A DNA stretch of 24,000 bases from Promethearchaeota archaeon (GCA_013375475.1 JABXKD010000028.1:17174-41173); one strand, 5' to 3'. Shown: positions 1 through 24,000, counted from the stretch's first letter. Notes: a model not told the origin generated them from the sequence alone. A program made the numbers and translations.

Positions 1-1051
1 CCAATAAATTCCAGCTATGACCTTTTTGGTAACTAATTAGATTGAATTTATTTTCAATATGTGCATCAAAAATATCTAAATCGTCTAGTTCTATCGCGTT
101 TTGCAGAATTATCGGCTTTGATTTCCAATTGGGCCACTTTCTATCAAAAATTTGGCGAAAAGGTTCGCTAACCCAAAACCCTAAATGAATACCATTTGTA
201 ATGTAGTCAACTTCATATTGAGGGAACATAGCTTGTGATATTTCCCCGTGCTTCTTAGCCACGCCGTTTCTATACCTAGAAAGCCCCATTCCTAGATGGG
301 TCATATTGAATTGGCCTTTATCATCAGCGATTTTTCTAATATCCTGAGGTAACCTATCATTAAATACTTTATCTATTAAATCTTGATTAAACCGATCGTG
401 TCCGGCGGGGACTGGGGTATGGGTGGTAAATACAACCTTCTCCTTTACTTTAGCAAGATCACCTCCAAACATATTGTAGAGCTCTACTATTGAAAAAGAG
501 CCGTGTCCTTCGTTGAGATGATAAGTCTGGATATTATTGTACCCTAAAGATTTTAATAGCTTTACACCACCTATCCCTATTATCATTTCTTGAACGATCC
601 TATTCCATCGAGAAGTGGAATCATAAAGAGAACCAGTCATATTTTTCATCCATTCTTCATTTCCTTCAATATCTGTTGTCAATAGATAAATAGGAAGAAT
701 ATGATCTGATTGTCCTATTACTTTGTATAACCAAGCAGAGACTAATACTTCTTTATCTTCAATTTTTACCTTTATAGGTTTTTCAACTTTTTCAAACTCG
801 TAGAAAAAGTTCCACTCAATTTCTTTTTCTTTTTGCTCTCCAAGTTCATTGAAGAACTGATAAAAATAACCTGAACTATAACACAAACATATTCCTACCA
901 TAGGAAGCTCTAAATCTGCCGCAGCTCTAACAGTATCGCCTGATAATACGCCTAAACCTCCACTATATGTTGGAATGCTTGAATCCACAGCAATTTCCAT
1001 AGAAATATACGCAATTTGAGTACTATCCTTCAAATCTTTATTAATTTCCAT
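1..1051 (-). CDS. glgP: alpha-glucan (glycogen/maltodextrin) phosphorylase, GT35 family; N-terminal ~350 codons, gene runs off the left edge
   Basis: Absent from the ORF track because it is open at the window edge. My minus-strand translation from the ATG at 1049-1051 gives MEINKDLKDSTQIAYISMEIAVDSSIPTYSGGLGVLSGDTVRAAADLELPMVGICLCYSSGYF...FTTHTPVPAGHDRF...YRNGVAKKHGE...YITNGIH with no stops down to position 1. The YSGGLGVLSGD, TTHTPVPAGHD and NGVAKKHG blocks are typical of archaeal/bacterial alpha-glucan phosphorylases. Confidence 0.85.
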   Translation of the reverse strand, partial: MEINKDLKDSTQIAYISMEIAVDSSIPTYSGGLGVLSGDTVRAAADLELPMVGICLCYSSGYFYQFFNELGEQKEKEIEWNFFYEFEKVEKPIKVKIEDKEVLVSAWLYKVIGQSDHILPIYLLTTDIEGNEEWMKNMTGSLYDSTSRWNRIVQEMIIGIGGVKLLKSLGYNNIQTYHLNEGHGSFSIVELYNMFGGDLAKVKEKVVFTTHTPVPAGHDRFNQDLIDKVFNDRLPQDIRKIADDKGQFNMTHLGMGLSRYRNGVAKKHGEISQAMFPQYEVDYITNGIHLGFWVSEPFRQIFDRKWPNWKSKPIILQNAIELDDLDIFDAHIENKFNLISYQKGHSWNLL

Positions 1052-1205
1052 CGCTTAACACTTGATTAGTTAGTTTTTAATTTGACTTCAGCAAAAAATA
1101 ATTTAATCTCTATATATTATTTTTAAAACGCTTACTATAAATTCTTATGTTAAAATGGATGATAATAAACCTTTCTGTTAATCATCTATTATTAGTTAAA
1201 TAAAC

Positions 1206-1577
1206 CTAATCATCATCAAGTTTTAAATTAGGTTTTTCTAATTTGACTTTCTTTGAAATTCCAAAAGTATCCCATCTTTCAATATCTAATTCATCCAATT
1301 TCTTTAGAAGTTCATTACTCTCTAAATTAGGTATTGGGTTTAAAAGGCTTGGTGTTGGTATTGGGTTAATAATATATGGTTGCAGAAAATTATTACTTTT
1401 AGTTAAAATATCTTCAGTCAGATTTTTGTTAGAAAGATGTTTTTTAAAAAAAGGGTTTTCAGGCCTTAAATTCACTTTCTTGGTGGTATCGTTAAGGATT
1501 GGGGTTCGGGGGACTGTTGATTTTGCCATCCGGCAAATCGGACAGTTGATTTTATCAAGACCGTGCATACAAAGCAA
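1206..1577 (-). CDS. hypothetical small protein with N-terminal C-x-H-x6-C-P-x-C zinc-knuckle-like motif and a proline-rich NPIP repeat
   Basis: 123-aa ORF beginning MLCMHGLDKINCPICRM. The TTG start at 1577 keeps the first Cys; an ATG start at 1568 would drop it. The middle contains INPIPTPSLLNPIPNLES. I recognise no family. The 1243-1623 plus-strand ORF is its antisense shadow. Confidence 0.45.
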   Translation of the reverse strand: MLCMHGLDKINCPICRMAKSTVPRTPILNDTTKKVNLRPENPFFKKHLSNKNLTEDILTKSNNFLQPYIINPIPTPSLLNPIPNLESNELLKKLDELDIERWDTFGISKKVKLEKPNLKLDDD

Positions 1578-1679
1578 ATTCTATCACTTTAATATAAATT
1601 CAGTTCTGAATTGGATAAATTAATTTTATCTTATATTTTTTTTTATTATTAAATATGAATAATTTTATAGGGGAATAAA

Positions 1680-2777
1680 TTGAACGATAATTTTCTTAAA
1701 GAAATCAAATCTCAACCTCAAGCCTTAAGGGATACATTTGATTATATCCTTGGAGAAGGTAAACCTCAATTTTTAAAATTAAGAGATTTTATAAAAAAAG
1801 GAGGAATTACTAAACTTGTTTTTACCGGAATGGGCTCAAGTTTCATCAGTTCATATTTGCCATATTATATATTAAACCAATATGGAATTGCTGTTGAAAT
1901 GCGAGAAGCTGGAGAATTCCTCTTTAACACTTTTCCTACGATAAAAAAAAATTGCTTTAAAGATACTGGGATTATAATTATTTCACAATCAGGGGAATCT
2001 GGTGAAATTAGAGAATTGTTAAGGGATATAAATGCAATCCCTATTGAAAACAAACCTTTGACAATTGGAATGACAAATAATGCTGATAGTTATCTAGCAT
2101 ATATGACAGAGTTGCAAATATATATGAATTTTGACAAGGAAGTTTCAGTTACTTCAAAAAGCTATGTATGTACCCTGTTATTGCTCTACGTTATGGCAAA
2201 GACTATTATTGGCGAATTTTTTACAAGCGAAGACGAAAATCAAAGAGTAGAAGAATTACTGACTGAAATTGAAAGAATTCTAAAAGATCAAAAGGAGATC
2301 AATAAACTATGGAAAGAAATCCTTACACCATTTGGAGATAAGATTGATTTTCTCGAAATCCTCTCAAGAGGTTCTTCGTTAACTACAGCACATCAAGGTG
2401 CATTAAATTTTAAGGAAATCGTCAAATCATACTCAGAAGCAAGTTCTATATCCACTTTTAGACATGGAGGTATAGAATGCTTAAAAGATACAACAAATCT
2501 TATTATTCTGTCATCTGATAAAGAAAATCTTAATTTAAATGTTCCATTTATAGATAATATAGTAAATAAATGGGCTTTTGGGAAAATGTTGCACATTACG
2601 AATCAAGATTTCGACAAAGAAGTAGAAGAATTACATGACAATCAAAACATAATCACTTACAAGCACAATATAAAAGATCCACACTTAGCTTCGATTATGG
2701 AAATCATTATTCTTCAATTACTATTCTACAAGATGGCAGAAAAAAAAGGAATTGAACCAGGAGCATTTTTCTATTGA
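1680..2777 (+). CDS. SIS-domain sugar-phosphate isomerase/deaminase, similar to the GlmS isomerase domain (no glutaminase domain)
   Basis: 365 aa, double-SIS length. N-terminus FLKEIKSQPQAL. Motifs KLVFTGMGSSF and IIISQSGESGE are classic SIS phosphosugar-binding blocks. TTG start, with AGGGG 6 nt upstream. Ends at a TGA (see finding on the C-tail). Confidence 0.8.
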   Translation: MNDNFLKEIKSQPQALRDTFDYILGEGKPQFLKLRDFIKKGGITKLVFTGMGSSFISSYLPYYILNQYGIAVEMREAGEFLFNTFPTIKKNCFKDTGIIIISQSGESGEIRELLRDINAIPIENKPLTIGMTNNADSYLAYMTELQIYMNFDKEVSVTSKSYVCTLLLLYVMAKTIIGEFFTSEDENQRVEELLTEIERILKDQKEINKLWKEILTPFGDKIDFLEILSRGSSLTTAHQGALNFKEIVKSYSEASSISTFRHGGIECLKDTTNLIILSSDKENLNLNVPFIDNIVNKWAFGKMLHITNQDFDKEVEELHDNQNIITYKHNIKDPHLASIMEIIILQLLFYKMAEKKGIEPGAFFY

Positions 2778-2866
2778 CAGAAAATAACAAATAACATTTA
2801 ACACTATCAAGATTTTAACCCGATTCATAGGTTATATCATATCAATCTATTTGCTTGTTAAGAATT

Positions 2867-4144
2867 ATGGAATCAACAGCTACGAAACAAACTTTAAGAA
2901 GCTATATATTTTTTTGGTCAGGTCAATTATTTTCGTTGTTAGGGTCATCTATTGTTCAAATTGTACTAAATTTTTGGCTCTACGAGGAGACAGAAAGCTT
3001 GACGGTGGTATCACTAGCTTTTTTTTTCTCTTTTCTACCACAATTTATTCTTGGACCTTTTGTTGGCGTATTTGCCGATAGATGGAACAGAAAAATTTTA
3101 ATAGGAATTTCTGATTTTTGTCAAGCACTTACCACATTAAGTTTAGTGTTTCTATTTTTCTTTAATATTCGGATGGTATGGCTAGTTATTTGTATTAATA
3201 GTCTTAGAGGGGTATTTCAAGCATTTCATTGGCCCGTTGTAAATGCAATAATACCATTAATGATACCAAAGAAAAATTTAAGCAGGATGAATGGTATTAA
3301 CTATTTTTTTACCGGTTTGGTCCAAACGATGGGTCCTATTATTGCTGGTATTTTGTTATTACTTTTTCCTATCGAACTAATATTATGGGTTGATATTCTT
3401 ACTTTTTTGATTGCTATAACTCCTCTAATATTAATAAAAATACCTCCTCTGTTGAAGAAAATTCTTCCAAAACATAAAAGTTCATATTTCAGAGAATTTA
3501 AATTAGGATTTAAAGCCATAAAAATCGTCCCGGGACTCCTAACCCTTCTTTTTGTAGCAACCATTTTAAATTTTTTGGGAAATCCATTTAACACATTAAT
3601 GATACCGTATGTAAGAGGGACTCATTCTGGGAGTGTGGAAAATCTCGCTATTGTACTTGCATCAATTCAAGCAGGGATGTTTGTTGGAGCAACAATTGTA
3701 GTCATTAAAAAGATTTGGAATAAAAAACCCATAATCATTTTTACTGGAATATTGATAGGTGAGGCCGGACACTTAATATTAGCTTTAGCGCCTCCATCTA
3801 ATTTTCTTATGATTAGTATTGGTGGATTTCTTTTTGCATTTATCGTTCCTTTTGTCAATACCATGTTCTTAACGATTCTACAAACCGTCATTCCTCCAGA
3901 TAAACAAGGACGAGTCATGTCTAATGTGATTACTATAGTCACTCTAGTTTCACCTATAGCGATGTTAATATCAGGGCCCTTAGCAGAGCTGATTAGCATT
4001 ACGACCCTTTTTATTTTTAGTGCAGGGTTAAATATTATTTTTGTAATATTTGTTTGGATTTTTACAAATGTTAGAAATAACGATTACGATAAAGTGTATG
4101 AATTTGAATTGGATGAAAATATTATTGACCAAAACAGTTTTTAA
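2867..4144 (+). CDS. MFS transporter (EntS/MFS_3-like)
   Basis: About 12 hydrophobic segments. The FADRWNRK loop after TM2 is typical of this MFS subfamily. I prefer the ATG at 2867 (MESTATKQ) to the TTG at 2855 used by the track. Confidence 0.8.
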   Translation: MESTATKQTLRSYIFFWSGQLFSLLGSSIVQIVLNFWLYEETESLTVVSLAFFFSFLPQFILGPFVGVFADRWNRKILIGISDFCQALTTLSLVFLFFFNIRMVWLVICINSLRGVFQAFHWPVVNAIIPLMIPKKNLSRMNGINYFFTGLVQTMGPIIAGILLLLFPIELILWVDILTFLIAITPLILIKIPPLLKKILPKHKSSYFREFKLGFKAIKIVPGLLTLLFVATILNFLGNPFNTLMIPYVRGTHSGSVENLAIVLASIQAGMFVGATIVVIKKIWNKKPIIIFTGILIGEAGHLILALAPPSNFLMISIGGFLFAFIVPFVNTMFLTILQTVIPPDKQGRVMSNVITIVTLVSPIAMLISGPLAELISITTLFIFSAGLNIIFVIFVWIFTNVRNNDYDKVYEFELDENIIDQNSF

Positions 4145-4200
4145 AAAAGAGCTTTTTAATTATTGTATACAACCCATTAAAACATAAAGATAATAGAAAA

Positions 4201-5337
4201 ATGACGAAAGCAATAATACTATCGGGTGGTTGGGGTACAAGGCTAAGGCCCTTAACGTGTACAATCCCTAAAACTCTAATTCCGATCGTTAATAAACCAG
4301 TTATCGAGCGGCAGATGTTACTGTTGAAATCTGTGGGTGTTAAGGAAATTGTGCTAGCCGTGAGTGTGATGGATGGTGTAATTAAAAGTTATTTCAAAGA
4401 AGGTGAGAAATTAGGAATAAAAATTTACTACACGATTGAAAAACATCCAAAAGGGACTGCAGGGGCTTTAAAATTAGCAGAATCTTACCTAAAAGACGAT
4501 AACTTTTTCATGCTAAACGGTGATGTAGTTCTAAATTATAATATGGGAGAAATGCTTAAATTCCACAGCAAAAACAAAGGGATTGGTACAATTGCGGGTA
4601 AAGTTGTAGATGATCCCTCAAGATATGGTGTTTTAATTGTAAACGATGAAACTCACCAATTATTAGAATTTTTAGAAAAAAACGAATATTCACCTCCAAA
4701 CGGCAAAGTAGTTCCTATGCCCATAAATGCGGGAGTATATATTTTAGAACCCGAAGTATTTTCTTATATTGAGGCAAATAAAAAAGTATCGATTGAAAGA
4801 GAAGTGTTTCCTAAAATAGTAAAAGAGAAAAATCTCTATTATTATCCAATTAGCGGCATATGGAAAGATATTGGCAACCCTTACGATTTATTGCAAGCAA
4901 ATATTCTTATGATGAATGATTTAATTAATAGTTTAGATGGAAACACAAAAAATCTAGTAGATCATTCTGTAAATATCCACCCGAGTTCAGAAATTCATCC
5001 ACCATGTGTTATTGGTGAAAACGTAGTAATTCACGGTGATTGTAAAATTGGTCCTAATGTAGTAATTGGAGATAATGTTTTAGTTGAAAATAAGACTAGC
5101 ATTTCAAATTGTTTAATCTATAATGGAGTATATATCTCCAATAATGCTAAAATCGAAAAAGCGATTATTGCTGATAATTGCAATATTCGAGAAAATGTGG
5201 TAATAGAAGGTAATAACGAAAATTTAGTAATCCTTGCTTCATATGTAGAGGTTTTAAAAAATCTCAAAATTATCGCCCCCAAAACAATTTCTCTGACTGT
5301 TTGCCATCACGAAGTAGTAAAAGAAAGTATGAAATAA
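4201..5337 (+). CDS. NDP-sugar pyrophosphorylase (mannose-1-P guanylyltransferase / glucose-1-P nucleotidyltransferase-like) with C-terminal left-handed beta-helix
   Basis: N-terminus AIILSGGWGTRLRPLTCTIPKTLIPIVNKP is the nucleotidyltransferase signature G-x-G-T-R-L-x-P-L-T. The C-terminal third is hexapeptide-repeat-like (IGENVVIHGDCKIGPNVVIGDNVLVENKTSI...). Confidence 0.85.
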   Translation: MTKAIILSGGWGTRLRPLTCTIPKTLIPIVNKPVIERQMLLLKSVGVKEIVLAVSVMDGVIKSYFKEGEKLGIKIYYTIEKHPKGTAGALKLAESYLKDDNFFMLNGDVVLNYNMGEMLKFHSKNKGIGTIAGKVVDDPSRYGVLIVNDETHQLLEFLEKNEYSPPNGKVVPMPINAGVYILEPEVFSYIEANKKVSIEREVFPKIVKEKNLYYYPISGIWKDIGNPYDLLQANILMMNDLINSLDGNTKNLVDHSVNIHPSSEIHPPCVIGENVVIHGDCKIGPNVVIGDNVLVENKTSISNCLIYNGVYISNNAKIEKAIIADNCNIRENVVIEGNNENLVILASYVEVLKNLKIIAPKTISLTVCHHEVVKESMK

Positions 5338-5339
5338 AA

Positions 5340-6542
5340 ATGAGTATTCAATATACACCTAAGAAAATATATTCTAAAGTGCTCAACAAGGAAATAGAGA
5401 AGAAGGACGCAATAAAATTATTTGAATCACTAATTCACAACAGCGATAATGAAGAAATCAGATGTACAGCTTTAGATTATATAGGAAAAATTGCTTTTGA
5501 TGATAAGAAGACTTTTGATGTAATTGAATATTGCTTGATTTCTGATGAATCACCATTTGTTAGATATGAGGCTGCTAAAACTTTAATCCAAGCCTTTCCC
5601 AAACGGGAAAATACTCCTTTGATTTGGGCGATTCAAAATGAGAACTCAGTATATTTCTTTAAAAAATTAATTGACTTATTAGAAACTTATAACACATCTC
5701 AATTTAAAAATATTCGTGAAGAAGCTCTAACGAAAATAGAACATCATTATAATTTAAACTCGAACGATTCGAAGTTTATTCTCGATATCGATTATCTGGA
5801 TTATATGAAATTTAAAACCGAGTTTTCTAATTTTTCACGCAAATTTGAATTACTATACGAAGCAAAACATCTATTAATTAAAGAAAATACTGAATTTGGG
5901 TATAAAGGGTTAGGTCGAGTTCAAACATCAAAAAATGGATACATTTTGAACTTAGCTCTCATTGATCTTGTTGAGATTCCTGATTCTATTTGTAATCTTA
6001 CAAAGTTAGAATCCTTGGAAATATCTTATTGTAACCTAAAGGATATTCCAAATACTTGCCCAAATCTATTATCACTTAAGAATCTAATATTGAGTAACAA
6101 TCAATTCCACAATTTACCTAGATGGGTTATAGAGATTGCAAATAAGAATAAATATGTTGATAAGTATGTAAATAGCGGTGTTCTGAAATCAGAAGCTCAT
6201 ACTTTGGGTTTATTAGAGATTGTAACCGGTCGTGCATGTAAGAAAATGCAACGAGATAAAACTTTTGGTCCTAAAGGAACTGTACGTTATGAAGTAAATA
6301 ACGACGGTTATATCACCAAAATTCTCTATATATCAACAGAGTCTCGAATTGGCGTATTTCCAGAAGTACTTTGTAGTTTAGAATTTCTTGAAGAATTAAC
6401 TCTGATCGATCAAAACATTCAATTTATTCCGGAAACTATTGAAAGGCTAAAAAGGTTAAAATTGCTCGACCTTAGGCATAACAAAATAGAAATTTTGCCT
6501 GAGTCGATGAAAGAATTAATAAATCTTGAATTTCTTTATTAA
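5340..6542 (+). CDS. HEAT-like repeat + leucine-rich repeat (LRR) protein
   Basis: ATG at 5340 (MSIQYTPKK), 3 nt after the upstream stop. The N-terminal part has HEAT/PBS-lyase-like repeats (EEIRCTALDYIGKI..., SPFVRYEAAKTLIQAF). The C-terminal part has clear LRRs (LVEIPDSICNLTKLESLEISYCNLKDIPNTCPNLLSLKNLILSNNQFHNLPRWV; LEELTLIDQNIQFIPETIERLKRLKLLDLRHNKIEILPESMKELINLEFLY). Confidence 0.75.
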   Translation: MSIQYTPKKIYSKVLNKEIEKKDAIKLFESLIHNSDNEEIRCTALDYIGKIAFDDKKTFDVIEYCLISDESPFVRYEAAKTLIQAFPKRENTPLIWAIQNENSVYFFKKLIDLLETYNTSQFKNIREEALTKIEHHYNLNSNDSKFILDIDYLDYMKFKTEFSNFSRKFELLYEAKHLLIKENTEFGYKGLGRVQTSKNGYILNLALIDLVEIPDSICNLTKLESLEISYCNLKDIPNTCPNLLSLKNLILSNNQFHNLPRWVIEIANKNKYVDKYVNSGVLKSEAHTLGLLEIVTGRACKKMQRDKTFGPKGTVRYEVNNDGYITKILYISTESRIGVFPEVLCSLEFLEELTLIDQNIQFIPETIERLKRLKLLDLRHNKIEILPESMKELINLEFLY

Positions 6543-6589
6543 AAAGTAATATGGAAGAAAATAGATAGAATTATATTTGGAGTATAAAC

Positions 6590-6868
6590 ATGGAAAATTT
6601 AGAAGAAAAAGGCTTGATAATTTATAACGCCATATTTCAGGGAGAAAAAAATGTTGAAATTGATGAGATCGAATATCCCATTAAAAAATTTTCAAGTGGA
6701 ATTAAGTATGTAGATTTTTTTGGATATCGCTTTATAGAACAGAATAGAAACAAAAAATCAGAATGGGGTAAGAAAGCTCGAGAGGGTCATAAAATTATGT
6801 GGATAATAAAAGAAAGGAGATACATTTCCCAAATATTAGATGGGAACTATAATGAATTAAAAAAATAA
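6590..6868 (+). CDS. hypothetical protein (92 aa)
   Basis: Only sizeable ORF in this interval, with coding-like composition. I cannot name the FIEQNRNKKSEWGKKAREGHKIMW block. Confidence 0.45.
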   Translation: MENLEEKGLIIYNAIFQGEKNVEIDEIEYPIKKFSSGIKYVDFFGYRFIEQNRNKKSEWGKKAREGHKIMWIIKERRYISQILDGNYNELKK

Positions 6869-7194
6869 TCTGTATAAAACTATTTATAATCGAAAAAGCA
6901 CTCCAGTTAATTGTTTTTAAGATTATATTCTCTTTATATATTTATTCATTTGGTTACTTTCATCCTTAACTTAGGAAAAAGTTAAGAAAAAATGAAAATC
7001 TGAGGATATAGAGCTCTTGAAAAGTGGGATTGTCTGCCCATTAATCCATCTAAAGTTCTACAGAATCACATTGTTTATAATCCCTTGGAATATTGAACTC
7101 CTAAACACTGGACTCCCGATTATTTTTAATTATAGATTCCTATATTGTAATTATAAGAAAATGAAAATAAATTAAAATGAAGAATTGAAAGATT

Positions 7195-7383
7195 ATGAAT
7201 GAATTAGCTGAGATTAACTTTGGATATTATGAGTTTTTGACAATCATTCACGAAATATCGAAAAAATCGCAATCCATACAGAAAGAATCAATAAGAAAAG
7301 TGTATGAGAACTATGACTTGAAGTTATATCGAAGGAAATTAGAAAATGAAATTGCAAAACTCGATAAACTATTAATTAAGTAG
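7195..7383 (+). CDS. hypothetical small helical protein (62 aa)
   Basis: Short ORF after a 326-bp ORF-free gap. Charged, helix-prone sequence with no recognisable motif. Confidence 0.3.
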   Translation: MNELAEINFGYYEFLTIIHEISKKSQSIQKESIRKVYENYDLKLYRRKLENEIAKLDKLLIK

Positions 7384-7423
7384 ATTATCTACTTATCATT
7401 AAAATTCTTTATTTTTTTATAGA

Positions 7424-8023
7424 TTATAAGCCTTTTAATTTATCAGAAATCAACTCTAAATAAGACTTTTTAATTGATTCTTCTTTTTTAATCCCAAATT
7501 TAGCTAAAAATTGGAATAATATCTTTTTACTCTTCTCCACATCATCTACTGATTCTGTCATTAATTCTACTTCAATAAAATGCTGTTCTAAAATAGGAAT
7601 GTAATCGATTAACGCTTCTATTCTCGCCCCATCAAACATAAAATCATATAACTCTCTTTTTTTAACAACTGTGAAAATGTCTCGAAACCCTAAGAATTTA
7701 AGAAGGTTTTTCATATCTTCAATTTCACTTATTTTTATTTCGATTTCTTCTCTTGTTTTTGTTGTTTTATCAATTTTTTTACCTTTATATGTTATATAAT
7801 AGTTAGTTTTATGAGGTTTTGATGTATTGTCTTTTAAAAATCCAACAGATTTTCTTAATCTTAATGCTTCGTCCGTTTGTTTAAAATCTCTTAATCCTTC
7901 AGGCATATTAAAATAAGTATCCTCGTGATCCAGCGAAAGTTTATAAATCCCATTGTTTTCTTTAAACTTTTTCCTCATAAGATTCGGATCGGAGATTTTA
8001 ACTTTAATCTCAACTTCAATCAT
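7424..8023 (-). CDS. CYTH-domain protein (CyaB-like class IV adenylyl cyclase / triphosphate tunnel metalloenzyme)
   Basis: N-terminal MIEVEIKVKI carries the ExExK CYTH signature. Also present: DTYF, EALRLRKS, ITYKGKK...TREEIEIKI and a C-terminal FIEVEL, matching the CYTH strand pattern. Confidence 0.8.
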   Translation of the reverse strand: MIEVEIKVKISDPNLMRKKFKENNGIYKLSLDHEDTYFNMPEGLRDFKQTDEALRLRKSVGFLKDNTSKPHKTNYYITYKGKKIDKTTKTREEIEIKISEIEDMKNLLKFLGFRDIFTVVKKRELYDFMFDGARIEALIDYIPILEQHFIEVELMTESVDDVEKSKKILFQFLAKFGIKKEESIKKSYLELISDKLKGL

Positions 8024-8168
8024 GATGCTGCTCTTTTTTCTATTGATAAGAAATATATTAAATTAATAGTTATTATGTAATAATAGTTTCACTTAGAGTT
8101 GATTTTTTATATCTCAGAATTCTAAATCTATCCAAAAACTCGCAGAACAATTCGGATATCTCCCTTAT

Positions 8169-9074
8169 ATGATAGAAAGGTATTTTCAATTCTTAGGGGA
8201 AAACCAAACCAAACAATTACTAGATGCAAACGAAAAATCATTAACACCTTCTATTAGAGTCAATACGATTAAAATAGAAAAAGAAATTTTAAAAGATAGA
8301 CTAGAAAGCAAAGGATTTAAATTAGAACCAATTGATTGGATACCTTACGGATTTAAAATTAGGAACCCTCCTTTCAATTTGGGATCAACTCACGAATATC
8401 TCCAAGGATATTATTATTTACAGAGTATTGCTCCAATGTTACCTGCTTTAATCCTCAACCCAATCCCAGGTGATATTGTGATTGACATGTGTGCAGCTCC
8501 GGGTGGAAAGGCAACACACTTAGCTCAGATATTGAATAATGAAGGGAATTTAATCTTAATTGAAAGAAATCAAAAAAGAATAGCCGCATTAGAAACTAAT
8601 CTCTTAAGAATGGGGATTATTAATTCAATTATTATAAACGATGACGCTGTAAATTTACCAAAAATTAAAATCAAAGCAGATAAAATATTATTAGACGCAC
8701 CTTGTACTGGCGAAGGACTAATCAGACAAGATCCTTCTAGAAAAAAGAGTAAGCAAATGAAAGATATTAATAAAATGAGTATTATTCAAAAAAATTTGCT
8801 TGAATCTGGTTTGAATTCTTTAAAACCTGGTGGAAACTTATTATATAGCACTTGTTCGATCGCTCCTGAAGAGAACGAAATTGTAATAAATGAAGTTCTT
8901 AACTCATTATCCGGCTATGAAATTGGTCAGCTTCAACACACTTACGGTGAAAATGGGCTTACGGAAGTATACGGCAAATCGCTTAGGGAAGATTTAAAAT
9001 ATTCTCAGAGACTCTATCCTCATCTTCACGATACGATTGGTTTTTATATCTGTATGATTAAGAAGCTTCAATAG
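8169..9074 (+). CDS. NOL1/NOP2/Sun (NSUN, RsmB-like) RNA 5-methylcytosine methyltransferase
   Basis: IRVNTIK, the SAM motif DMCAAPGGKATHLAQ, the catalytic motif IV LLDAPCTGEGLIRQDP and motif VI LLYSTCSIAPEENE. The reading frame is open upstream to 8103 with family-like sequence (see finding). Confidence 0.9.
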   Translation: MIERYFQFLGENQTKQLLDANEKSLTPSIRVNTIKIEKEILKDRLESKGFKLEPIDWIPYGFKIRNPPFNLGSTHEYLQGYYYLQSIAPMLPALILNPIPGDIVIDMCAAPGGKATHLAQILNNEGNLILIERNQKRIAALETNLLRMGIINSIIINDDAVNLPKIKIKADKILLDAPCTGEGLIRQDPSRKKSKQMKDINKMSIIQKNLLESGLNSLKPGGNLLYSTCSIAPEENEIVINEVLNSLSGYEIGQLQHTYGENGLTEVYGKSLREDLKYSQRLYPHLHDTIGFYICMIKKLQ

Positions 9075-9120
9075 TATAAACTTTAATGTGTAGCGTACCA
9101 AAGCTAGATTAAGTTTTACT

Positions 9121-9702
9121 TCATTGTTTCTTTCTTAAATATTGCCCTTTATCGCTAATATTTATAGCAAATACATCGTTAGGCTTAATATTTAAAATTG
9201 TTTCATTATTGACTTGTGAAATACCTAATCCAACGATCTCATCAATTCTATTCAAGATCAATAAGAAATCTTTTTCTTTTAGATTATTTGGGCTTTTTCT
9301 GACCATCTTCTTTAGGACATTATTTCCATAAAGAAATGCTTTCTCTCCACCTTTAGTAAGATGAAGCTGTTTAAAATCGGTAAAGATGCCATTTTTACAT
9401 AAATACTCCACGCCCTCTATGCTAAAATAAAAGATTCCCTTTTTCAGGAAACCAAAATATAAACCCGCAGAGTAAATTAGATTTATAATAATAGTCTCAT
9501 TAAGTAATTTCTGTTGTTGATCTGTAATTAAGTAAATGGAAGGATAGTCTTTTTGGGTAGTTGAATTATTGATTAAGATATAGAGCAAATTCTTCATGTT
9601 CTCTAAAGTATGTGATAATTCAGGAGATATATTATTAAAAGTAGTGGCAATTATTGATGTTTCAATAGAATTAATCTGTCTAAAAATTCGTGTATTTGTC
9701 AT
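9121..9702 (-). CDS. NIP7-like ribosome-biogenesis protein with C-terminal PUA domain
   Basis: The C-terminal half, GEKAFLYGNNVLKKMVRKSPNNLKEKDFLLILNRIDEIVGLGISQVNNE...VFAINISDKGQYLRKK, follows the yeast Nip7 pattern recalled from memory: PFLYGNHVLKAHV...GVIVFAMNDVPLGFGVS...ADIGEYLRDE. Confidence 0.75.
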   Translation of the reverse strand: MTNTRIFRQINSIETSIIATTFNNISPELSHTLENMKNLLYILINNSTTQKDYPSIYLITDQQQKLLNETIIINLIYSAGLYFGFLKKGIFYFSIEGVEYLCKNGIFTDFKQLHLTKGGEKAFLYGNNVLKKMVRKSPNNLKEKDFLLILNRIDEIVGLGISQVNNETILNIKPNDVFAINISDKGQYLRKKQ

Positions 9703-9781
9703 TATTCGTTAAAATAAAAAGAGTTAAGAAGATTTATTATTATTAATCAATAAAGTTATTAAAAAATAGTGTTATCGAAAA

Positions 9782-10498
9782 ATGGGTATTCGGAAAATTG
9801 AAGATGAAATTGATCTAAGAGAAGCCATGAAGAAGAAGGCAGCGGAGCTAAAAATTAAAGATATAGAAGCAAAAGCATCAACAGAAAACTTCACAAAAGA
9901 AAGGCTTACAGATTTAGCAAAGAACCACGGAGTTATTTTAGCTTTAACTCCAGAATTGAAGGAAGAAGTTAAAGCTTTACAGAAGAAGTTTAATATTCCC
10001 TCATCCAAAATAATTACAGAGCAAATCACAGAAAACGATGTCTTAAAGAAATTTTCAAAAATTGACATTGAAAGTTTAGGTATGCTAGCTTACCAGAGAA
10101 TCTTGTTGCAAAAAGAAGAAATTGGAGTTGGACTATTACCTATTTCTAAAGTTTATGATCTCGTTAACACAGGTATTTTAAAAGGAATATTAGAGTTAAA
10201 AGATCTACACAAGGCTTTGAAGATGCTTAATAAAAATCATGTGATAGACGATTTACAGGAATTAGACTCTGGCATCGTTATGGTTAGATTCTTTCCAGTT
10301 CAATACACAGGCGATCAAGTAAAGGTTGTCGGAGTTGCCAGAGAAAAAGGCTTTATTTCTGTTGAAGATGTATGCATCGCGTTAAACTGGTCTCAAGATC
10401 GCGCATTAGAGACTTTAAAATCACTAGAAAAAACTGGAGTAGCAAAGTTAAGAGAATCTCTCTTAAAGGGGAAGCAATGGTATTTCCCTTCTTTATAA
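9782..10498 (+). CDS. ESCRT-II subunit, EAP30-family (Vps22/Vps36-like), tandem winged-helix
   Basis: C-terminal 130 aa, GLLPISKVYDLV...DLHKALKMLNK...GIVMVRFFPVQYTGDQVKVVGVAREKGFISVEDVCIALNWSQDRALETLKSLEKTGVAKL...KQWYFPSL, parallels human SNF8/EAP30 recalled from memory: GLITLEELHQQV...DLIRAIKKLKALG...NGYVTVSEIKASLKWETERARQVLEHLLKEGLAWLD...HYWLPAL. Confidence 0.85.
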   Translation: MGIRKIEDEIDLREAMKKKAAELKIKDIEAKASTENFTKERLTDLAKNHGVILALTPELKEEVKALQKKFNIPSSKIITEQITENDVLKKFSKIDIESLGMLAYQRILLQKEEIGVGLLPISKVYDLVNTGILKGILELKDLHKALKMLNKNHVIDDLQELDSGIVMVRFFPVQYTGDQVKVVGVAREKGFISVEDVCIALNWSQDRALETLKSLEKTGVAKLRESLLKGKQWYFPSL

Positions 10499-10503
10499 TT
10501 GAA

Positions 10504-11403
10504 TTACTCAATTTTGATCTTAAAAGATATTTGCCCATCATCTAATTCAATAATCTTCCCCCTCTTTTCTTTTTCTAACATTTTAAAAATTTTGACAATA
10601 TCTTCACTGGGAAGTTTACTAAATTCTTTGTTGGATTCTCTTATTTCGAATACTAAAATTGGTTCTAATGGAGAAATTTCCATGGCCCATTCGTAGATTT
10701 CTTCCGCCCAGTTATCTAAGCTTTTCCAATATACTCTCAATTTCTCTTTACTTTTAGAAAGCCATTCAGCTTGTTCCTTATTGACTAATTCTTCTGCAAT
10801 TTCTTCCAAAGCTTTTTTGCGGTCTTCAAAGTTGGAGAAAGGTTTCTCAGATTCTGTCTTCCTAAGATATAGTATATGAAGAATTGCATAACGGGCGTAA
10901 TCAAAAAGAACTTTCGACCATTCTTGTTTCCAAGACTCGTAATCTTTCAAGTCCGTTTTTTTATTTGGAAGAGAATACATGAAGATATACCTTTTTTCTT
11001 CAAGCCACGGGTAATCGTTGAGTATCATTTCATAAGTTGAAACTTCTTTAGTTACTGCTCCTCTTTCCTTTACAATTTCTAATTCAAGTTCTCGTAGTTC
11101 TTTTTCTATTTGAGCAGCGTTTTGTTCGTAGGCTTTGTGATCGATCTCTCCCATTTTTGATGTTAGGAAATCTTCGATCTTATTAAGGCGAGCTTCAATT
11201 TCTTCACTTGGAAGCCCTTCAGTGCTAGTTTCTGGCACCAATTCTTCCGATTTTGTTTCAATCTCTTTTAATTCCCTATATCTCTTAAGTTCTTTTAAAC
11301 GAGCTAATTCTTTCCTTAATCCATCTAATTCTCTTTCTGGTTTTTCTTTAACTTCCTTAACTTCTTTAACAGCTTCGTCGGGTTTCTCTTTTTGGCGTTC
11401 CAT
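10504..11403 (-). CDS. ESCRT-II subunit Vps25 homologue with long N-terminal charged coiled-coil extension
   Basis: The C-terminal ~170 aa align by eye with human VPS25: AEWLSKSKEKLRVYWKSLDNWAEEIYEWA versus LEWLDKSKSSFLIMWRRPEEWGKLIYQWV, and the tail RGKIIELDDGQISFKIKIE versus KAEIITVSDGRGVKFF. The N-terminal ~125 aa are E/K/R/L-rich heptad-like sequence. The gene starts 21 nt downstream of Vps4 on the same strand, so an operon is likely. Confidence 0.85.
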   Translation of the reverse strand: MERQKEKPDEAVKEVKEVKEKPERELDGLRKELARLKELKRYRELKEIETKSEELVPETSTEGLPSEEIEARLNKIEDFLTSKMGEIDHKAYEQNAAQIEKELRELELEIVKERGAVTKEVSTYEMILNDYPWLEEKRYIFMYSLPNKKTDLKDYESWKQEWSKVLFDYARYAILHILYLRKTESEKPFSNFEDRKKALEEIAEELVNKEQAEWLSKSKEKLRVYWKSLDNWAEEIYEWAMEISPLEPILVFEIRESNKEFSKLPSEDIVKIFKMLEKEKRGKIIELDDGQISFKIKIE

Positions 11404-11424
11404 ATCCTACATCCTTGGTTGTTT

Positions 11425-12642
11425 TTAATACTCTCCGAATTCTCTTGCCCATTGTTCGTATTGATCTAGTGCCGAATCAGTAGTCATGGGTTTTACTTTC
11501 TTCAAAGTCTTCGTAAAATCTTGTAAATTAATATCCCTTACAATAACTTCTTGATCAGAGTTTTCCAGAAGCCCTGCCATATCTAATTCCCTTATGGGGA
11601 TCATTATGACTTCTCGACACACATTAGAGATATCTCTTCCAGAATATCCTTCCGCTCTAACTCCTAATTCTATAAAATCTTCCTCAGTTAGCGCCATATT
11701 AATACCTGCGGTGTGGATTTTAAAAATTCCAACTCTAGCCGTTAAATCTGGAAGTGGAACATACACTTTTTTCTCAAACCTGCTAAGCATAGCTGTATCA
11801 ATATCCCAGGGTCGATTGGTTGCCCCTAATACTAACAAAGGTTTCTTAGAACCCGATTTAATTCCTTGAATTTCGCTTAAGAGTTGAGTTTTTACCCTTC
11901 TTTCACCTCCACCTTCGTGGCCTTCACCTCTTTTAGTCGCTACTGAATCGATCTCGTCCATGAAAATTAAACTTGGTGCTTTTATTTTAGCAACCTTGAA
12001 TAGAGAACTAATTAACTTCTCACTTTCTCCTAACCATTTACTTAATAAATCTGCTGAGGAGACGCTAAAAAATGTAGCTTGACATTCAGTAGCAGCAGCT
12101 CTGGCAAGCAGAGTTTTCCCACATCCAGGAGGTCCAAATAACAATATGCCTGACCACGGTTTTCTTGCTCCCGTAAATAAATTAGGTTTCATTATAGGCA
12201 AAACTATTGCTTCTCTTAAAGCTTGTTTACTTCCTTCCAAACCCGCGATATCGGTCCATTTTACATCAGGAGATTCAGTTAATATCGTTCCTGATATTGA
12301 GTCAATTATTTCTTGTTCTTCAGCGGAATATTCTCCCTCTTCTGCTTTTGGTTCGCCTTCTTTAGGCTCACTTGGTCTACTAGAAGGTCTTCCTCTCCTA
12401 ACCTTGGGACCGCTTAAATGGACTTTAAGTACGTTAGCACGCTCTAGGTATTGCTCTATTTGATCGTGACATTTTCTTACCATTATCGGATTTTTATTAT
12501 ATTTTACGAATTGTATTAAAATCTCTGCAGCTCTTTGATATTTATTTAGAGCTTGTCTATAATGCCCCTTTTCATCCAATTCTACAGCTGCTTGCGCTTC
12601 TTGAACGGCATATAGGTAAAGCTTACTATCAACACTACTCAA
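11425..12642 (-). CDS. vps4: Vps4 (MIT domain + AAA+ ATPase), ESCRT-III disassembly ATPase
   Basis: N-terminal MIT-like three-helix region (AVQEAQAAVELDEKGHYRQALNKYQRAAEILIQFVKY). VKWTDIAGLEGSKQALREAIVLPIMKPNLFTGARKPWSGILLFGPPGCGKT (Walker A). LIFMDEIDS (Walker B). GATNRPWDID (sensor 1 region). C-terminal helix QYEQWAREFGEY resembles eukaryotic Vps4 (EQFTRDFGQEG). TTG start. Confidence 0.95.
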   Translation of the reverse strand: MSSVDSKLYLYAVQEAQAAVELDEKGHYRQALNKYQRAAEILIQFVKYNKNPIMVRKCHDQIEQYLERANVLKVHLSGPKVRRGRPSSRPSEPKEGEPKAEEGEYSAEEQEIIDSISGTILTESPDVKWTDIAGLEGSKQALREAIVLPIMKPNLFTGARKPWSGILLFGPPGCGKTLLARAAATECQATFFSVSSADLLSKWLGESEKLISSLFKVAKIKAPSLIFMDEIDSVATKRGEGHEGGGERRVKTQLLSEIQGIKSGSKKPLLVLGATNRPWDIDTAMLSRFEKKVYVPLPDLTARVGIFKIHTAGINMALTEEDFIELGVRAEGYSGRDISNVCREVIMIPIRELDMAGLLENSDQEVIVRDINLQDFTKTLKKVKPMTTDSALDQYEQWAREFGEY

Positions 12643-12862
12643 CAGTGATAACCTTTTAAAAGTAATTATTTATCTTATTTATCTTAAAATATTCTTAATA
12701 TTTATAGGTAAGCTAGTTCATTGTTTAATTTATTAATTAATTCTTCCATGAATATCAAATTTCCTTTTTAAAAAAGTATGTAAAAATTGGTCTACAACAA
12801 AGAATTATATAATCTTGATTTTTCTTATATTATATAAAATAAATAATAATTGATGAAATAAG
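12643..12862. promoter_or_regulatory. divergent intergenic promoter region between vps4 (minus) and the ESCRT-III gene (plus)
   Basis: 220-bp ORF-free, extremely AT-rich spacer between two divergently oriented genes. TATA-like runs lie upstream of each start: ATTATATAA and TTATATTATATAAAA on the plus side, and the minus-strand AAGATAAATAAGATAAATAAT about 24-45 nt upstream of the vps4 TTG. Individual elements cannot be separated from AT-rich background by eye. Confidence 0.35.
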
Positions 12863-13489
12863 ATGGGTTTTCTCAAGGATATGAGTAACTGGCTCTCAGG
12901 AGGCAAGAAAAAAGATACTGTTCGTTCAGCAACAGTTAAGCTTAAGGTTTTTAATAAAAGGCTTATGAGAAACACAAAGAGAATGGAGATGACTGCTAAA
13001 CAAGCAAGAGATAAAGCTGTACGACTTAGGAAGGCTGGTGATATGGATGGATCCGAATTTCATGCACGCAATTATCTTCAAGTTAAAAAACAAGCTAGAG
13101 CAATTGACCACTTTAGAACGAATTTAGAAGGTATGGTGTTTAAATTAGAGCAAGCTAACGCAGTTAAAGATATAGCCGATATTATGAAAGGCATTGCCAT
13201 GAGCTTAGGAATGTTAAAAACTCAATTCTCTGTACCTGAACTTACAGAATTAATGACAGAAATCGGTATTGATATGGAGGATTTCGAAGTAACTCAAGAG
13301 ATCACATCAGATGGAATAGACACTATGACTTTGGATACTGCTGTCACTGACAATCAAGTTAAAGAGATATTAGGTGAGATCGACGCAGAAATACAAGTTG
13401 AAGTAGGTGGAGCTTTACCCTCTATAGATCCGGATGGAAAAGTAAAAGAATTGGAAGATGAATTAAATAAACTGAAGTCGAGAGATTAG
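12863..13489 (+). CDS. ESCRT-III protein, Snf7 family (Vps2/24/46- i.e. CHMP1-3-like)
   Basis: 208 aa with a basic N-terminal half and an acidic C-terminal half. ARNYLQVKKQARAIDHFRTNLEGMVFKLEQA resembles yeast Vps2 AKDLVRTRNYIQKF...QLQAISLRIQ. VKEILGEIDAEIQ resembles VNKVLDEIGVDL. The C-terminal VKELEDELNKLKSRD resembles the MIM1 helix (DDLQARLNTLKK). Confidence 0.9.
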   Translation: MGFLKDMSNWLSGGKKKDTVRSATVKLKVFNKRLMRNTKRMEMTAKQARDKAVRLRKAGDMDGSEFHARNYLQVKKQARAIDHFRTNLEGMVFKLEQANAVKDIADIMKGIAMSLGMLKTQFSVPELTELMTEIGIDMEDFEVTQEITSDGIDTMTLDTAVTDNQVKEILGEIDAEIQVEVGGALPSIDPDGKVKELEDELNKLKSRD

Positions 13490-13596
13490 GTTTCCTTTTG
13501 TTTTTAAGTTTCTCTTACTCCTTATCAAGCAAAATTATTTAAGTTTAAATACTATTTTTATAATATTCTTAACCTTAAGTTTTAAAAGTGTCACAT

Positions 13597-14604
13597 ATGA
13601 ATCCAGAAGTAATTGCGATTGGAAGTTGCACGCTCGATTGTATGCTACAAGTTAAAGATATCCTTAGATTTGAATTATTGGATAAGGAACAGATAAAAAA
13701 ATATACAGCAATAGAATACAGCCGCAAATTGAATGTAGAGAGAGTTTTATTTGTACCTGGTGGTTCTGCTGCTAATATTGCATCAAATTGTGCGATGCTA
13801 GATTTAAAAAGTGCATATATTGGAATAATAGGTAAAGATTTCTCAGCAAGTATTTGTTTAGACGATATGAAAAAGAGGGGCGTCGATCTTTCAAATGTCA
13901 TTCAGACCGAAGAAGATAGTACAGCTTTTTCGGTGATTTTAAAAACGGAATGGGGAAAAGACAGAAGTATTTTGGCGTACAAGGGAGCAAATAACTTGCT
14001 TAAACCTGAGCATGTTAAAGAAAAATTTTTTCAAGATATTAAAGCATTTGCTTGGACTTCTTTAACTACTGATAGTGGTTGTAGAGCGATAGAAAAAGCT
14101 CTAAATTTCACGTTAGAAAACAAAGGAAAAGTGTTCGCAGCTCCAAGTATGTCGATCATTAAAAATAGTCCAAATTGGGCTAAAACGTTAATCTCAAACT
14201 CAGATGTTGTGTCATTAAACAAAGAAGAAGCCCGAGAATTTACTGAAGAGACAGATACAGTTCCAATGATTCATAAATTTTTAGATATGGGCGTAAAATT
14301 AATATCAATTACTGATGGACCGAACGGTTCCATAATATCAGATGGTCAAACCATAGTTAATAGTTCAATTTACGAAGGACCCGTTGAAGACACTACCGGC
14401 GCAGGAGATGCATTTCTTAGCGGTCTTTTAATCTCCCAATTAAATGGATTCAGTCTAGAAAAATCTTCCAAGATGGCTACAGCTATGTCTTACTTAGAAA
14501 GTAAAGAAATTGGAGTAAGGGAGGGGTTACCTAACAGTTTAAAAGAATTAGAAGACTTTATCACTAGTAACTCCATAAAGCAAATAATCTCTAAAATTGT
14601 TTAA
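13597..14604 (+). CDS. PfkB-family carbohydrate/nucleoside kinase (ribokinase-like)
   Basis: PGGSAANIA near the N-terminus and the DTTGAGDAFLSG catalytic-anion-hole motif near the C-terminus. ATG at 13597 (MNPEVIAIGS) preferred over the GTG at 13588. Confidence 0.85.
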   Translation: MNPEVIAIGSCTLDCMLQVKDILRFELLDKEQIKKYTAIEYSRKLNVERVLFVPGGSAANIASNCAMLDLKSAYIGIIGKDFSASICLDDMKKRGVDLSNVIQTEEDSTAFSVILKTEWGKDRSILAYKGANNLLKPEHVKEKFFQDIKAFAWTSLTTDSGCRAIEKALNFTLENKGKVFAAPSMSIIKNSPNWAKTLISNSDVVSLNKEEAREFTEETDTVPMIHKFLDMGVKLISITDGPNGSIISDGQTIVNSSIYEGPVEDTTGAGDAFLSGLLISQLNGFSLEKSSKMATAMSYLESKEIGVREGLPNSLKELEDFITSNSIKQIISKIV

Positions 14605-14683
14605 GCACAATTCGAGAGCTGTTAGTAATATTTTAAAATTTAAGTATTCTAAACCAATTTTATACTTGACAGGCTAAGATTTT

Positions 14684-14911
14684 ATGAGTTTGTTTATTCC
14701 ACAGCTTGCAAATGATCTTTCTATACCCGTATTTGTTATGTTATTGATTGTATTTGTACCTTTTCCTTTGATAATCATTTTCCCATTAATCCCGGCATTA
14801 CTTATCTCAGATCGCTTAAAAGAACATAGAGTGAAATTCATAAGAAATATAGCAGGAAAATTAGGTATAACTTCTAAGGCGGAAGTGAACTTCGAATTAA
14901 AAATTAAATAA
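14684..14911 (+). CDS. hypothetical small membrane protein (75 aa)
   Basis: One long hydrophobic stretch (IPVFVMLLIVFVPFPLIIIFPLIPALLI) followed by a basic tail. No family recognised. Confidence 0.35.
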   Translation: MSLFIPQLANDLSIPVFVMLLIVFVPFPLIIIFPLIPALLISDRLKEHRVKFIRNIAGKLGITSKAEVNFELKIK

Positions 14912-15010
14912 AATTCGAAAATTTTTTTACATCTAGATTGCTATACAAAATAATTAATTTTTAATTTCTAAATATACTTAAATATTATAAAATTAGACTC
15001 TTATAGAGCT

Positions 15011-15142
15011 GCGCTGCTAGTATAGGTCGGTTGATTCTTATTCCGCCGAGTATAATGGTCAGTATGCCAGGTTGCCAAGAGAGTTTTACCCATAAACTCT
15101 CGCAATGACTTGGCGACCCGGGTTCAATTCCCGGGCGGCGCA
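15011..15142 (+). tRNA. tRNA-Gly (anticodon GCC) interrupted by two 30-nt introns; no encoded CCA
   Basis: Acceptor GCGCUGC/GCGGCGC (one U-G pair) with discriminator A. T-arm CCGGG-UUCAAUU-CCCGG. Anticodon stem CCAGG/CUUGG with loop UUGCCA...A, anticodon GCC at 15074-15076. The 132-nt span minus a 72-nt mature tRNA leaves 60 nt. Intron 2 (15078-15107) sits at 37/38 in a textbook bulge-helix-bulge. Intron 1 (best model 15026-15055) sits in the D-loop. T6 follows immediately at 15143-15148. Confidence 0.85.
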
Positions 15143-15221
15143 TTTTTTCATTATTTCTAAAACTCTTATGAAAAAATTATAATCATCAAATGAAATATAC
15201 GAGAAGATAAGGTAATACTAA

Positions 15222-16013
15222 ATGGATGATAAAGAAGTTGGTAAATATTGGGATGAAAATGCAGAGAATTGGATTAAACTTGCTCGATTAGGATATGATA
15301 AATGTCGAGACTTAATCAACTCTCCAGCTTTTTTTAAAATGCTCCCAGACATAGTAAATTTAAAAGGTTTAGATATTGGATGCGGGGAGGGGTATAATAC
15401 GAGAATTGCGGCAAAAAAAGGAGCTAAAATAACAGCTATCGATATTTCGGAAGTATTTATTACTTCAGCAAAAGAAAGTGAAAAGCAAGAACCTTTAGGA
15501 ATTAAATATCAGGTTGCCAGTGCTATAGAGCTTCCATTCCCAGACGAATCTTTTGATTTTGCTATAGCTACAATGAGTTTAATGGATATTGCGGACACTG
15601 AAAAGGCATTATCTCAGGCCTTTAGAGTCATAAAACCTAACGGTTTCTTTCAATTTTCAATTAACCATCCGTGTTTTAAGATGACAGCCTTAAGTTGGGT
15701 TAGAAATGACGAAGGAAAGAGAACTGGTTTTATCGTATCAGACTACTTTAAACAATTTGAGGGTGAAATTGAAGAGTGGATATTTGGAGCTGCTCCAAAA
15801 GAAATGACAGAAAAAATGAGAAAGTTTAAGATTCCCCGGTTCAGAAGGATTCTATCAGATTGGCTCAATATGTTATTAGCGCAAGGTTTTGTTTTGGAGG
15901 AATTTTGTGAACCCTTTCCTGACGATGCAGTGGTAAAAAAATATCCCGGTGAGTATGGTAGCAGGATTATACCTTATTTTTTGATTATACGCTGTAGAAA
16001 GCCATATAAATAG
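15222..16013 (+). CDS. class I SAM-dependent methyltransferase (Methyltransf_11-like)
   Basis: Motif I LDIGCGEGYNT, an acidic post-I residue (ITAIDIS), and FDFAIATMSLMDI / IKPNGFFQFSINHP matching motifs II-III of small-molecule methyltransferases. Confidence 0.85.
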   Translation: MDDKEVGKYWDENAENWIKLARLGYDKCRDLINSPAFFKMLPDIVNLKGLDIGCGEGYNTRIAAKKGAKITAIDISEVFITSAKESEKQEPLGIKYQVASAIELPFPDESFDFAIATMSLMDIADTEKALSQAFRVIKPNGFFQFSINHPCFKMTALSWVRNDEGKRTGFIVSDYFKQFEGEIEEWIFGAAPKEMTEKMRKFKIPRFRRILSDWLNMLLAQGFVLEEFCEPFPDDAVVKKYPGEYGSRIIPYFLIIRCRKPYK

Positions 16014-16037
16014 TTTTTAGTGGTTTTAGGTTTAAGT

Positions 16038-16082
16038 TCGTGAAAGGTGGATTTCACGATCTTAAGTAATAAATTTTTTTTT
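16038..16082 (+). terminator. hairpin plus T9 run between convergent genes
   Basis: 8-bp stem TCGTGAAA (16038-16045) / TTTCACGA (16052-16059) with a 6-nt loop, followed by T9 at 16074-16082. It lies downstream of the 15222-16013 gene, and oligo-T is the archaeal termination signal. The 3' end of the convergent permease gene is 10 nt further on. Confidence 0.35.
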
Positions 16083-16091
16083 AAAAACTTA

Positions 16092-17789
16092 TTATAATCT
16101 TCCCGCTATTGGTATTGGTTCTTTTAAGCCATAATGTAGCGCAAAAAATCCTAACACTAAGATAAAGATTCCCATTCCTGGCCATAGAGTCGCCCACGGT
16201 GCAGGGAATAATTGAATTCTCGCATTATCTATGTCAGCAGCTAATTGAAACTCAGTAAAATGGCCAAATAGCAGAAAACCAACTGCTTCAAAGATCAATA
16301 TATTAACTCCTAGAAATAAAGGAATATACGTAATCAACTTCTTAACTGTCCTTTTTAAACTATAATCTCCCTTGCTTATAACGAGGGCAATTCCTGGTAT
16401 CACATAAGCTGACAACACACCAAATAGTCCCACTTCTCCAAAACCAAATATCCCAAAACTTAATAGAACCATGAGAAAACTTGGAATTATAAAAAGAATC
16501 ACCATTAATCCTAATATTATCTCTTTCACAATCCTATGTACCTTCGATAAATAACCCAATAATGTTCCAATCCCTAGACCGATACAAACAGTGAAAAGAC
16601 TTACTCTGAATGAAGTTGAGACACCATATACTAATAAAGCTAGGACATCACGACCAAATATAGTGGTTCCTAACGGATGAGACGGAGATGGTGGTTCGAA
16701 AGCATCAGGGTATATTCCTAATGCTTCTTGCGCAGATAATGGTGTGAATAATTGTGGAAAAACAGTAATTACAGTTATGAAAAATACAATTACTAATCCT
16801 AATATCGTTAATGGAGATTTCAAGCGATAAATCGTAAATTCTGTGAATTTTTGTCCTGAATTGAGAGAATAACGAGCACTTTCTTCCGCGATTTGTTCAG
16901 ATCTCCCAAAAAAGTTAGTGAATGCCCTTGATTTGCCTTTTTCTAGAATGAGGTTATAGATTGTGTAGGCTAAGTTTGAAAGAAATAAGATAAATATAAT
17001 AAGTAAAACTAGTACAGATATACCCGACCTTATTACCCAATAATCTGCAAACCTAAGTGCGTTTAATAACAATTTAAGGATTCCTGTTATATCAAAAATA
17101 ACTTCTAGTATAACGATACTTGGAATTAATATGCTAATATTAAATAAAGTATGAATACTATTTGACCAAATACTTCTTTCTTCTGGTAACTTCAAATAAT
17201 TAGATCGTACTTGTCGCGTAGTGAGGAATAATGTTAAAATAAACAAGATACACGAGGGTAAGAATAGACCTCCTATTGTTGGAAATAGTCCCATCTGAAA
17301 AGCTAAAGTGTATTGAAACCAAAAACCAATAAAAAGCATTGGCAATGAAATACCTAAAACAACAAAAATTTGGATCAAGATTTTTACAAATCTTTTTCTA
17401 ATTTTTATTGACAGAATACCAAGGAATATGCCAGCGGTTAACCCTAAGAAAAGTGGTAACAGAGGGAATCCGATACTAATTGGTATTCTTTCAACAAGAA
17501 GTTCAAATACCGGTTGGGTTCGAGCAATTGAAAATGATCTCCCTAAATTTCCTGTAAACAATTCGGCAACGTACCTGATGAATCGCATAAAAATAGGGTC
17601 GTTTAATCCTAATTGTTGTTTTGTTTGTTCATATACTGTCCAGTTGATAGGTCCTTCAGGTAAATAAGCTAAAACGGGGTCACCTGGAATATGAAGACTA
17701 AATGAAAAGATCACAATTAATCCTATAAGTATTGCCCCAATGGTAATTAGCGTTAATTTAATAATATTCCACTTTACAGAATTAGTCAT
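16092..17789 (-). CDS. fused OppB/DppB-like + OppC/DppC-like ABC-type peptide/nickel permease (single 565-aa polypeptide)
   Basis: The N-terminal half has OppB hallmarks (IIKLTLITIG..., HIPGDPVLAYL, FTGNLGRSF). The C-terminal half has OppC hallmarks (SHPLGTTIFGRDVLALLVYGVSTSFRVSL..., the PAPWATLWPGMGIFILVLGFFALHYGL tail). At least 11 hydrophobic segments. Confidence 0.8.
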   Translation of the reverse strand: MTNSVKWNIIKLTLITIGAILIGLIVIFSFSLHIPGDPVLAYLPEGPINWTVYEQTKQQLGLNDPIFMRFIRYVAELFTGNLGRSFSIARTQPVFELLVERIPISIGFPLLPLFLGLTAGIFLGILSIKIRKRFVKILIQIFVVLGISLPMLFIGFWFQYTLAFQMGLFPTIGGLFLPSCILFILTLFLTTRQVRSNYLKLPEERSIWSNSIHTLFNISILIPSIVILEVIFDITGILKLLLNALRFADYWVIRSGISVLVLLIIFILFLSNLAYTIYNLILEKGKSRAFTNFFGRSEQIAEESARYSLNSGQKFTEFTIYRLKSPLTILGLVIVFFITVITVFPQLFTPLSAQEALGIYPDAFEPPSPSHPLGTTIFGRDVLALLVYGVSTSFRVSLFTVCIGLGIGTLLGYLSKVHRIVKEIILGLMVILFIIPSFLMVLLSFGIFGFGEVGLFGVLSAYVIPGIALVISKGDYSLKRTVKKLITYIPLFLGVNILIFEAVGFLLFGHFTEFQLAADIDNARIQLFPAPWATLWPGMGIFILVLGFFALHYGLKEPIPIAGRL

Positions 17790-18013
17790 TTGATTTTGCC
17801 TTTTTTATAAAACTTGAAAAGTAATATTCATTAAGAAATAAGTTATTTAAAGGTTCTAGAACCATGACACCTCTTAACATATCCTTGTTAGACTTGATTA
17901 TCAAGAAAGTACATAAAAAACTTGACCATCAATATAAAAAGAAAAAAGAACATAAATACCTTCTAATCAATTATCTATTATAATCATTAAGGGTGATTTT
18001 TATCCTAAAAGCT

Positions 18014-18721
18014 ATGGAACCGTTTGGTCTGGCACTTAAAGACTATTGGGAAGGAAATCAATACGCGAAGGTAGTTTTTCATAGGGACGATGGGGTAGTC
18101 GACGATTATTTCGTAGAGCATTGCTTTCGAAAACCTGATGATTTTTCAGAAATAGAAAAAATTGCGGTAGAATTATGTATCGGTAGAGTTTTAGATATTG
18201 GTGCCGGAGTTGGACCTCATAGTTTACAACTTCAAAAAAATGGACTTGAAGTTTATGCTCTTGATGTTTCAGAAGAAGCCTGCAGAATTATGAAGAAAAG
18301 GGCTGTAAAACATGTGATGTGTTCAGATTTATACAGTTTACGAACAGAAAATTTTGATACAATATTACTTATGGGACGAGCAATTGGATTTGTCGAAGAT
18401 TTAGCAGGCATGGAAAAATTCCTCAATCACTGTGAAAAATTATTAAACTCCAAAGGAATAATACTTCTTGACTCGCTAGATGTGAGAACAACTTCTGTAC
18501 CAGAGCATCTCGCGTACCAAGAAAGAAGTAGAGAAATGGGAAGATATTTTGGTGAAGTGAGATTACAGATGGAATATAAAGGTCAACATGGGCAACCATT
18601 TAAACTCTTGCATATAGATCCTGATACTCTTAGAAATATTGCTACGGAATTAGATTGGAAATGTCAAATACTACATAAGGAAAACGATGGAGATTATTTG
18701 GCAAAAATATCTAAATTATAA
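18014..18721 (+). CDS. class I SAM-dependent methyltransferase, tandem paralogue 1
   Basis: MEPFGLALKDYWEG... with motif I VLDIGAGVGPHSLQL, the acidic residue in VYALDVS, then FDTILLMGRAIGFVEDL. ATG at 18014 is chosen because the paralogue begins at the same MEPFGLAL residues. Confidence 0.85.
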   Translation: MEPFGLALKDYWEGNQYAKVVFHRDDGVVDDYFVEHCFRKPDDFSEIEKIAVELCIGRVLDIGAGVGPHSLQLQKNGLEVYALDVSEEACRIMKKRAVKHVMCSDLYSLRTENFDTILLMGRAIGFVEDLAGMEKFLNHCEKLLNSKGIILLDSLDVRTTSVPEHLAYQERSREMGRYFGEVRLQMEYKGQHGQPFKLLHIDPDTLRNIATELDWKCQILHKENDGDYLAKISKL

Positions 18722-18754
18722 TGTACTTAGAAAATCGGAAATATTTGAAGATCT
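18716..18754 (-). pseudogene. relic copy of the last 12 codons + stop of the 19569-20420 gene
   Basis: The minus strand reads R-S-S-N-I-S-D-F-L-S-T-L-stop. The intact gene ends ...P-K-S-S-N-I-S-D-F-L-S-T-L-stop. No ORF lies upstream of the fragment. Confidence 0.6.
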
Positions 18755-18849
18755 AAGATCTATATTTGTAAAGAAATGAAAAAAAATAAATAAAATCCAA
18801 CCAAATGTTAAGTATAATCTCTATAGGGTGACTTTTAATGCAAAAAGCG

Positions 18850-19554
18850 ATGGAACCGTTTGGTTTAGCACTTAACGCTTATTGGGAAGGAAATAAATCT
18901 GCAAAAATCATATTTCATCGAGATGATGGAACAATCCGTGATTACCATGTTGATCATTGCTTTCGGAAACCTGAGGATTTTTCAGACTTAGAAAAACAGG
19001 CATTAGAAATGTGTTTCGGGAAAGTTTTAGATTTAGGTGCAGGCGTGGGACCACATAGTTTGCAACTCCAAGAAAAAGGACTTGAAGTATATGCTATGGA
19101 CATTTCAAAAGAAGCTTGTGAAATTATGGAAAAAAGAGGTGTATTAAATGTTCTATGTAGCGATATATATGGAATTCAAAAAGAAAACTTTGACACAATA
19201 TTACTTATGGGCCGAGTGATTGGATTTGTAGAAGATTTAGCTAGTATAGCAAAATTCTTTAATCATTGCGAGAATCTATTAAGTTCAAAAGGGATGATTC
19301 TTTTAGACTCCCTCGACGTAAGAGTATCTTCAGAACCAGATCATCTCGCATACCAGGAAAGAAATAAAACATTAGGAAGGTATATTGGAGTCGTTGGATT
19401 ACAGCTGGAGTATAATGGGCAATACAGCGAACCCTTTAAACTTTTGCATTTAGATCCTGATACACTTCACAGTATTGCTGAAGATACAGGTTGGAAATGT
19501 AAAATACTTCGTAGAGAAGAGAGTGGCGATTATTTAGCTAAAATCTCTAAGTAA
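18850..19554 (+). CDS. class I SAM-dependent methyltransferase, tandem paralogue 2
   Basis: Same architecture as 18014-18721. My hand alignment gives 162 identical residues of 234 aligned. Motif I is VLDLGAGVGPHSLQL. Followed by a T9 run at 19559-19567. Confidence 0.85.
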   Translation: MEPFGLALNAYWEGNKSAKIIFHRDDGTIRDYHVDHCFRKPEDFSDLEKQALEMCFGKVLDLGAGVGPHSLQLQEKGLEVYAMDISKEACEIMEKRGVLNVLCSDIYGIQKENFDTILLMGRVIGFVEDLASIAKFFNHCENLLSSKGMILLDSLDVRVSSEPDHLAYQERNKTLGRYIGVVGLQLEYNGQYSEPFKLLHLDPDTLHSIAEDTGWKCKILRREESGDYLAKISK

Positions 19555-19568
19555 AGAGTTTTTTTTTA

Positions 19569-20420
19569 TTATAACGTACTTAGAAAATCAGAAATATTTG
19601 AAGATTTAGGAACTTCTACTCCGAAATAATTCTCAACGATAGTATAAAGGAAATCGAGGTATGGTAACTGGATGTTTACATAGTGATTAGCTGCTATAAC
19701 TTCAATAACATTCTTAGAATAGATTTTTTCCTTCTTCTTTAAATTATTAACTATATCTACAATCGTTCGCGATAAATCATATGCTTTTTGAAGCCCATTT
19801 TGTAAGTAAATTAAGCTAGGTTTTGGTTCGTATTCTCCTAAAAATTTCCGAACTAAGGATCTTTCGATACCTAATGTTTTTGGATTAAGGATATTATCGC
19901 TGTCTTTAATAATACGATTACCCTGTAATATGATTGTATCTTTAAAATTTTTCATGTCGTATTGTTCGCCAGAAATTACAAGAATTTCAGTTTCAAAAGA
20001 ATTAAGCGTTATATATTCGATAAATCTGTAAACTTGATCAACCATATACGACTGATCAAAAATTAAATTAATCTTTTTCTTATACAAAATTGCTCTAATT
20101 ACGTGAGTAAGTAAAGAAGCCGTTAAATTAAGTTTTATAAGACCAACATCAATTGATTCCAATTGCTCAGATACATCCGGTGTAATAATTTGTTCGGGAA
20201 CAATATCTGGAAGTTCTAATTGAAAATCTGCTATAAAGGTGTCCCTTACGGCAAGATTTTTATCTATATATGCAACGAAAGAATGTTCGCAAGCGACTCC
20301 CTCCAGAATATTAACTGCAAACACACCTCTAGCTGCTTTTTGTACGTCCTCTTCCGAAACCTCAATATATCCTCTACTTGAACAAGAAGGACATCGCACT
20401 TCGAGCTTTTTCATATCCAA
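19569..20420 (-). CDS. hypothetical protein with N-terminal CPxC...CxH zinc-ribbon-like motif (283 aa)
   Basis: Long ORF with coding-like composition, starting MDMKKLEVRCPSCSSRGYIEVSEEDV...GVACEHSF. I recognise nothing in the remaining ~220 aa. Confidence 0.6.
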   Translation of the reverse strand: MDMKKLEVRCPSCSSRGYIEVSEEDVQKAARGVFAVNILEGVACEHSFVAYIDKNLAVRDTFIADFQLELPDIVPEQIITPDVSEQLESIDVGLIKLNLTASLLTHVIRAILYKKKINLIFDQSYMVDQVYRFIEYITLNSFETEILVISGEQYDMKNFKDTIILQGNRIIKDSDNILNPKTLGIERSLVRKFLGEYEPKPSLIYLQNGLQKAYDLSRTIVDIVNNLKKKEKIYSKNVIEVIAANHYVNIQLPYLDFLYTIVENYFGVEVPKSSNISDFLSTL

Positions 20421-20575
20421 AATAGGTAACTAGAATTTTTTGGGTGACAAATATCTATATCTGTAAACTATAATAATTTCTTAATCACGGTATTATTTAA
20501 ATTTTAATCGAGTGATTAAATAATAATAATAACTAAGACTTATACATCTATGTGTAGAATTAAGTTAAAAATATC

Positions 20576-21055
20576 TTAGAATTTTTGGATTTTTGCATAT
20601 TTTTTCTCAATAAAGTTAGCTACCAGAAGAGAAATCAAAGTTGCCACATTCTCAGCTATCAAAAAAGCTATGACATTATCTAAAAAAGTTATACATATAC
20701 CATATGCGGTAAAAAATGCTGCAGTAAATATGGGAAAAACGATAACTACTGGTCGTACAACTGGAAATTGTAAGAAATTTCTTAATTTTGAACCTGTTTG
20801 TCTTGATTTTTGAAATTGAGTTCTCAGCTTTTTTCTTTTCTCGACTTGTACAAAAGATTCAAAAATAAGTACAACACCAAAAAATAAGGCAATTGTTGCT
20901 CCAACAGGGATCAAAATTACGACAATGTAATTACCTACTCCTAAAAAATATTGAGCTATGAATACAAAAAGCGTTTGAAACAATCCACAAACTCCAAATA
21001 GCATTAAAGCGATCGGTAAATATTCCTTTGAGGTCCATCGAAATCTTATCGGCAT
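20576..21055 (-). CDS. hypothetical integral membrane protein (~159 aa, about 4 TM segments)
   Basis: The track ORF 20576-21118 runs into the tRNA-Val gene. I trimmed it to the first ATG outside the tRNA (MPIRFRWTSKEY...). It has four long hydrophobic stretches separated by a basic loop (EKRKKLRTQFQKSRQTGSKLR). Confidence 0.55.
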   Translation of the reverse strand: MPIRFRWTSKEYLPIALMLFGVCGLFQTLFVFIAQYFLGVGNYIVVILIPVGATIALFFGVVLIFESFVQVEKRKKLRTQFQKSRQTGSKLRNFLQFPVVRPVVIVFPIFTAAFFTAYGICITFLDNVIAFLIAENVATLISLLVANFIEKKYAKIQKF

Positions 21056-21078
21056 TATAATCCGTGTATTTTGTAATT

Positions 21079-21155
21079 TGGTGGGCCCGGCGCGAATTGA
21101 ACGCACGACCTTCTCCACGTCAAGGAGACGTCATACCAGGCTAGACCACGGGCCC
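21079..21155 (-). tRNA. tRNA-Val (anticodon GAC) with genomically encoded 3' CCA, no intron
   Basis: Minus strand reads GGGCCCG-UG-GUCU-AGCCUGGUA-UGAC-G-UCUCC-UUGACGU-GGAGA-AGGUC-GUGCG-UUCAAUU-CGCGC-CGGGCCC-A-CCA. All stems pair except a U13-U22 mismatch. GC-rich island in AT-rich DNA. Confidence 0.95.
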
Positions 21156-21319
21156 AAAAAATTTATTCCCTAATTTTAGTTTAAAATACTAAAACTTGAG
21201 ATAAATAATTTATATTATTAAAAAATAAATATTTTATTAGTTTTATCGTGGAAGATCATAACTGTTTATTTTCTTCTCAAAAAAATTTGTTTTTAAAAAA
21301 TTTAAAAGAAAGTATTTTT

Positions 21320-22561
21320 CTAACTAGAAAGGGCTTGCTGAAATAATAACTCTGATTCCTCTAAGAGTATCTTGTTAATTTCTGGTATGTAAATATTGAG
21401 TAGTGATTCGTCCAATAAAAGAGCTGAACCTCGATTAAACGTTACAAATACGCCAACTGTGTGTCCTGATGAATTTTTAAAAAACATATTTGAACTGAAA
21501 CCCGGAGTTGCTCCACCATGACCTTTATATCCTCCTCCGTAGAGAAACCATCCATAACCATAACCCTCAATATCAAATCCTTCCGTTGAAGTTCCTGTTA
21601 AGGGTTCGTGGTTAGAGTGCATTAATCCAATAGATTCTGGTTTTAAAATTTGAATCCCTTTACACTTTCCGTTGTTCATAAACATTGTTAAATATTTTGC
21701 CATATCTGGTATGGTGCTTCGTATTGCACCAGCTCCAGTAACATTGATATTATAAAGAGGTAATTCGATGAGTGAATTATTCCACTCGTACGGAATAGCG
21801 TTGCTACTGAGAAAATCTTCGTAATAATAGCTACTTCTGTTCATATTAAGCGGATCAAAAATGTTTTCTTGAACATAATCCATTATACTTTGATTTGTTA
21901 TTTCCTCAACTAAATACCCAAGTAATTGATACCCTGCATTAGAATAAAGGAAAGTTGACCCTGGTCGTGATTGCCAATTATGATCGTTATAGTATTCGCC
22001 TATTGGGTTAAGGCTTTCATTTAAGAATTGCTCTAAAGTAGGTCGATCCTCCCATATTATAATATCCCATTCTAAATTTTCGTTGATCCAAGTAATCGTT
22101 TTGTTGTCAAGATAATATTCAAGAGACCAAAAAAGGTTACCTGGCAAGCCTGCTGTGTGTGTAAGGACCATTTCAATTGTAACATCCCAACCAGGATAAT
22201 CTGGATGCCTCACATTGAAAGGGAGATAATCGTCGATATTATCGTTCAAATCAAGTGAACCGTTTTCATAAAGTTGTAGTATTGCGGTTGCAGTAAAAGA
22301 TTTAGTAATTGAACCAATCATATATACTGTGTTTAAATCTGGTTGGTCACCAAACCCTTGAGCCCAAGTAACGCTATCATTAATAACGATACAAGCTCCT
22401 AAGGAAGGAATTTGAGCGTTGGTCATCCAGCTCTGAATTTTTGATTCTAAACTCTCGTTTTGAAGATTGATTACGATAAAAAATGTTATAATACCTGCAC
22501 TAGCAATAGTAGGTACTAAAATTATAAGGATAAGTAATTTTTTACTAATCTTTGGAGACAT
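21320..22561 (-). CDS. beta-lactamase-fold serine hydrolase (class C / PBP4*-like esterase family) with N-terminal membrane anchor
   Basis: N-terminal hydrophobic helix (LLILIILVPTIASAGIITFFIVI). S-x-x-K nucleophile motif MIGSITKSFTA, Y-x-N motif LYSNAGYQLLG, and HGG in place of KTG (KGHGGATPGF). Confidence 0.85.
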   Translation of the reverse strand: MSPKISKKLLILIILVPTIASAGIITFFIVINLQNESLESKIQSWMTNAQIPSLGACIVINDSVTWAQGFGDQPDLNTVYMIGSITKSFTATAILQLYENGSLDLNDNIDDYLPFNVRHPDYPGWDVTIEMVLTHTAGLPGNLFWSLEYYLDNKTITWINENLEWDIIIWEDRPTLEQFLNESLNPIGEYYNDHNWQSRPGSTFLYSNAGYQLLGYLVEEITNQSIMDYVQENIFDPLNMNRSSYYYEDFLSSNAIPYEWNNSLIELPLYNINVTGAGAIRSTIPDMAKYLTMFMNNGKCKGIQILKPESIGLMHSNHEPLTGTSTEGFDIEGYGYGWFLYGGGYKGHGGATPGFSSNMFFKNSSGHTVGVFVTFNRGSALLLDESLLNIYIPEINKILLEESELLFQQALSS

Positions 22562-22661
22562 TCTTGTTCTGCTATTGATTTATGATTTAATTATAATTTT
22601 AGGTCTCTGTCCTAATAAATATTATCTTAAAATTAGAGATATTCAAATAAGATGCAATCAA

Positions 22662-22949
22662 TTAAGGACAAAATTGTGGTTCTTTTTGGAAAGATATCCA
22701 TTTCTTTACACCATATTCTTTCATTTTTTTCATGTTCTCTACTGTTCGTTTATGATGATCGTGCCCGTTGTTAGCAAATTTATCTAAAATATCGCAAATG
22801 AAATCTGGACATTCAAAACAATATGCGACATTCCTTTCCGAAGCGCAAGATCTCATTTTGCAATCATCTGACCAACATTTATGAGTGGGACCTCTACACT
22901 TCTCGCAACTAATGGTTTGTAATAAAGAAAGTGGAAAAAAATATACCAA
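22662..22949 (-). CDS. cysteine-rich putative metal-binding protein, DUF3795-like
   Basis: CEKCRGPTHKCWSDDCKMRSCASERNVAYCFECPDFICDILDKF...NMKKMKEYGVKKWI fits the Cys spacing and the C-terminal helical tail I associate with DUF3795. TTG is the only available start. The family name is from memory. Confidence 0.55.
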   Translation of the reverse strand: MVYFFPLSLLQTISCEKCRGPTHKCWSDDCKMRSCASERNVAYCFECPDFICDILDKFANNGHDHHKRTVENMKKMKEYGVKKWISFQKEPQFCP

Positions 22950-22997
22950 AATGTGAGTTTTGAATCATAAAAAAAATAAAAAAATAAAAAGATCTTT

Positions 22998-24000
22998 TTA
23001 AGGTTTTTTTTCTCTTAAGGCGCGTACCATAGGCACATCTTTTCCTGATAATATTTCTAGCATAGCACCTCCTCCAGTGGAAATGAAGGATACATCTTGA
23101 GCATATCCCGACATCTCTGCTGCAGTTCCCATTTCTCCACCGCCAATGACTGAAAGGGCACCTCTATTTTTAGTAGCTGCAGCCATCGCTTCAGCCATAT
23201 CAAAAGTTCCCTTGCGGAAGACCTCCTTTTCAAAGATTCCAGGAGGGCCGTTAGCAATAATTGTTTTTGCGTTCATAATGATTTCTTTGAATTCCTCAGT
23301 TGTTTTAGGACCGATATCTCCAGTTACAGCGTTGTATTCCTTTAACTCGTCTATACTGATTGCTTTTCGATTGCCATTATCGTCAATTACTAAATCTTTA
23401 GGTAAAATGATCTTGTCTTTAAATTTTTCGTATGTTTCCTTAATGTCATCTTTAGCTTTATCTAAATCTTTTGCTATTGCTCCGCGATTTGGTTCTCCGG
23501 TATCAACTCCTATAGCTTCAAAGATTAATACAGCTGTTAAACCTGAGCAGAGTGCATAATCTAATTTATCGTTTTCAAAATTGAATTTCATGGCTTTAAA
23601 TTTATCTAGAGCTTTAGCTCCTCCAATAAGCATGACCATTGGCTTTTCAGGGGCTTCTAAGATTTTACTCATGTATTCAAATTCTTTAACAGTTGTGGGT
23701 CCTGCGACTAAAGTTGGCCAACCGATTATCGAAGGTTGTGCTCTATGAGCTGCTCCAAATGCATCTGCGATGAAATAGTCAAATAATGGCGATAAAGTTT
23801 TAATCATCTCCAAGTTTGCTGCTTCAGAGAAGTCTTTAAATTGCTTGTTTTCAAGTTCCCAAGTTCGTACATTATTGAGAACTAATACTTCTCCTACCTT
23901 CAGATCCTTAATTGCATTAATAGCTTTTTCTCCGAATACATCTTCAACGTATTTAACAGGGCGATCTAACAGTTTTCTTATTTCTTCAGCGTGTAATTCT
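22998..24000 (-). CDS. pgk: phosphoglycerate kinase (archaeal type); C-terminal ~334 codons, 5' end runs off the right edge
   Basis: DAFGAAHRAQPSIIG, MLIGGAKALDKF, IGPKTTEEF, ANGPPGIFEKEVFRKGT, SVIGGGEMGTAAE and STGGGAMLEILSGK are PGK signatures. The frame stays open upstream of the track start (23813) to 24000 (...VLVLNNVRTWELENKQFKDFSEAANLEMIK...), so the track start is internal. Confidence 0.95.
   Translation of the reverse strand, partial: ELHAEEIRKLLDRPVKYVEDVFGEKAINAIKDLKVGEVLVLNNVRTWELENKQFKDFSEAANLEMIKTLSPLFDYFIADAFGAAHRAQPSIIGWPTLVAGPTTVKEFEYMSKILEAPEKPMVMLIGGAKALDKFKAMKFNFENDKLDYALCSGLTAVLIFEAIGVDTGEPNRGAIAKDLDKAKDDIKETYEKFKDKIILPKDLVIDDNGNRKAISIDELKEYNAVTGDIGPKTTEEFKEIIMNAKTIIANGPPGIFEKEVFRKGTFDMAEAMAAATKNRGALSVIGGGEMGTAAEMSGYAQDVSFISTGGGAMLEILSGKDVPMVRALREKKP

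What the first reader, a model, noticed from the sequence alone, without database searches (positions are those of the whole stretch)
9782..13489. Compact eukaryote-type ESCRT module (ESCRT-II Vps22/36-like, Vps25, Vps4, ESCRT-III) in an archaeal context
Four adjacent genes encode proteins that match human or yeast ESCRT subunits at residue level by eye; the aligned blocks are quoted in the feature evidence. Crenarchaeal Cdv systems lack the ESCRT-II subunits (EAP30 family, Vps25). The combination is known only from Asgard archaea and eukaryotes. This places the window in an Asgard genome and makes it the most biologically significant locus here, though the system is already described. Locus-specific points: one ESCRT-III paralogue is adjacent, whereas Asgard genomes usually encode two families. 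No ESCRT-I (Vps28, steadiness-box, UEV) or ubiquitin-system gene flanks it in this window; the left neighbour is NIP7 and the right a PfkB kinase. The genes form two divergent/convergent pairs rather than one operon.
Basis: partly seen in the sequence, partly recalled or inferred. Interest (0 to 1): 0.7.

Follow-up and report, generated by a model that had tools for sequence, protein, structure and literature searches.

The report
Known Lokiarchaeial ESCRT-II/III–Vps4 gene cluster

Summary
Four adjacent ORFs encode a Vps22-like EAP30 protein, Vps25, Vps4 and an A-type (Vps2/24/46, CHMP1-3) ESCRT-III. All score above Pfam gathering thresholds and match solved eukaryotic and Asgard ESCRT structures.

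They are full-length orthologs of Lokiarchaeum GC14_75 Lokiarch_37450–37480 (68, 49, 73 and 68% identity). The Vps25 is 100% identical to GenBank NVM44955.1 from a Candidatus Lokiarchaeota MAG. Gene order is conserved in 25 related MAG loci, and dN/dS is 0.02–0.09.

The system has been described since 2015, and the Loki orthologs have been studied experimentally. Verdict: already known.

- The EAP30 protein is closer to Vps22 than to Vps36.
- Vps4 and Vps25 are co-directional, 21 nt apart, and probably an operon.
- The second (B-type) ESCRT-III and the steadiness-box gene lie at a separate syntenic locus in related genomes.

Modest extras:
- A conserved element (TTGGWCTA core) lies upstream of both the A-type and B-type ESCRT-III genes.
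- The Vps25 N-terminal extension is under purifying selection.
- Vps4 keeps only one SRH arginine finger and has a shortened β-domain.

The parts
9782..10498 (+). Vps22-like ESCRT-II subunit (EAP30 family), 238 aa; ortholog of Lokiarch_37450
   Evidence: Pfam EAP30 34.1 bits, residues 2-220. PDB best hits: human SNF8 3e-4, Vps36 8e-3. 68% identity over the full length to Lokiarch_37450. dN/dS 0.05-0.09.
10507..11028 (-). Vps25 tandem winged-helix core (residues 126-299); stop codon at 10504-10506
   Evidence: Pfam ESCRT-II 49.4 bits. PDB: 9uyv 1.4e-47, Odin Vps25 7pb9 4e-23, human Vps25 5e-9. dN/dS 0.035-0.05.
11029..11403 (-). Vps25 N-terminal extension (residues 1-125): 49% charged, E/K-rich, absent from eukaryotic Vps25
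   Evidence: No PDB or Pfam match before about residue 107-130. Conserved blocks at residues 21-40 and 61-120, variable linker at 41-60. dN/dS 0.11-0.18, so constrained. Composition. The AF2 model is low-confidence and only weakly suggests helices.
11404..11424 (-). 21-nt Vps4-Vps25 spacer with SD-like AGGATGTAGGAT; probable internal ribosome-binding site of a bicistronic operon
   Evidence: Sequence read. The same spacing is seen in L001 and L002.
11425..12642 (-). Vps4 AAA+ ATPase, 405 aa, TTG start; MIT at nt 12424-12609, AAA at 11752-12147, Vps4_C at 11434-11553; ortholog of Lokiarch_37470
   Evidence: Pfam MIT, AAA, AAA_lid_3 and Vps4_C. Yeast Vps4 333 bits in a single stretch. 73% identity to Lokiarch_37470, with the same N-terminus MSSVDSKLY. 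Walker A GPPGCGKT 170-177, Walker B LIFMDE 225-230, pore loop KWLGE 202-206, KRG...RR arginine collar 237-251. SRH reads LSRFE where yeast has RRRFE, and the beta-domain is about 29 aa shorter.
12643..12862 (.). Divergent Vps4 | ESCRT-IIIA intergenic (promoter) region with conserved non-coding blocks
   Evidence: Alignment of 22 loci plus the window: conserved TCAAATTT(T/C)CT block at about 12753-12769, and TATA-like runs at 12803-12812 and 12826-12837.
12786..12812 (+). Conserved element ATTGGTCTACAACAAAGAATTATATAA (TTGGWCTA core plus TATA box), about 50 nt upstream of the ESCRT-IIIA ATG
   Evidence: Unique in the window. The composite pattern was found once in 21 of the 25 loci; L006 and L008 do not include the region, and L019 and L024 carry variants that miss the pattern. 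The same core, in the same orientation, is conserved upstream of the B-type ESCRT-III gene in L026-L034. It is absent from the Vps28, SB-like and EAP30 promoters.
12863..13489 (+). A-type ESCRT-III (Vps2/24/46, CHMP1-3-like), 208 aa; ortholog of Lokiarch_37480 (KKK42122.1)
   Evidence: Pfam Snf7 56.7 bits. PDB: CHMP2A 1.2e-8, CHMP1B 1.6e-6. 68% identity to Lokiarch_37480. phmmer 58 and 55 bits to Thor and Heimdall ESCRT-IIIA versus 22 and 28 to IIIB. pI 10.5 for residues 1-120 and 4.05 for 121-208; C-terminal MIM1-like ELEDELNKLKSR. dN/dS 0.02-0.07. A T-tract (TTTTGTTTTT) follows the stop codon.

Best explanation
The locus is the Lokiarchaeial core ESCRT cluster, orthologous gene for gene to Lokiarchaeum GC14_75 Lokiarch_37450-37480. 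The inferred mechanism is transferred from experiments on the orthologs. A Vps22-like EAP30 protein, which forms a homodimer in Loki and Heimdall, binds Vps25 to make an ESCRT-II-like complex. Vps25 contacts the B-type ESCRT-III (Vps20/32/60, CHMP4-7-like), which is encoded at a separate locus and polymerises on membranes. The A-type ESCRT-III encoded here is recruited into that polymer and drives higher curvature. Vps4 binds the C-terminal MIM motifs of the ESCRT-III proteins through its MIT domain and uses ATP to remodel or disassemble the polymer. Shown here: the family identities, orthology, intact catalytic motifs, purifying selection and conserved synteny. Inferred from the literature: the protein interactions and the membrane activity. 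Unknown: the cellular process it serves in Lokiarchaeia (vesicle or protrusion scission, ubiquitin-linked sorting, or division).
For: Pfam and PDB assignments. Full-length orthology to Lokiarch_37450/60/70/80, which the literature lists as Vps22, Vps25, Vps4 and Vps2-class ESCRT-III (PMC5840170, Table 1). 100% identity to NVM44955.1 from a Lokiarchaeota MAG. Identical gene order in 25 related MAG loci. dN/dS 0.02-0.09. Walker A and B, pore loop, arginine collar, ESCRT-III charge asymmetry and a MIM1-like C-terminus are all intact. Published experiments on the orthologs: Loki Vps22 self-interaction, Vps25-ESCRT-IIIB and ESCRT-III-Vps4 yeast two-hybrid interactions (PMC9192718); Loki Vps4 is an active ATPase, binds MIM1 and MIM2, and partly complements yeast vps4-null (PMC7240154); Loki CHMP1-3 co-assembles with CHMP4-7 filaments that deform vesicles (PMC11791191); B-type recruits A-type in Heimdall (PMC11804906); MK-D1 Vps25 crystal structure (bioRxiv 2025.11.01.685982).
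Against: No tree was built here, so placement of Vps4 relative to CdvC rests on score ranking and on orthology to a protein placed by others. Lu 2020 notes that Asgard Vps4 sequences are not monophyletic. The Vps4 SRH keeps only one of the two arginine fingers, although the Lokiarchaeum ortholog with the same LSRFE sequence is an active ATPase. Whether this MAG also encodes the B-type ESCRT-III, Vps28, UEV and ubiquitin genes could not be checked. No in-cell functional data exist for any Lokiarchaeon in the papers read.
Confidence: 0.93

Rival explanations
1. It is a TACK-type Cdv cell-division system (CdvB/CdvC) misread as eukaryote-like ESCRT.
For: The best NCBIfam hits are CdvC (268.6 bits) and CdvB (29.6 bits), because NCBIfam has no Vps4 or CHMP models.
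Against: Both scores are far below the equivalog cut-offs of 650 and 370. The ESCRT-II subunits EAP30 and Vps25 are present, which Cdv systems lack (established knowledge; PMC5840170). No CdvA-like hit was found on any window ORF. Both the MIT domain and the full-length protein score higher against eukaryotic Vps4 than against CdvC.
Confidence: 0.02
2. The genes are eukaryotic contamination or a recent eukaryote-to-archaeon transfer in one MAG.
For: There is residue-level similarity to human and yeast subunits.
Against: Identity to eukaryotic proteins is low (E-values from 1e-4 to 1e-9 for the ESCRT-II and ESCRT-III proteins), while identity to Asgard orthologs is 49-100%. The same gene order, embedded among archaeal housekeeping genes, recurs in 25 independent MAG contigs. 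The genes are compact and intron-free, GC is a uniform ~30-37%, and the promoter regions are AT-rich and TATA-type.
Confidence: 0.01
3. This is a functional sub-rival: the module is genuine, but its main job in Lokiarchaeia is cytokinetic abscission, as in Sulfolobales, rather than ubiquitin-linked vesicle or protrusion scission.
For: ESCRT-III and Vps4 drive division in Sulfolobales (PMC10017037, listed). The two ESCRT-III promoters share a conserved element, which would fit coordinated, possibly cell-cycle, control.
Against: No ubiquitin or ESCRT-I gene is linked here, but Loki genomes do keep them and the proteins interact (PMC9192718). Asgard archaea also encode FtsZ (PMC12583498 abstract). 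[quoted passage not shown] Nothing tested here separates the two roles.
Confidence: 0.3

Closest known systems
Lokiarchaeum sp. GC14_75 ESCRT cluster Lokiarch_37450-37480 (Vps22, Vps25, Vps4, Vps2/24/46-like ESCRT-III)
   Same: Same four genes in the same order. Full-length identity is 68, 49, 73 and 68%. The Vps25 N-terminal extension, the Vps4 LSRFE SRH sequence and the N-terminus MSSVDSKLY are shared.
   Different: It comes from a different genus- or family-level lineage; Vps25 is only 49% identical, mostly because of the N-terminal extension. Nothing differs architecturally.
Candidatus Prometheoarchaeum syntrophicum MK-D1 ESCRT-II/III/VPS4 (bioRxiv 2025.11.01.685982); PDB 9uyv 'ESCRT-II complex subunit'
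   Same: The Vps25 WH core matches 9uyv at 1.4e-47 over residues 107-297. The preprint also reports an N-terminal extension.
   Different: The preprint calls the extension unstructured. Here it has conserved blocks and dN/dS of 0.11-0.18. That 9uyv is the MK-D1 protein is my inference; the PDB code was not found in any paper.
Eukaryotic ESCRT-II / ESCRT-III / Vps4 (yeast Vps22-Vps36-Vps25, Vps2/24/Did2, Vps4)
   Same: The domain families are the same: tandem WH ESCRT-II subunits, a basic-N/acidic-C ESCRT-III with a MIM1-like tail, and the MIT-AAA-Vps4_C ATPase.
   Different: There is a single EAP30 paralogue and no GLUE-domain Vps36. Vps25 carries an extra 125-aa N-terminal extension. The Vps4 beta-domain (the Vta1-binding site) is about 29 aa shorter and one SRH arginine is missing. 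There is one A-type ESCRT-III rather than several.
Crenarchaeal Cdv system (CdvA/CdvB/CdvC)
   Same: It also has an ESCRT-III homolog plus a MIT-AAA ATPase.
   Different: The window has no CdvA and does have ESCRT-II. Scores are below the NCBIfam CdvB and CdvC cut-offs. CdvC MIT domains score lower than eukaryotic Vps4 MIT domains.

Membership tests
EAP30 / Vps22 (ESCRT-II) | Matches the Pfam EAP30 (PF04157) profile above the gathering score over most of its length | tested here: met
   34.1 bits versus GA 26.8; residues 2-220 match profile positions 2-214 of 219.
EAP30 / Vps22 (ESCRT-II) | Closer to Vps22/SNF8 than to Vps36, with no GLUE domain | tested here: met
   PDB: SNF8 3.3e-4 versus Vps36 8.2e-3. 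At 238 aa there is no room for a GLUE domain. 68% identity to Lokiarch_37450, which is placed with Vps22 in the Hatano 2022 phylogeny.
EAP30 / Vps22 (ESCRT-II) | Forms the stalk of the complex (a homodimer in Asgard) and binds Vps25 | not testable with these tools
   Shown for Loki and Heimdall orthologs by yeast two-hybrid and SEC-MALS (PMC9192718).
Vps25 (ESCRT-II) | Tandem winged-helix core that matches Pfam ESCRT-II and solved Vps25 structures | tested here: met
   PF05871 49.4 bits versus GA 27. PDB: 9uyv 1.4e-47, Odin 7pb9 4.4e-23, human 3cuq_C 4.9e-9. The AF2 model was too poor to add anything (pLDDT 45.8).
Vps25 (ESCRT-II) | Binds B-type ESCRT-III (Vps20-like) | not testable with these tools
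   Vps25-ESCRT-IIIB interaction in yeast two-hybrid for Asgard orthologs (PMC9192718).
Vps4 (meiotic-clade AAA+) | Architecture of an N-terminal MIT domain, a single AAA cassette and a Vps4_C helix | tested here: met
   MIT residues 12-73, AAA 166-297, lid 321-355, Vps4_C 364-403. Only one AAA domain, unlike Cdc48/VAT, which match with two stretches.
Vps4 (meiotic-clade AAA+) | Intact Walker A, Walker B, pore loop 1 and pore-loop-2 arginine collar | tested here: met
   GPPGCGKT, LIFMDE, KWLGE and KRGEGHEGGGERRVK. The arginine collar is described for Asgard Vps4 in PMC7240154.
Vps4 (meiotic-clade AAA+) | Two adjacent SRH arginine fingers (yeast R288, R289) | tested here: not met
   The window has L-S-R where yeast has R287-R288-R289. 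Lokiarch_37470 has the same LSRFE and Thor has RSRFE. Lokiarchaeum Vps4 is nevertheless an active ATPase (PMC7240154), so this is a lineage variant and does not exclude membership.
Vps4 (meiotic-clade AAA+) | Beta-domain insertion (the Vta1/LIP5-binding site of eukaryotic Vps4) | tested here: not met
   Only profile positions 22-61 of 61 of Vps4_C match. There are about 8 residues where yeast has about 37.
Vps4 (meiotic-clade AAA+) | Phylogenetic placement with eukaryotic Vps4 rather than with CdvC or Cdc48 | tested here: inconclusive
   Score ranking favours Vps4, and the CdvC equivalog cut-off is missed. No tree was built. Placement is inherited from the 73%-identical Lokiarch_37470.
ESCRT-III, A-type (Vps2/24/46; CHMP1-3) | Snf7-family fold with a basic N-terminal half and an acidic C-terminal half | tested here: met
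   PF03357 56.7 bits versus GA 27.3. pI 10.5 and 4.05 for the two halves.
ESCRT-III, A-type (Vps2/24/46; CHMP1-3) | Closer to A-type than to B-type paralogues | tested here: met
   PDB: CHMP2A 1.2e-8 and CHMP1B 1.6e-6, versus Asgard Vps20/32/60-like 1.2e-5. phmmer 58 and 55 bits to Thor and Heimdall IIIA versus 22 and 28 bits to IIIB.
ESCRT-III, A-type (Vps2/24/46; CHMP1-3) | C-terminal MIM1 helix that binds the Vps4 MIT domain | tested here: inconclusive
   The C-terminus ...KELEDELNKLKSRD has the LxxxLxxL(K/R) spacing by eye. Binding was measured only for the Lokiarchaeum ortholog (PMC7240154).
Crenarchaeal Cdv system | CdvA present; CdvB and CdvC reach the equivalog scores; no ESCRT-II | tested here: not met
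   CdvC 268.6 versus 650 and CdvB 29.6 versus 370. No CdvA-like hit was found. ESCRT-II genes are present.
Complete Asgard ubiquitin-ESCRT pathway (ESCRT-I, ubiquitin, B-type ESCRT-III) in this genome | Vps28, UEV/Vps23 or steadiness-box, ubiquitin and B-type ESCRT-III genes in the same genome | not testable with these tools
   All are absent from the 24-kb window. Related Loki MAGs carry B-type plus SB-like genes at one separate locus and Vps28 at another. None of these hits could be traced to the window's MAG.

The most novel reading that the evidence does not exclude
Two points appear not to be described in the papers read. (1) A conserved cis-element with core (W)TT(N)GGWCTA lies upstream of both Lokiarchaeial ESCRT-III genes, in the same orientation. 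At the A-type gene it is in the window at 12786-12812 and abuts a TATA box. At the B-type gene it is at a separate locus. It survives in lineages whose synonymous sites are saturated, and it is absent from the Vps28, SB-like and EAP30 promoters. This suggests that an unknown transcription factor co-regulates the two ESCRT-III paralogues, and through the divergent promoter perhaps Vps4-Vps25 as well. (2) The E/K-rich 125-aa Vps25 N-terminal extension, called unstructured elsewhere, is under purifying selection and has conserved blocks. It may be a functional helical (ER/K-like) arm.
Probability: 0.35. Interest if true: 0.45.

Novelty: already known. Interest (0 to 1): 0.25.

Why it matters
The Asgard ESCRT cluster is a key piece of evidence that eukaryotic membrane-remodelling machinery has archaeal roots. 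Recognising it correctly identifies the window as Lokiarchaeial. This copy, however, adds no new component or architecture. Its modest value is comparative. It helps show that gene order, the Vps25 N-terminal extension, the single-arginine SRH of Vps4 and a promoter element shared by the two ESCRT-III genes are conserved across Lokiarchaeia. That gives testable leads on how the system is regulated in the cultured strains.

Tried and rejected
- AF2 model of full-length Vps25 from a 23-sequence alignment: mean pLDDT 45.8, too poor to use, so no fold search was run.
- Bacterial sigma-70 promoter and hairpin-terminator scan: fewer hits than in the shuffles, and not relevant to an archaeon.
- The conserved 62-aa helical ORF (7195-7383) as the free-standing steadiness-box protein reported near the Loki ESCRT genes: no Pfam hit, and a profile search of the PDB found no ESCRT-I match. 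The literature places that gene (Lokiarch_16740) beside the B-type ESCRT-III instead, which I confirmed in related loci.
- The 92-aa ORF at 6590-6868 as an ESCRT-I or ubiquitin-like protein: no hit.
- NIP7 divergence as a single gene replacement in the window's lineage: rejected, because the gene is fast-evolving between all lineages.
- Finding the B-type ESCRT-III from the same MAG: no hit was traceable to the NVM/HWN79 series.
- Spang 2015 (PMC4444528) is not held, and '9UYV' appears in no held paper.
- The shared promoter element was looked for in the Vps28 operon promoter and not found conserved there.

Full report
OBSERVATION. Each matches the proposed Pfam family above its gathering score. 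The scores are EAP30 34.1 bits, ESCRT-II/Vps25 49.4, Snf7 56.7, and for the ATPase MIT 49.3, AAA 137.1, AAA_lid_3 32.9 and Vps4_C 29.1. Sequence searches of the PDB agree. The 238-aa protein is closest to human SNF8/Vps22 (3e-4), ahead of Vps36 (8e-3). The 299-aa protein matches an 'ESCRT-II complex subunit' (9uyv, 1.4e-47), Odinarchaeal Vps25 (7pb9, 4e-23) and human Vps25 (5e-9). The ATPase matches yeast Vps4 in one stretch of 333 bits, whereas Cdc48/VAT reach similar totals only by matching it twice. The Snf7 protein is closest to CHMP2A (1.2e-8) and CHMP1B (1.6e-6). The neighbours are as described: the NIP7-like protein matches yeast NIP7 at 5e-11, and the right neighbour is a PfkB kinase.

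ORIGIN AND ORTHOLOGY. The Vps25 protein is 100% identical to GenBank NVM44955.1 (HWN79_08555, annotated 'hypothetical protein') from a Candidatus Lokiarchaeota MAG, on a contig of 41,393 bp. Supplementary Data 1 of Hatano et al. 2022 (PMC9192718) gives the Lokiarchaeum GC14_75 sequences. A tblastn of those against the window gives full-length matches to four consecutive genes: Lokiarch_37450 (Vps22, 68%), 37460 (Vps25, 49%), 37470 (Vps4, 73%) and 37480 (ESCRT-III, 68%). A 2018 review lists these genes as Vps22, Vps25, Vps4 and the Vps2-class ESCRT-III. It places the steadiness-box gene (16740) and the Snf7/Vps20/60-class gene (16760) elsewhere in the genome (PMC5840170).

Twenty-five loci, nearly all from Promethearchaeota MAGs, share the order PfkB, ESCRT-III, Vps4, Vps25, EAP30, NIP7, RsmB/F, CYTH. 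All four ESCRT genes are under strong purifying selection, with dN/dS of 0.02-0.09. This is therefore the known Lokiarchaeial core ESCRT cluster.

ANATOMY. EAP30(+) and Vps25(-) converge with 5 nt between their stop codons. Vps4(-) and Vps25(-) are co-directional. They are separated by 21 nt that contain an SD-like AGGATGTAGGAT, so they are probably one operon. ESCRT-III(+) is divergent from Vps4 across 220 bp. A T-tract follows its stop codon, and a separate TATA-like run precedes PfkB.

The ESCRT-III is A-type. It scores 58 and 55 bits to Thor and Heimdall ESCRT-IIIA, against 22 and 28 bits to IIIB. The A and B nomenclature follows Souza et al. 2025 (PMC11804906). Its N-terminal half is basic (pI 10.5) and its C-terminal half is acidic (pI 4.05). 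It ends in a MIM1-like ELEDELNKLKSR.

Vps4 has intact Walker A and B motifs, pore loop 1 and the pore-loop-2 arginine collar. Two features differ from eukaryotic Vps4. The SRH reads LSRFE where yeast has R287-R288-R289-F-E, so only one arginine finger remains. The β-domain is about 29 residues shorter. Lokiarchaeum Vps4 has the same LSRFE, is an active ATPase and partly complements yeast vps4Δ (PMC7240154).

On Vps4 versus CdvC, three results point the same way. The NCBIfam CdvC score is 268.6 against a cut-off of 650. The MIT domain scores 30.9 bits to yeast Vps4 but 22.4-18.3 bits to Sulfolobales CdvC. Full-length CdvC (4lcb) is not among the 60 best PDB hits, all of which score at least 290 bits, while yeast Vps4 scores 333. 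I did not build a tree.

VPS25 EXTENSION. Residues 1 to about 125 have no counterpart in eukaryotic Vps25 or in the solved cores. Thor, Heimdall and Odin Vps25 also carry extensions. Hatano et al. removed 58 residues from the Odin protein to crystallise it. The MK-D1 preprint calls the extension unstructured on the basis of AF3.

Here the extension is 49% charged and E/K-rich. It has conserved blocks at residues 21-40 and 61-120 around a variable linker at 41-60. Its dN/dS is 0.11-0.18, against 0.035-0.05 for the core. It is therefore constrained, only less tightly than the core. My AF2 model was too poor (pLDDT 45.8) to decide its structure.

WHAT IS NOT HERE. No ESCRT-I, ubiquitin or B-type ESCRT-III gene is in the window. 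This holds by Pfam on all ORFs of 90 aa or more. It also holds by six-frame tblastn with Asgard Ub, Vps23, Vps28 and SB proteins, and by a profile of the only conserved small helical ORF.

In related Lokiarchaeial contigs the B-type gene sits in its own syntenic locus: DHQS | Snf7(B), Meth_synt_2, a 657-685-aa protein, then L35Ae. The 673-aa protein from L026 is homologous to the Thor steadiness-box protein at 1e-28. Vps28 sits at a third locus, just downstream of a conserved gene of about 305 aa. Whether the window's own MAG has these genes could not be tested.

A SHARED PROMOTER ELEMENT. I aligned the Vps4|ESCRT-IIIA intergenic region from 22 loci and the window. This shows blocks conserved even where proteins are only 44-70% identical. 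The clearest is ATTGGTCT(ACA)ACAAA-AATTATATAA at window 12786-12812. It is unique in the window. The composite pattern was found once in 21 of the 25 loci. L006 and L008 do not include the region. L019 and L024 carry variants that miss the pattern.

Upstream of the B-type gene, TCAAAWTTYGGWCTATG-AAA is conserved in six of the seven B-type loci, and L034 has a variant (TTAAATATTGGTCTAGG). It lies in the same orientation relative to the ESCRT-III gene, and both sets show the same T/A variation in the core.

TTGGWCTA occurs 51 times in the 490 kb of Lokiarchaeial DNA in hand. Of these, 31 fall in the 17% that is non-ORF, and about 29 of those 31 are these two promoters. The Vps28 operon, SB-like and EAP30 promoters lack a conserved copy.

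There are three caveats. The copies are orthologous, so in effect two promoter families share a core of 8-10 nt (rough chance about 0.01-0.03). At the B-type locus the element lies next to the start of the divergent DHQS gene. No transcription start sites are known. I rate it a plausible co-regulation signal, not an established one.

VERDICT. The corrections are small: the EAP30 protein is Vps22-like, Vps4-Vps25 is a probable operon, and the ESCRT-III is A-type. The locus is an ortholog of one of the best-studied Asgard gene clusters and is already in GenBank. Novelty is 'already known' and interest is low, apart from the promoter and N-extension leads above.

Noticed in passing
window 12786-12812 (+); L026 about 7883-7901 and the equivalent positions in L029-L034: A conserved element with core TTGGWCTA lies upstream of both the A-type and B-type ESCRT-III genes of Lokiarchaeia, in the same orientation. 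It is absent from the Vps28, SB-like and EAP30 promoters. It may be a co-regulation site.
   Followed up: partly
window 9121-9702 (-): The NIP7-like PUA protein next to EAP30 evolves much faster than all its neighbours. Identity is 30-45% between lineages whose EAP30 proteins are 62-85% identical, and dN/dS is 0.19-0.38. It always sits beside an RsmB/F (Nop2-like) rRNA methyltransferase, which recalls the eukaryotic Nip7-Nop2 pairing (from my own knowledge).
   Followed up: partly
window 7195-7383 (+): An unannotated 62-aa helical ORF with a conserved YYEFL...IQK core is present in 16 related loci, always next to the CYTH gene. It has no Pfam hit and no PDB-profile hit.
   Followed up: partly
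window 6590-6868 (+): A 92-aa ORF with no Pfam hit is conserved at 65-92% identity in most related loci, although its position and orientation vary.
   Followed up: no
window 11425-12642 (-), Vps4 residues 283-290 and about 357-365: The Vps4 SRH reads LSRFE where yeast has RRRFE, leaving one arginine finger instead of two. Lokiarchaeum shares this, and Thor has RSRFE. The beta-domain is about 29 aa shorter than in yeast.
   Followed up: partly
Hatano et al. 2022 Supplementary Data 1 (PMC9192718), compared with window 12863-13489: That file labels Lokiarch_37480 'ESCRT3B' and Lokiarch_16760 'ESCRT3A'. By sequence, 37480 and the window protein group with Thor and Heimdall ESCRT3A, and 16760 groups with Heimdall 3B. 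The Loki labels are therefore swapped relative to the other lineages.
   Followed up: yes
L003, L015, L016, L018, L021 (record titles): Several MAGs titled Hermodarchaeota, Odinarchaeota or Hodarchaeota carry this cluster with Loki-type synteny and 68-89% Vps25 identity to the window. The true Odin LCB_4 Vps25 is only about 31% identical, so these taxonomic labels look unreliable.
   Followed up: no
L026 11811-11969 and the equivalent regions of L029, L031, L033 and L034: The region upstream of the SB-like gene contains strongly conserved non-coding blocks (TTATATCTGGATATTACATGATACATGAATAATATA and GATAAAGCGATTT). They could be a regulatory site or a small RNA.
   Followed up: no
L035-L038 (Vps28 loci): Loki Vps28 lies just downstream of a conserved gene of about 305 aa (no Pfam hit, or a faint Yip1 hit), with gaps of 1-62 bp. 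EMC3/TMCO1-like and SecY genes are nearby, so the neighbourhood has a membrane-trafficking flavour.
   Followed up: no
window 20576-21118 (-) and tRNA-Val at 21079-21155 (-): The 180-aa ORF looks like a membrane protein and is conserved in 9 loci. As listed, it overlaps the 3' part of tRNA-Val, so its true start is probably further downstream.
   Followed up: no
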